From: an uncultured Armatimonadetes bacterium
GTDB lineage: Bacteria > Armatimonadota > Armatimonadia > Armatimonadales > Capsulimonadaceae
NCBI GenBank assembly: GCA_963795815.1
Contig: CAWCJD010000014.1
Coordinates: 118,122 to 182,121, forward strand
Length of the DNA stretch: 64,000 nucleotides
Direction of reading: 5' to 3'
Below, piece after piece: positions 1-64,000 of this stretch. The position numbers and the translations under genes were made by a program. Position 1 is the first letter of the stretch. Each line of letters starts with the position of its first letter. The notes beneath the pieces are model-generated. The model worked only from the letters and a program-made list of their open reading frames with translations, was not told where the DNA came from and searched no databases.

Positions 1-184
1 CATCATCTGTCCCGATAAACGGTTCGGGGCCAAGGGTGATCTGTCCGCGCAAACTGGTCTGCGCGCGGTCGGGCAGTGTCGGCAACAGGTGGATGGTGGT
101 GCGCCGGAGGCGGCGAGCGACCTCTTCGTATCCCGGTGTGGCGGCGATCAAGTCTAGGGCATAGTCGATGGCCGCGCGGGTCAC
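1..184 (-). CDS. hypothetical protein, N-terminal part only (gene runs off the left edge)
   Basis: The minus-strand frame is open from a GTG at 182-184 down to the window edge ([26 protein letters not shown]...). The GTG overlaps the pyrD stop (GTGA, 181-184). No motif recognised. Confidence 0.3.
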
Positions 185-1098
185 AGCTCGGACACGGCCC
201 CGATCAGCTCGCGCACATCCTGCACGCCGTATGTTTCGCAGTAGGCACGCAGGCCGTGCACGATGTCGGTGGCGGCTGTGGGGTTGATAAAGGTCGCGGT
301 GCCGACCGAGACAGCAGTTGCCCCGGCCAGCAGGAACTCCACGGCATCGGTGGCATTCGTAATCCCCCCCATCCCGATAATCGGGATATGCGGCAGGGCG
401 CGGTGGGTCTGCCAGACCAGGCGCAGGGCAACCGGCTTGACGGCAGGCCCGCTCAGGCCGCCAGTGATATTGGCGAGCCGGAAGCGTCGCTTCTTCGCAT
501 CAATGGCCGTGCCGACCAGCGTGTTGATGAGACTGAGCGCGTCCGAGCCTGCCTCAGCGGCGGCACGGGCGATGGGGACGATATCGGTGACATTGGGTGA
601 AAGCTTGGTGATGATGGGCAAAGGGGTTGCCCGGCGCACGGCGGCCACCAGTTCACCGGTCAAGCTGGGTACGGCGCTGAAGTCGCAGCCGTGTTTCACA
701 TTCGGGCATGAAATATTGATTTCCAGGGCATGCACGCCGCCCGCCTGGGTGAGTGTCTCAGCAAGAAACACGTAGTCATCGACCGAGTAGCCGACCAGGT
801 TCACAATGACGGGCACCTCAAACTGGCGCAGGAATGGCAGCTTCTCGGTGACGAAGTTGTCCACGCCGCCATTCTGCAGGCCGATCGCATTGAGGATGCC
901 TGCCGGGGTTTCGACGATGCGCGGAGTCGGGTTGCCCCGTCGCGGCTCGCGGGACGTGCTTTTCACCACAATAGCCCCTAGCTGGCTCAGGTCGACAATG
1001 TCGGCCATTTCGCTGCCGAAGCCGAACGTTCCTGACCCAGTCATTACCGGGTTGCGCAGTGTCAACGAGCCAATCTGGACGGAGGTATTTAGTTCCAT
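181..1098 (-). CDS. pyrD: dihydroorotate dehydrogenase, class 1B catalytic subunit
   Basis: ORF 181..1293 trimmed to the ATG at 1096-1098 ([12 protein letters not shown]...), which is preceded by GGAGGTGG. DHODH motifs are present: [33 protein letters not shown]. The start overlaps the pyrK stop. Confidence 0.9.
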
Positions 1099-1889
1099 GC
1101 CACCTCCGTTGCCTGGAAAACGGGGCCATCCACGCAGCACCGCACCCGCCTGCCGTCTGCCAGGTCCAGCACGCATCCCATGCAGACACCAATCCCACAT
1201 GGCATCGCCACTTCTACCGAAAGCTGACAGGGCACCGAATGCGCGGTGCAAAGCTCGCCCACGGCCCGCATCATCGGGGTCGGGCCGCAGCAATAAACAC
1301 TGACCGGACGATGTGCATTCTGCATCAGTATCGGCAGCAGCACATCAGTCACCCGCCCTGAAGTTCCGTGCGAGCCGTCATCGGTGGCTGTGTGCGTCGG
1401 CACGCCCGCCGCGGTCAGCTCGGCCTCGCAGAGCAGCAAGTCTTTGGTGCGCGCCCCTATGAGAAACGCCATCTCAGGAGCGGAACTGCCGGCCAGCAGC
1501 GTGCGCGACAAAAACACCAGGGGCGGAACGCCATACCCGCCCCCCACCAAGATGTGCAGGGTGTTTTGCTCGGTGGGAGGCTCGAAGACATGCCCACCCA
1601 GGGGCCCGACCAGGTCGATAAAGTCACCGGGCCGCTTGCGGGCCATTCCTGTTGTCACAGACCCGACCACAGAAAATAACAGGCTGATATTACCGGTCTG
1701 CGTGTCCGACGTGTAAATAGAAAACGGCTTGCGAAGAAACGGATCAAACCCACTTTCATCCCCCCGCACATTGACAAAGTGACCAGGCCGCGCCTGAGCG
1801 GCGAAGGACGGCGCATGGCAGGTGAGGACAAAATGGTTGGGAATAAGGGGCTCGACAGAAAGGACCGGGGCAAGGACAGTGTGCGGCAT
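1089..1889 (-). CDS. pyrK: dihydroorotate dehydrogenase electron-transfer subunit
   Basis: ORF 1089..1985 trimmed to the ATG at 1887-1889 ([14 protein letters not shown]...). It has a ferredoxin-reductase-type N-terminus and a C-terminal 2Fe-2S motif ([12 protein letters not shown]...RCC). It lies directly upstream of, and overlaps, pyrD. Confidence 0.85.
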
Positions 1890-1933
1890 GGGGTGGATTG
1901 TACCCGGTTTGCCGGGCACAGGGCAACACGCGT

Positions 1934-4486
1934 TCAACGCCGCACGGCTGGCAGGGGGACGGAGGCGCCTTTGATACTGCGCCAAAGAAGAGTGTTGACG
2001 GCGGCATCGGGGGCGGCATCGGCATCCCGAAAGTCCAGGCGGCGGCTTTGCGCCGCCCCGTAGGACGCAGATGTGTTCCGCTGATCTAATAGCGTTTTGT
2101 CGGGAAGCAAAGCCGTAAAGGGCGTTAGGTCGGGGGTTGCCGTGAACGCGCGCAGGGGCGGGGCGACGGCATCGTAGCGGGTCATAGGCTGGAGATGCAG
2201 CAAAAGCTCTATCGTACGCAGCAGGCTATCCGTGTTGTAAAAGTGACGGTCTACCAAGCCCCTCTTAATATAAGGGGAAAGCACATAAGCCGTTGTCCGA
2301 TGGCAGTCCACATGGTCGGGCCCGTTCTGGGCATCGTCTTCAATCACAAAAACCGCTGTGCTGCCCCAAAAAGGCGAGTGGGAGATCGCCTGCACCAGTT
2401 CGCCCATAGCATAATCGTTGTCGGCAGCCATCGCCTGCGGCGTGTCCATGCCGGGCGTGGTCGCGGACGTGTGGTCGCGCGGCAGGCGTATTATTTCAAA
2501 AGCCGGCAGATTGTTGTTTTTCACATACCCGTCGAACTCGCGTTTCCAGGCCGTGTAACGGCTGGGCAGATGGCTTGGCCCATACAGATGTTCATCTTTG
2601 AGGGGCGGATCGCCGGGCTTCGGCAGCCCCTGCCCGGGCGGGCGGAGGCCAAGTGTAACCCAGGCATCGCTGTCTGCGTACTTCATATTAAAGGGGGCGA
2701 AGTCAGGCGAAGTCGCGCCGACCAGGGCGGGCTTGGTAGGATGGTCGCCCTGGAATGTCAGAAAGCAGCCGTAGTTTCGCAAAGGCAGTCCGGCATGGGC
2801 AACGGCATCCCAAATATAGCCGCCCGGCGACTCCGACACATCAATGCCCTGGTGGAGCGAGGGAGTGCTGCTTCGGTTCTCGCCTTCGTAGTCATAAGAG
2901 CGGACAGGGGGGCGTGGTGTTTGCTTGCGCTCGCTGTAGTTCTCGGGCACCGTCCGCTGGACATAGTCATTGGCGAAGCCGGATGTGCTCCAGTTCCAGC
3001 CATCCGGGCTGACTTCCGCGCAGGCATAACAATTGTCCAGCAGCACAAACTGCTCCGCCAGCGCGTGGAGGTTGGGCGTCACCGCACGCCCGAACAGCGT
3101 CAGCGACGGGTCGCCATTGCCAGTGTGGATATCGCCCAGAACCTGGTCATACGTGCGGTTCTCCTTGATAATATAAAGCACATGTTTGATCGGCAGACGG
3201 CCCAGGGCTCGCGCCGTTTGGAGCGCATCGGTGTCAAGGCTCTGCGTCACACTGTTGTCGGCGAGGACTTGCCGTGTCAGGATGCCCAGTTTCGCGGGAG
3301 TGGGGAGGCTGAGGCACTGTGCCGTGCCTGTCAGCAGGTTGTGGATATAACGTGTGCGTGTGCCCAGGCCCGTCGGACCGGACCCCTGCGGGTTAGCAAA
3401 ACGCCCCCGGGCCCCCTTGGCATTGATTATGCACATTGAACGGATACCGGGCACTGCGCAGACCGCAGACGGATACCAGCCGCACGGCAGCAGGCCACGC
3501 AGGCTGCCGTCATTGCGAGCCTTGTTCAGGCGCACAAGAGCGACAGCGTTCATATCAGCCAGAGTAACGCACACTGTCTGCTCGTCGGCAGTCAGGGCCA
3601 AACTCGTAGGAGTGGCACCCGGCAGGCCGCGCGCCGCAGCAGGACGCAGCAGCAGCGTGCGCAGCACCCGGTCGGTGCGCGTGTCGACAATGGAAATTGT
3701 ATCGCTGCCCGCATTGGCGACAAACAAGCGTTTGCCGTCGCGCGACAGGCACAGCGCATCGGGATGCGAGCCGGTTGCGATATCGCCTGTGTGGGACAGC
3801 GCGCGCGGGTTCACAACAGCCACCGTGCCGGACTGCTCGCAGGCGACATAGACTTTGGCGCTGTCCGGCAGGGCTGCCACCGCGAGCGGATAGCCGCCGA
3901 CAGGAACGCGCCCCAGCAAAGCATGCCGGGGAACATCGAAGACCGCAAGGCTGTCGGAGAGATTGTTGGCGGCATACAAGCGTGTCCCCGCACCGTTCAA
4001 GGCCACGCCGCAGGGGAAATTGCTCCTTTTGGGGTCGCCGGTCGGCTCTGCCAGCGCGCCGGTCTGTGTCAGCGCCCCAAGGGGGCTCAGACGAAAGATC
4101 CCGACCCTTTCCATGCTGCCCTGCGCCGCATAGACTGTCTGGCCCCGGGGCGAGACGGCCACGCCGTAAAAAGAGCTGCCGGTCGGTGAGTAGGAGATCG
4201 CGCCGTCGGCTTCTTTTTTCAATGTCTGGAAAGGCAAAAAAGAAAGCTGGCTCCGGGTCTGCATGTCTATGACGGATAAGCCCTGCAGGGCTCCGCTGCA
4301 GGACACGACCACGCGCGCTGTGCCCGGCACGCCTGCAGCGCCTAGGGGAAGTGTTCCTGACAAGGCGATCTGCCCGGCGACAGGCGATAAACGCTGCCCT
4401 GTCGGCAGCCGCTGCGCGGATGCCGGCAGGACGCACACTAGAGAAAACAACACAAATGACGCACGGCGCAGGAAATTGCCACCCAT
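1934..4486 (-). CDS. secreted YncE-like beta-propeller fused to a phosphoesterase (PLC/AcpA, PF04185-type) domain
   Basis: ORF 1934..4507; the ATG at 4484-4486 follows GAGG, and a signal peptide is present (FVLFSLVCVLPASAQ). The N-terminal half has repeated 'G..P..la.s.DG..lyVan' blades. The C-terminal half has IKHVLYIIKENRTYDQVLGD and VIEDDAQNGPDHVDCHR, typical of the phosphoesterase family. Confidence 0.8.
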   Translation of the reverse strand: MGGNFLRRASFVLFSLVCVLPASAQRLPTGQRLSPVAGQIALSGTLPLGAAGVPGTARVVVSCSGALQGLSVIDMQTRSQLSFLPFQTLKKEADGAISYSPTGSSFYGVAVSPRGQTVYAAQGSMERVGIFRLSPLGALTQTGALAEPTGDPKRSNFPCGVALNGAGTRLYAANNLSDSLAVFDVPRHALLGRVPVGGYPLAVAALPDSAKVYVACEQSGTVAVVNPRALSHTGDIATGSHPDALCLSRDGKRLFVANAGSDTISIVDTRTDRVLRTLLLRPAAARGLPGATPTSLALTADEQTVCVTLADMNAVALVRLNKARNDGSLRGLLPCGWYPSAVCAVPGIRSMCIINAKGARGRFANPQGSGPTGLGTRTRYIHNLLTGTAQCLSLPTPAKLGILTRQVLADNSVTQSLDTDALQTARALGRLPIKHVLYIIKENRTYDQVLGDIHTGNGDPSLTLFGRAVTPNLHALAEQFVLLDNCYACAEVSPDGWNWSTSGFANDYVQRTVPENYSERKQTPRPPVRSYDYEGENRSSTPSLHQGIDVSESPGGYIWDAVAHAGLPLRNYGCFLTFQGDHPTKPALVGATSPDFAPFNMKYADSDAWVTLGLRPPGQGLPKPGDPPLKDEHLYGPSHLPSRYTAWKREFDGYVKNNNLPAFEIIRLPRDHTSATTPGMDTPQAMAADNDYAMGELVQAISHSPFWGSTAVFVIEDDAQNGPDHVDCHRTTAYVLSPYIKRGLVDRHFYNTDSLLRTIELLLHLQPMTRYDAVAPPLRAFTATPDLTPFTALLPDKTLLDQRNTSASYGAAQSRRLDFRDADAAPDAAVNTLLWRSIKGASVPLPAVRR

Positions 4487-4603
4487 AACGCGAACCTCAT
4501 CAACCAAGACATAGTATTCCTGCCTACTTTACCTGAATAAGCAATCAACCTGTCCTGCACTGCAGGGCTGTTCCCTGTTTCCCTGAAGGAGACGCTGTAC
4601 GCA

Positions 4604-7158
4604 ATGGATTTTTGGAGACTTTACCGGCTTGTCATCGCGCGGCGGTGGCTGGTCCTTGGCCTGATGGCCGTCGCCCTGGTGTCTGTGCTGATCGCGAAAA
4701 AGGTCGCCGATGCACAGATACAATATGTCGCGACAGCCACCGTGCTGCCTTCGCCCCGCGCGATGAACCCCGGCGACATGACCAAAGGCGACGGTGCCGA
4801 CACAGCCGCCCCTGCCCCAGACCGCCTGTCCCGTATTTCTTTGTTCCGTACCAGCCTGGAAAACGAGCAGGATGAAGCCCTTAAAATCTCGGCGCTTTCT
4901 CCGCTGGAACAAAAGAAAGCCGTGCTGCGCGCCTTGAGCAACAGAATTCAGGGACCGGCGCGCAGGCTCTGGAGCAGCCCCACGGTCACGGAAGCCGAGA
5001 TCGACCCGTACCTGACCGCCTACCAGGTCCCAACCGATCCGCAGATCTGGTCGCCGCGCGTCGTCTCCCCTGCCCTCGCCCAGACCATTCGCAACGGCCT
5101 GGATGTTGCCCCGATCTACGATGAGAAAGTGACACAGTCAGGCGGTGGCGGCAACCCTGCCCCCACCATGACAGATTATATTTCCGTCAATGTCCATGCC
5201 CCGACCCCGCAGATGGCTCAGCAGCTCGCCACTCTCACCGCCGCCGCGTTCGTCAATGGCTACCAGGACTCGGGCATGCAGGAAAACCGGGCTTCTCTCA
5301 GCCAATACAAAGACAATCAGCGGCAGGCCCGCGATGAAGTCGTGCGCACACAAAACGCTTTGTACAATTTCAAGGAACGCACGGGCATAGTAGACCTTAA
5401 TATCCAGCAGTCAGCAGCGGTCAACGATCTCGGAACACCTCAAGCAGCAGCGGGAGCAGGCGCAGAGCCAGCTGGATTCGGCCCGCAGCGCTGCCGCCAC
5501 GGTGCAGGGCCAGCTCCAGCAAACCAACCCGCAGACAGTGACCAACCTTGACCCGCATTCGCGCCCCGAAGTCCTTGCACTGTCCACGAAGATCGAGCAG
5601 GATCAGGCTAATCTTCAGGTGCTTGCCACGCGGTTGACCCCCCAAAACCCCGATTACCAGCGGGCTGTGACATCACTCAGCGCCGAAAAGCGTCAATTGC
5701 AGCGTTTGTCGTCCCAGCCTTATGTCAGTGCGACAGTCAACCCGCAGTTTCAGGCCTTGCGCGCTCAGCGGGATGCCGAGCTGGCCGGGGCCGCCCGCGC
5801 TCAGGCCGCCGTGGCGCGCTACACCCAGCAGATCACGGCGTTGCAGGAGTCCAACAGCCGGACATTGCCCGAAGCGCAAAAAAAGCTGGCCGACCTGCAG
5901 ACCGCCTATGACCAGGCAGTTGGCAACAAACGTGCCGCGGATGCCGCCTATCACAACTTGCAGACCACCAACAAGCTTTTCAACAATGGCTTGATTACAC
6001 TCACCAGCGCCGCCGAATATGCCCTGCCGGATAAGACAGGGCCGGGCCTGATCACTTTGCTTGTCTACGCCGGGCTGCTTAGCTTGATTATCGGCATCGG
6101 CGTCGTGGTCGGGCTGGAACTCGCTGGACAACCGCATCCAGACCGTCGGGGATGCCGAACGACTGCTGGGGATGCCTGTTTCCGCTGTCATCCCCGAAAT
6201 GTCGGAAACAGACCCCCGTGTCCGCACACGCATGATTGTCAGCGACCCGCTGTCCCCGGTGGCCGAGTCTTATCGCCTGCTGCGCACCGACCTGCTGTTC
6301 TCGGCTGATGACAAGCCTTTTAAATCGATCATGGGGGCGACTTCCAAGCCCGGCCAGGGGGCAACCACCACGATCTGCAACCTCGCTGTCGCCCTCGCCC
6401 AGGTCGGCAAGCGCGTGATCTTGATTGATGCGGACCTGCGGCGGCCCAAGCTGCATGACTTCTTTGGGACGACCAATGAGACCGGCCTGACCAGCCTGCT
6501 GCGCGATGAGTGCAGCATGGAAGAAGCGCTCAAGATCACCGATATTGATAATCTCCTGCTGCTGCCGTCAGGCCCCCTGCCCCTGAACCCCTCCGAGCTG
6601 CTGGCTTCGCAGCGGATGCGCGTGCTGCACGAGCGGCTCAAGCCGCACACCGACTTTATTCTCGTAGACACGCCTTCGGCAATTGCCTTCAGCGACTCGG
6701 CGATCCTGGCCTCGTTTATGGATGCCGTGCTCTTGGTGATGCGAGCCCAGGAAGCGCCCCGCGGTGGCGAAAAGCAGGTCCGCGAGATGCTGACCAAGGC
6801 CCGCGCCAATGTCGTCGGCGTCGTGCTGAACGGTGTCAAGCCTCAGCTTGTCGACTCCTACCACTACCATGCGGCCTACTACCCGCAGATCGGCAAGTCA
6901 GTCGCCACGCATACTGCCCTGCCCGCCCCGGCTGCCGAGATTGACCTTCCCGCGACCCCTGCATTGCGCAGCGGCTACGAGCAGACCCTGATGGGGGTGA
7001 CTTTGGACCATCGCCACATGGCCGAAGACAAAAAAGCCGAGGCCGAGCCGGACAGCGTGGGCGAAGAAACCGCCTTTATGGATCAGGTGCCGGAAAGCCC
7101 GCAGGCCAAGTCCGGCTTTTCCCTGCGCTCGCTGTTCGGAACCGACCATGAGCACTAG
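4604..7158 (+). pseudogene. polysaccharide co-polymerase (Wzz/GumC-like) fused to a BY-kinase domain; frame broken twice as assembled
   Basis: ORFs 4604..5551, 5502..6308 and 6172..7158 lie in three frames and read through as one protein across shifts near 5428 (…AAVNDL/SEHLKQQREQAQ…) and near 6122 (…GLEL/LDNRIQTVGDAERLLGMPV…). Features are an N-terminal TM, a long coiled coil, a second TM, then a CapB/Wzc-type ATPase (ILIDADLRRP, FILVDTPS) and a C-terminal Tyr cluster YHYHAAYY. Confidence 0.8.
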
Positions 7159-7179
7159 GCAGACCAGCCCCCTTGACCT

Positions 7180-7220
7180 AAAAAGCCCCCGCCGAACAGA
7201 GTGTTCGGCGGGGGCTTTTT
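7180..7220. terminator. bidirectional rho-independent terminator
   Basis: AAAAA-GCCCCCGCCGAACA-gag-TGTTCGGCGGGGGC-TTTTT: a perfect 14-bp stem flanked by an A5 run and a T5 run, 22 nt after the stop at 7156-7158. Confidence 0.85.
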
Positions 7221-7306
7221 GTTGACATCAATCTTCGGTCGGCTTAGCTCAGTCAGTGCCTTTAAACAAGCAACTATTACCACTTTGATAAGTAGGCAAT
7301 GCGGGG

Positions 7307-7337
7307 AAAAAGATACGCACCATCGCAGGTGCGTATC
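7307..7337 (-). terminator. rho-independent terminator of the Met/Lys-rich gene
   Basis: On the minus strand: GATACGCACC-tgcgat-GGTGCGTATC followed by TTTTT. It lies 20 nt downstream of the stop at 7357-7359. Confidence 0.8.
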
Positions 7338-7356
7338 CGTCTGCCCAGGGGCAGAA

Positions 7357-7674
7357 CTACATGGACTTTTTGCCCATCATGGGCTTTTTCATCATCATGG
7401 GCTTCTTCATGGGCTTCATCATCATGGCTTTTTTTTCCATCATTGCGCCCTTCTTGTGCATTTTGTAGCCCTTCTTCTCCATCTTCTCGGCTTTCTTCAT
7501 CATCATTTTTTTACTCATCATGCCCTTTTTCATCATCATGGGCTTCTTCATCATGGGCTTGGCGGCCATGGGTGAAGGGGTGGACATTGCGGGGGGCGGG
7601 GTCTGCGCGAATGCGGCGGGAACAACGACTGCGGCGGCGACAAATGTCGCGGCGATTTTGGCGAATACTTTCAT
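7357..7674 (-). CDS. secreted low-complexity Met/Lys-rich protein (105 aa)
   Basis: A strong SD (AGGAGG, 6 nt) precedes the ATG at 7672-7674. The signal peptide is MKVFAKIAATFVAAAVVVPAAFA|Q. The mature part is almost only M, K and P (…KPMMKKPMMMKKGMMSKKMMMKKAEKMEKK…). It has its own terminator. Confidence 0.75.
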   Translation of the reverse strand: MKVFAKIAATFVAAAVVVPAAFAQTPPPAMSTPSPMAAKPMMKKPMMMKKGMMSKKMMMKKAEKMEKKGYKMHKKGAMMEKKAMMMKPMKKPMMMKKPMMGKKSM

Positions 7675-7743
7675 AGAAAGCCTCCTGAGTAGATTGATGT
7701 CCCAGCAGGAAGCGAGAACCAGAGACAGAAAGTTCCGACAATT

Positions 7744-7759
7744 GAAAAATATATTTTTC
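7744..7759. promoter_or_regulatory. perfect 16-bp AT-rich palindrome (candidate operator) in a divergent promoter region
   Basis: GAAAAATATATTTTTC lies between the divergent starts at 7674 (-) and 7843 (+) and stands out against GC-rich flanks. Confidence 0.2.
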
Positions 7760-7842
7760 CTGCGCGTCGGCCCCGTGGAACCGTCTCTGTCTTGGCGCCG
7801 TCACTGCTAGGGAATGCTCACCTTTTGGAAGGAACTCTTCTC

Positions 7843-8226
7843 ATGAAACCTCGACCCTGGTTCCCCGCAGCCCTGGCGCTGCTTGCCCTGCTGACAGTTC
7901 TGTTTGCCGCCGGATGCAACACCCACACGGACAAGATCAGCGACCTGCTCAACCATCCGTCGGACTACAGCGGCAAAGATGTGACTGTGGCGGGCGAAGT
8001 CACAAAGATCTACGAGCTGCCCCTGGGCCTGTCCAATTTCGGGATCAGCAACTTGGCGGCTTACCGGGTCAGCGACGGCACCGGGCAGGTGTGGGTCGTC
8101 AGCCACGCCGGTGCCCCCGTGATCGGCGATAAAGTTGGCCTCAAAGGCGCGGTGCGCCCTGAAGGCCGGATCGGCACCTTCCCGCTCGGCACGATCATTG
8201 AAGAAAAAGGGCGCAAAGTGCAGTAG
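7843..8226 (+). CDS. lipoprotein, function unknown
   Basis: ORF 7792..8226 trimmed to the ATG at 7843, downstream of GGAAGGAA. Signal peptide with lipobox LFAAGC. No further motif recognised. Confidence 0.7.
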   Translation: MKPRPWFPAALALLALLTVLFAAGCNTHTDKISDLLNHPSDYSGKDVTVAGEVTKIYELPLGLSNFGISNLAAYRVSDGTGQVWVVSHAGAPVIGDKVGLKGAVRPEGRIGTFPLGTIIEEKGRKVQ

Positions 8227-8317
8227 CAAGCGCGTTTTTGTCATGCCCCCAAGCCCTCTGCCCGTGCAGAGGGCTTGCGTGTTTTCAGGTCGCGTGCTGG
8301 CTGTCTGCGCGTTGTTA

Positions 8318-8400
8318 AAACGTCTTATCGGGATACCAAGCGCATACCAACGACGGACGAAATCCGTCCGTCGTTGGTATGCGCTGGCAACACGCTGACA
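8318..8400. repeat. REP-like palindromic element, copy 1 of 5
   Basis: CGCATACCAACGACGGACG-aaatc-CGTCCGTCGTTGGTATGCG (8341-8383), with the conserved left flank CGTCTTATCGGGATACCAAG. Intergenic, between convergent genes. Confidence 0.85.
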
Positions 8401-8431
8401 ACCCGGAAAATGCGCCAGGGAGAGAACGGTA

Positions 8432-9019
8432 TCAGGCTCCGGTGCGGACGTCTGTGCCGAGGAAATGGACAGCGCGGGCGAGCCCGACAATGCTTAGTCC
8501 ATCGGTGATGCGTCCGTCGAGGGCCATCCGCCAGGCTTCGGGCAGGGGCAGGCGGCGCACGACCAGCACTTCATCGCCTTCCGGGTGGGCGGGGCCGAAT
8601 GTCAGCCCCTGCGCGAGAAAGACGGTGCCCGCTTCATCGGTCACCGAGTTGGAGAGGTGGACCGGGCCGAGGTCGGTCCAAAGGGAGGCGGTGATGCCGG
8701 TTTCCTCGGCCAGTTCGCGCTGGGCGCTTTCTAAAAACGGGACAGAAAGCGCGCCGCCGCCTTCGGGGATCTCCCAGGAGTAGGCATCCAGCGGGTACCG
8801 CCACTGGCCGACCAGCACGGTTTCTCCGGTCTCGGTGACGGGGACAATACCGATCGCATGGTTCTGGAAGTGCACGACGCCGTAGATGCCGGGCTTGCCG
8901 TCGGGGCGCAGGACATCGTCTTCGCGGACCGAGATCCAGGGGTTTTGGTAGACGGCGCGGGTGCCGCGCAGATGCCACGGGCTATGGGCGCGGCTTGCTG
9001 TATCGGGGGTGTCGCTCAT
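8432..9019 (-). CDS. NUDIX hydrolase (ADP-ribose pyrophosphatase-like)
   Basis: Nudix box GGGALSVPFLESAQRELAEETGI; the length and layout match NudF-type enzymes. Confidence 0.8.
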   Translation of the reverse strand: MSDTPDTASRAHSPWHLRGTRAVYQNPWISVREDDVLRPDGKPGIYGVVHFQNHAIGIVPVTETGETVLVGQWRYPLDAYSWEIPEGGGALSVPFLESAQRELAEETGITASLWTDLGPVHLSNSVTDEAGTVFLAQGLTFGPAHPEGDEVLVVRRLPLPEAWRMALDGRITDGLSIVGLARAVHFLGTDVRTGA

Positions 9020-9148
9020 GGGGCTATCGTAGACGATCGGGTTTATTTTGTCAACAGGGGCCGCGTGACTGTTGGGCGGCAGACCTGCTGGGTATAGTAC
9101 TGGCGTATTGAGGTCACATACTTAGAAGGCTGACTACAGTCAAAACCT

Positions 9149-10480
9149 ATGGCAAAGCAAATTATTATCGTCGGGGGCGGCTTCGGCGGGCTGAAAGTGG
9201 CGCAGACGCTGGAAAAGGCGGCGGGGATCGGGCGGGATTTTGAGGTCACGCTGGTCAGCCGCGATAACTTCCTGCTGTTCACGCCGTTTCTGACCGAAGC
9301 GATGGGCGGCAACCTGGACGAAGCGGACGTGATCAGCCCGATCCGGGCATTTTTGCGCAAAGCGCGGTTCGTGATGGGCGAAGTGACCAATATTGATATG
9401 CACGCGCGGACGGTGACTTATCGCCGCCCGCTTTCAGACGATGAGGAGACTTTGCAGGCGGACCATCTGGTGCTGTCGCTGGGCAGCACGTCCTCGTTCC
9501 ACGGGGCCGAGCCGATGGAAAAGCTGGCGTTCACGCTGAAGTCGCTGGAAGATGCGACCCTGCTGCGCAACCACCTGATCGCCCTGCTGGAGCAGGCAAA
9601 CCTGGAAACCGACGGCCAGGCGCGGGAAGGGTACCTCACCGTAGTCGTTGTCGGGGCAGGATATACCGGAGTCGAAGGGGCGGGCGCGATCCGGGACCTG
9701 ATGCGCGAAGCCGCCCGCGAGTATCCGCAAGTGCGTCCCGATGAGATCCGGGTGCTGCTGGTGGACATGCTGGAACAGATCCTGCCGACGATTGCCCCCT
9801 CGCTGGCCCAGTATGCGACCGGGCAGCTCCAAAAGCGCGGCATTGAGATGCGCCTGGGCCAGACGATTACTGAAGCCGATGATGCGTCGATTACGCTCAG
9901 CAAAGGCGAAAAAGTTCTGACGCGGACGATCCTCTGGTCGGCGGGTGTGATGCCCAGCCCGCTGACGCGCCTGCTGGACTGCGAGAAGGACAAAAAAGGG
10001 GCGATCATGGTAGACCCATCCATGCGTGTCCCCCAATGCGAGAATGTCTGGGCGATGGGCGACTGCGCCCACATCCCCAATCTTCTCGAAGAGGGCAGGC
10101 CCTACACGGGCACGGCGCAAAATGCAGAACGGGAAGCCAAAAAGCTGGCGCACAATATCCTCGCCGTCCTGGCGGGCCGGGAGCCGGAGCCGTTCCTGTT
10201 CCGCAGCCTGGGCGAGTTTGTCAACCTCGGGCACCGGGTCGCGGTCGCGCAGATCAAATTCTTTAAGTTCAGCGGCGTGCTGGCCTGGATGATGTGGCGG
10301 GCCACGTACTTGCTTAAAATCCCGCATTGGAGCCGCAAAGCGCGCGTGCTGTCGGGCTGGACACTGGACATGCTGTTTGGGCGCTCGGCCCTGGAAACCG
10401 AAACCCCGCGCCTGCGCCGGGACCGCTACGAAGCCCGGCACGCCGAGGGCGAGGTGACATTAGGTAAACCCGGCAAATAG
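9149..10480 (+). CDS. ndh: type II NADH:quinone oxidoreductase (NAD(P)/FAD-dependent oxidoreductase)
   Basis: Two dinucleotide-binding motifs (IIIVGGGFGGLK and VVVVGAGYTGVE) and WAMGDCAH near the C-terminal third. Confidence 0.8.
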   Translation: MAKQIIIVGGGFGGLKVAQTLEKAAGIGRDFEVTLVSRDNFLLFTPFLTEAMGGNLDEADVISPIRAFLRKARFVMGEVTNIDMHARTVTYRRPLSDDEETLQADHLVLSLGSTSSFHGAEPMEKLAFTLKSLEDATLLRNHLIALLEQANLETDGQAREGYLTVVVVGAGYTGVEGAGAIRDLMREAAREYPQVRPDEIRVLLVDMLEQILPTIAPSLAQYATGQLQKRGIEMRLGQTITEADDASITLSKGEKVLTRTILWSAGVMPSPLTRLLDCEKDKKGAIMVDPSMRVPQCENVWAMGDCAHIPNLLEEGRPYTGTAQNAEREAKKLAHNILAVLAGREPEPFLFRSLGEFVNLGHRVAVAQIKFFKFSGVLAWMMWRATYLLKIPHWSRKARVLSGWTLDMLFGRSALETETPRLRRDRYEARHAEGEVTLGKPGK

Positions 10481-10547
10481 GCAATCTTCTCCATTAAGAT
10501 GCAACAAAACGGCGCAGGGCGTGTCATATCTGGCAAGGAGACACGTC

Positions 10548-12083
10548 ATGCGCCGTTTGTATATATATCTGTTTGGGCTGCTCGCCGGGCCGTGCTTTCT
10601 TGCGGGCCGCGCCGAAGCCGAGCCGACGCCGACCAACAGCGCCGTCTACGCCGAGGCGCTGTCCAATCTTAAACACGAGCACGACTTCGCGCGGACAGTC
10701 CAGCAATTGCAATATCTGGTGGCGCGGGACAGCGCAAGCAGAGACTACCACCTTGCCCTGGGCTGCGCCCAAGCCGACCGCGCCGTGTCGCTGGGATACG
10801 CGGCCCTGTGGACAAAGATGCTGGCCGATGACCTGGCCCAGTATCCGCAGTCGGTCCGGGACTGGCAGGAGCCGCGCAGCGCGACCCTAAAAGCGACACC
10901 TACGGCGACCCGCGCCCCGCACTGCCGCCCACCCGCATATTTGTCACCAAAGACGACTCGCAGCCGTTCCTGATGCCGATCCCGCAGGCAGTAGCGCAAA
11001 TTAACAGCCTTGTGCGGGATGCACAAATGGAATGGAAACGGGCAATCGCATTTTCCCCTACCCTGGACAGCCGCGCCGAAGCCGAATATGTGCAGGGCTG
11101 GGGCTTATCCATGCTGCGTCTGCTGGCAAGCAGACGATCTGAGCGGCAACGATAAAGTAGTGCCGACATCTCGCCCTAATGCCTGCGGACAAAGATGTTG
11201 TGTCGGCCTTTGTCGCCGCCACCAAAGACGCGCCGACCCATGCGGCCTACTGGCAGTCGCTGGGCGATGCGCAATATGCCGTCACCAAAAACGAGGAGCA
11301 TGTCAGCCGCCCGGATGCGCTCCTCAGCTACCAAAAAGCCTCGCCCTGCAGCCGAAGAACGCCGTGCTCTGGTATCGTGTGTACACCATAGCCTCTTCCA
11401 ACAACATCAAAGATCTTAAGTTTGACCCGCAAAGCGCCCAGTCCGCGCTCAAGCACATGATCGACAGTGACCCAGACAATGCCTTCCCGCATTACCTCTT
11501 GGCCGGGCTATTATTCGGCAGGCGCACTACAGCGACCCACACGATAAGTCAGAAAAAGCCGACCAAGACAAGTCACTGACGGCGGACTATGACGCCGGAG
11601 CAGCAAGACGCGGCGAATGCCGCGCTGGCACAGATTGAGCAGGGTAACACATGCACACGCAACGAGAAATTGAAGTACCTGCCGCCATATCCGGCCTTGC
11701 TGACCGGCTTCGGCGTCTGGGGCAACTTGCTACACATGTACGGCACAGACTTTATGACAATGCCAAACTGCGCGAACTGGCACGGGCCTGCGGGGGATAC
11801 GCCCGTATTGCCGCCGCGCATGGCGACGGCATGGGCATGCAGCGCGGCGCACAGGCGTGTATCGGCATGGGGATGAAGATGGCGGGGGAATGGCCTACCA
11901 AAGATAAAAACCCGGCGATGACAGCCTGATTGTCGTAATGGTAGGCAAGCGATAGCCGCTATTGGCTACAGCGACTTGGTAAAGGGCGAAAGCAGATCGG
12001 TGACGTGCCGGGAGCAGCAAGAAGCGCAGGCCGAGTACGATGCCCTTACAAGCAGCACAAGGCGCATGGCATGGCAGTTGTGA
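10548..12083 (+). pseudogene. secreted hypothetical protein (TPR-like helical), heavily frameshifted as assembled
   Basis: AAGGAG sits 7 nt upstream of the ATG at 10548, and a signal peptide is present (MRRLYIYLFGLLAGPCFLAGRAEA). Coding-looking segments continue through ORFs 10521, 10973, 11179, 11010, 11589 and 11651 and a last stretch to about 12083, in alternating frames (at least 5 shifts). Confidence 0.45.
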
Positions 12084-12118
12084 AGCCAAGTCTCGCTGCC
12101 GATAAGCACGTATGACTA

Positions 12119-12367
12119 CTACTGAGGCTTCGGCAGGGTCTGCATGGCCTGTGTCAACGCATCCAGGCTGACACCCTCGGCACTGGACTGCGCCGCCGCC
12201 TGGTTTTCCTGCTGGATCTGCAGGTAGACTTCCTTGCGATGCACGGACACATCCCGCGGAGCCGAAACGCCCAGGCGCACCTGGTCGCCGCGCACTTCTA
12301 TGACGGTGATTTCAATATCATCGCCGATCTTGATACTTTGGTTGAGACGACGTGTGAGAACCAGCAT
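12119..12367 (-). CDS. csrA: carbon storage regulator CsrA
   Basis: [48 protein letters not shown] is a near-consensus CsrA sequence. The ATG at 12365-12367 follows GGGAGGG. It lies downstream of fliW. Confidence 0.95.
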
Positions 12368-12477
12368 GTGATTGCCCTCCCTGGCACGGATTGCTGATAG
12401 TAGATACGAAAGAAATACCCACAATTGTCCCCGGATTGAGTTACATCTCGGTTACAAGGACAACGGCAGTTGAGAAG

Positions 12478-12921
12478 TCAATTGGGCAGAAGACGGTGGC
12501 GCACCCCATATTCATCACTGGAAAGGATAATTTGTTTTGCGAGGCGAGTTAGGGGATTGACAAGCACCGGGGCGAGCAGGTTGGCCGTGATGCCGCAGGG
12601 GTCGCCCTTGGGCACCGTGAGCAGGGACAACAGTTGACCACTCTCGCAGCAGTCTAGGTCAAGGGCCTGCAGCTCGGATGACCCCAGTGTCGGCTTGTAG
12701 TGCGCGAAGACCCGGCGCGGGTCCATGGCCAGGAATGCCAGCGAGCCATCCTCGATCGACTGCAGCCACTCAAACGGCCCGGCGGCTTCGCCTGCGGGCA
12801 CCGGATGGGGCACAAGCGTAAACCGGCGGCATCCTTCAAACCCGGGCAAGCCGTCGGGGAATGTCAGAACGCGGCTTTCTTCAATCGACAGTGCGCCGAA
12901 GCGGCTTGTTTCAATATGCAT
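12478..12921 (-). CDS. fliW: flagellar assembly factor FliW
   Basis: MHIETSRFGALSIEESRVLTFPDGLPGFE… and …ANLLAPVLVNP… are typical of FliW. Context is flgL-fliW-csrA. Confidence 0.9.
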   Translation of the reverse strand: MHIETSRFGALSIEESRVLTFPDGLPGFEGCRRFTLVPHPVPAGEAAGPFEWLQSIEDGSLAFLAMDPRRVFAHYKPTLGSSELQALDLDCCESGQLLSLLTVPKGDPCGITANLLAPVLVNPLTRLAKQIILSSDEYGVRHRLLPN

Positions 12922-12968
12922 CTGTTTTTCCTTGCCCGGAGACGAGAACGCTCTGGGCATTGTTATTT

Positions 12969-13856
12969 TTAGAGATAACTCGCCAGCGAGTACTGGAACG
13001 CCTTGCTTGTGGTCACCAGGGAGGCCTGATAGACATTGGTCGCGCTTTGCAATTGGACATAAGCTTGGGCAAGGTCCACGTCTTCGATGTTGCTGTCCGC
13101 AGACTGGTACTCGCCCTGCGCCCGGGTCAGGTTCTGCTTGAGCAGGTTGACATTATGAAGGTTTGCGCCGACTCCGGCCCGCACGGCGCTGACGGCTGTG
13201 ACCTGGGCATCCACAGCTCCGATGCCGGAAGCAATCCCGGCCTGGTTCCCGGAGGCCAAATTGTTCTGCAGGTCCTGCAGGGCTTTGAATGCGCCTGCAA
13301 ACGCCTGATCGCCGGGCGTGCTCAGGTTCATGATATTGCCTTTGCCTAAGATGGCATTGACCGCGCCGCTGTTGCCTACATAGGTCGGTGTGGGGTCCGC
13401 CGCGCCTGCTGCCGGGGCCTTGAACGGCTGAGTCTGAGTCAATGTCCCCCCAAACAGGTACTTGCCATGGATGTCTGCATTGGCATCCTGGGTGAGCTGA
13501 CGGATCAGGCCGGTGACCTGCGCGCCCAGCCCCTGCATGGTGACCGCCGACTGCGTGCCGTTTGCGGCTTGGACGGCGATTGTGCGCGCCTGCTGCAGGA
13601 CATTGGTCGCATCCCCCAAAGCGCCGTCACTGGCGGTCAGGAACGATTGGGCCGAATCCGCATTAGACTGATACTGAGTCGCATCCACCATCGCGGCTCG
13701 CAGTGCCAGCGCCTGCGATGCCCCTGTCGGGTCATCTGAGACCGTGTTGACCCGCTTGCCGGTCGCGATCTGGTTTTGCACATTGTTCAGGTTGCTCAGC
13801 CCTGATTCGATATTGCGTTTGAGATTACTTACTCTCAGACTGTCGGTAACACGCAT
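12969..13856 (-). CDS. flgL: flagellar hook-associated protein 3 (FlgL)
   Basis: Flagellin-type N-terminus (MRVTDSLRVSNLKRNIESGLSNLNNVQNQIATGKR) and C-terminus (…LQSATNVYQASLVTTSKAFQYSLASYL). About 295 aa, positioned after flgK. Confidence 0.9.
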   Translation of the reverse strand: MRVTDSLRVSNLKRNIESGLSNLNNVQNQIATGKRVNTVSDDPTGASQALALRAAMVDATQYQSNADSAQSFLTASDGALGDATNVLQQARTIAVQAANGTQSAVTMQGLGAQVTGLIRQLTQDANADIHGKYLFGGTLTQTQPFKAPAAGAADPTPTYVGNSGAVNAILGKGNIMNLSTPGDQAFAGAFKALQDLQNNLASGNQAGIASGIGAVDAQVTAVSAVRAGVGANLHNVNLLKQNLTRAQGEYQSADSNIEDVDLAQAYVQLQSATNVYQASLVTTSKAFQYSLASYL

Positions 13857-13903
13857 TGTTCCCTCTCTTCTTTATTCCATGGTTTCAGGCATTCTGGGAG
13901 TGA

Positions 13904-15284
13904 TTAACGGCCACCCAGGTCACTGATCAGCGAATTGACCATGTCGTCCATGGTCTTGATCACTTTGGCGGACGCTTCATACGAGCGCTGGTATTTGAGC
14001 ATGTTGACCATCTCTGTGTCGGTGGAAACACCCGACACGCTGGCGCGCTGCTGCTGAAGCTGGTTGACATTGGCATCGGCGCTGTCTGTGGCGGTGGACG
14101 CAGCGGCGCTTTCGCCTCCCAGACCCGAAACGCTTCTCTGGTAATACGATTGCAGTGTCTGCCCATTGGTCATGGTCGCGTTTTGCACTGCGGCGATCTG
14201 GGCGGCGACTGTGCTGTCGCCGGGCGGGGGCGGACCGCCACCGGGCGGCACCGCCGCGGCGGCTAGTTTGCGCGGGGTTGCTGCCGAGCTGTGGGGTTGA
14301 CTGTGAGCGTGTCGGCTTCATTGCCGGGCGTAAACTGAAAGAGGTCTAGGCCGGTCGAGCCATCCAGCCCGCCCCGGTGCGGTGGACAGCATTGACCTGG
14401 GTCGCGAGGGAAGATGCCAATGTGTTCAGGTCGATTGGTAGCCGGCAATGCTGGTCTGCGCTTTGACAGTCCCCCCAGTTCGCCGCCGGACAGGTCGCCG
14501 CGAGCAGTCAGGCTGTTGGGGCCGGTGACGGAAAGGGTTGACGCGCTGACCCTTCCACAAGGCTGCTGGTCCCAACAGACACGTTGGCGGTGCCGTCGGC
14601 ATGGGTGGTGACGTTAACATTGGCGATTTGAGCTACTTTATCAATAAGACAGTCGCGCCTGTCCAGCAGATCATTGGGCGGCTCGCCATGCACCAGCGAC
14701 TGCCGTATCGTGATATTGAGCGCAGCGATCTGCTTGCCATACCCGTTCAGCGTGTCAATATCGGAGGAGATCGTGTCGCCAACCTGCTTGCTGACACCGG
14801 TCAGCCGGTCCTGCAGCGTGTGGAACTGCCCGGCAAGCGAGCTTGCTCCGGCGATCACCGTCGCGCGGACACCGGCATCTTCAGGGTTGCTGACCAGGTT
14901 GGTAAAGTTCTGGAAGAACGTGCCCAGGGCATTGTTCAGCCCGTGGTCGGACGGCTCGCCGTAAGCGCCTTCTACCTGCTTGAGGCTGCTGGAAAGCGCC
15001 GCCTGAGATGATTGATCGGACAGGCCATTGCGCACCTGCGTGTCCAGGTACTGGTCGCGGGCGCGGAGCACGGTCCGCGAAATAACGCCGGCTCCAATGG
15101 CCGCAGGCTCATTGCTGACACGGCTGCTGTTGGTCCACGAGTCAGCCGTCGTTTGGTTGACGGATTGCAGCGAATAACCTTCCGTGCCCGCATTGGCGAT
15201 ATTGTGGCCTGTGATATCCTGGCCGATCTGCGCGGCTTGCAGCCCGCTCAGCCCGATACTAATTCCAAAAAATGTTCCCGGCAT
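13904..15284 (-). pseudogene. flgK: flagellar hook-associated protein 1 (FlgK), frame interrupted
   Basis: The N-terminal ORF 14508..15284 (MPGTFFGISIGLSGLQAAQIGQDITGHNIANAGTEGYS) and the C-terminal ORF 13904..14251 (…EMVNMLKYQRSYEASAKVIKTMDDMVNSLI) are in different frames. ORF 14263..14448 bridges them in a third. The total span of about 460 codons fits an intact FlgK. Confidence 0.85.
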
Positions 15285-15330
15285 GGTGTCCTTTGCTTTC
15301 TTCTCTCAGCAAGCGATCAGGCGCGCTGAT

Positions 15331-15794
15331 CTAATCCCAGGCGTCCGCCAGCATGGTCCCGCCGCCGTAACTTTGTCCCGCCGCGCGGCCTGCTTCCACA
15401 AACAAGTCCAGCGAAAAGGCGATGTAATTGAGCTCGTTGGTGATCAGCATTTCGTTGCGCTGCATCAAAGTCCGGCTGCGCTGGACTGTTGCGGCCAGCT
15501 TGTCCCGCAGGCCGGAGAGCGCGCGGTGGGCGCGGCTGCTTTCTTCTATCTCTTCCAGGCACTGAGTGACTGTGACTGTTTCGCCACTGTCATCGGCATC
15601 AGGACGAGGCGAAGGGCTGTCTCCTGCGCTTCCAATTGCGCCAGCAGGTCGGCATGCTCGGGTTCCAGTCGGCAAAGCGGGGCCGGTCACAAGCGAGCAG
15701 TGCGCGCTGCTGCGCTTCCAAAACCTGGCAGATGACGGGTCCGCAGCGCTTGTTCCTGCTTCAAAAGGGCGATCAATGTCTGAGGGTCGGGCAT
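15331..15794 (-). pseudogene. flgN: FlgN-like flagellar chaperone, frame interrupted
   Basis: The ATG at 15792-15794 follows GGAG (MPDPQTLIALLKQEQAL…). The C-terminal ORF 15331..15690 reads …ALSGLRDKLAATVQRSRTLMQRNEMLITNELNYIAFSLDLF…. It sits immediately upstream of flgK. At least 2 frame changes. Confidence 0.45.
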
Positions 15795-15805
15795 GAAAAT
15801 CTCCA

Positions 15806-16128
15806 TTAGCCGTGCGTGTCTATCCTAGCGGTCAGGTCGGGCGCAGCGACAGACTTGGACAACTGGTCATAAAGCATTTTCCCCAGGCCAAAATCGCCGC
15901 GCTTGGACATGTTGTCGGCCAGGGTCTGGTCCATCATGTCCCGAAACGTTTCTTCCTGGTGGGCGTCGTCTTTGGTTTCGGTGTCTTTGGGCACGGTCTT
16001 GCGCATTTCCACCAGTAACTGGTGCAGAAAGTAGCTTTCAAAGCCTTCTCGGTTGCCTTTTTCAGCTTTTCCTGCGCCGGGGTCAATCCGGCGGGCGCGG
16101 AGGGCGCACGTGTGGGTGTGATTGTCAT
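15806..16128 (-). pseudogene. flagellar rod-binding protein (FlgJ N-terminal domain-like), one frameshift
   Basis: Joined reading …EGFESYFLHQLLVEMRKTVPK…FRDMMDQTLADNMSKRGDFGLGKMLYDQL matches the Rod_binding domain pattern. ORFs 15934..16140 and 15806..16012 are in different frames. The ATG at 16126-16128 is 4 nt after the flgI stop. Confidence 0.5.
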
Positions 16129-16132
16129 CGGA

Positions 16133-17239
16133 TTACTCAATATCTATCTCCGCGTGCAGGGCGCCGGCATCTTTCATAGCTTGCAGGATCGCGATTAAAT
16201 CACGCGGGGTCACGCCCAGCGCATTGAGGGAGGCGACTACGCGGCTCAAAGTCGTGCTGCTCGGGATGGGAATGAGGCGCGCATTGCCTTCCTGCACTTT
16301 GAGTGCGTTGCGCGGCACGACCACGGTGCCCCCATTGCTGAACGGCGCGGGCTGCGAGATTATCGGGTTCGGCGCGATCTGCACAGTCAAGTTCCCATGG
16401 GCGACCGCGCAGGCGGTCACCGAGACGTCGCCGCCCATCACGACTGTCCCGGTCTTTTCATTGATGACGACCCGCGCCATTTCATCGGTTTCGATCGGGA
16501 CGCTTTCCAGGGCGGCTATCAAATCACCGGTTCCGTGCCCGGCGCAAAGCTGACCTGCACGGTCGCCGCATCCAGCGGCATGCGCTCCGGTCGCGCCCGG
16601 CCGGCAGATGTGCCCGCAAGGCATTCGCCACCCGGGCCGCCGTCGTAAAGTCCGGCGAATTCAGCGTCACCAGCAGCGAGTTATCGGACACGCCCGCAAG
16701 TGTCGTCGGCACATCCTGCTCCACCAATGCCCCGCCCGGGATACGGCCCGCCGTGACATGGTTCTTGCTGACCGCCCCTGCGCCCGCCGCCGATCAGAAA
16801 TCCGCCCACCGAGATCGCGCCCTGCGCGGCGGCATAGACCTGCCCATTGGCGGCCTGCAAAGGTGTCTGCAGCAGGGTGCCGCCCTGCAATGACTTGGCG
16901 TCGCCCAGGCTGCTGACTGTCACATCGACCGTGCTGCCGTTGCGCACATACGCGGGGAGGTTCGCGGTGACCATGACGGCAGCGACATTCTTGAGCTTTC
17001 AGCGCGCCCGGCGGCACTGTCACCCCAAACTTCTGCAGCAGCGAAGCCACCGACTGCGGGGTAAAGCTCGCCCCGGTCCCGTCGCCGGTGCCCTCCAGCC
17101 CGACCACCAGCCCGTAGCCGACCAGTTGGTTCCCTCGCACGCCCTGCACGACCGCAATATCTTTGAGCCGCGACTGCGCATGGCCGAGCGGCGCCAGGGC
17201 AAGGAGCAAACCAAATGTGGACAGCAGTGTTTTGTGCAT
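16133..17239 (-). pseudogene. flgI: flagellar P-ring protein FlgI, several frameshifts
   Basis: N-terminus with signal peptide and [30 protein letters not shown] (ORF 16667..17248). Middle part …[37 protein letters not shown] (16681..16974). C-terminus …LNALGVTPRDLIAILQAMKDAGALHAEIDIE (16133..16624). The 369-codon span fits FlgI. Confidence 0.9.
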
Positions 17240-17333
17240 AAAAATCATTCCCCGTACTATTATCGGGTTGTTGTGTGTTATTTCTCAGGGTCAATGCGGC
17301 GCAGACACAAACCATTTGCACCGGCATTTCCCC

Positions 17334-17409
17334 GGCGTCTTATCGGGATACCAAGCGCGTATCAACGGCGGACGGATTTCGTCCGCCGTTTGAATGCGCT
17401 TGACACGCC
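17334..17409. repeat. REP-like palindromic element, copy 2 of 5
   Basis: GGCGTCTTATCGGGATACCAAGCGCGTATCAACGGCGGACG-gattt-CGTCCGCCGTTTGAATGCGCTTGACACGCC, in the 196-nt gap between flgH and flgI. Confidence 0.8.
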
Positions 17410-17435
17410 CTCGCAACGCGCATACAACCCTCAAA

Positions 17436-18035
17436 CTAAAAGAGCACCTTGAAGATACGCGTGATAATGCCTTCGTGCTGCTTATCGCCGACCGGGCCTT
17501 TGCCGTCAAATTTGATCTGGGCATCGGCGACAAGTGCCGACTGGATGGTATTGCTGAAGCTGACATCCTGGGGGCGCACAACGCCGGTCAAGGTAATGTT
17601 TTGGGTTTCGGCATTGATCCCAACCGACCGATGTCCCTCGACTAGCAGGTTGCCGTTGGGCAGGACTTGCTTGACCACGACGGCGATCTGGGCGGTGAGG
17701 TTGTCGGTGCGGTTGGTGGCACCGGCGGCATTGTCATTGATGGAGCCGGAAACACCGAAGTTTTTGATGAAGCGCAGCAGGGGACCGAAGCCGGGGCCGT
17801 AGTTGAGGCCTTCGGTCTTGGATGTCTTGGTGTTGGCCTGAGACGAAGCATTGGCGTTCTCGTTGATGAGAATGGTGAGCGTGTCGCCGACGCGCCGGGC
17901 TTTTGTATCTGAGAACAAAGACGTAGCGGTCGCGCTGTTGGGGACTGACGTGCTGCTGCCGGGAAACAACGAATCGGCATGGGCGCAGATCGGCAGGAAT
18001 GTCAGCGAGAATGCAAGGGCAAGAAATGGTTTCAT
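17436..18035 (-). CDS. flgH: flagellar L-ring protein FlgH
   Basis: ORF trimmed to the ATG at 18033-18035 (MKPFLALAFSLTFLPICAHA…). Motifs: SLFSDTKARRVGDTLTILI, NLLVEGHRSV, ITLTGVVRPQDV. Confidence 0.9.
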   Translation of the reverse strand: MKPFLALAFSLTFLPICAHADSLFPGSSTSVPNSATATSLFSDTKARRVGDTLTILINENANASSQANTKTSKTEGLNYGPGFGPLLRFIKNFGVSGSINDNAAGATNRTDNLTAQIAVVVKQVLPNGNLLVEGHRSVGINAETQNITLTGVVRPQDVSFSNTIQSALVADAQIKFDGKGPVGDKQHEGIITRIFKVLF

Positions 18036-18039
18036 GAGG

Positions 18040-18657
18040 TTAGAGTTCCAATTGCACGGTCTGGGCATCGACAACAACGGCGCTGAAATCTGACGGTGCC
18101 CCATCGCGGTGGACATGGATGGTCTGCCCGACGGCGCCGGCATCGCGGGCCAGTCCCTTGGCGGTGATGGTCATGTCGCCCTGCTGCACGACGATGTTGA
18201 CGCTGTCGCTGCGGTGAATGACAACAACCGGCGCAGAGGGCGCAGTATCTGAGCCTCCTGCCGGACTTGCGGGACGAGGCAGAGCGGTGTACACACTGGA
18301 GGCGACTCCGGCGGAGGGCAGAAAAGGCGCGCTCCCGCTGCTGACGACAGATACCTGTTTGGCGCCTTCAAGGACAGCATCGCGCTCTGGGTAAAATCCC
18401 GCCTGACGCAGTTTCAGGCTGATATCGCCGGGAGTGAGCAGGCGCGTGTCCCCGGACAGCGGGACCCGTCCGACAGGCACAGAGGCCATGCGAATACGCT
18501 GAGCCTTGGTGCCGCCGGTCAGGTCGGCGATCTGGGCGAGAGTGAGGAAGCCGTCTGCGGATGTGCTGACACCGGCGCTGGCTTTGAGCGAAACATGGAC
18601 AGGCGCACACTGGGCCGGGAGGGCAGCAGCAAGCAGCAGCAAAAAGGCGTGTTTCAT
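18040..18657 (-). CDS. flgA: flagellar P-ring assembly chaperone FlgA
   Basis: Signal peptide, a SAF-like segment (LSGDTRLLTPGDISLKLRQAG) and a C-terminal part IHRSDSVNIVVQQGDMTITAKGLARDAGAVGQTIHV. Located between flgG and flgH. Confidence 0.8.
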   Translation of the reverse strand: MKHAFLLLLAAALPAQCAPVHVSLKASAGVSTSADGFLTLAQIADLTGGTKAQRIRMASVPVGRVPLSGDTRLLTPGDISLKLRQAGFYPERDAVLEGAKQVSVVSSGSAPFLPSAGVASSVYTALPRPASPAGGSDTAPSAPVVVIHRSDSVNIVVQQGDMTITAKGLARDAGAVGQTIHVHRDGAPSDFSAVVVDAQTVQLEL

Positions 18658-18720
18658 AAGGACCTTTCGCCCCCTTCTCGAATGAAAAAGGGGGCTGGGA
18701 TAAAGAACTGACAGAAACAA

Positions 18721-19509
18721 TTAACGCTTGAGCTGATTGGCGGTCGACAGCATCTCATCGGCAGTGGTGATCGCTTTTGAGTTAACCTCATAGGCGCGCT
18801 GAGCCGTGATCATGTTGACCATTTCCTGCACGATCTGCACGTTGGACATTTCCAGAATGCCGCCCGCCAGTGTGCCGAACCCGGCCTGTCCTGCGGTGCC
18901 GTCGGTGGGTGTGCCCGAGGCGGCGGTTTCGCGGAAGTTGTTGCCGCCGATATGCTCCAGGCCGGCATTGTTGGCAAAACGGGTCAGGGTAATTTTGCCG
19001 ACTGTTTCCGGGGCTTTGCCCGCGCCGCGGATCACCGAAACAGTGCCGTCCTTGCCGACCGAGATGGACGTAGAGTCGGCGGGCAGGGTAATTTCGGGCT
19101 GAATGGCATAGCCGTCGGAGTTGACGATCTTGCCCTGGCTGTCTTTCTTGAAGGCGCCGTCGCGGGTGTAGCCGCTCGAGCCATCGGGCAGCAGGACTTT
19201 ATAAAAGCCGTCGCCTTCGATGGCAACGTCCAGAGGGTTGCCCGTGTTCTGAAACGTGCCCTGCTCAAACATCGTCTCGGTCGCGGCGGGCTTGACACCC
19301 AGACCGACCTCGACACCGGTGGGGCTTTGTGCCCCATCGGCGACCTGGGTGCCTGCGGGACGCATCTCCTGATACAGCAGGTCCTGGAAGTCGGCGCGGC
19401 TGTGCTTGAAGCCTGCGGTGTTGACATTGGCGAGGTTGTTGGCGGTAACGTCCATGTTGAGCTGCTGAGCCATCATGCCGGTTGCCGCCGTGTAGAGTGC
19501 GCGCATCAT
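18721..19509 (-). CDS. flgG: flagellar distal rod protein FlgG
   Basis: [35 protein letters not shown] at the N-terminus and …[32 protein letters not shown] at the C-terminus. 262 aa. Confidence 0.95.
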
Positions 19510-19627
19510 AATGCGAAAGTCTCCTTCGGTGTGGTGTGTCCGCCGTGCATTTCAAGCAAAGCGGGGAAAGCGGCTTCCGGCCAAAGCAGTGACGCTCGGG
19601 ACAGTCCAGCCGTGCGAGAGAAAGTGT

Positions 19628-20374
19628 CTAAAGCTTGGCGATATCATTCACCGCTTTGTTGGTCAGGTCGTCCTGAGCCTGCACCATCTTTTGGTTGGTC
19701 TCATAGGCGCGCATGCAGCTGATCATCGCGACCATTTCTTTGACGACGCTCACATTGGAGCTTTCCAGAAAGCCCTGACGCACGCCTGATCCTGCCGAAG
19801 CAGGGCGAGATGCGGTCTGGGTAAATTGGTTGTCGCCGCTTTTGACCGCCCCGGTCGCGCCGGAAACACTGGTCAGTCTGATCTTGCCGAGAGACTTGCC
19901 GTCAACAATGAGCTGACCATTAGGGCTGATCGTGATGCTGCCCGCATCTGCGGGAATGCGGATCGGCTTGCCGGTCTGGCCCAGCACAATGCCGCCACCA
20001 CTGGCCTGTGACAGCAGGCCTTGCGGGCTGCGGGTCAGCGCCCCATCGCGGGAAAGCCGGACACCTTGCGGCGTTTGGACCGAAAGGCAGGCATCACCGG
20101 TGAGGGCGATATCCAGAGGATTGCCGGTCTTTTCCATCGCGCCGCTTTCAAAGTCGGTCGCCAGAGCCTGCAGCGCCGCCCCGCGCCCAATCGAGCCGAG
20201 GTTACCGCCGCCATCGCCCATGCGGTGGACCAGGGTATCGGCAAAAGATTGAAACTGAGGAATATCCTGCTTGTAGCCGGTCGTGCTAGCATTGGCAAGG
20301 TTTTGAGCGATCGCATCTTCTGCCGTCTGGTTGGCAAGCATGCCTGTTGCCGCTGTGTAAATTCCGCGTGTGAT
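19628..20374 (-). CDS. flgF: flagellar proximal rod protein FlgF (probable non-ATG start)
   Basis: ORF 19628..20341 lacks the conserved N-terminus. In frame upstream is I-TRGIYTAATG-MLANQ. An ATC at 20372-20374 lies 9 nt after AAGGAG. C-terminus: VKEMVAMISCMRAYETNQKMVQAQDDL. Confidence 0.8.
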   Translation of the reverse strand: MTRGIYTAATGMLANQTAEDAIAQNLANASTTGYKQDIPQFQSFADTLVHRMGDGGGNLGSIGRGAALQALATDFESGAMEKTGNPLDIALTGDACLSVQTPQGVRLSRDGALTRSPQGLLSQASGGGIVLGQTGKPIRIPADAGSITISPNGQLIVDGKSLGKIRLTSVSGATGAVKSGDNQFTQTASRPASAGSGVRQGFLESSNVSVVKEMVAMISCMRAYETNQKMVQAQDDLTNKAVNDIAKL

Positions 20375-20507
20375 TTCCGTGTTCTCCTTTCGCCGTGCCC
20401 GTTCGTGGTACCATTATCGGCAGGACTGACAGGCTTCTTTAGGCGTAAAAATACCGGAGTATGATTTTTTTCTGCGGGTAAAATACTAAAAGCAAAGGGA
20501 ACAAGCC

Positions 20508-20810
20508 ATGGGACCACAAGACGAAGAAAGTATTATAGAAGAGTTTCTCGGTGATGCGCCGCGGGCAGCGCAGTGGCGGGCCCTGCGTCAGTCTTTGGGG
20601 GAGCGTCTCGGCGGCCTGCGTCGCACGCGGAGCGTCGAAGCACAGACCGACCCGGGCAGTGACCGTGTCGCGCAAATAGACAAAGAAATTTTGGCGCTGG
20701 AGCGTCAAGTCGCCGCCCTGCAGACCGAGGAAGTCGTGGCGGAGTTCGTCGAAAACTCGCTCCACGTGACCCTGGCCCGCAGTGCCGCCGATGCACAGAC
20801 AGAGTTTTAA
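20508..20810 (+). CDS. hypothetical protein (100 aa, acidic/helical)
   Basis: The ATG follows AAGGGA, a clean terminator follows, and it is divergent from flgF. No motif recognised. Confidence 0.5.
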   Translation: MGPQDEESIIEEFLGDAPRAAQWRALRQSLGERLGGLRRTRSVEAQTDPGSDRVAQIDKEILALERQVAALQTEEVVAEFVENSLHVTLARSAADAQTEF

Positions 20811-20833
20811 AAAGCTGCCGGGCCAGACACAAG

Positions 20834-20873
20834 AAAGCGCCCTTCCGTGCGGGGATACACGGAAGGGCGCTTT
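20834..20873 (+). terminator. stem-loop terminator
   Basis: AAAGCGCCCTTCCGTG-cggggata-CACGGAAGGGCGCTTT: a 16-bp perfect stem 24 nt after the stop at 20808-20810. Confidence 0.7.
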
Positions 20874-21025
20874 CGGGCTGTGCGCGGGGAACGCACGGGT
20901 TTGAGGTGTTGTCGCGCCTCTTTACGCTGACCCTATCTTAACACAGTCAGAAGTGATTGTCAAGAAGTTTGGGAAGACGGGCAGTAAAAATTTCCACTTA
21001 TTTTCCTGCGTGCTTAGTCTTCGGT

Positions 21026-22161
21026 TTATAGCTCCTCGGAGCCCTCCTCATAACGAGCGAGGGTGTGGGTGCGGAACTCGGCGTAATTGTCGGCCTCGAT
21101 CGCCTGACGGATCCCAGACATCAAGCGGGCATAGTAGGCGAGGTTATGGTACGTCGGCAAGGCGAGAAGCTAAGATCTCATTGCATTTATACAAATGACG
21201 GAGGTAGGCGGCGGAGTACCGTCGGCACACGGCGCAGTCGCAGTCCGGGTCGACCGGACCAAAGTCATCCGTGTATTTGCTGCCTTTGATATTGATGCGC
21301 CCATAAGTGGTGTAAAGCGTGCCGTTGCGCCCCAGTCGGGTGGGCAGGACACAGTCAAACATATCAATCCCCTGCGCAACAGCATCCAGGATATCCAGCG
21401 GCGTGCCGACCCCCATCAAGTAGCGTGGTTTCATGCTCAGGCAAGTGGGGAATGGAGTGCGAAATAGCCTCCTGCATCAGCGCGGGCGGCTCGCCGACCG
21501 AGACGCCGCCGATGGCGATCCCCGGCGTGTCCTGCGCGGCGACAAATTGAGCGCTTTCCGCCCGCAGGTCGGCATACGTGCCGCCCTGCGCGATCCCAAA
21601 CAGCAGCTGCGGCGTGTCCTGCGCAGCGTGGTAGCTAACGCAGCGCTGGAGCCAGCGATGGGTACGCTCGGTGGCTTCGCGGGTGAGCGCATGCGTGCAG
21701 GGGTAAGGCGGACATTCATCAAAAGCCATGATGATATCCGCGCCCAGGGCATGCTGGACAGACAGCGAGTGCTCGGGGCTGAAAAAGTGCTCGCTGCCGT
21801 CCAGGTGGGACTTAAACCGGACGCCTTCTTCGGTGATGCGGCGCAGGTCCTGCAGGGAAAACACTTGAAAGCCCCCACTATCTGTCAGCATCGCGCCATC
21901 CCAGGCAATAAACTTGTGCAGGCCGCCCGCTTTTTTAACCAACTCGGGGCCGGGGCGCAGGTACAGATGGTACGTGTTGCCGAGGATCAGCCGAAAGCCC
22001 AGGGCGGCGACCTCCTCCTGGGTCATGGCTTTGACAGTGCCGTGGGTGCCGACAGGCATAAACACAGGGGTCTGGATGGGTTCAGGACTATGGGGCAGGC
22101 GCAGCGTCCCGCGCCGCGCCCGGGTCTGTGTTGAGCGATGGGTGAGAGTAAAGGGGGACAT
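21026..22161 (-). pseudogene. tgt: queuine tRNA-ribosyltransferase, two frameshifts
   Basis: N-terminal ORF 21364..22161 (…VFMPVGTHGTVKAMT…LTDSGGFQVFSL…), middle ORF 21144..21434 ([11 protein letters not shown]…DCVLPTR…[10 protein letters not shown], the Zn site), and a tail read in the third frame (…[26 protein letters not shown]…*) ending at 21026. Shifts lie near 21430 and 21155. Confidence 0.9.
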
Positions 22162-22193
22162 GGGGCCATTGTACCCGGCCCCGAAGAGACACG

Positions 22194-23108
22194 CTACTTG
22201 CCCACATGGCTGCGGGCGATTGCATTGTCGGGGTCACGGGCGAGGACTTCGCGGAACTCTTCGTCCGCCTCAGCGGTTCGCCCGGCGGCCTGCAGGGTCA
22301 GGGCCAGGTTGCTGCGGGCCTCGCCGAAGTTCGGGTTGATCGCCAGGGCGCGCCGAAACTCCGCGACCGCGTCTTCAAACGCGCCGCAGGCATTGAGGGA
22401 GATGGCCAGGTGGTTGCGGACATCGGCGTAGTTGGGATTGAGGGCCAGAGCGCGCCGGAACTCTTCCGCAGCCTCGGCAAACATGCCCCGCCGATAGAAA
22501 TCCCCGCCGAGACTGGTATGGTACGCAATATCGTCGGCATCGGCTTCGGCGATATGCTCGAAGAGAGCCAGCGCCTCGGCATGCTGCCCGGCGTCATGGG
22601 CGGCCAGGGCCTGGTCAAAGGCCACTGTCTGGTAGCTGGAGTCGCGCTCGGTAGCCCGGCGTATTTGGGCGAGCCCTTCTTCATACTGCTGCGCTTGATA
22701 CAGCGCCAGCCCTAGATAAAAACGCGCTTTGGCAAACCCTTCATTGATGCCCAGCGCGGCCCGAAAGGCATTGGCGGCTTCGCGAGGGTCGCCTGCCTGA
22801 CGGCAGGCGCGTCCATACTGGAAATGCAGGTCGGCGTAGTGGGGATTGAGCGCGATGGCTTTGGCGAGGGCGGCGCGGGCCTGCGGATAGTCCTGCTTTT
22901 GCAGGGCGGCGTTGCCCAAGTTGGCATAGGCCTCAGCGACATAGAACGAGGCAAGGCGCTGCGTCAGGACGTCAGCGCGTCCGCCGCCATCCGCTGCCTG
23001 GTTCAGCTCTTCAATCGCTTCCTCATACAGTCCCTGGTCAAACAAGCGTATGCCCTGGTCATAGTGCTCGTTGCGTCCAACTCCAAACATACGGCCCAGC
23101 ATAGACAT
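22194..23108 (-). CDS. tetratricopeptide repeat protein
   Basis: Multiple 34-aa TPR units (…AEEFRRALALNPNYADVRNHLAISL…, …AVAEFRRALAINPNFGEARSNLALTL…). Confidence 0.85.
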   Translation of the reverse strand: MSMLGRMFGVGRNEHYDQGIRLFDQGLYEEAIEELNQAADGGGRADVLTQRLASFYVAEAYANLGNAALQKQDYPQARAALAKAIALNPHYADLHFQYGRACRQAGDPREAANAFRAALGINEGFAKARFYLGLALYQAQQYEEGLAQIRRATERDSSYQTVAFDQALAAHDAGQHAEALALFEHIAEADADDIAYHTSLGGDFYRRGMFAEAAEEFRRALALNPNYADVRNHLAISLNACGAFEDAVAEFRRALAINPNFGEARSNLALTLQAAGRTAEADEEFREVLARDPDNAIARSHVGK

Positions 23109-23169
23109 GGGTCATCCTCCCCCGCGCGATATTTTCTATTATGCCATAACGACCGCCAAACTTGAGGTC

Positions 23170-24631
23170 TTACGGCGCGGCAGGTGAAGTCATCTGCGCC
23201 AGATACTCCGCAAACTTGTCCTGGACGGCTCCGGCACTGCGCGCATTGCCGGGAAAGTTGTTCATAAGAAGGGAAAACGCATACAGCTCGCCGCCACGCC
23301 CGGTGACATACCCGGATAATGCGCGGGCCTGGCTGAGAGTCCCGGTCTTGGCATGAACATTGCCCGCTGCCAGCGTTCCCACCATGCGGCTTTTGAGCGT
23401 ACCGTCCACGCCTGCAATGGGCAGGGCATCGTAATATGCCGCAAAATCGCGCCGCTTGCTCATGCCGAGCAGCAATTGCCCGACGGCACGGGCGGTGACA
23501 AAATTGCGGCGGCTGACCCCGGAGCCGTCCACCAGGTCAACGCTTTTGGTGTCCACGCCCAGCGATTGAAAGAAGGGTGTTTCCAGCGCGTGCCCGGCAT
23601 CATACGTGCCCCCTGCCCCTTTCGTGGCTCCTTCCGTGCGCACCAGGCTTTCGGCGATCAAGGTTGTCGCTCGGCTTCATCATCAGCGGCAGATATTGGG
23701 TCAGCGGCAGGCTGTTATGCGTGGCGAGCACGACAGTCGTGGGACCCGCAGCAAAGACGCGGCCCAGGGTGAGAGCATGGATAATCCCCTGCCCCTGCAG
23801 ACATTGATAAAGGATACGGCTCGCATAAAGGGGAGGATTGGCGACAGGCACGTTCTGGTCCACTGTGGTGCCGAGAGGCAAGTCCCCACCAATATGGATA
23901 CTTTCCGTGGCATAGGGACGTGACACAATGCAGGTGTTCGGCGCATGGGCTGCGGCAGTTCGGCCCTGGCTGCTGAAACCGGGATAGGTGGCAGGCGGCG
24001 TCAGCGTGACCACAACAGGCTGGCCAAGCTCCCCCGGCGCGACATGGACGTGAACATCGCCGTCATTGACTTCCAGGCTGGAGATCACGGGAAACTCTTC
24101 ATCGGACAAGTCGTCCCACTCCCACCCGAAGCCATATGGGCCATCGGTGAATAAGGAAGCATCGCCCCGCACGTCGCCGTCAATACGCTTCACGCCCATC
24201 TTCGCCATCTGCGCGGCCAGGTCATCCAGGTCTGCGGTGGTCAGTGCGCCGTCCCCTGCCCCGCGCAGCACCACATCGCCGTGCACGACGCCCGCGCTGT
24301 CCGGCTTTGCCTGCGCCAGTACCTGGGTGTGGTACACATACCCATCGCCCAACAGCCCCAGCGCAGCGGCAGCGGTGAACAGCTTACGGTTGGATGCAGG
24401 CAGCAGGCGAATGTCGGCGTTGTGCGCATACAAACTCCTGCCGTCGCGCACGCGCACCACAACCGCGCCGGTAATGCCGCCGCGCAGGGCCGGGTCTTCT
24501 AAGATATGGTCCAGCGCGGCACGCAGACTGGGCAACGCGGGTGCGGCACGCGCAGAGCTCAGACTTGACAATGTGACAGTCAGCAGCAGAGATAATGGCA
24601 AGAGCGCAAAGAGACAGTGTCGAGGTTTCAT
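23170..24631 (-). pseudogene. dacB: D-alanyl-D-alanine carboxypeptidase/endopeptidase (PBP4, peptidase S13), one frameshift
   Basis: Signal peptide from the ATG at 24629-24631. Motifs: S-x-x-K (PASNRKLFT), SGVSRRN, and KTG (HAKTGTL). ORFs 23600..24844 and 23170..23661 join at about 23660 (…KPSDNL/IAESLVRTEG…). Confidence 0.85.
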
Positions 24632-24738
24632 AGGCACGCCCATTGTACGGCCTAATGCTTTGCACGTCAAGGGCACGGGATGCGCGCCGCCTTGTGCAGA
24701 CGCAGGAAAGCCGCACGCCTCTGTCGAACTAGCCCCCT

Positions 24739-25407
24739 GTGATAATCCAAGCCGCCATCTTCGACTGTGATGGCCTCCTCGCCGATACCGAAACTCCGGA
24801 CTACGATGCCTGGCGCACGCTCTACGCTGAGCACGGCCTTGCACTTGACCTGCGCGACTGGGCCGCCCTGATCGGGGTCGCCAAAGGCCATGAGCTGGCC
24901 GACTGGCACCGCGCCCTCGCCGACACTGTCGGGCCCGGCTATGACCGCGATGCCGTCACCCGGCGGCGGCAGGCGCACTATGCCGCCGCCATTGCAGCGC
25001 TTGTCCCCATGCCCGGTGTGGTCGCCCTGCTGGAGACACTGCATCAAAAACACATCCCCTGCGCAGTCGCTTCCAACTCCGACCGGGAGTGGGTGGACCG
25101 TATCCTGTCTCTCACCGGACTGGCCGGGCACTTTGATACCATCGCCACCGCCGATGAAGTGACACATCCCAAGCCCGCGCCCGATGTCTACCTACTTGCC
25201 GCCCAGCGGCTCGCCGTCCCGCCCTCCGCCTGCGTCGCCTTTGAAGACAGCCCGCGCGGACTGGCCGCCGCCCACGCCGCCGGTATGCTCACCGTCGCGG
25301 TCCCCACCCCGCTGACACGCCATCTGGACTGGGCACAGGCGCACCATACTCTCGCGTCCCTGGAGGAGATAGCAGGCGATTTCCCGCCCCCGCTGTGGGG
25401 AAGGTGA
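24739..25407 (+). CDS. HAD-superfamily hydrolase (subfamily IA, beta-phosphoglucomutase-like)
   Basis: Motif I is FDCDGLLADTE; the later motifs are AVASNS and AFEDSPRGLAAAHAAGM. GTG start. Confidence 0.8.
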   Translation: MIIQAAIFDCDGLLADTETPDYDAWRTLYAEHGLALDLRDWAALIGVAKGHELADWHRALADTVGPGYDRDAVTRRRQAHYAAAIAALVPMPGVVALLETLHQKHIPCAVASNSDREWVDRILSLTGLAGHFDTIATADEVTHPKPAPDVYLLAAQRLAVPPSACVAFEDSPRGLAAAHAAGMLTVAVPTPLTRHLDWAQAHHTLASLEEIAGDFPPPLWGR

Positions 25408-25513
25408 GGAAGACTTCCCTCCCCGCCATAGGCCGCCCATAGTGCCGATGTCTGCCCGAGTCTGCCCGACGTAGGGCGACCCTAGACCCGGCCTCGCGCC
25501 CAGAGGATACTTT

Positions 25514-26467
25514 ATGACAACACAAGATACTGTGATCGCCCTGACAAAACACATCCGGGACACTGTCCGCCCCCACCTCGGCGCATGGCATGGACGGCAA
25601 ATCTCCGGCACCGCCAACAGCGGCGATGCGACATTTGCCATCGACGATATCGCCGAAGATGCCATCGTTTCTTTTATCGAGCGCGAGAAGCTTTCCATCG
25701 CCTACTACTCCGAAGACAAAGGGCTGCTGGAGTTCGGCACCCATCCCGAAGGCGTCGTGATTATCGACCCGATCGACGGCACACGGCCCGCAGTCGCCGG
25801 CTTTGAGTCCTGCGTTGTCTCAGTCGCGTGGGCCGCCTACACCCCCCATGTCACGATGGGCGATGTACGCTATGGCTGCATTGCTGAGATCAAAGGGGAC
25901 AATCTCTTCTTTGCCGAGCGCGGGCACGGTGCGGCGTGGACTGGCACAGACGGCCAAACCCTGCCCCTGCGTCTGCTCCCGATCGAAGACATCACCAGTG
26001 CCCCGCTTTCGTTTGAAGCCGTCGCCCGCCCCTTTGAGTGGCTCGGGGTCGCGCTCGCCGAGATCGTCAACACCGCCAGCACGCGCGGCGGCTGCTTTTT
26101 GTTCAACTCAACCGCGTATTCTTTGACAAGGTTACTCACCGGCCAGCTTGCCGCCTGCCTGGATATCGGCGCGCGCATACTGCAAGACTATCCGCAGACC
26201 CGCCCGCGCTATGTCCAGCTCGGGCGCGGGACACCCATCGGCCTGTTCACCTACGATATCGCCGCCGCCGCCCTGATCGCCACTGAAGCAGGCGCGATTG
26301 TCACCGATGCCTACGGCCACTCTCTCGATCCGACGCCTCTGCTCGACACCGGCGAAGCCAATCTTAAAACGATCCTCGCCGCTTCCACTCCGGCCCTGCA
26401 TGCCGCCTTGCTGCGCGAAATCGATAGTGGCCTGGGGCGTCTTGCAGTTCCCCTTCTCGGGGTATAA
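25514..26467 (+). CDS. inositol monophosphatase / FBPase family protein
   Basis: VVIIDPIDGTRPAVAGF and YDIAAAALIATEAGAIVTD match the IMPase signature regions. Confidence 0.75.
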   Translation: MTTQDTVIALTKHIRDTVRPHLGAWHGRQISGTANSGDATFAIDDIAEDAIVSFIEREKLSIAYYSEDKGLLEFGTHPEGVVIIDPIDGTRPAVAGFESCVVSVAWAAYTPHVTMGDVRYGCIAEIKGDNLFFAERGHGAAWTGTDGQTLPLRLLPIEDITSAPLSFEAVARPFEWLGVALAEIVNTASTRGGCFLFNSTAYSLTRLLTGQLAACLDIGARILQDYPQTRPRYVQLGRGTPIGLFTYDIAAAALIATEAGAIVTDAYGHSLDPTPLLDTGEANLKTILAASTPALHAALLREIDSGLGRLAVPLLGV

Positions 26468-26510
26468 CAAACCACACCACTACAACGACAGAAGCGAGGC
26501 CGTAGGCACA

Positions 26511-26963
26511 ATGGGGACATACAAAAAGCGATGGATCGCACTGGGGGCGCTGGCCCTCGCCGGCGCAGGCTGCGCCCTTTGGATCAACAAACGACTGTTT
26601 ATCGTCAACGATGTCACGACCGGGGAAAGCGCTGCTTATCCCCATCTGCTGTCCCGAGTCTACTATGCCGAGCCGGGCGCAGTGCTGGCCGCCGCCCAGC
26701 AGGCCATCCGCACCCTCCCCCGCTGGCGCGTCATCTTCGAAGACACGGAGAACGATGCCCTCGAAGCCGAAGCCGAGACACTGGTAGGCCGCTTCCTCGA
26801 TGATGTCACCCTGTACGCTATCGGGCTTGGGCACGGCCAGACCCGCGCCACCATCCGCTCCCGCTCCCGTGTCGGCGGCGGCGACCTCGGCCAGAATGCC
26901 GTGCATATCCGCGAGCTCCAGGCCGCCATGGACGACCGCCTGACCGGCAGCGCCGCCTTCTAG
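26511..26963 (+). CDS. DUF1499-like membrane-anchored protein
   Basis: ORF 26298..26963 trimmed to the ATG at 26511 (MGTYKKRWIALGALALAGAG…). The pattern …GRFLDDVTLYAI…IRSRSRVGGGDLGQNAVHIRELQ resembles DUF1499. Confidence 0.6.
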   Translation: MGTYKKRWIALGALALAGAGCALWINKRLFIVNDVTTGESAAYPHLLSRVYYAEPGAVLAAAQQAIRTLPRWRVIFEDTENDALEAEAETLVGRFLDDVTLYAIGLGHGQTRATIRSRSRVGGGDLGQNAVHIRELQAAMDDRLTGSAAF

Positions 26964-27029
26964 CTCCCCACCCAAGCAAACACCCCTCCGGCAGCGCCAG
27001 AGGGGTGTTGTCGTTTGTCACCTTATCGC

Positions 27030-27389
27030 TTATTGCGGGGTCAGGCTGAGCATGTACGCCAGCTTTTCATCCACTTTCATCATATCCGCACCGGATAGCT
27101 GCCCCCGCAAAGCGCCCAACCTGTCCTTTTGGACCGTAATGATCTGTGCCGAGTTGACTTCTGAAACCTCGGTCAGCCCATTCTCCTCGGTCGGACTGAC
27201 CAGCACCATAGACGGATACCCCTTCAATTTGGTGGACACCGCACAGACAATAGTCACCGGATACCCGCCCACTGAGTTCGCAATATCATTCTGGATTATC
27301 AAACCGGGCCGTACGCCGGCCTGCTCCGAACCGCGGGCCGGGTTCCAATCAATTTGATATATCTGCCCACGCTTGATATCAACTGCCAA
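27030..27389 (-). CDS. type II toxin, MazF/PemK family endoribonuclease
   Basis: …IKRGQIYQIDWNPARGSEQAGVRPGLIIQNDIAN…AQIITVQKDRL matches the PemK/MazF pattern. The likely start is the TTG at 27387-27389, 6 nt after GGGAGG, overlapping the antitoxin stop by 11 nt. An ATG at 27428 is the alternative. Confidence 0.8.
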   Translation of the reverse strand: MAVDIKRGQIYQIDWNPARGSEQAGVRPGLIIQNDIANSVGGYPVTIVCAVSTKLKGYPSMVLVSPTEENGLTEVSEVNSAQIITVQKDRLGALRGQLSGADMMKVDEKLAYMLSLTPQ

Positions 27390-27672
27390 ACAAAGCCTCC
27401 CGCGCTGCAGGGAGGGCATACTCGACATCGTTCATGTCCGCATCACGGCCCATCGCCTCAAACCCGGCACGCCACTCCTGCTCTTTTTCCATCTGCTGCT
27501 CCGCCTTCAGCGCGGCTTTAACGGCATCCACCACGAACCGATTAGCGCTGATACGCTTCTGACTGGCCCGCTGCCTGACTTCCTGAAGCAGCAGACGGTC
27601 GGCTCTAATCTGAAACACATCCGCCTTCGCTTGCGCCTGGTTATTATCTTCCAGCACAGTTTTTGTGGGCAC
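27379..27672 (-). CDS. type II antitoxin partner of MazF (family not assigned)
   Basis: A 97-aa ORF immediately upstream of, and overlapping, the toxin. The segment …KRISANRFVVDAVKAALK… looks like a helical DNA-binding antitoxin. Confidence 0.65.
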   Translation of the reverse strand: MPTKTVLEDNNQAQAKADVFQIRADRLLLQEVRQRASQKRISANRFVVDAVKAALKAEQQMEKEQEWRAGFEAMGRDADMNDVEYALPAAREALFGS

Positions 27673-27699
27673 TCCGGCACCTCCCTGGTTGCATTCGCC

Positions 27700-28146
27700 T
27701 TATCGTCTAAACAAGATATAATCGGTGTCCAGCAGCTCGACGCGAGCCCGGCGCACCTCCTGCGAGATCTGCCCCCGGTGGTATGCGCCGTGCGCAAACA
27801 CATGCAGCAGGATGTCCCCCTCGGTCGAAGCAAATGACTCTCCCTTGCTGTTGCGATAGTTGATTACCCGGTCGCCTTGAAAGTGTCCCAGAATACCGCG
27901 ATAGCACCCAACACTTCGCCCGATCACTTCGGCACACTCTTGCAGTGTCCATTCAGGCCACACCGGGCACGGGGGCGCGTCTCCCGTCACCCGCGCCGCC
28001 CACACCAGCTCTGCTCCCAGCAGGTGCGCAAAGATGCTGACACTGGTATGGTTCGGCATGCCGCGCAGCATTTGCAGGGTACGGGCATGGGCCCATTCGA
28101 GATACTCAGGGAAATGCGACAAGTCCACGGACTGTTCTCCGGCCAT
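27700..28146 (-). CDS. DinB family protein
   Basis: ORF trimmed to the ATG at 28144-28146 (MAGEQSVDLSHF…). It has the His triad context (…FAHLLGAELVW…, …LLHVFAHGAYHRGQI). The start overlaps the upstream stop (TAATG). Confidence 0.75.
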   Translation of the reverse strand: MAGEQSVDLSHFPEYLEWAHARTLQMLRGMPNHTSVSIFAHLLGAELVWAARVTGDAPPCPVWPEWTLQECAEVIGRSVGCYRGILGHFQGDRVINYRNSKGESFASTEGDILLHVFAHGAYHRGQISQEVRRARVELLDTDYILFRR

Positions 28147-29840
28147 TAGCTGCCCGCAAGACGCCCCAACGCTTCGGTCGCCGCATACTGCACGCCACTG
28201 TTGGCGCTTTGGGTCAACGGTGTCAAGGACTGGGTAATCGCCGGGTCCTTGCTGTTTGTCTGGCCCAATGTCACCGCGGCCCATGTCTGCACCTGCGGGT
28301 TCGCAGAGCCTGCCGCCTGACGCAGCGCGGGCACCGGCAGATTGCCCATCCGGGACAGGGTCTGGCTGGCATTGAAGGGGACGGGGGCAGGCTTATCAAA
28401 CAGCGCCACCAGCAGCGGCACGGCAGCCGCTTCCAGGTCCGGGGTCAGCAACGCATCCGAAGCCGCCGATGCCACGCCGCCGTCCGGGTCGGCCAGAGCT
28501 GCCACCAGGGTTGGCACGGCTGCCGGGCTGCCGCTCTGCCCCAGCCCCTGCACAGCGGCTTGACGCACGCTTGGGCTTGTGCCGTAGTTCGCGACCAAGC
28601 TTTGGAGCGTGGCAATACCCGCCGGCCCGCCGATCGCTCCCAAGGCCTGCGCGGCGGCCGCGCGGGTATCCTGCGTGCCCTGCGCAAGCGCCACTGTTAG
28701 CGGCCCGGTTGCCTGCGGCCCCGCCGACTGCACCCCCTGCAGCGCGGCATTGCGCACCAGGGCATCATAGTCTCCCAGGGACGCGACCAGGGCTGTGACT
28801 GCCTCCGCGCTGCCGATCCGCCCCAGCGCCAGAGCAGACTGCGTGCGGGCCTGGCTGTCCGCTTCGGGGTTGCGCAGCGTGGCGACTAATGCGGGCGCAG
28901 CCACCCGGGTTTGGGCAAATGAGCTAGTGGCTTTGGTGATGGCGTCTTTGTCGGCGGTCAGGTCTTCGGGCTTCTTTTTGGGGTCTTTGGCATCTGTGCT
29001 GAGCGTACTCTGGGCTTTTTGCAGCGTGCTGAAGTTGTTGATCACTGTGTCGGCCAGCGCAGACTGCGCCAGGCGGCGGACGGAAGGGTCGGGGTCGGAC
29101 GCTGACTTGACCAGCGCGGGCACGGCATTGGGCGAGGCGATCTGCCCCAGCATGCCCAGCACTTTCTGCTTGAAATCGCGCTTGGGCGTGTCCAGGTGCG
29201 CCAGCAAATAAGGCACTGCGGTGCCGCCCAAGCCAAGCATGGCGGCCTGGGCCGAGTCCTGCGCCTCCGGGGTTTGCATCAGTGGGTCGACCAGTTTGGC
29301 GACTTTATCGCCGCCGATCTTGTCTAAAGCCGCGACAGATGCCCCGCGGATATCGGGGTCGCCGTTGCTGAGGTTGCCGACAATCACATCCAGGTTGCTT
29401 TGGCTGGCCCCGCCCAGGGTCGCCAGCCCTGCCGTGGCTGTGTCTTTGACTTTGCTGTCGCTGTCTTTGCGCAGCAGGAACAGTGTGTCCAGCGCCTGAC
29501 GATCGGAGACCTGATGGCTGGCGGCCAATGTGTTGACCGACGCGGCGGCGTTTTCGCGCAGGGTCGCGCTTTCCAGGTTCTGCTCGCTTTTGGCATCCGA
29601 ATTGGGGTCCTGTGTTGCGGCCAGCACATCGGTCAGACGCCCGCTCTGTACCAGGCCGCGCACCGCACTGTCACGCACAGCCGGGCTGTTGCTGCCCAGC
29701 GCGGCGACCGTGTGGGCCTGCCCCGCGCGGTTGTAGGAGATCAGGGCCGCGACCAAGATAATCAGGACTGCCCAAACAGCAATGGTGACGCGCCGGGCGG
29801 CCACCAAAGCGGCGAGACGATGAAATGGAGACATAAGCAC
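28146..29840 (-). CDS. membrane-anchored HEAT-repeat protein
   Basis: N-terminal TM (VTIAVWAVLIILVAALI), followed by many repeats of the form 'a..aL..l.dpd..VR..A..aLg.iG…a.p.Lv'. Confidence 0.75.
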   Translation of the reverse strand: MLMSPFHRLAALVAARRVTIAVWAVLIILVAALISYNRAGQAHTVAALGSNSPAVRDSAVRGLVQSGRLTDVLAATQDPNSDAKSEQNLESATLRENAAASVNTLAASHQVSDRQALDTLFLLRKDSDSKVKDTATAGLATLGGASQSNLDVIVGNLSNGDPDIRGASVAALDKIGGDKVAKLVDPLMQTPEAQDSAQAAMLGLGGTAVPYLLAHLDTPKRDFKQKVLGMLGQIASPNAVPALVKSASDPDPSVRRLAQSALADTVINNFSTLQKAQSTLSTDAKDPKKKPEDLTADKDAITKATSSFAQTRVAAPALVATLRNPEADSQARTQSALALGRIGSAEAVTALVASLGDYDALVRNAALQGVQSAGPQATGPLTVALAQGTQDTRAAAAQALGAIGGPAGIATLQSLVANYGTSPSVRQAAVQGLGQSGSPAAVPTLVAALADPDGGVASAASDALLTPDLEAAAVPLLVALFDKPAPVPFNASQTLSRMGNLPVPALRQAAGSANPQVQTWAAVTLGQTNSKDPAITQSLTPLTQSANSGVQYAATEALGRLAGS

Positions 29841-30017
29841 AAAATACCCTTTGTAAGACTGCGTTTATGATAAACCAAACACGCTGTTTTGTCAAGCAAG
29901 CCGCGCAGAGTCACTTTCTGGTGCAGGCTTCCCTCCCCTGCCCTCGTGACGCAGGAAAACCAAGAGGCGGCAAAGAAACAGTTGCTATCAAGAACAAGTC
30001 TTGAGAGGATATGTCTT

Positions 30018-33000
30018 ATGCCAAATGTCAAACGGCGATGGCTCGCACTTTTTGGCCTCGCCATCCCCGCACTCATTCTCCCCCGCCCTGCCCCCGCGCA
30101 GGATCCGCCCCCACCCGCCGTCACCCGCCCCACCGGGCCGGTAACGCCTGTCGCTACGGCAGCGGAGTTTGATGCGCCGACAGGCACGATTGTCGATACC
30201 CGCTGGAAATCCGGCGTACCCATGGGCGGCATCGGCGTGGGCAAAATCGAGATGATGAGCGATGGCTCGTTTGCCCATTTCACAAACAACCACAACTGGG
30301 ACCGGCCTTATCCGTGGGCCAAAGGCGCGTTCGCCGCTGTCTGGACACAGGCAGCGGGCAAGGCATCTGTGGCGCGGCTGCTCCGATTGACGAGCCCCGA
30401 TGAGTACGCCGCTGTGTCCAATATCGCCCATACCCGGATGCAGGGACTGTTTCCCCGCGCGCAGTTCGCCTTTCGCGATGATGCCCTGCCCGTACAGGTG
30501 CATCTGAGCGCATTTTCTCCCCTCGTGCCGCACGACATCAAAGACTCGTCTCTGCCCGTTGTCAGCTTCGCGTACACGCTCACCAATCCCGGCAAGAACT
30601 CCGTGCGGGCGAGTGTCCTCTTGGCGTGGCCGAACCTGCTGGGCTGGGGCGGACGCGACAAAGGCCCTTACCAAAAGACGCCCATTGTGTATGACAGCAC
30701 GGCGGGCAACACGCAAACTCCCACGCGGGCGGGGGGATTGTTGGGGTTGCGCTACGCCACCACGCAGAGCTACACAGACTATCAGCAAAACACGGTCGGG
30801 GAATACTATCTCGGCGTGCACGCGCAGCCCGGTGTCGCGGTCACGACTTGCCCCGCGTGGGACACGGCGGCGGCGACACCTGCCTTTTGGACGGGCTTTG
30901 CGCAGACCGGGCAGCTCAGCGCCGTCCCCGCTGCCGGGCAGAACCCCGCCGGGGCCGTCGCCGCGCAGGTGACACTCGCACCGGGGCAGTCGCGCACGGT
31001 ACGGTTTGTGCTGGCCTGGGCGATGCCTCATTTCCTGATGACCCGGAACAATGTGCTCCAGCCGGACGGAACCAAACATGACGTTACTACCGATATGGGG
31101 CACTACTGGCAGAACTGGTTTGGGTCGGCAGTGGAGATCGCCGCGTATGCCGATGCCAACTCGGCGCGTCTTGCGCGGCGACACCGCGGCCTGGCAGAGT
31201 TATCTGCAGCAGTCCAACCTGCCCTTCTGGCTCAAGCTGAAGACTATCAACTGCGCGTTTCCGATTGTCACCAACACCGTCCTGACAAAGAACGGCATGT
31301 TCGCGATCCAGGAAAGCCCTCTGGTCATGGCGGGCGCGACCGGCACCATGGATCAGCGCTGGCCGCGCATACGTTTTACACAGCGTTGTTTCCCGAGATC
31401 GACCGGGCCGAGCTGGAACTGTTCGCGCTGTGTCAGCCCCCGGACGGCCAGAATCCCCACATGGACGGCAACTTGTACCATGTGCATCGGGCGACCCGCA
31501 TGTGCTGTACGGCATCACCGGCTGGCCTGATTTGTCCTGCTCGTGGACGCTGCAAGTGGCGCAGATGTACCGCTGGACCGGGGACAAATCATTTCTCGCG
31601 CGAATGGCGCCGCACATGACACGGGCGATGGACTATCTGCGCAATGACGACAAAGACGGCGATGCCATCCCCGAAGGCGGCAGCACCTACGATTACGAAC
31701 ATGGCCCCATGGGGTCGTTTATCTACACGGCTTCTTGTTATCTCGGCGCTCTGCGGGCGGCGTCCGCCGCTCGCGGCCGCGCAGGGAGACACGGCGGGCG
31801 CAAAATCCTACGATGCGCGTCTCGCCCAGACCCAGCACTCGGTCATGACCGAGCTATGGAACGGCACATTCTTCCGCAAGTGGCACAAGCCGGACCTGGG
31901 CACCAATAACGAGAACAGCTTTGTTTCCAACCAGGCCGGTGACTGGGCCGCGCGGCAGGCGGGCCTGCCGCGCACGCTGGCCCCGGATATTATCCACAAA
32001 TCCATCGCAGCAGACAATCGCCCGTCACATGAAGCCGTTCTATCCTGATCCCCCCCATGGAAGTGACCCCGCAAGGGCGTCTGACCACCGGCGCGTGCTA
32101 TGTCCTGCAGCACGAGCCGTACCTGGGCTGCGAAGCGATCTATGAGAACTACACCGATGATGGCCTGGATATGATCCATAGGCTTTATCATGCTATCTGG
32201 GACATGGACAAAGACCCCTGGAACGAATCCCTGGTCTACTGGGCGCCCGACGGCCACCGGTTCGCCTTCCCCTATTATATGACCAGCCCGACCACGTGGA
32301 ATGTCTGGTTCGCGCTCAGCGGGGCATCCCTGGACGTGCCGGGCCACACGCTGTTTTTGTCCCCGCGCCTGCCCACCCCCATGACCGAGCTGCACATGCC
32401 GGTCTTCCTTCCGCGCTTTTGGGGCTGGCTGGACTATGTCCCCTCCGCGCACAGGATGACCCTGCGCATCGACAAAGTGTTCAATGACAGCCTCACCGAC
32501 AGCGGCAAATTGTACGCGGTCCCCGGCGCGCAGGACTCTGTATCTGCTGCGCCATTGACACTCACCACGATTGCCCGGGACGGCGACGGCCCCCGGCTTG
32601 CCCTGCCCAGGCCCTTTGTGGTCAAGCCCGGCGCGACGCTCAATCTTTCGCCGCTGCTGGGCAAGCTCGCCCTGCCCACGCGCAGCGAACAGGTGACATT
32701 CAGCATCCAGCCCCAGGCACGCGGCGGCCTGTCCCCGGCAGGCTGGACTTTGACCGACACTGTCCACACGGACGCGGCCGGACGCGCCGAGCTCCTGCTC
32801 GCCGTGGACAGCAACACCAACACCCGCTGGACGACCAATCGCCCCATGCACACCGGCGACCGCCTGACCTTGGACATGGGACGCGCCCAGCGCGTGGGAA
32901 GCCTGGTTTTGGACAGCACCGCCACGCCCGGCGACTACCCGCACGGCTATCTCCTGGAAGCATCCGACGACGGTGTCGCCTGGCACACGCTCGCCCAGGC

Positions 33001-33151
33001 CACCGCTGCCGAAACAAAAGCCGCCGTCAAACAGGGCATGCTGACTATTGCCTTCCCGCCGCTCACGACCCGTTACCTGCGTGTCACCAACCAGGGCACC
33101 GAGACGACAACCTTCTGGTCCGTGGGCGAGGTCTGTGTCTACGCGCCGTAA
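30018..33151 (+). pseudogene. GH116-family glycosidase (GBA2-like) with C-terminal F5/8 type C (discoidin) domain, multiple frameshifts
   Basis: ATG at 30018 with a signal peptide. The N-domain motif is GGIGVGKIEMMSDGSFAHFTNNHNWD. The catalytic region continues through ORFs 29889, 31051, 31430, 31644, 31921 and 32057 in changing frames (at least 5 shifts between about 31170 and 32060). The C-terminus has NTRWTT…YLLEASDDGVAWHTL. Confidence 0.7.
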
Positions 33152-33207
33152 GTCATAGTTCGCCCTGCGGCAAACCCAATGCCAGGGCGTTGTCAGCGCG
33201 TGCTCTC

Positions 33208-33250
33208 GGCATACCAACGGCGGACGGAGTTCGTCCGCCGTTGGTATGCC
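33208..33250. repeat. REP-like palindromic element, copy 3 of 5
   Basis: GGCATACCAACGGCGGACG-gagtt-CGTCCGCCGTTGGTATGCC: a perfect 19-bp stem between the convergent GH116 and prs genes. Confidence 0.85.
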
Positions 33251-33293
33251 GTAACTACGCCTGCACACAGCCCGGAAGCGTCCTTGGGGGCGC

Positions 33294-34316
33294 CTACCAG
33301 TAGGTATCAAAAAGCTCGCTGACAGAGTGGTTGTGGTGGATACGACTGATGGCGTTCGCGAGAAGCGGGGCGACGGAAATGACGCTCAGTTTGGAGGAGG
33401 CACGGGCAAGTTTCTCGGGCAGAGGGATGGTGTCGGTAACGACCAGCTCGGTGATGGGGAAGCTTCTATCTTTTCCAGGGCGGCGAGAGACAGGACGGGA
33501 TGGGTGCAGCAGGCGAAGACGCGGCGCGCGCCGCGCTCCATCAGAGCGGTCGCGCCGGACACGATGCTGCCGCCTGTATCGATCATGTCGTCGACCATGA
33601 CACAGGTCTTGCCGGCGATGTCCCCGATGATCTCTTTGATTTCTACCTGGTTGGGCTCCGGGCGGCGCTTGGCGATAATGGCGAGCGGGGCGTGCAGCAT
33701 CTCGGCCATGCCGCGCGCGCGGCTCACGCCGCCGACATCCGGGGAGACGACCACGGTGTCGCTGTCGCTCAGCCCTCGCTCGGCGAAGTAGGCGCCGAGC
33801 AGCGGGCCCGCGTACAGGTGGTCCATGGGGAGCTGAAAAAAGCCTTGGATCTGGCCCGCGTGCAAATCGACAGCCAGCACCCGCTGCGCGCCTGCGGTGG
33901 TGATCAGGTCGGCGACCAGGCGGGCGGTGATGGGTTCACGCGGCTTGACCTTTTTGTCCTGACGCGAGTAGCCATAGTAAGGGATCACCAGGGTGATGCG
34001 GGATGCCGAGGCGCGCCGGAAGGCATCCACCAGGATCAGAAGCTCCATCAAGCTGTCGTTGACCGGGGCGCAGGTCGGCTGGACAATAAAGACATCCATG
34101 CCGCGCGCGGACTTCTTCGACTTTGGCGCGGATCTCGCCATCGGCAAAGCGGCTGAGATGCATCTTGCCCAGAGGCAGGCCCAGATGCGCGGCGATTTTG
34201 GCTGCCAGCGGCTGATTGGCGCTGCCGCTGAAGATACGCAGGTTGTCGTGGGCGCGGGCGGGCGGGGAAATGCGTTCCGAAAGGGCGGCTTGCTCGGCGA
34301 GTGTGTCTTGTGCCAT
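33294..34316 (-). pseudogene. prs: ribose-phosphate pyrophosphokinase, two compensating frameshifts
   Basis: N-terminus [22 protein letters not shown]…[12 protein letters not shown] (ORF 33936..34316). Middle [54 protein letters not shown]…[12 protein letters not shown] (ORF 33386..34426). The tail …[15 protein letters not shown]…SVSELFDTYW* is back in the first frame. Shifts lie near 34109 and in the G4 run at 33456-33459. Confidence 0.9.
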
Positions 34317-34586
34317 GCGTTAGGTTCCCCAAATGATGTGCAGGCGTGCATTTGATGCGTCTTGAAGAAGCCCCCCGCCCCAAGTTTGGGAGATTGAAGG
34401 AGGCTTTCACCCCCCAGCCCCCTCACCCGCCCCTCCGGGTCTTCTCCCCGCTATGGAGGCCCTGCGACTAGGGGTGCCAGTGCAGAAGCGGGCAAGGGGG
34501 AGCATGAAGGACTTACTTTTGCCCCTCTCCCGCAAGCGGGAGAGGGTGGCATTCCTATGCCGGGTGAGGGCTGTCTTGGCTTTCTC

Positions 34587-36020
34587 CTAAGGCGTTTTGG
34601 CAGTCTCGGTCAATTGAGACTGGCCGGCGAGCTGTTTTTTGCGGGCGACCCAGCCGTCTTTGTTGACCTGCGTGGCCCGTCCCAGGGCGAGCGCGCCGTC
34701 GGGAACACTTTGGGTAATCACTGTCCCCGCGGCTGTGTAGGCGCCATTGCCGACCGTTACCGGGGCGACCAGGGTCGTATGCGTGCCGATAAACGCGTCC
34801 TCGCCGATTACGGTCTGGTTCTTCGATGGGGTGCGGAACGGATCGTAGTTGCAGGTTATGGTGCCCGCGCCGATATTGGTGCGCGCGCCGACAACCGCAT
34901 CGCCGAGATAGGCGAAGTGGCCCGCGCTGACATTGTCCCCTACGGTCGCAGCCTTGAGCTCCACAAAGTCCCCAATTTTGACGTTCTTGCCGACGGCGCT
35001 GCCGGGGCGGATATTGGCATAAGGCCCGACCCGGGTACCATCGCCGATGTCACTGGCGACGATATGCGAATCGCGCACAGATACGCCATTGCCCAGCCGG
35101 GAGTCATTGATGCGCGCGCCCGGCCCGATCTCGCAGTCTTCGCCGATGTCGGTGACGCCGCTGATAATGGTAAACGGATGAATAGTCGTGTCCTGACCAA
35201 TCTTCACATCCGCATCGATATGGGTGGACAGGGGGTCGATAATGGTCACGCCCGCCAGCCCGTGGGCGCGATGCAGGCGGGCCTGCAGCATCTGGGTGAG
35301 CTCGACAAGCTCAGGGCGCGTGTTGACGCCGCGCACCACATCGGCATCCTGGGAAACAAGGGCATGGACCAGTTCTCCCTGCTCGGCCAGCAGGCGCACG
35401 ACATCGGTCAGATAGTATTCGCCCTGGGCGTTGGTGGGGGTGATCTGGGCCAATGCGGCAAACAGCTTGGCGGGCTGGAAGACATACACGGACGTAGAGA
35501 TTTCCTGCACCGCAAGCTGCGCATCGGTGGCATCGCGGGCCTCGACGATGCCTTCCACTAGGTTGGTGTCAGGGTCGCGGACAATGCGACCGTAGCTTGC
35601 AGGGTCATCCAGCAGGGCCGTGAGCAGGGTAGCGGCGGCCCCGCTTTTGGCATGGGCCTGGAGAAGGTTTTCCAGCAGAGTATGCGTGAGCAAAGGGGCA
35701 TCGCCCGGCAGCACAAGCAGCGGCCCCTGCCAGTCTTGCAGCAGAGATTGCGCCATCTGGACCGCATGGCCGGTGCCCTTCTGCTCGGACTGCAGGACAT
35801 ATTCAAAGTCCGCGCCCATGGCTTCTTTGACCTGCTCGGACTGGTGCCCAACGACCAGGACGGTGCGGGTGGCTCCCGCGGCAATGGCGGCATCCACGGC
35901 CCAGCGCAGGAGAGGCTTGCCAAGCAGGGGGTGCAGGCCCTTGGGGGTTTTGGACTTCATGCGGGTGCTTTTGCCTGCGGCAAGGACAAGGACGGCAACG
36001 GGGGGCGTGGCAGGCGGCAT
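34587..36020 (-). CDS. glmU: bifunctional UDP-N-acetylglucosamine diphosphorylase / glucosamine-1-phosphate N-acetyltransferase
   Basis: VLAAGKSTRMKS…KGLHPLLGKPLL at the N-terminus and left-handed beta-helix hexapeptide repeats at the C-terminus. 477 aa, intact. Confidence 0.95.
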   Translation of the reverse strand: MPPATPPVAVLVLAAGKSTRMKSKTPKGLHPLLGKPLLRWAVDAAIAAGATRTVLVVGHQSEQVKEAMGADFEYVLQSEQKGTGHAVQMAQSLLQDWQGPLLVLPGDAPLLTHTLLENLLQAHAKSGAAATLLTALLDDPASYGRIVRDPDTNLVEGIVEARDATDAQLAVQEISTSVYVFQPAKLFAALAQITPTNAQGEYYLTDVVRLLAEQGELVHALVSQDADVVRGVNTRPELVELTQMLQARLHRAHGLAGVTIIDPLSTHIDADVKIGQDTTIHPFTIISGVTDIGEDCEIGPGARINDSRLGNGVSVRDSHIVASDIGDGTRVGPYANIRPGSAVGKNVKIGDFVELKAATVGDNVSAGHFAYLGDAVVGARTNIGAGTITCNYDPFRTPSKNQTVIGEDAFIGTHTTLVAPVTVGNGAYTAAGTVITQSVPDGALALGRATQVNKDGWVARKKQLAGQSQLTETAKTP

Positions 36021-36122
36021 GGTGTCTCCAAAAAGGGCGCTTCGCGGGGAAGCGGGCGTGCGGGTGAGTCAAGGGCTATTATAACGCTTTGGGCGGGGCA
36101 AGTCAACGGGGAGTGTGACGAT

Positions 36123-36453
36123 TCCCTCGCCCCGCTCGCATTACTCGCTTCCCCCTCCCCTAAAGGGGAGAGGTGCCTGGTGCATTGAGTTGATCGTGGT
36201 GCACAATGAGTTTCCTTGTGCGGGAACCATGCCCTAAAGGGCACGGCTAGTGTGTCTAAACCCCCTTCGGGGCTAAAGAATTCTCCCCGTGACTTGGCTC
36301 TTGGCCCCGAAGGGGTCGCCCACTCATAGACGTGCCCTTTAGGGCATGGGCAATCACTACAAGCAAAGCCATAGCCCAACACGATCAACTCAATGCACCA
36401 GGCAACTCTCCCCTTTAGGGGAGGGGGAAGCGAGTAATGCGAGCGGGGAGGGA
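36123..36453. repeat. 331-bp nested palindrome (MITE-like or long hairpin element)
   Basis: Outer arms 36123-36198 and 36380-36453 are reverse complements apart from a 2-nt indel and one mismatch. Inner inverted pairs are CATGCCCTAAAGGGCACG/CGTGCCCTTTAGGGCATG and CCCCCTTCGGGGC/GGCCCCGAAGGGG. The centre is at GAATTC, about 36278-36283. ORFs on both strands give the same peptide (STQCTR.LSPLGEGEASNASG). Confidence 0.85.
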
Positions 36454-36474
36454 TCGGGCGGGGGAGGACCTATC

Positions 36475-38579
<2,105 letters not shown>

Positions 38580-38603
38580 TTATGCGTCTTTTACTCACAG
38601 TTA

Positions 38604-38691
38604 TGCCGACGTTGTGCCGAGCGAGTGCCGACGTTGTGCCGAGCGAGTGCCGACGTTGTGCCGAGCGAGTGCCGACGTTGTGCCGGGTGAG
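38604..38691. repeat. tandem direct repeat, 4 x 22 bp (11-bp sub-period)
   Basis: TGCCGACGTTGTGCCGAGCGAG is repeated at 38604, 38626 and 38648, with a variant at 38670. Each unit consists of two TGCCGA-N5 half-units. It lies 76-160 nt upstream of the ligA start. Confidence 0.9.
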
Positions 38692-38698
38692 TGCCGGG

Positions 38699-38822
38699 GA
38701 ACCCCCCTCCTTGTGGTGCGCACAGGTTCCCCCCTAAAGGGGAGATGAGGAACGTTCTCGACAACCGCAGGCGTTCTTTATCCTCCCTTTAGGGGGAACC
38801 TGCGCAGCAAGGTGGGGGGTTC
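38699..38822. repeat. inverted-repeat element sharing the CCCCTAAAGGGGAG core
   Basis: Left arm GAACCCCCCTCCTTGTGGTGCGCACAGGTTCCCCCCTAAAGGGGAG (38699-38744) pairs imperfectly with CTCCCTTTAGGGGGAACCTGCGCAGCAAGGTGGGGGGTTC (38783-38822). Confidence 0.75.
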
Positions 38823-38841
38823 TCTTTAGGCGCAAGGGGGA

Positions 38842-39417
38842 TTAAAGGGGAGGCGCGAACGCGATGCCTTCGTAGAGCGCGGACAGGGGGAGGCTGATGC
38901 CAAGACTGCTCAGTTCCAGCGTGTCGGTGAGCCTAGCGCACTCGTAGGTGGCCCAGACATCGTCGTAACGCTCGAAGCGTTCCACGCGGGGGGCGTCCTG
39001 GTGGACGAGGATATACTCGCGCAGGGACGGCAGGCGGCGGTACTGCCCAAACTTGACAGTCCGGTCGTAATTGGCCGTCGATGGCGAGAGTATCTCAAAG
39101 AGCACGGTGGGGTTGACCAGGGTATCGCCGTGCGTATCGGTGAACTGCTGCTCGCCGCAGACCACAGACAGATCGGGATACGTGTAAAGCATGGGGGCGG
39201 CGGCCACCCGCATATCGCTGCCGAAGCCCTGGCAGGGCGACCCGCGCAGCAAGGTGCCGATGGCGACAGTGAGATTGAAGGTAATGATGGTGTGTTCGCG
39301 GCTGGCCCCGGACATGGCCCAGACCTGGCCTGAGTAATATTCGCTCTTGGAGGGAGCCGCTCGTTCAGCGCGCAGGTACTCTTCGGAAGTGACAAAGGGC
39401 ACGGGCTGAGTAGACAT
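38842..39417 (-). CDS. Uma2 family (DUF820) restriction-endonuclease-fold protein
   Basis: Typical layout: …[31 protein letters not shown]…PDLSVVCG…[36 protein letters not shown]. Confidence 0.8.
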
Positions 39418-39474
39418 GCGCTTATTATATCACGCAGGACGGGGCGGGCACAAGAGCCGCACGGCGCAAGCAGG

Positions 39475-40623
39475 CTAGGTGGCGGGCGCAGACTGGGCGG
39501 CGCTCGGGGCAGGGATGGGAGATGTCATGCCGGGCGCAGGCGGCTCAGCGGCGGGAGCGGGCGGCGCAGCGGCGGGCGGCGTTGGGACTGGCACGGGCAC
39601 GCGGACGAGCTTGGGGCGCGGGGCGCGGGTCTCGTCGGCGATGGTCTCGCGGCGGACAACATGGCCGTGCCGGGTCCACTCGCGCTCCACAACGACATGG
39701 TAGCCATTGCGCGGCTTTTGGTCGACGATGGGCGCACTCGTGGGCGGCAGCAGCGGGTCCGAAGTCTGCACGGTCGGGGCGGCGATCGTGCTGAGGGATT
39801 GAGTTTTGATGAAGACGTGCTGCCCGGCAGGCGGCGGCATGCCATACAGACTCACGAGCACCTGGTCCTGCCCAATGGTTGTCTTGATGATAATAGGCTG
39901 CGCCGTCGTATTGACAAACTGCATGTCTTCCGACCCGTACACGACCGAGGCATCGCAGCCGGGCGCGGCATAGGTGACCACGCCCGAGTGCCCATGACGC
40001 TCCGTAATAGTCAGCCCGGCCTGCAGGGCGGCATTGTACAGGCCCGTAGACACAAGGCAGATGCCGCCGCCCGTGCCGCGCACGATCTGCCCCTGGTCAA
40101 ACATCAGGCCATCTTCAAAGCCCCGCTCGGGAGTGCGCTCCCCCACGATGGCATTGAACGAGAACGTGCCGCCGGGCATGATGGTCTTGCTGTCGACCGC
40201 CTGCGCCGCGAGGACGATATTGGCGCGCTCGGCGGGGTCATCGCGCAGGGGCACAGCATACGCGCCTAATCGGGCGATATTGAACACGCTCCCCCACCCC
40301 GACAGATGCAGGCTGGGGTCGGTGTCACGGTTCCACAGCCAGCCCAGGCCGGGCGGGGTCCACGCTGACAGCAGGCCCTGGGGTGTGGGATAAACAGTGT
40401 GCATCGGGCTATTGCTCGGCGCATGGGGCAGGATAGAGGACGCGGGCGATGTGAACAGCAGGGTTTGCCCCGCCCCGCCCGTTCCGGGCAGTGTCAGGGA
40501 CAGCAGGGACGCCGTGACAGGCAACGACCGGGGCAAAGCGGCCCGTGCGTCAAACGGGAGTGCGAGGACAGTGCCGAGGAGCAGTGCGGCGAATGCCGGC
40601 TTGAGGGGTCGTGCAAAGAGCAT
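39475..40623 (-). CDS. VanW family protein
   Basis: Signal/TM N-terminus and a VanW core (GGTFSFNAIVGERTPERGF…GGGICLVSTGLYNAALQAGL…ERHGHS). The C-terminus is a Pro/Ala-rich tail. Confidence 0.8.
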   Translation of the reverse strand: MLFARPLKPAFAALLLGTVLALPFDARAALPRSLPVTASLLSLTLPGTGGAGQTLLFTSPASSILPHAPSNSPMHTVYPTPQGLLSAWTPPGLGWLWNRDTDPSLHLSGWGSVFNIARLGAYAVPLRDDPAERANIVLAAQAVDSKTIMPGGTFSFNAIVGERTPERGFEDGLMFDQGQIVRGTGGGICLVSTGLYNAALQAGLTITERHGHSGVVTYAAPGCDASVVYGSEDMQFVNTTAQPIIIKTTIGQDQVLVSLYGMPPPAGQHVFIKTQSLSTIAAPTVQTSDPLLPPTSAPIVDQKPRNGYHVVVEREWTRHGHVVRRETIADETRAPRPKLVRVPVPVPTPPAAAPPAPAAEPPAPGMTSPIPAPSAAQSAPAT

Positions 40624-40725
40624 GGGTCGTGCGAGTTCTCCCTATGCAGTGTACCCCGCAGACCAAGGTGTTTCAAGTGTCGTTTGGGAGTTTGCGCCAG
40701 GGCAGGGTATAAGGGCAGTGGGAGT

Positions 40726-41184
40726 ATGCACACACAGATGACGATTGCTCTGCTGCTGATTTGCACGCTGTCCGCGTGGTACATGACCGGCGTGATCTGG
40801 ACCGTGCAATGGGTGCATTACGCGCTGTTTGCCCTGGTCGGGCAGGACAGTTGGGAGACGTACCATGCCGCCCACACGCAGCGCATGACCGGCGTGGTGC
40901 TGCTGCCGATGGTGCTGGAGCTGGGCAGCGCGGGCCTGCTGGCTCTGCGCCCCGGCACGCTGGCCGCGCAGCACGGGCTGCTGTGGGCGGGCTTTGCGCT
41001 TGCGGCAGGCACCTGGGCGGCGACATTCTTTCTGTCCGTGCCGCTGCATGGGACACTGGGGCGCGGCCACGACCCGGATGCGATCCGCCGCCTTGTGGGC
41101 ACCAACTGGGTGCGCACCGCGCTGTGGACCGCCCACGCCCTTGTGATGCTTTCGGTGCTGTGGGAACGGCAGCGGCCCTCTTAA
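40726..41184 (+). CDS. integral membrane protein (4 predicted TM), unknown function
   Basis: ORF 40399..41184 trimmed to the in-frame ATG at 40726 (alternative 40738). Hydrophobic segments run throughout. It ends 33 nt before msrB. Confidence 0.5.
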   Translation: MHTQMTIALLLICTLSAWYMTGVIWTVQWVHYALFALVGQDSWETYHAAHTQRMTGVVLLPMVLELGSAGLLALRPGTLAAQHGLLWAGFALAAGTWAATFFLSVPLHGTLGRGHDPDAIRRLVGTNWVRTALWTAHALVMLSVLWERQRPS

Positions 41185-41217
41185 CTGTTTATGGATCAGC
41201 ACAACAAGGAGACTACG

Positions 41218-41619
41218 ATGCCTGTGGATAAAGTGGAAAAGACCGAAGCCGAGTGGCGCGCCGCGCTCACGCCTGAGCAGTACCATGTGCTGCGCGAAAA
41301 GGGAACCGAGCGTCCGTTTACCGGCGAGTATGAAGACTTTGATGCGCCGGGGACATTTGCCTGCGCCGCCTGCGGGCAGGTCTTATTTGAGTCGGGTACC
41401 AAGTTCGACTCGGGCTGCGGCTGGCCCAGTTTCTACGATGCCATCCCTGGCACCGTAGACCTGCACGAAGACCGGACATTCGGCATGCGCCGGGTCGAAG
41501 TGACCTGCACGCACTGCGGCAGCCATCTGGGCCACGTGTTCCCCGACGGCCCCCAGCCTACCGGCGAGCGCTACTGTATCAACTCGGTCAGTATCAATTA
41601 TGTCGCCCCGGCGCGCTGA
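41218..41619 (+). CDS. msrB: peptide-methionine (R)-S-oxide reductase
   Basis: AAGGAG sits 6 nt before the ATG at 41218. It has both CxxC pairs (CAACGQ…, CTHCGSHLGHVF) and the catalytic region RYCINS. Confidence 0.95.
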   Translation: MPVDKVEKTEAEWRAALTPEQYHVLREKGTERPFTGEYEDFDAPGTFACAACGQVLFESGTKFDSGCGWPSFYDAIPGTVDLHEDRTFGMRRVEVTCTHCGSHLGHVFPDGPQPTGERYCINSVSINYVAPAR

Positions 41620-41628
41620 GAGAACCTA

Positions 41629-41664
41629 GACAGCCCGTGCAGGAATATTCCCGCACGGGCTGTC
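41629..41664. terminator. stem-loop between convergent msrB and PP2C genes
   Basis: GACAGCCCGTGCAGG-aatatt-CCCGCACGGGCTGTC, with 14 of 15 positions paired. Confidence 0.65.
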
Positions 41665-41678
41665 TTCAATTCATAAGC

Positions 41679-42893
41679 TTAGGCTGTCCGGCGAGCCATG
41701 AGCAGGCAGACATCGTCGTGCAGCGGGCCACCGGCAAACTCCTGCGCGCCTGCAAGGATCGCCTGCCCGATCTCTGCCAGGCCGCCCGCCTGCAGGGAGC
41801 GGCGGGCTAGGTGTGAGACGCCCTGTCCGCTCAGAAACTCAACCCCCCGCCGTGCTTCTGTCAGGCCATCCGTGATGATCAAGAGCAGGTCACCCACGTC
41901 TTGTGTCAGTGTCAGGGAGGCATACTCCGCTTTTGCCGCGACGCCCAGCGGCAGGCCACCTTCCTGCAGGAACACGGTTTCGCCGGTGGCCCGCAGCAGC
42001 AGGGAGGGCTCCGCGCCCGCAGAGCAGATCTCAATCCCGCCCGAAACAGGGGTCAGAATGGCCAGTGTCAGGCAGACAAAGTAACTGCTTTGGGACTTTT
42101 CCAGGGCCCGCGCCTCGCATAAAAAGGCGTTTAGTCGCTCCATTGCAGTCGCGGCATGGGGATATTCCCGCAGGTAAGCGCGCAGGGTAAACTTGATCTC
42201 GGCAGTGCGCGAGGCCGCTTCCAGCCCTTTGCCTGAGACATCGCCGACGACCAGGGCCAGTTTGCCGTCTTCCAACGCGAAGACATCGTAGTAGTCGCCC
42301 CCGACCAGCGCTTCCTCCGATGCCGCCTGATACACAGTTTCTACATCCAGGCAGGACAGGGTTTCCAGCGCAGGCTTGATCAGCAATGACCGCTGGAGCG
42401 CTTCGGCGATCCGATGCTCTTTTTCATAGACCCGGCTGAGGGCGCTTGTCCGCAGTTCGACTTCCGAATGCGCGGCATCGCGTTCCTGTTCAGCCTGTTT
42501 GACGGGCGAAAGGTCGCGCGTGATCCCTTCCCAGCCGCAGGGCATGCCCGCCGCATCCCGCCTTACCTGCCAGGTCAGGTCCACCCATCTGTTTTGCGCG
42601 CGGGCTGTGTCGATGCGGCACTGCAGGTGCCCGTCTTCTCCTGTCTGCATGCTGTAGGCAACAGCGCGCGGCAGGTGGGCGCGGTCTTCGGGGTGGAGGC
42701 AGGCGAGGAACTGTTCCAGCGTGACGGCAGCGCTGGGCGGGAGGAATAAATGAGCACGACACACCAGACTGCACTGCACATCGCCGCCGGGCCACAGGCC
42801 TGAAAACGTCCCAATAGCGGCGGTTTCCAGCAGGTCCGGCAGCCGTGCGGTGTCCATGTGCATGTTGTGTTTTGCCAACGACATTTGGGCCAT
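41679..42893 (-). CDS. PAS-domain PP2C-family (SpoIIE/RsbU-like) serine phosphatase
   Basis: ORF trimmed to the ATG at 42891-42893. The C-terminal half has GDYYDVF…LALVVGDVSGKGLEAA…ITDGLTEA…DDVCLLM. Confidence 0.8.
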   Translation of the reverse strand: MAQMSLAKHNMHMDTARLPDLLETAAIGTFSGLWPGGDVQCSLVCRAHLFLPPSAAVTLEQFLACLHPEDRAHLPRAVAYSMQTGEDGHLQCRIDTARAQNRWVDLTWQVRRDAAGMPCGWEGITRDLSPVKQAEQERDAAHSEVELRTSALSRVYEKEHRIAEALQRSLLIKPALETLSCLDVETVYQAASEEALVGGDYYDVFALEDGKLALVVGDVSGKGLEAASRTAEIKFTLRAYLREYPHAATAMERLNAFLCEARALEKSQSSYFVCLTLAILTPVSGGIEICSAGAEPSLLLRATGETVFLQEGGLPLGVAAKAEYASLTLTQDVGDLLLIITDGLTEARRGVEFLSGQGVSHLARRSLQAGGLAEIGQAILAGAQEFAGGPLHDDVCLLMARRTA

Positions 42894-43103
42894 ACCTGTC
42901 ACCGAAAAACCTGCCTGAAGCCTGGCATATCTAGGAGCCGGAGTGTCATCTTTGCCTCTGCTTATTTTATCACACCTCCCGGTTAATAGCAAGCAAATGT
43001 TTGGGTGGGCAGCGTCAGTGCGCCGAGCAGAGCTTCCGTGCTACAATGGCGGTAAGCGCTCGCCGCGCGAGGCCATCCGAATGGCCGGTGGAAAGGATGA
43101 GTT

Positions 43104-44399
43104 ATGCCGGAACCTGAGCACATGCCCACTCTAGATACGTTGACAGCGGGCAAGGAAAACAGCAACCCCTATCAGATCGCCCTGCGGCAGCTGGAGAATG
43201 TCGCCGGTCTGCTGGGGATTGACGACGGAGTGCACCAGATTTTGCGGCTGCCCAAGCGCGAACTGACTGTCAACTTCCCGGTCAAGCGCGACAGCGGCGG
43301 GACGCAGATGTTTACCGGGTACCGCGTGCAGCACAATACCAGCCGGGGCCCCGCCAAAGGCGGTCTGCGCTTCCATCCGGACACGAATATTGATGAAGTG
43401 CGGGCCCTGGCGATGTGGATGACCTGGAAGTGCGCGATTGTCAATATCCCGTTTGGGGGAGCTAAAGGCGGCGTGATCTGCGACCCGAAGACACTTTCAC
43501 TCGGGGAGCTGGAAGATTTAACGCGCCGCTATGCCACCGAAATCAGCCTGGTGATTGGGCCGGACAGCGATATCCCGGCGCCGGATGTCGGCACCAATGG
43601 ACAAATTATGGCGTGGCTAATGGATACCTACTCGATGCACGCCGGTCATACCGTGCCCGCAGTGGTGACCGGCAAGCCTGTCTCCATCGGCGGCTCGGAG
43701 GGGCGGGTCGATGCGACCGGGCTGGGCGTGGTGCTGACCACGCAGGAAGCGTTCCGGCGTCAGGGGAGGTCACTCGCCGGGGCTACCGTCGTGGTGCAGG
43801 GGTTCGGCAATGTAGGCGGAGCGACCGCGCGCTTGTTCCATCAGCGCGGGGCCGTAGTGGTCGGGGTTTCGGATGTGGCCGGAGGCATCGCCAACCCGCA
43901 GGGCCTGGATATCCCTGCCGTGATCGACCATCTGCACCGGACCGGCTCGGTTGTTGGCTTTGCGGGCAGCGATCCTGTCTCCAACCAGGAGATATTAGAA
44001 CTGCCTTGCGATGTGCTAGTGCCTGCTGCCCTGCAAAACCAGATCACGCCCAATAACGCCGGGCGCATCCGGGCAGGCATGGTCGTGGAAGGGGCAAACG
44101 GGCCGACTACGCCGGACGCCGACCTGATCCTGCACGACCGGGGCATCCTGCTGCTGCCCGATATCCTGGCGAACGCGGGCGGGGTGACTGTTTCTTACTT
44201 TGAGTGGGTGCAGGATATCCAATCCTTCTTTTGGAGCGCAGCGCAGGTCAATTCGCGCCTGGCACGGATCATGAGAAACGCCTTTGACACGGTCTGGGAA
44301 ACGGCCCAGTCGCACAGCGTTGACCTGCGCACGGCGGCATATATGGTGGGCGTGGCCCGCGTGGCGGAAGCGACACTGACACGGGGGATTTATCCATAA
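43104..44399 (+). CDS. gdhA: Glu/Leu/Phe/Val-family glutamate dehydrogenase
   Basis: [11 protein letters not shown]…[18 protein letters not shown], and the dinucleotide fold [11 protein letters not shown]. Confidence 0.9.
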
Positions 44400-44442
44400 G
44401 CTTTCTTTTGTGTCTGCTATTCCGTTGGGTAACCTCATCCAC

Positions 44443-44481
44443 AAAAACGCCCTGGGCAGCATAATCTGTCCAGGGCGTTTT
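44443..44481. terminator. bidirectional terminator between gdh and the Gly-rich protein gene
   Basis: AAAA-ACGCCCTGG-gcagcataatctgt-CCAGGGCGT-TTT. Confidence 0.7.
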
Positions 44482-44511
44482 GGGTATGCGCGAAGCGTAT
44501 GCTTTGTATGG

Positions 44512-45411
44512 CTAGAAGCTGTTGCCATCGCTGGGCTGGGGAGCCGCGGCGCTGCCATCTGCGGGAGCCTGGCCGTTGTTCTGGCGGCCACGACCACGCA
44601 TGCGTGCGCCGCCGCCACCAAAACCACCTCCGCCGAAGCCGCCGCCGCCGTAACCGCCACGGCCCATCATACTGGCCATATCCATGTTGTCCGCCACCAT
44701 GCTGGCGGTAAACACGCCATCCGCCCCGGTCTGCCCTGTCGCGATCACCTGGTCGCCGACTTTCACGCTGCCCAGGGCAAGCGCAGACACACGGCTGATT
44801 TTGGTCGTGCTCGCCATCTTGAGCGTGATAGCGGTGTTGTCGGCAGCGATCAGCGTCAAAGGGTTGATGCTCAGGACGCTGGCCGTGATGGTCATGGTGC
44901 CGCCTGCTCCCGGACGCCCCGCGCCGCCGCCAAACCCGCCGCCTGGTGCGCCTAAGCCGCCCGGCCTGGCAAGACGCCCGCCCGGCGCATTGCCGCCCGG
45001 CCCGCCCTGCGCGCCCGGCATAGTTCCAACAACAATCTGCGATGCCGTGATGGTGGTCGGGATACCCGACACACGCACCTGCTCTCCAACACGCAAGTCA
45101 CCGACAGTGGTCGGTGTTTCTGTGACCAGGGAAGCGCTTGGCGACACCTGGATAATCTGGTCACTGCCTCCGCCGCGCGGCGTGAGTGTGATCGTGTTGG
45201 CAGAGGCATCCACGGCGCTGACGGTGCCGAAGCTGAAATTGCCCCCAAAGCCGCCGCGCCCGCCGCCGCGCTGCCCCCCTCGGAAGCCGCCGCCCCCGCC
45301 GCCCGGCGCGCCGGGTGCCTGAGCATTGCCCGGGAATTGCGCCCACGTCGGGGCGGATAACAGAATACCAGACACAGCGAGCGCGCTGCGGACGAAAGTC
45401 GTGCGTTTCAT
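44512..45411 (-). CDS. secreted Gly/Arg-rich protein with two internal beta-rich repeats (DUF5666-like?)
   Basis: AAGGAG precedes the ATG at 45409-45411, and a signal peptide is present (…SAPTWA|Q). It has GGxGG/RGG low-complexity blocks. Two related modules are present (…GTVSAVDASANTITLTPRGG…VGEQVRVSG… and …ASVLSINPLTLIAADNT…VGDQVIATG…). Confidence 0.6.
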   Translation of the reverse strand: MKRTTFVRSALAVSGILLSAPTWAQFPGNAQAPGAPGGGGGGFRGGQRGGGRGGFGGNFSFGTVSAVDASANTITLTPRGGGSDQIIQVSPSASLVTETPTTVGDLRVGEQVRVSGIPTTITASQIVVGTMPGAQGGPGGNAPGGRLARPGGLGAPGGGFGGGAGRPGAGGTMTITASVLSINPLTLIAADNTAITLKMASTTKISRVSALALGSVKVGDQVIATGQTGADGVFTASMVADNMDMASMMGRGGYGGGGFGGGGFGGGGARMRGRGRQNNGQAPADGSAAAPQPSDGNSF

Positions 45412-45580
45412 GTTCTTTTCTCCTTGAGATGAGCAAATATTCGCTTGAAGTATTGACGAATAGGAGCCGTTGGAAGTTCAGTATTGTTACTATTGCATAC
45501 CAATATGAATATTACATGAAGAGCCTGCTCGCTTGTGAGGGCTCGTGTGGGGTGGAGGGGCGAACGGGTATAATCACACT

Positions 45581-46527
45581 ATGAAGGCACTACTTGCAAG
45601 CCCGCGCGGCTTTTGCGCTGGCGTGGACCGTGCGATTGATGTTGTCGAACAAGCGCTGGAAATTTTTGGAGCGCCTGTTTATGTACGGCATGAAATCGTG
45701 CACAACGAATATGTGGTCGACCGGCTGCGTCGCCTGGGCGCTGTTTTCACAGATGACCTGACCACCGTGCCCCCCGGCAGCGTGCTGGTCTTTTCCGCTC
45801 ACGGTGTTTCTCCCGCCGTGCGGGACGAGGCCAGGGCGCGCGGCCTGCGCGTGATTGACGCGACCTGCCCCCTGGTCACCAAGATCCACCTGGAAGTGCA
45901 TAAGTTCCTGAAACGCGGCTACGGTATCTTTTATATCGGCCACAAAGGCCATGTGGAGACCGAAGGGACGCTGGGCGAAGCGCCGGGACGCCTGCATTTG
46001 GTGACCAATGTGGAGGAAGTGGCCGACCTGACCGAGCCGCCTGAAGACAAGCTGATCTACCTCACCCAAACCACTCTTTCTATTGATGAAACAGCGGAAA
46101 TTGTCCGGGCCCTGCAGGCGCGCTTTCCGCGCATGGAAGGCCCCCCGCAGGCGATATCTGCTATGCCACCCAGAACCGCCAGGATGCCATCAAAGTAATC
46201 GCCCCAAAAAGTGACGTGGTCCTGGTGATCGGCTCCCAAACCTCGTCCAATACCAAGAGCCTGCGCAACGTGGCAGAAGCCCTGGGCGCGCGCGCGTTTC
46301 TGATCGGCGGCCCCGAAGATATTACTGATGCGATGCTGCTGGGGGCAAAAACCGTGGGTGTGACATCCGGCGCGTCGGCCCCGGAAGACCGCGTGCAGGC
46401 AGTTCTGGACGCGCTCAAAAATCGCGGGGTCGGCGTGGTGGAAGACGTACATATCCGCGATGAAAACGTCGCTTTTACCATGCCTCGCGAACTGATCCAG
46501 CTGAAGATGGCCCATGCTGCCCGGTAA
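45581..46527 (+). pseudogene. ispH: 4-hydroxy-3-methylbut-2-enyl diphosphate reductase, one homopolymer frameshift
   Basis: MKALLASPRGFCAGVDRAI…ATCPLVTKIH… (ORF 45545..46198) continues in the next frame as DICYATQNRQDAIKVIAPKSDVVLVIGSQTSSN… (ORF 46216..46527 frame). The junction is at the C6 run 46141-46146; adding one C restores …EGPPAGDICY…. Confidence 0.9.
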
Positions 46528-47260
46528 CTTGCTGCAAGGGAAAGTGGCCCTGGTCACCGGCGCAGGGCGCGGTATCGGGGCGCATGTCGCCCGCTTGTTC
46601 GCATCGCAGGGCGCGCGCGTTGTTGTCCATTACAATACCAGTCGGGACAGTGCGGAAATAGTGGCGAAAGAAGTGGGAGGGCTGGCTTTGCAGGCTGACC
46701 TATCAGACCCTGTCGCTGCCGAAGCTTTGGTTGCGGACACGGTGTCTCACTACGGACAGCTGGATATCCTTGTCAACAATGCCTCATCGTTCGCCCATGA
46801 TCTGACACTGGAAACAGCGACATGGGACGACTTCCGCGCGGAGTTTGATGGCGTTGTGGGCACGACAGTCAACCCGACCCGCGCCGTTGTCCCCATTATG
46901 AAGGCCCAGGGCGGAGGACGCATCGTCAACCTGCTGGCGACACTGATTCAGCGTCCCGCGCCGGAGTATGTGGTGCACACGACCGCCAAAAGCGCATTGC
47001 TCGGCCTGTCCCACAGCCTTGCCCGCGAGCTGGGGCCCCACAATATCACGGTCAACATGGTGTCGCCCGGCATGACCCTGACCGAGTATTCCCAGTCTCT
47101 GCCGACGGCTGTGCAGCAAAGTGTTGCCAGGCAAACTCCCATGCGCCGCCTCGCCACCCCGGATGATGTTGCCAATGTCGTGCTGTTTTTTGCGTCCCCG
47201 TTGGCAGATTTCGTCACCAGCGCGAACATTGCGCCCGACGGCGGCCTGGCGCTGCTTTAG
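46514..47260 (+). CDS. SDR-family oxidoreductase (FabG-like)
   Basis: LQGKVALVTGAGRGIG, NNAS, and a C-terminal part typical of classical SDRs. It overlaps the ispH end by 14 nt. Confidence 0.8.
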   Translation: MLPGNLLQGKVALVTGAGRGIGAHVARLFASQGARVVVHYNTSRDSAEIVAKEVGGLALQADLSDPVAAEALVADTVSHYGQLDILVNNASSFAHDLTLETATWDDFRAEFDGVVGTTVNPTRAVVPIMKAQGGGRIVNLLATLIQRPAPEYVVHTTAKSALLGLSHSLARELGPHNITVNMVSPGMTLTEYSQSLPTAVQQSVARQTPMRRLATPDDVANVVLFFASPLADFVTSANIAPDGGLALL

Positions 47261-47378
47261 CCCCTGCGTGTGAACACTGCCCTTCCCACCATGCCCTGAA
47301 ACCCACCATGCCCCGAAGGCTGGCGGATCCGGCGGGCTTCAGGGCATGGCCCCCATAGCACATAAATGGTACCCATGG

Positions 47379-47438
47379 CAAAACCCGCCTGCACGGGTGA
47401 GGAAGTAGGACTTCTCTCCAACCCGCGCAGGCGGGTTT
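47379..47438. terminator. long stem-loop in a convergent intergenic region
   Basis: AAAACCCGCCTGC…(34 nt with an inner GAAGT/ACTTC hairpin)…GCAGGCGGGTTTT: a 13-bp perfect stem. Further hairpins lie at 47288-47348 and 47450-47467. Confidence 0.45.
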
Positions 47439-47492
47439 TGTAACATCAGCACGGGGTTTCAACCCCGTGTTCACTTGTATCTTGCTTATATC

Positions 47493-48616
47493 TTACACCG
47501 ACTGCGGCAGCGGCGGTGTCCGGCGCGCGGGGGAACCGGCGAGCTTTTTTTCCGCACGATGGCGGATCGCTTCAATGTCGCTGTCTTTGACTGCCTTCTC
47601 AAACGACCGATAGCCAGCAAGGGCAAAGCCATGCTTTTTCGCCAATCTTTGCGTTTCCAATGCTTGTTCGGGGGAAACAGTCTTGCCCAGTGTGAACGAC
47701 TCGTAGCGACCGTCCAGGGCCAGCATGATCGTCTCCGACATGCACGCATAGGCGGTCTTGGGCGGGAAGCCGAAGTGGAAATTGAAGTTTGCGTGCGCGC
47801 CCGGCACCGCAATCACGCCGCCTTCAATCACCAGGACATCATCACGCTCGCGGGCCACATCTTTGGAGACATCGCGCGGGCGAGCGACATCGCAGACAAT
47901 CGACCCGGGCTTGAGGTCGCGCGGGTAAATTACCGCATCGCGCGCGCTGGTGACCGTGATCACAATATCCGCATCGTGCAGGCCGTCATGGACGTCGTCA
48001 TGGAGAGACACCGATGTATTCTCCAGTTCTTCGGCCACTTGGTGCAGCTTTTCTTTTTTGTCCCAATCAGAGCGACAGAGCCGACCTGCGGAGCCAGCAG
48101 CATCGCGCATGTGCGCCCGATCGAGCCCGACGCCCCGACAATCGCGACACGGGTATTGGGCAGCGACATGCCCATGCGGTGGGCCGCATCGATCGCCCCT
48201 TCGACCGCCGTGGCGATCGTGTAAGAGTTGCCTGTCGTGACCGGGATATTGAGGTGCTTGGCGACCGTGATGCCGCCATCCCCAACCACCGAGGTGAACG
48301 CGCCCAGCCCGACAATCTTCGCGCCTAGGCTTTGCGCCAGCTCGCCGCACTGGATTATGCGATTGTAAACAAACTCCTGCGGCAAGGTCAGCATCTGACG
48401 CGGGGTCAGGGGGCAGCCGATAAACCAGCCCTCCGCCTGCGCCCCGGTCGGCGACTCGATCCCGGTGATATGCGAGGCGACCATCGGCTTCTTGAACTTG
48501 ATCCCCCATTCCACCGCCCCTTCGGGCAGGTACTTGGCGACAGCCCAGACACCGCCCTTGCGGGCAATATCCCGGCGGGCTTCGATGGGATGGATTATAA
48601 AAGCAAACTTTTCCAT
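47493..48616 (-). pseudogene. NAD(P)-dependent oxidoreductase resembling cyanobacterial acyl-ACP reductase (AAR) family, one homopolymer frameshift
   Basis: MEKFAFIIHP…GLGAFTSVVGDGG…TTGNSYT…VAIVGASGSIG (ORF 47960..48616) joins …DKKEKLHQVAEEL…VITVTSA…CDVARPRDV… (ORF 47493..48509 frame) at the T6 run 48054-48059. The family assignment comes from remembered motif layout only. Confidence 0.55.
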
Positions 48617-48686
48617 AAATTATTCTCTTGCTAGTATAACACGGAACACGCCAAAACCACTCCGCACCGCGAGCCGTTATGCCCCA

Positions 48687-49064
48687 TTATTTTGTGCCAT
48701 ACAGCCGCGGAAAGTCTTCCAGCAGACGCTGCGCCATCAGACGCGTCGCGGGCAGAGGGTCGCGGGAATGGCGGTAGTTATTCATCAATACCAGCAGGCT
48801 CCCCCACTGCGTGTCGGTTTCAAAGACGTGGTCTTCCGCCAGCAGGCGGCGCATTTGACGCTCAAACTCGGCATCGGTCTGCGACTGCGCCAAAGCCAGG
48901 TCGAGCAGCCGCGCCATCTTTGCATGGGCATCTGTCCCTTCGGTTTTTGACCCAAAGAACTCCGGGCCGGGGCGTGCCGACCTGCGCGTCAGGATCAGAA
49001 ACACCGCCACAATCGAAAACACCAGGACGACAACCGCCCAAATTAAGACCAGCCAGTGCACCAT
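48687..49064 (-). CDS. hypothetical membrane-anchored protein
   Basis: ORF trimmed to the ATG at 49062-49064 after AAGGAA. It has an N-terminal TM (WLVLIWAVVVLVFSIVAVFLIL). Confidence 0.5.
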   Translation of the reverse strand: MVHWLVLIWAVVVLVFSIVAVFLILTRRSARPGPEFFGSKTEGTDAHAKMARLLDLALAQSQTDAEFERQMRRLLAEDHVFETDTQWGSLLVLMNNYRHSRDPLPATRLMAQRLLEDFPRLYGTK

Positions 49065-49143
49065 ATCTTGTTTCCTTTGCCACCCCAAGGGCACAGCCCG
49101 CTGTTTTGCCCCTGCTCTCATCTTATTTCCCCGGGTGATTCAG

Positions 49144-49208
49144 CGCGTCTTATCGGGATAGCAACGGCGGACGAACTCCGTCCGCCGTTGGTATGCGCTT
49201 AACACGCC
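49144..49208. repeat. REP-like palindromic element, copy 4 of 5 (left arm shortened)
   Basis: GCGTCTTATCGGGATAGCAACGGCGGACG-aactc-CGTCCGCCGTTGGTATGCGCTTAACACGCC. Confidence 0.8.
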
Positions 49209-49253
49209 GTGGCAGCGCCGGGGCAAAGCGCACGGGCCCCAAGAGGCACAGGC

Positions 49254-49282
49254 TTGCTTTTTCGGTCTAAATGGGCTATCAT
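49254..49282 (+). promoter_or_regulatory. candidate sigma70-type promoter for the ANTAR regulator operon
   Basis: TTGCTT-17 nt-TATCAT, about 120 nt upstream of the ATG at 49407. Confidence 0.35.
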
Positions 49283-49406
49283 AGCGGCGACGCAGGCTGT
49301 ATTTCTTGGGTGGATTATCCGATACTGAGAGTATAGCAGATGCGCGGCGGGGAGGCGGCAACGCACAGCAGTCCCCGCGTCGGCAGGAAAAACGGAGACT
49401 GTACGC

Positions 49407-49983
49407 ATGGATTCGCTACGAATTGTGATTGCCGACGACGAGCCGATTATCCGGCTTGATTTGCGCAAGACACTGGAAAATATGGGACATCAGGTCGTGG
49501 CGGAAGCGGGAGACGGCGCGAAAGCGGTCGAGCTGGCACGCGAGCTCAAGCCCGATATTGTGATCCTGGATATTAAGATGCCCGAAATGGATGGGATTGA
49601 GGCGGCGAAAGTGGTGACGACCGAAGGGATCGCGCCAATTTTGCTGCTGACGGCCTATTCGCAGAAGGATTTGGTGGAGCGGGCCAAGGATGCCGGCGTG
49701 TTCGCCTATCTTGTGAAGCCGTTCAAAGAGGCGGACTTTGTTGCCCGCCATGGAAATTGCTATTTCGCGCTATGAAGAGTTTGTGGAGCTGGAAAACGAA
49801 GTCTCCGACCTGGAAAACAAGCTGGACACGCGCAAAAGTGTGGACCGGGCCAAAGGCATCTTGATGGACCAGTATGGCCTCAAAGAGCAGGAAGCCTTTC
49901 GACGTATTCAGGTGCAGAGCATGAACACGCGCAAATCGATGCGCGAGATCGCCGAAGCGATTATTATTGCCCACAGTGTCTGA
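49407..49983 (+). pseudogene. ANTAR-domain response regulator (PdtaR/AmiR-NasR type), one frameshift
   Basis: REC domain (IVIADDEPIIRLDL…ILDIKMPEMDG…VKPF), then an ANTAR domain in the next frame (LPAMEIAISRYEEF…LDTRKSVDRAKGILMDQYGLKEQEAFRRIQVQSMNTRKSMREIAEAII). The junction is at the T3 run 49737-49739. Confidence 0.85.
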
Positions 49984-49991
49984 ACCTATCT

Positions 49992-50952
49992 TTGCACAAA
50001 GAGTTTCTCGAAGCCGCCGTCCGATCGTCAAGGTCGTCCTGCGGCTTCTTGTGCTGGCGGGTATGCTTTATGCGCTCGCGCTGGTGCGTGCTGTATACAT
50101 CGCAGCGCGCGCTTGTCTTTAATGCAGCCCACTCGCGGCGGGCGACTGCGGATGCCGATGAAGCGCGGACGCCGCTGCCCGCCGGGGTAGTAAAACTCCA
50201 TCTCAAGACAAAGCAAGGCGATCCCGATTGTCGCTTATTATGGACGCGCTTTGAAAGCGGACGGCAGCGAGGACCCGGACTTCGCGCACCGCCCGACCCT
50301 GCTGTTCTTTTACGGCAAAGGCGGCAGCCTCGCGTGGGAGCGTCCCCTGCTGGCAGCATTCCGCCGGCTGGATACCAATGTGCTGATGCCGGACTTTGTC
50401 GGCTTCGGCCTGAGCGGCGGGGAGCCATCCGAGGCAAACTGCGCGGCGACCGCGGATGCTAGCTATGCGTATCTGCGCCGTCAGCCGGATGTCGACCAGA
50501 AGCGTCTGTTCATCGCGGGCTATTCGCTGGGCTCGGGCGTCGCCGTGGACCTGGCGGCGCGGGCGATTTCCGCCCGGCAGCCGGTGGCAGGCATGGCGCT
50601 GTTTGCTGCGTACACCAACCTTGCCGATGAGGCACACGAGCAGTACCCGGTCTTTCCCGCGCCCTTGCTGCGCCTGCTGCTCCAGTCTCCATTTGCCAGC
50701 GACCAAAAGATAGAGCGGGTGACCTGCCCGGTCCTGCTGGTGCATAGCCGGGCCGACCGGCTGATCCCGTTTGCCATGTCGGACATGCTCGCCGCGCAGT
50801 GTCCCGGGCCCGTCATGCGATTAAACATAGACCATGCCGACCACGGCACTTATTTCTCCGACGCGGGCGATGTTATTTACCCGGCCCTGGGCCGTTTCCT
50901 GGAAAGCACTCCTCGTTATGAAACCCAAGCAAAACAAGAGCGTCCCCGCTAA
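49992..50952 (+). pseudogene. membrane-anchored alpha/beta hydrolase, N-terminal region frameshifted
   Basis: The intact C-terminal ORF 50251..50952 has the nucleophile elbow GYSLG and …VHSRADRLIP…HADH. The N-terminal TM (IVKVVLRLLVLAGMLYALALV) and linker are only readable by changing frame about 3 times between 50000 and 50250. Confidence 0.6.
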
Positions 50953-52720
50953 AATCGGCTACGGGCGGCGCAGCCTCTTTTCCAAGCGCTATGCCGATGC
51001 GGCGCGGCATGATGAGGCCAATATCCGCCACCTGCGGGCGGGCCTGGCCGCACGGATGCGCGATGTGGCCACGCTGCGGGCGCGGATCAGCGAGATGGAG
51101 ATGGCGCATGATGAGCGCAATGCCGAGGGCGAAGCGCTGCGTCGTATCGGCGAGGCGATGGGGTCATTGTTTGACCTGGAAGAGATGCTGCAGGCTGTGG
51201 CGGGAGTGGCCGTGCAGGTCACCGGCACCGACTCGTCGCAGGTTTACTTATTCAACGATGCCAAAGACACGCTGGTGCTGCGGGCAGTCGATGCCGGGTC
51301 GGAGCAGGATTTAGTGGGCAAAGTCAGGCTGAAAGTGGGCGAAGGCCTGGCCGGCTGGGTCGCGCAGCACAAAGAAGCGGTCGCAGTCGAGCGCGATGCC
51401 TATCACGACAAGCGCTTCAAGTTTGTGCCGGGCTTACAAGAAGACAAGTACGAAAGCATGCTCAGCGCGCCATTGATCTACCGCACGGAGATTATCGGCG
51501 TGATCAATGTCCGCACGATCAAGCCGCATATCTATACGCAGACCCAGGTGCGGTTTTTGCAGAGTATCGCGTCTCAAGTATCCGGGGCAGTCGAGAACTC
51601 GCGGGCCTACCGCAAGATGGAGCGTCGGGCATCGCAGCTATCCACGCTGTCCGAAGTGAGCAAAACAATCACCAGCGACCTGTATCTGGAAGAGATATTG
51701 CAATTAATAGTCGCCGCGACCGCCAAGTCGATGTCGTTCAAGATCTGCACGCTGATGCTGCTGGACGAAGACAAACAAGAACTGGTGATCAAAGCGACCC
51801 AAAGCGCCAGCCGCGACTACCTCAAGAAGCCGAATGTCAAGCTAGGCGACAGCATTGCAGGCCGCGCCCTGGCCGAAAACCGCACGATCACGGTTTATGA
51901 CCTCAAACGCTCGCCGGAATACGCGCAGCCCGAGTTTGCCCGCAAAGAAGGGCTGACATCGATGGCCTCCGTGCCCCTTTTGGTCAAAAACAAAAAGATC
52001 GGTGTCTTGAACTGCTACACCGACAAGCCGCATCACTTCTCGGAAGAAGAGATTTCCGTGCTGTCCGCGCTGGGCAGCCACGCGGCGATTGCGATCGAGC
52101 ACGGCAAGCTGATGGTCAAGTCCGCATTGATCCAGGAGATGCACCACCGGGTCAAGAACAACCTGCAGCAAGTGGCCTCCCTGCTGCGCCTGCAGCTGCA
52201 CTATGCCGGCGAGCGCAGTGTCGAGCAAGTCCTGACCGAAAGCCTGAATAGAATACTCGCAATCGCCTCTGTCCATGAACTTTTGTCCCGCGAAGATTTA
52301 GACATGGTCAGTGTCAAGAAGGTGGCTGAAAGCATTGTCGCGGCCACACAGCAAAGCGTGCTGGCGCCCGGCAAGCATATCCGCATGGCGATTGAAGGGC
52401 CGGATATCCTGCTGCCGTCATCCCAGGCGACTGCCGTGGCCCTGGTATTGAACGAGCTGACACAGAATGCCGTCGAGCACGGTTTTGGGGAAGGGTCCGA
52501 TGAAGGGGAAATTGCGATTGCGCTGGCCGAAGATGCCCATCAGGTCAGCCTGCGGGTGACCAACGACGGCACGCCGCTGCCGCCGAACTTCGATATCAAG
52601 CGCACCGACTCGCTGGGCCTGCAGATTGTCGAGTCCTTGGTGCGGGGCGACCTGCAGGGCAAGTTTACCTTGGCGAACGAAGGCGAGTGCACGGTCGCGA
52701 TGGTCGTGTTTGGGAAGTAG
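50918..52720 (+). CDS. GAF-GAF sensor histidine kinase, HisKA_2 type (PdtaS-like)
   Basis: ORF 50834..52720 trimmed to the ATG at 50918. It has two GAF-like modules, the H-box EMHHRVKNNLQQVASLLRLQ, and an HATPase region (NELTQNAVEHGF…DGTPLP…SLGLQIV). Confidence 0.8.
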   Translation: MKPKQNKSVPAKIGYGRRSLFSKRYADAARHDEANIRHLRAGLAARMRDVATLRARISEMEMAHDERNAEGEALRRIGEAMGSLFDLEEMLQAVAGVAVQVTGTDSSQVYLFNDAKDTLVLRAVDAGSEQDLVGKVRLKVGEGLAGWVAQHKEAVAVERDAYHDKRFKFVPGLQEDKYESMLSAPLIYRTEIIGVINVRTIKPHIYTQTQVRFLQSIASQVSGAVENSRAYRKMERRASQLSTLSEVSKTITSDLYLEEILQLIVAATAKSMSFKICTLMLLDEDKQELVIKATQSASRDYLKKPNVKLGDSIAGRALAENRTITVYDLKRSPEYAQPEFARKEGLTSMASVPLLVKNKKIGVLNCYTDKPHHFSEEEISVLSALGSHAAIAIEHGKLMVKSALIQEMHHRVKNNLQQVASLLRLQLHYAGERSVEQVLTESLNRILAIASVHELLSREDLDMVSVKKVAESIVAATQQSVLAPGKHIRMAIEGPDILLPSSQATAVALVLNELTQNAVEHGFGEGSDEGEIAIALAEDAHQVSLRVTNDGTPLPPNFDIKRTDSLGLQIVESLVRGDLQGKFTLANEGECTVAMVVFGK

Positions 52721-52728
52721 CAAAAGTC

Positions 52729-52914
52729 TCAGGCGGACAGGTCCATATTCTGCCCGAGGTTTGCGGGCAGGGACGCCAGCAGCTTGATATCCGTAATGGG
52801 GTCGTTGGTCAATGTCTCCGCAGGCGGGGGAGTATCACCTGGCGGGACAAGGGGAGAAACACCCCCGCTTGCGGCAATGCCGCCCACGGAAAGAATGGAA
52901 TTGGGAGAAGCCAT
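52729..52914 (-). CDS. small protein, YjfB-like putative motility protein (paralog 2)
   Basis: AAGGAA sits 8 nt before the ATG. 61 aa, with the C-terminal motif KLLASLPANLGQNMDLSA shared with the neighbouring gene. Confidence 0.4.
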   Translation of the reverse strand: MASPNSILSVGGIAASGGVSPLVPPGDTPPPAETLTNDPITDIKLLASLPANLGQNMDLSA

Positions 52915-52974
52915 GCGCGTGGTTCCTTAAAGACACGGGTACATGAAACGCTGCTGACGTAGAGAATACCAAGA

Positions 52975-53196
52975 CTACGCTTTGATGTCTACGTTCTGCC
53001 CCACTTTGGTCAGGCTTGCCAGAAGCTGGTTGGCGGTCAGGGCTTGATTGCTCACCGCGCCGATCAGCGCGGCAGTTTGAGTGTCGCCACCCTGCAATCC
53101 GGCGAGGATCGCGCTTTTGGTATTTTGTGAGGCCACGGCAACGCCCACAACAGGGCTGGTCGCGGCGGCCTGGCCGACAGTATCAATCAATGACAT
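52975..53196 (-). CDS. small protein, YjfB-like putative motility protein (paralog 1)
   Basis: AGGAG sits 8 nt before the ATG. 73 aa: …VVGVAVASQNTKSAILAGLQ…NQLLASLTKVGQNVDIKA. This resembles the YjfB_motility family ending (…LG.N.D..A). Confidence 0.45.
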   Translation of the reverse strand: MSLIDTVGQAAATSPVVGVAVASQNTKSAILAGLQGGDTQTAALIGAVSNQALTANQLLASLTKVGQNVDIKA

Positions 53197-53264
53197 GAGA
53201 GTGACTCCTGTTTCTATTGTGGCGTTTGATACGCACCGCGTTACCCGGAAATATGCGGGCGTTC

Positions 53265-53294
53265 TTGACTTACACTACCCAAACATGCTAAACT
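53265..53294 (+). promoter_or_regulatory. candidate promoter upstream of lysA
   Basis: TTGACT-18 nt-TAAACT. Confidence 0.3.
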
Positions 53295-53305
53295 TATGCC
53301 CGCAA

Positions 53306-53341
53306 ACCCGCGCTCACTTTGGTGAAGCGGGTCGTTTTTTT
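53306..53341 (+). terminator. terminator-like hairpin plus T7 inside the lysA 5' leader (possible attenuator)
   Basis: ACCCGC-gc-TCAC-tttg-GTGA-a-GCGGGT followed by CGTTTTTTT. It lies 55 nt upstream of the lysA ATG and downstream of the candidate promoter. Confidence 0.4.
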
Positions 53342-53395
53342 CGCCCGAGAACAGCCTAAAAAAAGAAGTATCAGAAGAGAGCGGGGAAGTTTGTT

Positions 53396-54736
53396 ATGCT
53401 GCTTGGAACCCAGCGCATTGATGCGCACGGGCATTTGGAGATCGGGGGCTGCGACACGGTTTCGCTCGCCGCTGAGTTTGGGACGCCGCTGTATGTGATG
53501 GACGAGACCCTGATCCGAGAAAACTGCCGCTCTTACAAAGCCGCCTTTGACGCGCTGTACCCCAAGAACGAGATCTCGTTTGCCACCAAAGCTTATCTCA
53601 ACATGGCGGTGTGCAAGCTTATGGCGCAGGAAGGCTACGGCCTGGATGTGGCATCCGCAGGGGAGCTGTATACCGCACTGCTGGCCGAATTCCCCATGGA
53701 AAAGACGCTGCTGCACGGCAACAACAAGTCCGAAGAAGAGCTGCAAATGGCTCTGGACGAAGGCGTGGGCCGCGTGGTTGTGGACAATGTCCGCGAGCTG
53801 CGCATGCTTAAAGAGCTTGCCCAGGCGCAGGACTGCACCCAGCGCATCTTCCTGCGTGTGACACCGGGGATCGACCCGCGCACGCACCGCCGTATCCGTA
53901 CCGGCCAGGAAGATACCAAGTTTGGCCTGAGTATTGCCAGCGGAGCCGCCCTGGAAGCCGTGCAGGAAGCGCTGACCTACGCGCCCCATGTCCAGATCAC
54001 GGGCATCCACTGCCATATCGGGTCGCAGCTTTTGGACGGCAGCACGCACGAACAGGCGATTGATATTATGGTGCGGTTCCTGCGGACGATTGCGGATGCG
54101 ACAGGCTGGTCGCCTGAAGACCTGGATATTGGCGGCGGCCTGGGTATCCGCTATGTCGAGGGACAGACACCGCCCACGCACGCCGAGTTCGCCCAGACAC
54201 TGATCAGTGCCCTGAACACCGCCCTTGCGAAGTACGAAGTCGCCCCCCCCACCCTGTGGCAGGAGCCGGGACGATCGCTGGTTGGCGAGGCGGGCACGAC
54301 GCTGTACACGGTCGGCGTGATCAAACAAGTCCCGATCCCCGACGCGCCCGGCACCAAGACATACGTGGCAATTGACGGCGGCATGTCCGACAACCCTCGC
54401 CCGCAGCTCTACGATGCCGTCTACGAAGTGGTGCTGGCCAACAAAATGAACGAGCCGAAGACCCAGACTGTCACAGTCGCGGGCAAGCATTGCGAGACGG
54501 ATATCCTGATCCAAGCCACGCAGGTGGGCGATGTGCAGTCCGGCGATATCCTCGCCGTGCAGAGCACAGGCGCATACAATGCCGTCATGGCATCCAACTA
54601 CAACAGGTTCACCCGCCCCGCGTGCGTGTTCGTGCAAAGCGGACAGGCCGACCTGGTCTCGCGGCGCGAGACACTTGACGATGTCGTGCGTCTGGATATC
54701 GTGCCCGAGCGCCTGCTCACACCAGGGGAAGCGTAA
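53396..54736 (+). CDS. lysA: diaminopimelate decarboxylase
   Basis: PLP-dependent group IV decarboxylase layout: …FATKAYLNMAV…, HCHIGSQ, EPGRSLVGEAG, and CETDIL…GAY near the C-terminus. 446 aa. Confidence 0.9.
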   Translation: MLLGTQRIDAHGHLEIGGCDTVSLAAEFGTPLYVMDETLIRENCRSYKAAFDALYPKNEISFATKAYLNMAVCKLMAQEGYGLDVASAGELYTALLAEFPMEKTLLHGNNKSEEELQMALDEGVGRVVVDNVRELRMLKELAQAQDCTQRIFLRVTPGIDPRTHRRIRTGQEDTKFGLSIASGAALEAVQEALTYAPHVQITGIHCHIGSQLLDGSTHEQAIDIMVRFLRTIADATGWSPEDLDIGGGLGIRYVEGQTPPTHAEFAQTLISALNTALAKYEVAPPTLWQEPGRSLVGEAGTTLYTVGVIKQVPIPDAPGTKTYVAIDGGMSDNPRPQLYDAVYEVVLANKMNEPKTQTVTVAGKHCETDILIQATQVGDVQSGDILAVQSTGAYNAVMASNYNRFTRPACVFVQSGQADLVSRRETLDDVVRLDIVPERLLTPGEA

Positions 54737-54742
54737 CACCCC

Positions 54743-55696
54743 ATGCCTGATGCGTGGGATTATTCCCAGCCTCGCCAAAGCCCCGCCGCGAGGCTGACGC
54801 AGCTCCCTCTGATCACGACAGCGCTTTGCGCGGCGTGTGTGATTGTCACGCTGGCATCCATGACCCCTGCCCTACTGCCCAGCCCTGCCTGGGCAAAGGT
54901 TGGGCAGATCGGCGCGATCAGCCCCGCCGATATCTGGGACGGGCACCTCTGGGGACTGCTGACACCCTTCTTCCTGCACAGCGGCATTGTGCATCTGGGC
55001 TTTAACATGCTCTGGCTGTTCGGCATGGGACGCCTGATGGAAGCGCGCCTGCACTCTCTTGTCTATGTGCTCTTTCTGGCTGCTGCCGCCGCTGTCAGCA
55101 CGGCATCCGAGATGCTGGTTTCGCACACGACCGGAATCGGGGCATCTGGAGTTGTCTATGCCATGATGGGGTTGATGTGGGCCGGGCGGGGCCGCTACCC
55201 GGAATGGCAAGCAATCGCGACCCGCGACAACCTGCGCATGTTCCTGCTGTGGGGCCTGTTCTGCATCGCCGCCACAACGTTCCATCTGCTCAATATCGCG
55301 AACGGCGCGCATGTCGGCGGCTTCCTGTTCGGCATTTCCGTGGGATGGCTCTTCGCCGCGCCCCGGCGTCAGCCACTGTGGGCCATCCCGCTCGCCGCCC
55401 TGCTTGCGGTCAACATCCTCGCCTTGACCTGGCAGCCCTGGTCATCCGAGTGGACATTTTGGAAGGCAGGGCATGAGCTGGACCGTGCGCACTATCAAAA
55501 CGCAGTCGGCTGGTACAAGCGTACTTTGTCGCAGGGCAGCGACCCGCATGCCGCCTGGTACAATATCGGTCTGGCATGGGAAGGCGCGGCCCGGCAGGCA
55601 CAGCGCCGCAAAGATCCTGCTGCCGCCCGGCAAGCCCACACGCAGGCAGACCAGGCCTTCCAAACCGCCGGGCCCGACACCGACGACACCCCTTAG
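54743..55696 (+). CDS. rhomboid family intramembrane serine protease with C-terminal TPR-like tail
   Basis: HSGIVHLGFNMLWL, the catalytic GASGVVYAMMG, and NGAHVGGFLFG. The helical C-terminal extension reads (…YQNAVGWYKRTL…WYNIGLAWE…). Confidence 0.85.
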   Translation: MPDAWDYSQPRQSPAARLTQLPLITTALCAACVIVTLASMTPALLPSPAWAKVGQIGAISPADIWDGHLWGLLTPFFLHSGIVHLGFNMLWLFGMGRLMEARLHSLVYVLFLAAAAAVSTASEMLVSHTTGIGASGVVYAMMGLMWAGRGRYPEWQAIATRDNLRMFLLWGLFCIAATTFHLLNIANGAHVGGFLFGISVGWLFAAPRRQPLWAIPLAALLAVNILALTWQPWSSEWTFWKAGHELDRAHYQNAVGWYKRTLSQGSDPHAAWYNIGLAWEGAARQAQRRKDPAAARQAHTQADQAFQTAGPDTDDTP

Positions 55697-55746
55697 TTCC
55701 ATCGCAATAACAACCCAGAAGCATGGTAAAATAGGCGCAGACCCCT

Positions 55747-56754
55747 ATGACAACACCCCCCAAAAAACGACTGCTTTCCGGCATGCAGCCCACTGGCGGC
55801 GGACGCCTGCACCTGGGCAACCTCGAAGGCGCGCTGCGCCCCTGGATCGCCCGGCAGGACGACTACGAGATGTTCTGCTTTATCGCCGACTGGCACGCCC
55901 TGACCACGGTTGCCGAAAAGAAAATGGATATTGCCGAAGCCTCGCGCCAGACCGCCCTAGACTTTCTGGCCGCAGGGCTGGACCCGGTCAAGTGCGCTAT
56001 CTTTCGCCAGTCCGATGTGAAGGAGCATGCCGAGCTGCACCTGCTGCTGTCGATGGTGACACCGGTGGGCTGGCTGGAGCGCGTCCCGACCTACAAAGAC
56101 AAGCGCGCGCTGGTCGGCGACAACGATACGCAGGTGTCGTATGGCCTGCTGGGCTACCCGGTCTTGCAGACAGCCGATATTATCATCTACCGCGCCCAGG
56201 CCGTGCCGGTCGGACGCGACCAGGCGGCCCATATTGAGATCAGCCGTGAGATCGCGCGTCGGTTCAACCGGATCGTCGGCGAAGACGTGTTTCCCGAGCC
56301 CGAAGCGGTCATCAATGCCTTCAGCGGCGAGCTGCCGGGGATTGATGGGCGCAAGATGAGCAAGTCTTACGACAACGCCGTGTATCTCTCCGACACGCCC
56401 AAAAAGACGCAACAAGCGATCAACAAAGCGTTTACTACCCCCGCCAAGGTCCATGTCACAGACCCGGGCGAGCCCGAAGGGTGTGTCGCGTGCCAGTGGC
56501 GCCGCGTCTTCGACCCGCAGAACTACCAAACACAGTGGGACGAGTGCCGGGCGGGCCTGCGCGGGTGCGGACAGTCCAAAAAAGAGCTGGCCGAGATTGT
56601 CAACGACAACCTTGCCCCGTTGCGTGCCCGCCGCGCCGAACTGGAAGCCGACCCGGGCTATGTCGACAGTGTGCTGATGCAGGGTGCGGAGCGGGCACGG
56701 GCCGCCGCATCGGAAACATTGACAATTGTGCGGCGCGCGCTTCAATTGACATAA
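55747..56754 (+). CDS. trpS: tryptophan--tRNA ligase
   Basis: LSGMQPTGGGRLHLGNLEGAL (HIGH-type) and KMSKSY (KMSKS). 335 aa. Confidence 0.95.
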   Translation: MTTPPKKRLLSGMQPTGGGRLHLGNLEGALRPWIARQDDYEMFCFIADWHALTTVAEKKMDIAEASRQTALDFLAAGLDPVKCAIFRQSDVKEHAELHLLLSMVTPVGWLERVPTYKDKRALVGDNDTQVSYGLLGYPVLQTADIIIYRAQAVPVGRDQAAHIEISREIARRFNRIVGEDVFPEPEAVINAFSGELPGIDGRKMSKSYDNAVYLSDTPKKTQQAINKAFTTPAKVHVTDPGEPEGCVACQWRRVFDPQNYQTQWDECRAGLRGCGQSKKELAEIVNDNLAPLRARRAELEADPGYVDSVLMQGAERARAAASETLTIVRRALQLT

Positions 56755-56861
56755 AGCCGGGTACACTATGGGCGTCAATTGTCGCAGACTTTATTTCGAG
56801 AGGAATATTCATTCCGGCTAGGCCGGGCGCGTCGCCTGCCGCTACATAAGCGGGCAATCGT

Positions 56862-58223
56862 ATGGAACCTCCCAGTAACGCCCTCTCAGGGCACCCCTTT
56901 CCTTGGCTTTTCCTGGCCCTGCTGCTTGTTGCCATCAACAGCTTCTTTGTGGCCGCAGAGTTTGCGCTCGTGCGCGTGCGCCAGACCCGCATCCTGGAGC
57001 TGGCCGAAGGCGGCAACCGCCGCGCGCAGTCCGTGCAGGCTCTGCTTTCCCGCCTCGACACCTATCTTTCGGCAACCCAGCTCGGGGTCACGCTGGCATC
57101 GCTCGCCCTGGGCTATATCGGCGAGCCCGCGATGAGCGGGGTGCTGACGCTCGGGCTGCATCGTCTCCATATCCTAACAACAGGTCATATCATCTCGGGC
57201 GTATCGGTGGCTGTGGGCTTTGTGCTCATCACGTCACTGCATATTATCTTTGGCGAACTCCTGCCCAAGTGGTGGGTCATTGCCCATACTGAGCAGACCG
57301 CCCTGTCGGTCGCCGCGCCGATGCGCTTGTTCCTGACCCTGGGCAAACCTCTGATCATGCTGCTGGAAGGCGCGGCAAAGACGATCGCGCGGCGCCTGAA
57401 GATCGAGCCGACCGACGAGCACGAGCAGGCGCATTCCGAAGATGAGATCTTAGCGATTATGGAGCACTCGCGCTCCAAAGGCGCGCTGCGGGCCAGCGAG
57501 ATCGAGATTGCGGACAACCTGTTTGAGTTCGCCCATACGCAGGCCAAAGAGATCATGGTGCCGCGTGTTGATATGCTGTGCCTGAACACCGAGTGGTCGG
57601 TGGGGCGCAATGTCGAGGTAGCGATTGAAAACGGCTTCACGCGCTACCCGCTGGCCGAGGGTGATCGCGACCATATTATCGGCATGGTGCATATCAAAGA
57701 CCTGCTGGCGATCGCGGGCATCCCGGATGCCGACCTGCACACGATCAAGCGCGATATGATCGCGATCCCCGAAACCAAGCCCATCGACGACCTGCTTAAA
57801 GAGCTGCAAAAGAGCCATGCCCACCAGGCAGTGGTCGTGGATGAATACGGCGGCACGGCGGGCATGGTGACATTGGAAGACATTATCGAAGAGTTGATCG
57901 GCGAAATACAGGACGAGCACGACAAGCCGCCCCCCTTGGAGAAGCTGGACGATATCGGCTGTTCCTACTCGGTCGCAGGCACGGTCGCCCTGGATGAAGT
58001 CGCGGAAACCCTGGGCTTTGTGATCGACAACCCCTCCGATTACGATACCATCGGCGGCTATGCCCTGCACGGCCTGCGCCTGCCGCCCCGGCATGGCGCG
58101 TCGGCCCGCCTGGACGGTTTCGATGTGTCCGTCTCCGATGCCACGGGGCGGCGCATCCGTCGCCTGTTGTTCACCAAGCACGATGCCGATGCCCCCGACC
58201 CGAAGGCCGCTGCCCTGTCTTAG
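56862..58223 (+). CDS. CNNM/CorC-HlyC family protein (DUF21 TM domain, 2 CBS domains, CorC_HlyC domain)
   Basis: N-terminal DUF21 pattern (INSFFVAAEFALVRVR…), a CBS pair (…IMVPRVDM…GMVHIKDLL…), and a C-terminus with …VVDEYGGTAGMVTLEDIIEELIGEIQDE. Confidence 0.85.
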   Translation: MEPPSNALSGHPFPWLFLALLLVAINSFFVAAEFALVRVRQTRILELAEGGNRRAQSVQALLSRLDTYLSATQLGVTLASLALGYIGEPAMSGVLTLGLHRLHILTTGHIISGVSVAVGFVLITSLHIIFGELLPKWWVIAHTEQTALSVAAPMRLFLTLGKPLIMLLEGAAKTIARRLKIEPTDEHEQAHSEDEILAIMEHSRSKGALRASEIEIADNLFEFAHTQAKEIMVPRVDMLCLNTEWSVGRNVEVAIENGFTRYPLAEGDRDHIIGMVHIKDLLAIAGIPDADLHTIKRDMIAIPETKPIDDLLKELQKSHAHQAVVVDEYGGTAGMVTLEDIIEELIGEIQDEHDKPPPLEKLDDIGCSYSVAGTVALDEVAETLGFVIDNPSDYDTIGGYALHGLRLPPRHGASARLDGFDVSVSDATGRRIRRLLFTKHDADAPDPKAAALS

Positions 58224-58438
58224 CGTGCAGCAGGAACCTCCCTCCTTGCTCTGCACTGGCACCCCTAGTATGCTTGCGCATTACTTCGTATCGCAAAGCC
58301 TCCGCCCTCCAGGTGCACCAGTGCGCTAGCGGGGAAAAGACCTGGAAGGGGACCGGCGGGCCGCAGGGTCCCTCCTGAAGGAAAGATAAAGAAGGCTTGC
58401 GATAACTGGGGACGTTCTCTTCTTATTCCCGCAAGTGC

Positions 58439-58471
58439 TTGACATCACTTAAACTATTCCCGTGCTATAAT
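58439..58471 (+). promoter_or_regulatory. extended -10 promoter (TGCTATAAT) for the paralog operon
   Basis: TGcTATAAT lies at 58463-58471, only 10 nt before the ATG at 58482 with no SD between, implying a very short or absent leader. A TTGACA at 58439-58444 is 21 nt upstream, which is too far for a canonical -35. Confidence 0.45.
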
Positions 58472-58481
58472 AAGAGCAGCC

Positions 58482-59438
58482 ATGCTTCGCCAGGAAGACC
58501 CACAGCCCACGCCGAGCACTCTCTCCGCCGCGCAGACACGCGTCACCCCGGAAGAGCTTGCCCACGCCCTCGCGGCCCTCGAAGCGCGTCGGCTGGATGA
58601 GACACGCTACGAAGAAAATACCATCCCCATCGGCCAGGCCGTGAGCGAGCTGGATATCGACGCCACGTCGGAAGAAGTGCTGGCGGAAGTGCTCGCCCAG
58701 CGCCGGGCAAAGGCCGAAACAGCTCCCCCTGCCCCGCCTGCCCAGCAAGCGCCCCCAACCGAAAAGCCGAAGCCGCCCCTCGCCCTGCCGCCTTTGCCGC
58801 CCCTGCACCAGACTGTCACCGATGCCCTGCGTCAGGCAGCCACTGCCGCCGCACCGGGCTTGAAACAAGCCGCTCTTGCCGCATCCCCCGCCCTCAAACA
58901 GGGGCTGGATGCGATCTCTCTGCATGCCAAGCAGCCCAAAGCTGCGAAGCCCAAATGGCGCAAAGAGTCCTGGGCGGCCTTCGGCATCTTCTTTGCCTTT
59001 GTCGGCATCGCGCAGAGCGGCCTGTTTAACCACCATTCTCACGCCCGTCCTGCGCCTCACGCGCGCCTGCTGTCGACGGTTCCCGACGGGCACGAAGTGT
59101 CTGCGGACACGGCCACAGTGCAGACGATTGGGCAGGGAGCTGCTCCTGCCACGGTCACCGTGTGGGATGGCGGCCCCCTTGCCAATGGCTGGACACTCGT
59201 CCGCCACGACAAGCACTGGTATGTCCGGGGCTATACCCTCAACAACCCCGACGCTGGCCTCCCCGCCGTGAAAGTCTACAACGACAATGATGCCGGTGAG
59301 CTCGAAGGCAAGCCTGAGAACGATGTCACCCTGCGCCTCGACAATACGCCGATCACGGATACCAATGCCGGTGACCATTGGAGCGAGATCGATATGGGCC
59401 CTCTCCACCCCGATCGCTACACGCACGAAGACTGGTAG
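58482..59438 (+). CDS. membrane-anchored protein of unrecognised family, paralog A
   Basis: 318 aa. N-terminal helical domain (TPEELAHALAALEARR…LDIDATSEEVLAEVLAQRR), a Pro/Ala linker, one TM (WAAFGIFFAFVGIAQSG), and a C-terminal domain with WTLVRHDKHWYVRGY and a terminal …HPDRYTHEDW. Confidence 0.7.
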   Translation: MLRQEDPQPTPSTLSAAQTRVTPEELAHALAALEARRLDETRYEENTIPIGQAVSELDIDATSEEVLAEVLAQRRAKAETAPPAPPAQQAPPTEKPKPPLALPPLPPLHQTVTDALRQAATAAAPGLKQAALAASPALKQGLDAISLHAKQPKAAKPKWRKESWAAFGIFFAFVGIAQSGLFNHHSHARPAPHARLLSTVPDGHEVSADTATVQTIGQGAAPATVTVWDGGPLANGWTLVRHDKHWYVRGYTLNNPDAGLPAVKVYNDNDAGELEGKPENDVTLRLDNTPITDTNAGDHWSEIDMGPLHPDRYTHEDW

Positions 59439-59473
59439 CCATCGGCCTGTGTCTCGCACCGGAGTGCTCCCTC

Positions 59474-60550
59474 ATGTTACAGCACGACCCCACCACTTCT
59501 CCCCCCACCCCTGATGCCGCGCACACGCGCGTCAAAGTCGATATCCTTGCCAAGGCCGTGGCCGCTATTGAAGCGCGTCGCCAGGAACAGGCACGACTGC
59601 TGGAAGGCACGGCGATGGTAGGTGATGTCGTCAAAGACTTGCAGCTTGATATCAGCCCCGAAGAACTGCTCGCGGAAGCCGAAGCGCAGCAGAAAGCCGC
59701 TCTCTCATTCCTGGAACAATCCCAGCACTGGAAGAGAGCTACGCACACTCGCAGTCACAAAGCCGCTCCGAGCGAGAGCGCAAAGCATTCTGGTCAATGG
59801 TCAGAATAAGCATGGCTGCGGTAGCTACTATTATCTTCGTCTTTTGGTGTCTTTCTTTTCGATCTACTTCTGCTCCCAATTTGTATCAGCCGACTTATAC
59901 GCCGAGTATGCCGTTTTACCGGCTCCTGTTCAATACATCGTCACCGCCGCCCCGATTCTCTTTTAACAATATGCCTTTAGGAATAATGCCTGCACGGATG
60001 GCGTTTGATCGGGGCGGCCCGGTTCATCCTCTTCTCGATATTGCCGATGGCCATCCCTTTGGGGCTTCTGTATACACGCTGCAAAGTTTACTGCGGCATG
60101 AGCCTCTCAGAGACGTCATGCTTTACGACGCCGAGCGCGATAAGACCGATGATCAAAGAAACCCGGATCAAGAAGTTGGCCAATTCCCACGTCAAATCAC
60201 CTCTGTGGGGACTTATGCACGTACTGATTGGACGCTTATCAAGTATGACGGCAAAGTTTACCTGCGCGGCTGGGTAGATGCGTCTGCTGCTAAACAAGCA
60301 GCGTCGATTGACATGATTTCGGTGTTCAACGTGCAGTCTGCTCTGCCGGATGGCACACGCCTTACCCCCATTACACTGCCGCTCGCTCCTGTCACGGGGA
60401 AGGGGTTTACTGGCGAAACAAGAAACACTGTCTTTAACGGCTCTCCTTCACGCGCTTCCGGCACCCGCCAAATCCCGCGGGACGTGCAGCAAGTTGCTTG
60501 TGCGAGGCCTGACGCTGGATGGTCATGCGTGGGAAAAGTGGATGCCATAA
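59474..60550 (+). pseudogene. paralog B of the same family, two compensating frameshifts as assembled
   Basis: N-terminal domain in the ORF 59378 frame (…LAKAVAAIEARR…LQLDISPEELLAEAEAQQK). The TM and WTLIKYDGKVYLRGW are in the ORF 59797 frame. The terminal …VRGLTLDGHAWEKWMP* is back in the first frame (ORF 60350). Shifts lie near 59803 and 60490. Confidence 0.6.
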
Positions 60551-60613
60551 CATATTTTCTTCTTTGTGACCTTGGCTTTCATGACCGTTATGCACACAGA
60601 ATAGCTGGACTTT

Positions 60614-61393
60614 ATGCTTAAATCTCACACACTCCCCAGTGCGCAAAACACGGTGGCAGACAGTTGCCCGCCCACGACGCAGGAGATTGCCCAGGCCATT
60701 GCGTCTTTGGAAGCCCGCAAAAACTCGTGCGACAGCAGCGCTGTGCAGGCCAGTACCGTCACCGAGATTATCGATAACCTTGGCCTAGATATGACAGCGG
60801 AAGATGTGTTGACCGAAGTGCGGGCACAGCGCACACGGCAGTCACCCTTGCGTTCGCTGCCGCCTGCGGCGCGCCAGCAACTAGCGGTCGTACTCGCTGT
60901 CGGAGCTATTGCCTTTTTCGGCATGGTCTGCATTAATGACAGGATGCTGCAGAATAATACTTCTACGTTGCCCAACGATCCGGCTTTGTCACCCAGCACG
61001 CTGGTGCAGGACACTGCCAACCACGCCGTCTTGATGAAGACGCTTGCCGAAATCCCCGACAATCACCCAGTACAATGTGGTATCACCGACAACGGAACCA
61101 CGACCCTGTCCGGTCCGCTGTGGACGCTCGTCAAGCATGGCGGCAAAGTTTACCTGCGCTGCTGGACGGTTCCGATGTCCGCGCGTGCCCTGAGTCAGGT
61201 CAGCCGGAACACGGGGCTGCTTTTGTTTCAAGGCCGCACAGGCAGGGATGGGAGCATCCGAGCGACCGCGCCACTCACTCTAGCTGCCGACAGCATCACC
61301 CTGCCGACAGGGAACACCCCTGATTCGGCTTCGTCCCTGGATGCTTTTGACGTGCGCCTGGACAGCCATGCCCATGAAACGTGGACACCATGA
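60614..61393 (+). CDS. paralog C of the same family
   Basis: 259 aa: …TTQEIAQAIASLEARK…LGLDMTAEDVLTEVRAQR…, a TM (LAVVLAVGAIAFFGMVCI), WTLVKHGGKVYLRCW, and a terminal …VRLDSHAHETWTP. Confidence 0.7.
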   Translation: MLKSHTLPSAQNTVADSCPPTTQEIAQAIASLEARKNSCDSSAVQASTVTEIIDNLGLDMTAEDVLTEVRAQRTRQSPLRSLPPAARQQLAVVLAVGAIAFFGMVCINDRMLQNNTSTLPNDPALSPSTLVQDTANHAVLMKTLAEIPDNHPVQCGITDNGTTTLSGPLWTLVKHGGKVYLRCWTVPMSARALSQVSRNTGLLLFQGRTGRDGSIRATAPLTLAADSITLPTGNTPDSASSLDAFDVRLDSHAHETWTP

Positions 61394-62625
61394 CCAAAGT
61401 CTTAGTGATCGGTGGCGGGGCGGCAGGCATGCTCGCCGCGCGGCGAGCGGCGGAGTGCGGCGCGCAGGTCACCCTGCTGGAGAAAAATGACCGCCTGGGC
61501 ATGAAAATCTTGATCTCCGGCGGCGGCAAATGCAACCTCACCCACGCGGGCACCATGGAAAGCATCCGTGCGCAGTTCCGTCCCCATGAAGGACGCTTCC
61601 TCAAGCCCGCTTTTTATCGCTTTACCAACAACGATTTCTTAAAAATCCTCCACGATCGAGGCATGCAGACTTATACGCGCCCCGACGGGCGCATCTTCCC
61701 CGTGGAACCCGCCAATGCCAAAGACGTGGTCGCCCTGCTCACGCAGCATGTCCTGGATGCGGGCGTCACCGTGCGTTACCAGGCCGCTGTCACCGGCCTG
61801 CACGTGCAAAACAACAGTCTGCGCGGTGTCCAAATAGGCGATGAATTCCTTGCCGCCGACCGCGTTGTTGTCTGCACCGGCGGGTCATCCTACCCCGCGA
61901 CGGGCACGACCGGCGATGGCTGGAAGTGGCTCCCCGAGGCCGGGCATTCCCTGATCCCACTCCGCGCCGCCCTCGCCCCTTTGTATCTGCACGAAGCACA
62001 AACCGAGTGGTCGGGTGTGGCCCTGCGCGGCGCGACCCTGCGGGCCCGGGCCGCACGCGAAGGCAAAGAATACGCCCGCTGGACCGGCGACCTGCTGTTC
62101 ACCCACAAAGGCGTGTCCGGCCCCACCGCGCTGGGCGTGTCCCGCGACATCGCCGAACGCGACCATGTGGGCGCAATCGAAGCCGACCTGGTCCCGGACA
62201 CGTCGTTTGAAGACCTGCGCGCCCGCCTGCAGGCCGAGACCCGCGCCCAGCCCCGCAAGACAGCCGCCGCACTGGTCGCGCCGTTCCTGCCCGCCCGCCT
62301 GGTGGAGCCCTTGCTTGCCGCCGCCAGTGTCGAGCCGTCAACACGCGGCGCTTACCTCCCTGCCAAAGCCATCAATAAGCTCGCCTCCACGCTCAAGGGC
62401 TGGCCACTCGGCGCGGTCCGCCATGTCCCCCTGGAGCGCGGCGAAGTGGTCGCAGGCGGTGTCCCCCTGTCCGAAGCAGACCCCCAGACCATGCAGTCCC
62501 TGGTGACACCGGGCCTCTACCTCTGCGGCGAGGTTCTGGACATTGCCGGCCCCGTAGGCGGCTACAACCTGCAGGCTGCCTGGAGCACCGGCTGGGTCGC
62601 CGGTGAATCCGCTGCCCGCCCCTGA
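61390..62625 (+). CDS. HI0933/BaiN-family NAD(P)/FAD-dependent oxidoreductase
   Basis: KVLVIGGGAAGMLAARRAAECG…EKN.RLG.KILISGGGKCNLTH. The ATG at 61390 overlaps the paralog C stop (ATGA); a GTG at 61381 is the alternative. Confidence 0.85.
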   Translation: MTKVLVIGGGAAGMLAARRAAECGAQVTLLEKNDRLGMKILISGGGKCNLTHAGTMESIRAQFRPHEGRFLKPAFYRFTNNDFLKILHDRGMQTYTRPDGRIFPVEPANAKDVVALLTQHVLDAGVTVRYQAAVTGLHVQNNSLRGVQIGDEFLAADRVVVCTGGSSYPATGTTGDGWKWLPEAGHSLIPLRAALAPLYLHEAQTEWSGVALRGATLRARAAREGKEYARWTGDLLFTHKGVSGPTALGVSRDIAERDHVGAIEADLVPDTSFEDLRARLQAETRAQPRKTAAALVAPFLPARLVEPLLAAASVEPSTRGAYLPAKAINKLASTLKGWPLGAVRHVPLERGEVVAGGVPLSEADPQTMQSLVTPGLYLCGEVLDIAGPVGGYNLQAAWSTGWVAGESAARP

Positions 62626-62685
62626 GAACGCCCCTGTCTTTCCTGTCCTGACCGTGATGTAAAGGCGTGGCAAGCATGTTGCTAA

Positions 62686-62728
62686 GGCATACCGACGACG
62701 GACCGATTTCGTCCGTCGTCGGTATGCC
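62686..62728. repeat. REP-like palindromic element, copy 5 of 5
   Basis: GGCATACCGACGACGGAC-cgattt-CGTCCGTCGTCGGTATGCC, 60 nt after the stop at 62623-62625. Confidence 0.8.
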
Positions 62729-62772
62729 GATGGCACGCTCTAGCAATGCCGAAACGCCCCGCATAGCCCTGC

Positions 62773-62802
62773 TTGACAGCCAGCCCTGTTTGGGGCTACA
62801 AT
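62773..62802 (+). promoter_or_regulatory. sigma70-type promoter upstream of the riboswitch-like leader
   Basis: TTGACA (62773-62778), an 18-nt spacer, then TACAAT (62797-62802). Confidence 0.55.
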
Positions 62803-62828
62803 GGGTCCTCTAATCAATCTCGTGACTG

Positions 62829-62959
62829 CCATCGGTGCGACGCGATCAACGCGCGCATAATTGGGGAAGTCCGGTGCGTCTCTTTTTGGAGAGGCAATTC
62901 CGGCGCTGTGCCGCAACTGTGATGAGGCTTCGCCTCTCAGCCAGAATGCCACCCGATGG
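62829..62959 (+). promoter_or_regulatory. cobalamin riboswitch-like aptamer (short, class II / AdoCbl-variant-like)
   Basis: The closing helix pairs CCATCGGTG with CCACCCGATGG. Conserved cores appear in the expected order: AATTGGGGAAGTCCGGTG, AATTCCGGCGCTGTGCCGCAACTGTGA, a GAGGC-ttc-GCCTC hairpin, then the B12-box-like AGCCAGAATGCCACC. It lacks the GCCACTG/GGGAAGGC peripheral domain. Identified by eye against the remembered consensus, not by a covariance-model search. Confidence 0.6.
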
Positions 62960-63028
62960 TTCAGATAATGCCCTGGGCATTGTCTCTCTGACCGGCCTGC
63001 GCGCGACAGGCGGAAAGGAACCTTTGTT

Positions 63029-63835
63029 TTGCCCTGCTTGCTTTGGCATGCCCCACCCTCGGCGGTGCATCGCCGCCTTCCCCCTTCTGCCCGCGTGTGC
63101 GGGTGCCTTCGTCCTCGGTCCGGGTTTACCCTGATTGAGATGCTGGTCGTCATCGCGATTATTTCGCTGCTGGCGGCGATTTTGTTCCCTGTCTTTGCCC
63201 GGGCGCGTGAAAAGGGGCGTCAGACCGCCTGTGCGTCCAACCTCAAGCAATTGGGGCTGGCGTGGCTAATGTATGCCCAGGATTACGACGAGACCGCGTG
63301 CCCATCGTACTTCAATGGCGGCAATACAGCGTGGGATTTCCAACGTATCGGCGGGGTTTATCTGCCCGGTCTGCTGGGGGCATACACCCATGACGGGCGT
63401 GTTGCAGGCTGCCCGGACTGGGTCAATCGCTCCGCGACTGTGCGTCCTTACAACGGCTATGCGTACAATGCCACCTATCTGGGCGGCGACATGGGGACGC
63501 CACTGGGGTCTTTCCCGCCCGCTCCACTGGCACGGATATCAGCACCTGCCAATACTGCGGCCTTTGCCGATGGCGGCTATGCCAACCTCGCAACCGGCGC
63601 GGCCATGCCGGAAAACTTCCTGCGCGCGCCTTCCGACACTGTCTATTACGGGGCAGGCTTGATAGATTTTCGGCACACCAGCATGGCGGAAGTGGCTTAT
63701 GCCGACGGACATGTCCATGCTGTCCCGCAACGGTTTCCATTCCACCTGCAGTTCCCGCAGTTTGGGGGATTGTCTCAAGACGATTCGGCTTATGGGCCAG
63801 GCATGCAGCCCGCATCCGCTTATCCACAGCCGTGA
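63029..63835 (+). CDS. prepilin-type N-terminal cleavage/methylation domain protein with H-X9-DG (DUF1559) domain
   Basis: [48 protein letters not shown] is the classic type IV pilin-like N-terminus. The H-X9-DG motif is [14 protein letters not shown]. The TTG at 63029 lies 8 nt after GGAAAGGAA; the GTG at 63095 is an alternative start giving a shorter leader. Confidence 0.85.
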
Positions 63836-63859
63836 AACACACAGAAAGAAAATAAATCT

Positions 63860-64000
63860 ATGATACGCAACAAAGGCTTGACCGTTTCACTGCTTACGCT
63901 TCTTGCTCTGCCCTTGTCGGCACAGGCGCAGAACTTTGCTTCCTCAGTCACAACTTATTCGGCACCGGGCGCAAGCGCGCCGTTTAACAGCCCGCAGGCT
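63860..64000 (+). CDS. secreted hypothetical protein, N-terminal 47 codons only (runs off the right edge)
   Basis: ATG at 63860 with a signal peptide (MIRNKGLTVSLLTLLALPLSAQA|Q). It begins 24 nt after the DUF1559 gene and is probably co-transcribed. Confidence 0.5.
   Translation, partial: MIRNKGLTVSLLTLLALPLSAQAQNFASSVTTYSAPGASAPFNSPQA

Follow-up and report, generated by a model that had tools for sequence, protein, structure and literature searches.

Cobalamin riboswitches usually mark genes that make, import or bypass vitamin B12, and microbial communities are shaped by B12 scavenging. Few protein families have expanded as much in Planctomycetes and their relatives as DUF1559; the literature that we searched assigns no function, ligand or regulator to the family, and links neither DUF1559, nor pilins, nor PEP-CTERM proteins to cobalamin. 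A close comparison for the locus described here is with the btu systems of Bacteroides, where BtuG, BtuH and BtuJ (DUF4465), which are non-enzymatic proteins secreted or tethered to the surface, are encoded directly behind a cobalamin riboswitch (PMC8941943, PMC10404256, PMC13398666). B12 binding by DUF4465 has been shown experimentally (PMC13398666), BtuG1 contains a fused BtuH B12-binding domain (PMC10404256), and DUF4430 is the C-terminal domain of the transcobalamins (PMC4350170).

The window, by which we mean the whole 64,000-nt stretch of Armatimonadota DNA that was analysed, ends in a similarly arranged unit: a promoter, a riboswitch leader, a gene for a DUF1559 pilin-like protein (gene 1) and the start of a gene for a secreted protein (gene 2). 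Coordinates below are window positions, and all features lie on the + strand. Scanning the whole window against Rfam with cmscan, a test that the sequence-only reading had proposed for its suspected aptamer, returned a single match, RF00174 at 62816..62971. Its score of 36.9 bits (E 9.7e-06) exceeds the gathering score, 31.5, and it is aligned to the full model (positions 1-189). The hallmarks that had prompted the suspicion, namely GGGAAG-N3-GGTG, a B12 box and a closing P1, are all located: the core motif GGGAAG-TCC-GGTG (62864-62876) is followed by AATTCCGG (62896-62903), GCCGCAACTGTGA (62910-62922) and the B12 box AGCCAGAATGCC (62939-62950), and P1 is formed by CCATCGG (62829-62835) and CCGATGG (62953-62959). 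The remaining helices are P2 (62837-62856), P3 (62862-62865 with 62949-62951), P4 (62869-62874 with 62900-62904), P5 (62907-62915) and P6 (62924-62936). The element is a genuine cobalamin riboswitch of a short variant.

With RF00174 (clan CL00101) it shares the full conserved core (the GGGAA/GGUG junction, the AAUUCCGG P4 strand, GCCGCAACUG in L5 and the B12 box AGCCAGAAUGCC), covarying P1-P6 helices and a 5'-leader placement before envelope genes. It differs from the model in two respects, both of which the sequence-only reading had seen. A 5-bp hairpin stands in place of the peripheral P6 extension, with 7 nt replacing 62 model positions in the cmscan alignment, so that the architecture is not that of class I and comes nearest to class II, the short type without this extension. 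In addition, L4 carries an extra hairpin, GCGUCUC-UUUUUG-GAGAGGC (62876..62895, with the TCTC/GAGA part at 62879-62892), which the alignment treats as an 18-nt insertion where the model has no consensus columns. A hairpin of varying sequence and length (20-43 nt) is found at the same place in 17/19 relatives, the other two having a plain GCAA/UAAA loop. The absent P6 extension and the L4 insertion account for the low RF00174 score.

One might still read the element as a chance or decayed match with no regulatory role, the genes being expressed independently of B12; the score, after all, is only 5.4 bits past the cutoff, and the four outer P1 pairs of the model are unformed in the window's aptamer. 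We consider this highly improbable. Apart from the match being the only one in 64 kb, and at that E value, the same leader precedes the orthologous DUF1559 genes in all relatives with sufficient upstream sequence, three of these leaders scoring 50.4, 46.9 and 35.9 bits, all past the RF00174 gathering score. Across 19 sequences the core motifs are invariant and 87.7% of cells in the helices are paired, as against 33-50% in slid controls; double-sided changes occur at 14 aptamer pairs, a number reached by none of 500 shuffles. Compensatory changes are seen in P1, P2, P6 and the hairpin inserted in L4, and P6 is a hairpin in 17/19 relatives, with a sequence that varies. The comparative check suggested along with the original call, conservation of the leader before orthologous genes with compensating helices, thus came out in its favour, and canonical cobalamin riboswitches (60-122 bits) occupy the equivalent position in other phyla. 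The alignment behind these covariation figures (A4) is restricted to the clade, and the structure was mapped onto it by hand. A MAFFT alignment mixing canonical and short riboswitches (A2) gave only 7 pairs and no usable consensus structure, and was set aside.

Upstream of the aptamer, the sigma-70-type promoter TTGACA-18-TACAAT lies at 62773..62802, where it had been placed from the letters, and agrees with the consensus at 11/12 positions. The same consensus scan of shuffled sequence yields a mean of 0.5 sites this good in the region; a promoter of the form TTGAC[AT]-17/18-TA(T/C)A(C/A)T, with at least 10/12 matches, is found 13-41 nt 5' of the aptamer in 18/20 relatives. The leader runs from about 62809 to the TTG at 63029, that is, for ~220 nt, close to the earlier estimate of roughly 230 nt. 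Promoter, leader, gene 1 and gene 2 form one transcription unit.

Between aptamer and gene 1 there are two hairpins. The first (62963..62985) is an inverted repeat of 11 nt with 91% complementarity, and relatives have a hairpin of other sequence at this position, directly after P1. The second, GCCUG-CGCGCGA-CAGGC (62995-63011), is almost invariant across 19 relatives and abuts the Shine-Dalgarno sequence (SD) GGAAAGGA at 63012-63019, the whole element spanning 62995..63019. In relatives the start codon is ATG, TTG or GTG at the equivalent position, 8-10 nt past the SD. Their predicted ensembles pair a pyrimidine run 5' of hairpin 2 with the SD, whose predicted unpaired probability is 0.05-0.67 in relatives and 0.31 in the window. 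A scan of the leader found no U-tract terminator between aptamer and start codon, and a search of the expression platform for L5-L13 kissing-loop complementarity gave nothing convincing or conserved, for which reason sequestration of the SD is retained as the putative platform mechanism. Most likely, bound corrinoid would keep the SD sequestered beside the conserved hairpin, and translation of the two-gene operon would thereby be turned off without a terminator.

Exact-sequence look-ups for the gene 1 protein, with two choices of start, and for the HI0933-like protein encoded upstream found nothing on record; the context was therefore taken from homologues and from Logan contig L083, which is identical to the window over 62894-64000. 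Gene 1 (63029..63835) starts at TTG and encodes a type IV pilin-like DUF1559 protein of 268 aa, as had been proposed for the first gene downstream. It has a prepilin leader (residues 1-32), the cleavage motif G/FTLIE (about 63122-63139) and, by inspection, an H-X9-DG motif (H216-X9-D226-G227; 63674-63709), whose H, D and G are conserved across its subfamily. The protein matches N_methyl (PF07963; 36 bits, cutoff 21.2), TIGR02532 of NCBIfam (33.4 bits, cutoff 16.3) and DUF1559/SBP_bac_10 (PF07596; 36.6 against 23.3 bits), but the last over just profile positions 2-47 of 268. Precomputed PF07596 matches are on record for its homologues, and TIGR04294 is not among the NCBIfam matches listed for gene 1 at E<=0.01. 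The AlphaFold2 (AF2) model (pLDDT 92) has a 50-residue alpha1 helix, residues 13-63 of a 246-aa form, and a beta-rich head. Its closest folds in the PDB are type IV pilins, as weak matches, and no solute- or B12-binding fold occurs among the PDB matches.

With the DUF1559/SBP_bac_10 H-X9-DG proteins of the PVC phyla and Armatimonadota, gene 1 shares the G/FTLIE motif, a YAxDYD segment after the helix and the C-terminal position of H-X9-DG. Its subfamily (~250-270 aa) is a distinct one, with a long Pro/Arg-rich leader and head-domain motifs of its own, and is consistently riboswitch-linked. Motifs common to the linked pilins are AWD, PxxGYxYN, N[FK][LM]RAP and G.LS.D[DN]S.Y, all missing from a neighbouring paralogue that is not riboswitch-linked. 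The pseudopilins of type II secretion and of Com systems provide a second comparison: gene 1 shares with them a predicted long hydrophobic alpha1 and a beta head, and its class III signal peptide gives weak scores on GspG, ComGC and PilA models. All equivalog scores are, however, far under cutoff (e.g., 35.6 for GspG, whose cutoff is 88.85), the head domain is roughly twice as large as in classical pilins and, in contrast to T2SS and Com loci, the operon of gene 1 and gene 2 lacks genes for an assembly ATPase, platform protein and secretin.

Gene 2 begins at 63860 and is cut by the window edge at 64000. Its N-terminus is signal-peptide-like, in agreement with the secreted protein that had been predicted to follow gene 1. 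With contig L083 the ORF reaches 178 aa; these match the HMM of the family with an E value of 3.4e-52 and identify gene 2 as a member of a secreted, beta-rich family. Full-length orthologues have 298-314 aa, a signal peptide and a PEP-CTERM tail, for which P0121 scores 17.7 bits on TIGR02595 (cutoff 16), and P0190 and P0167 pass PF07589; the PEP-CTERM evidence is that of orthologues, as the C-terminus encoded in this genome lies beyond both position 64000 and L083. The domain, of about 260 residues, was previously unnamed; at 50% identity the family falls into about 1,400 clusters. Searching nine family members against Pfam at E<=10 gave no match to the B12-binding jellyroll DUF4465 (PF14717) or any other domain, and NCBIfam gave weak matches, far under cutoff (E ~1e-3), to the LIC_13355 lipoprotein family and to NF038129 (PEP-CTERM).

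Two kinds of evidence bring this family near the known B12 binders. The gene 2 domain is found fused to DUF4465, as a separate domain (P0269), and also to DUF4430 and to beta-propellers. Moreover, when the AF2 model of gene 2 (pLDDT 92) is compared with the PDB using Foldseek, the best matches are, weakly, proteins with a BtuH domain: BtuG1 (8blw_B) is first, with an E value of 3.4e-4, and BtuH2 (7biz_B) fourth, with 2e-2, matches to be read alongside a poor superposition of gene 2 on these two structures (TM 0.20-0.27, rmsd 17-21 Å). Homology of gene 2 to BtuG, BtuH and BtuJ is undetectable at the sequence level, and sequence and profile searches of the family against PDB chains returned no match. 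Further differences from Bacteroides concern the tether, a PEP-CTERM tail in the relatives of gene 2 as against a lipid anchor, and the neighbourhood: Bacteroides btu systems come without a pilin, whereas a type IV pilin-like protein is the constant partner of gene 2, and the TonB-dependent transporter BtuB of Bacteroides btu loci is found nowhere among the gene 2 operon genes scanned.

How general the arrangement is was assessed in 79 loci from other genomes, one per species, retrieved by means of the gene 2 family. A cobalamin-class riboswitch, called by the Rfam gathering score or by a clade-specific model (R1), lies upstream on the same strand in 69/79 of them, and 4 of the 10 negative loci are contigs cut upstream. 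R1 matches fall on the strand of gene 2 in 64/65 cases. This model missed L052, gave ~13 bits for L055 and L074 and under-scored many canonical riboswitches, and the loci concerned were re-scanned with Rfam. A crude regex scan produced false negatives and one false positive and was left out of the counts. A DUF1559 pilin covering nearly the full subfamily HMM adjoins gene 2 in 62/79 loci, drawn from Armatimonadota, where it lies upstream, and from Verrucomicrobiota, Kiritimatiellia and Planctomycetota, where it lies downstream. The trio of riboswitch, pilin and secreted protein is thus conserved across phyla. The downstream genes that were scanned in four relatives include none for a TonB-dependent receptor, BtuB, BtuFCD or TonB; BtuB, BtuFCD and TonB genes were likewise not found in three annotated Armatimonadota contexts.

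With a riboswitch at about 90% of its loci, in several phyla, the gene 2 family is very likely part of corrinoid handling. It lacks a Pfam model, and we see in it a strong candidate for a class of environmental B12 binders that is new and lies outside Bacteroidetes. For the pair, our preferred reading, which we think probable, is a B12-repressed corrinoid capture and uptake module of Armatimonadota and the PVC phyla. The gene 2 protein would be a cell-surface corrinoid binder, functionally like BtuH, BtuJ or BtuG, and the gene 1 pilin its dedicated envelope partner, the two together acting as a scavenging module induced by B12 starvation. The sequence-only reading had guessed at such a B12-linked module, and the comparative evidence (the cross-phylum trio, the fusions to B12-binding domains and the weakly BtuH-like fold) lends the guess support, with corrinoid binding by either protein as a candidate function and a pseudopilus step as a putative one.

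The same starvation response might instead serve adhesion, the operon specifying a contact apparatus that ties the cell to B12-producing neighbours or particles. Neither product has an enzymatic or transporter domain and both belong to the envelope or surface, the pilin is folded like a filament subunit, the operon genes scanned include no transporter gene, and PEP-CTERM proteins are generally tied to exopolysaccharide and biofilm contexts. Fusion of the gene 2 domain to two different dedicated B12-binding domains speaks against adhesion, as do its nearest fold, a B12-binding domain (a weak match), and a riboswitch linkage across phyla that resembles that of dedicated corrinoid-handling genes; we regard adhesion as distinctly unlikely.

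A different question is whether the pilin takes part in the B12 function at all. Riboswitch-linked gene 2 homologues of Desulfobacterota, Dehalococcoidia, Thermacetogenium and WOR-3 have no pilin (0/12 loci), and the pilin is therefore not universally required. The link to B12 could then belong to gene 2 alone, with the pilin a generic helper in export or anchoring and of no ligand-specific role, for example on the delivery or tethering route of a PEP-CTERM protein in phyla rich in such pilins. The head of the pilin is unlike any known binder, and gene 1 has a signal-peptide gene as its neighbour, an arrangement reported for many family members in Tuwongella immobilis, where such genes often flank N_methyl+SBP_bac_10 genes in general (PMC8567305). 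We nevertheless hold this to be unlikely: the linked pilins are a conserved subfamily of their own in at least three phyla, set apart from the neighbouring paralogue by their head-domain motifs, which one would not expect of a generic helper; the pair stays together even though its gene order flips between phyla; and in P0230 a single ORF contains both the gene 2 domain and DUF1559.

Under the preferred reading of a capture and uptake module, the pilin could be displayed or drawn back by type II secretion or type IV pilus machinery, or alternatively be an inner-membrane-anchored, periplasmic receptor that hands captured corrinoid inward. Competence, in which a pseudopilus mediates DNA import, is the working analogy for uptake. 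A bolder reading is that PVC and Armatimonadota bacteria import corrinoids by a pilin route, in which a B12-specific DUF1559 pseudopilin, worked by T2SS/T4P machinery, would take cobalamin from the PEP-CTERM binder, move it across the envelope and replace the TonB-dependent BtuB step. The other DUF1559 paralogues, which number in the hundreds per genome, would by extension be substrate-specific uptake pseudopilins, each with its secreted binder. We offer this reading tentatively and find it rather doubtful. The trio provides a first functional handle on this very large family, with one delimited subfamily now tied to one particular small molecule and one particular regulator, and its function directly testable. 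On the RNA side, the riboswitch is a tidy structural variant that has gained a hairpin in L4 and lost the P6 extension.

A single Rfam match exceeds its gathering threshold over the two strands of the 64-kb window (cmscan), namely RF00174 (Cobalamin) at 62816-62971 (+), where the match spans the entire model at 36.9 bits against a cutoff of 31.5 (E 9.7e-06). This upholds the sequence-only reading, which had proposed a cobalamin-riboswitch-like leader and whose sequence features all lie where it had placed them. Inner P1 (62829-62835 with 62953-62959), P2, P3, P4, P5 and a short P6, all within 62816-62971, are intact in the Rfam alignment, as is the B12 box AGCCAGAATGCC (62939-62950). The score is modest because 62 positions of the model, in the peripheral P6 extension, are represented by just 7 nt, 18 nt are inserted in L4, and the outermost four P1 pairs of the model are unformed. 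Judged by sequence, the RNA belongs to a known riboswitch class and has a variant architecture (short, with a hairpin gained in L4). The promoter TTGACA-18-TACAAT (62773-62802) matches the consensus at 11 of 12 positions; when the sequence is shuffled, such sites average 0.5 over the region.

The conservation and compensatory changes by which that reading had proposed to judge the leader are both present in relatives. RF00174 matches lie directly upstream of orthologous DUF1559 genes on three long contigs (50.4, 46.9, and 35.9 bits), in the order riboswitch, pilin, ~300-aa protein, as in the window, and on contig L003 synteny with the window extends to both flanks. More than 100 proteins share 50-68% identity with the pilin; the database ORF calls for proteins P0036 and P0040 extend into the riboswitch and translate it. 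When the window helices were mapped onto an alignment of 19 Armatimonadota leaders, 87.7% of cells were paired and 14 of the 29 pairs had double-sided changes. None of 500 shuffles equaled the observed value on any of five measures, and shifting the 3' partners lowered pairing to 33-50%. Since MAFFT cannot align the length-variable P6 and L4 hairpins, these were folded one sequence at a time: a P6 hairpin of varying sequence was found in 17/19 leaders, and an L4-insertion hairpin (20-43 nt) also in 17, the remaining two having a plain, tetraloop-sized L4. Promoter position is kept in 18/20 relatives. Because the leader is kept, its helices covary, its hairpins re-form, and its promoter stays in place, we take the riboswitch, on comparative grounds, to be real and under selection. 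That it is functional and controls the pilin and gene-2 operon is very likely, and a non-functional aptamer is extremely improbable.

Different cobalamin-aptamer subclasses precede the same gene pair, since leaders of the Chthonomonas/Uphvl-Ar2 group match best not to RF00174 but to the short AdoCbl-II model RF01689 (L045 5033-5108, 39.4 bits against a threshold of 36.5; also L038, L044, and L047). One Chthonomonadaceae contig (L018) carries a group I intron, RF00028, at 832-1059 (61 bits, gathering 50), ~4 kb upstream of its riboswitch.

In the expression platform, P1 is followed by a covarying hairpin (62963-62985, +) and then by a nearly invariant one, GCCUG-CGCGCGA-CAGGC (62995-63011, +), which adjoins the SD (63012-63019, +; conserved as GGAAGGA or GAAAGGA across 19 related leaders). 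In these leaders ATG, TTG, or GTG follows at the same position, 8-10 nt after the SD; this spacing therefore sets the start in the window at TTG 63029. In the predicted ensembles of many relatives, a pyrimidine stretch lying 5' of the second hairpin pairs with most of the SD population; the probability that the SD is unpaired is 0.05-0.14 for eight relatives, and for the window it is 0.31. Between aptamer and start codon the window has no stem followed by a U-tract, and no conserved L5-L13 complementarity was found in the platform. From the predicted folding we infer translational OFF control of the operon.

The first gene (63029-63835, +) encodes a pilin-like protein matching Pfam N_methyl (36 bits, cutoff 21.2), the NCBIfam prepilin domain TIGR02532 and, over profile positions 2-47 of 268 only, DUF1559/SBP_bac_10 (36.6 bits, cutoff 23.3). 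The GspG, PilA, and ComG equivalog models fell far under cutoff in the NCBIfam scan. Its prepilin leader is unusually long (32 residues), and inspection finds the H-X9-DG motif (H216...D226-G227). AlphaFold2 (pLDDT 92) predicts an alpha1 helix of 50 residues with a beta-rich head, and the PDB neighbors of this model are weak and confined to type IV pilins: FimA comes first (E 0.036), followed by PilA of M. xanthus and the PAK pilin. Head-domain motifs are common to this protein and the riboswitch-locus pilins, and absent from a neighboring unlinked paralogue.

On what the riboswitch regulates, the gene-2 family supplies the decisive evidence. Gene 2 starts at 63860 and runs off the end of the window; on a Logan contig of 1,500 nt, identical to 62894-64000, its ORF reaches 178 aa, which match the family HMM at E 3.4e-52. 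Full-length orthologues (298-314 aa) have a signal peptide, a PEP-CTERM-type tail, and no Pfam family. Across 1.84 billion representative proteins, profile searching placed the domain in 1,388 clusters, with many multidomain proteins. Among ten of these examined, DUF4465 (E 1e-54) is present in one and DUF4430, along with beta-propeller matches, in two, while another joins the domain to DUF1559 in a single ORF. DUF4465 proteins of eight lineages bind B12 experimentally (PMC13398666), and transcobalamin-type binders have DUF4430 as their C-terminal domain (PMC4350170). For the AlphaFold2 model of an orthologue (P0121, pLDDT 92), the best PDB match among 350,542 chains is BtuG1 (8blw_B; E 3.4e-4, probability 1.0) and the fourth is BtuH2 (7biz_B, "a B12 binding lipoprotein"), both with poor TM-scores (0.20-0.27). 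As BtuG1 has a fused BtuH domain (PMC10404256), both matches share this B12-binding domain (PMC8941943). Sequence and profile searches matched the family to no PDB chain; the modeled fold is thus a lead that agrees with the domain fusions, not proof of homology.

Scanning the family alignment against one genome per species gave 369 relatives, from which 79 distinct loci were fetched: Armatimonadota (Capsulimonadaceae, Chthonomonadaceae, Fimbriimonadaceae), Planctomycetota (Phycisphaerae, Pirellulales, Tepidisphaerales), Verrucomicrobiota, Kiritimatiellia, Lentisphaerae, Desulfobacterota, and a few others. A cobalamin-class riboswitch lies upstream on the same strand in 69/79 (Rfam gathering threshold and our clade-specific model combined); many of these are canonical, with high scores of 60-122 bits, and some occur in tandem. 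Of the ten loci where none was detected, four are on contigs that end just upstream. The clade-specific model alone placed 64 of 65 matches on the strand of gene 2. In local HMM searches, a same-strand pilin of the DUF1559 type, aligned over almost the full length of the subfamily HMM, adjoins gene 2 in 62/79 loci, that is, 62/67 from PVC phyla, Armatimonadota, and unclassified or evidently mis-binned MAGs, and 0/12 from Desulfobacterota, Dehalococcoidia, Thermacetogenium, and WOR-3. Pfam confirmed N_methyl and DUF1559 in PVC examples. The pairing persists although the pilin precedes gene 2 in Armatimonadota and follows it in Verrucomicrobiota, Kiritimatiellia, and Planctomycetota; that the pilin is a generic helper with no specific role is unlikely.

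Several loci carry two or three same-strand cobalamin riboswitches: L081 (Kiritimatiellia, closely spaced; 3839-4035, 4174-4341), L028 (492-621, 792-982), L059 (995-1184, 2156-2351, 2710-2851), L073 (1331-1518, 2926-3177), and L053 (4483-4703, 7054-7279). Desulfobacterota loci also have c-di-GMP-I or c-di-GMP-I-GGC riboswitches close to gene-2 homologues (L029 4902-4986, 7782-7858; L031 160-237(-), 4949-5071; L058 2177-2269; L059 2975-3110; L065 1-59; L073 2774-2864), mostly with cobalamin riboswitches (not in L065), a hint that c-di-GMP and B12 jointly control tandem PEP-CTERM genes there. L008 (JBPBQB010000290.1), labeled a Janthinobacterium lividum MAG, holds a highly similar Armatimonadales-type riboswitch, pilin, and gene-2 cassette, probably through a binning or labeling error in the public record.

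The best explanation, and a reasonably probable one, is a corrinoid-scavenging function, in which B12 would repress a capture and uptake module: the gene-2 protein would be a putative corrinoid binder at the cell surface, with the dedicated DUF1559 pseudopilin as its envelope partner. The pilin might act in retraction or presentation via type II secretion or type IV pilus machinery, or alternatively as an inner-membrane-anchored periplasmic receptor. That the operon instead encodes an adhesion apparatus, switched on when B12 runs short, is distinctly improbable. By analogy, the pair may work like the accessory binders BtuG/BtuH/BtuJ of Bacteroides, but it is not a sequence-level member of these families, the gene-2 tether differs, those systems have no pilin partner, and no BtuB adjoins the pair in the operons scanned. 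Among the downstream genes scanned in four such operons there was neither a TonB-dependent receptor nor a BtuFCD gene. It is doubtful that pilins provide a route for vitamin import that extends to the DUF1559 expansion. A literature corpus of 7.7 million PMC papers and 0.34 million bioRxiv preprints yielded no published cobalamin link to DUF1559, H-X9-DG, SBP_bac_10, pseudopilins, or PEP-CTERM. The only functional context found there for DUF1559 is a proteomic note on Tuwongella, whose numerous N_methyl+SBP_bac_10 genes often have signal-peptide genes alongside (PMC8567305), a pattern that the window pair fits.

Further upstream, the adjacent ORFs 59797-60621 (274 aa) and 60614-61393 (259 aa) lack Pfam matches, share the motif WTLIKYDGKVYLRGW / WTLVKHGGKVYLRCW and look like tandem paralogues; L001 and L003 have Pfam-less genes in the equivalent place, between CNNM and HI0933-like genes. 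In some Capsulimonadaceae-type loci a third same-strand gene follows the pair (L001 12154-13458, 434 aa; L002 11835-12983, 382 aa), with no NCBIfam match and a weak FG-GAP in L002; in L003, the closest relative of the window, a tRNA gene stands there instead. Between the stop of the HI0933-like flavoprotein gene (61381-62625) and the riboswitch promoter, a perfect 18-bp hairpin with a 7-nt loop (62686-62728; GGCATACCGACGACGGAC / GTCCGTCGTCGGTATGCC), terminator-like without a U tract, separates the riboswitch unit from that gene.
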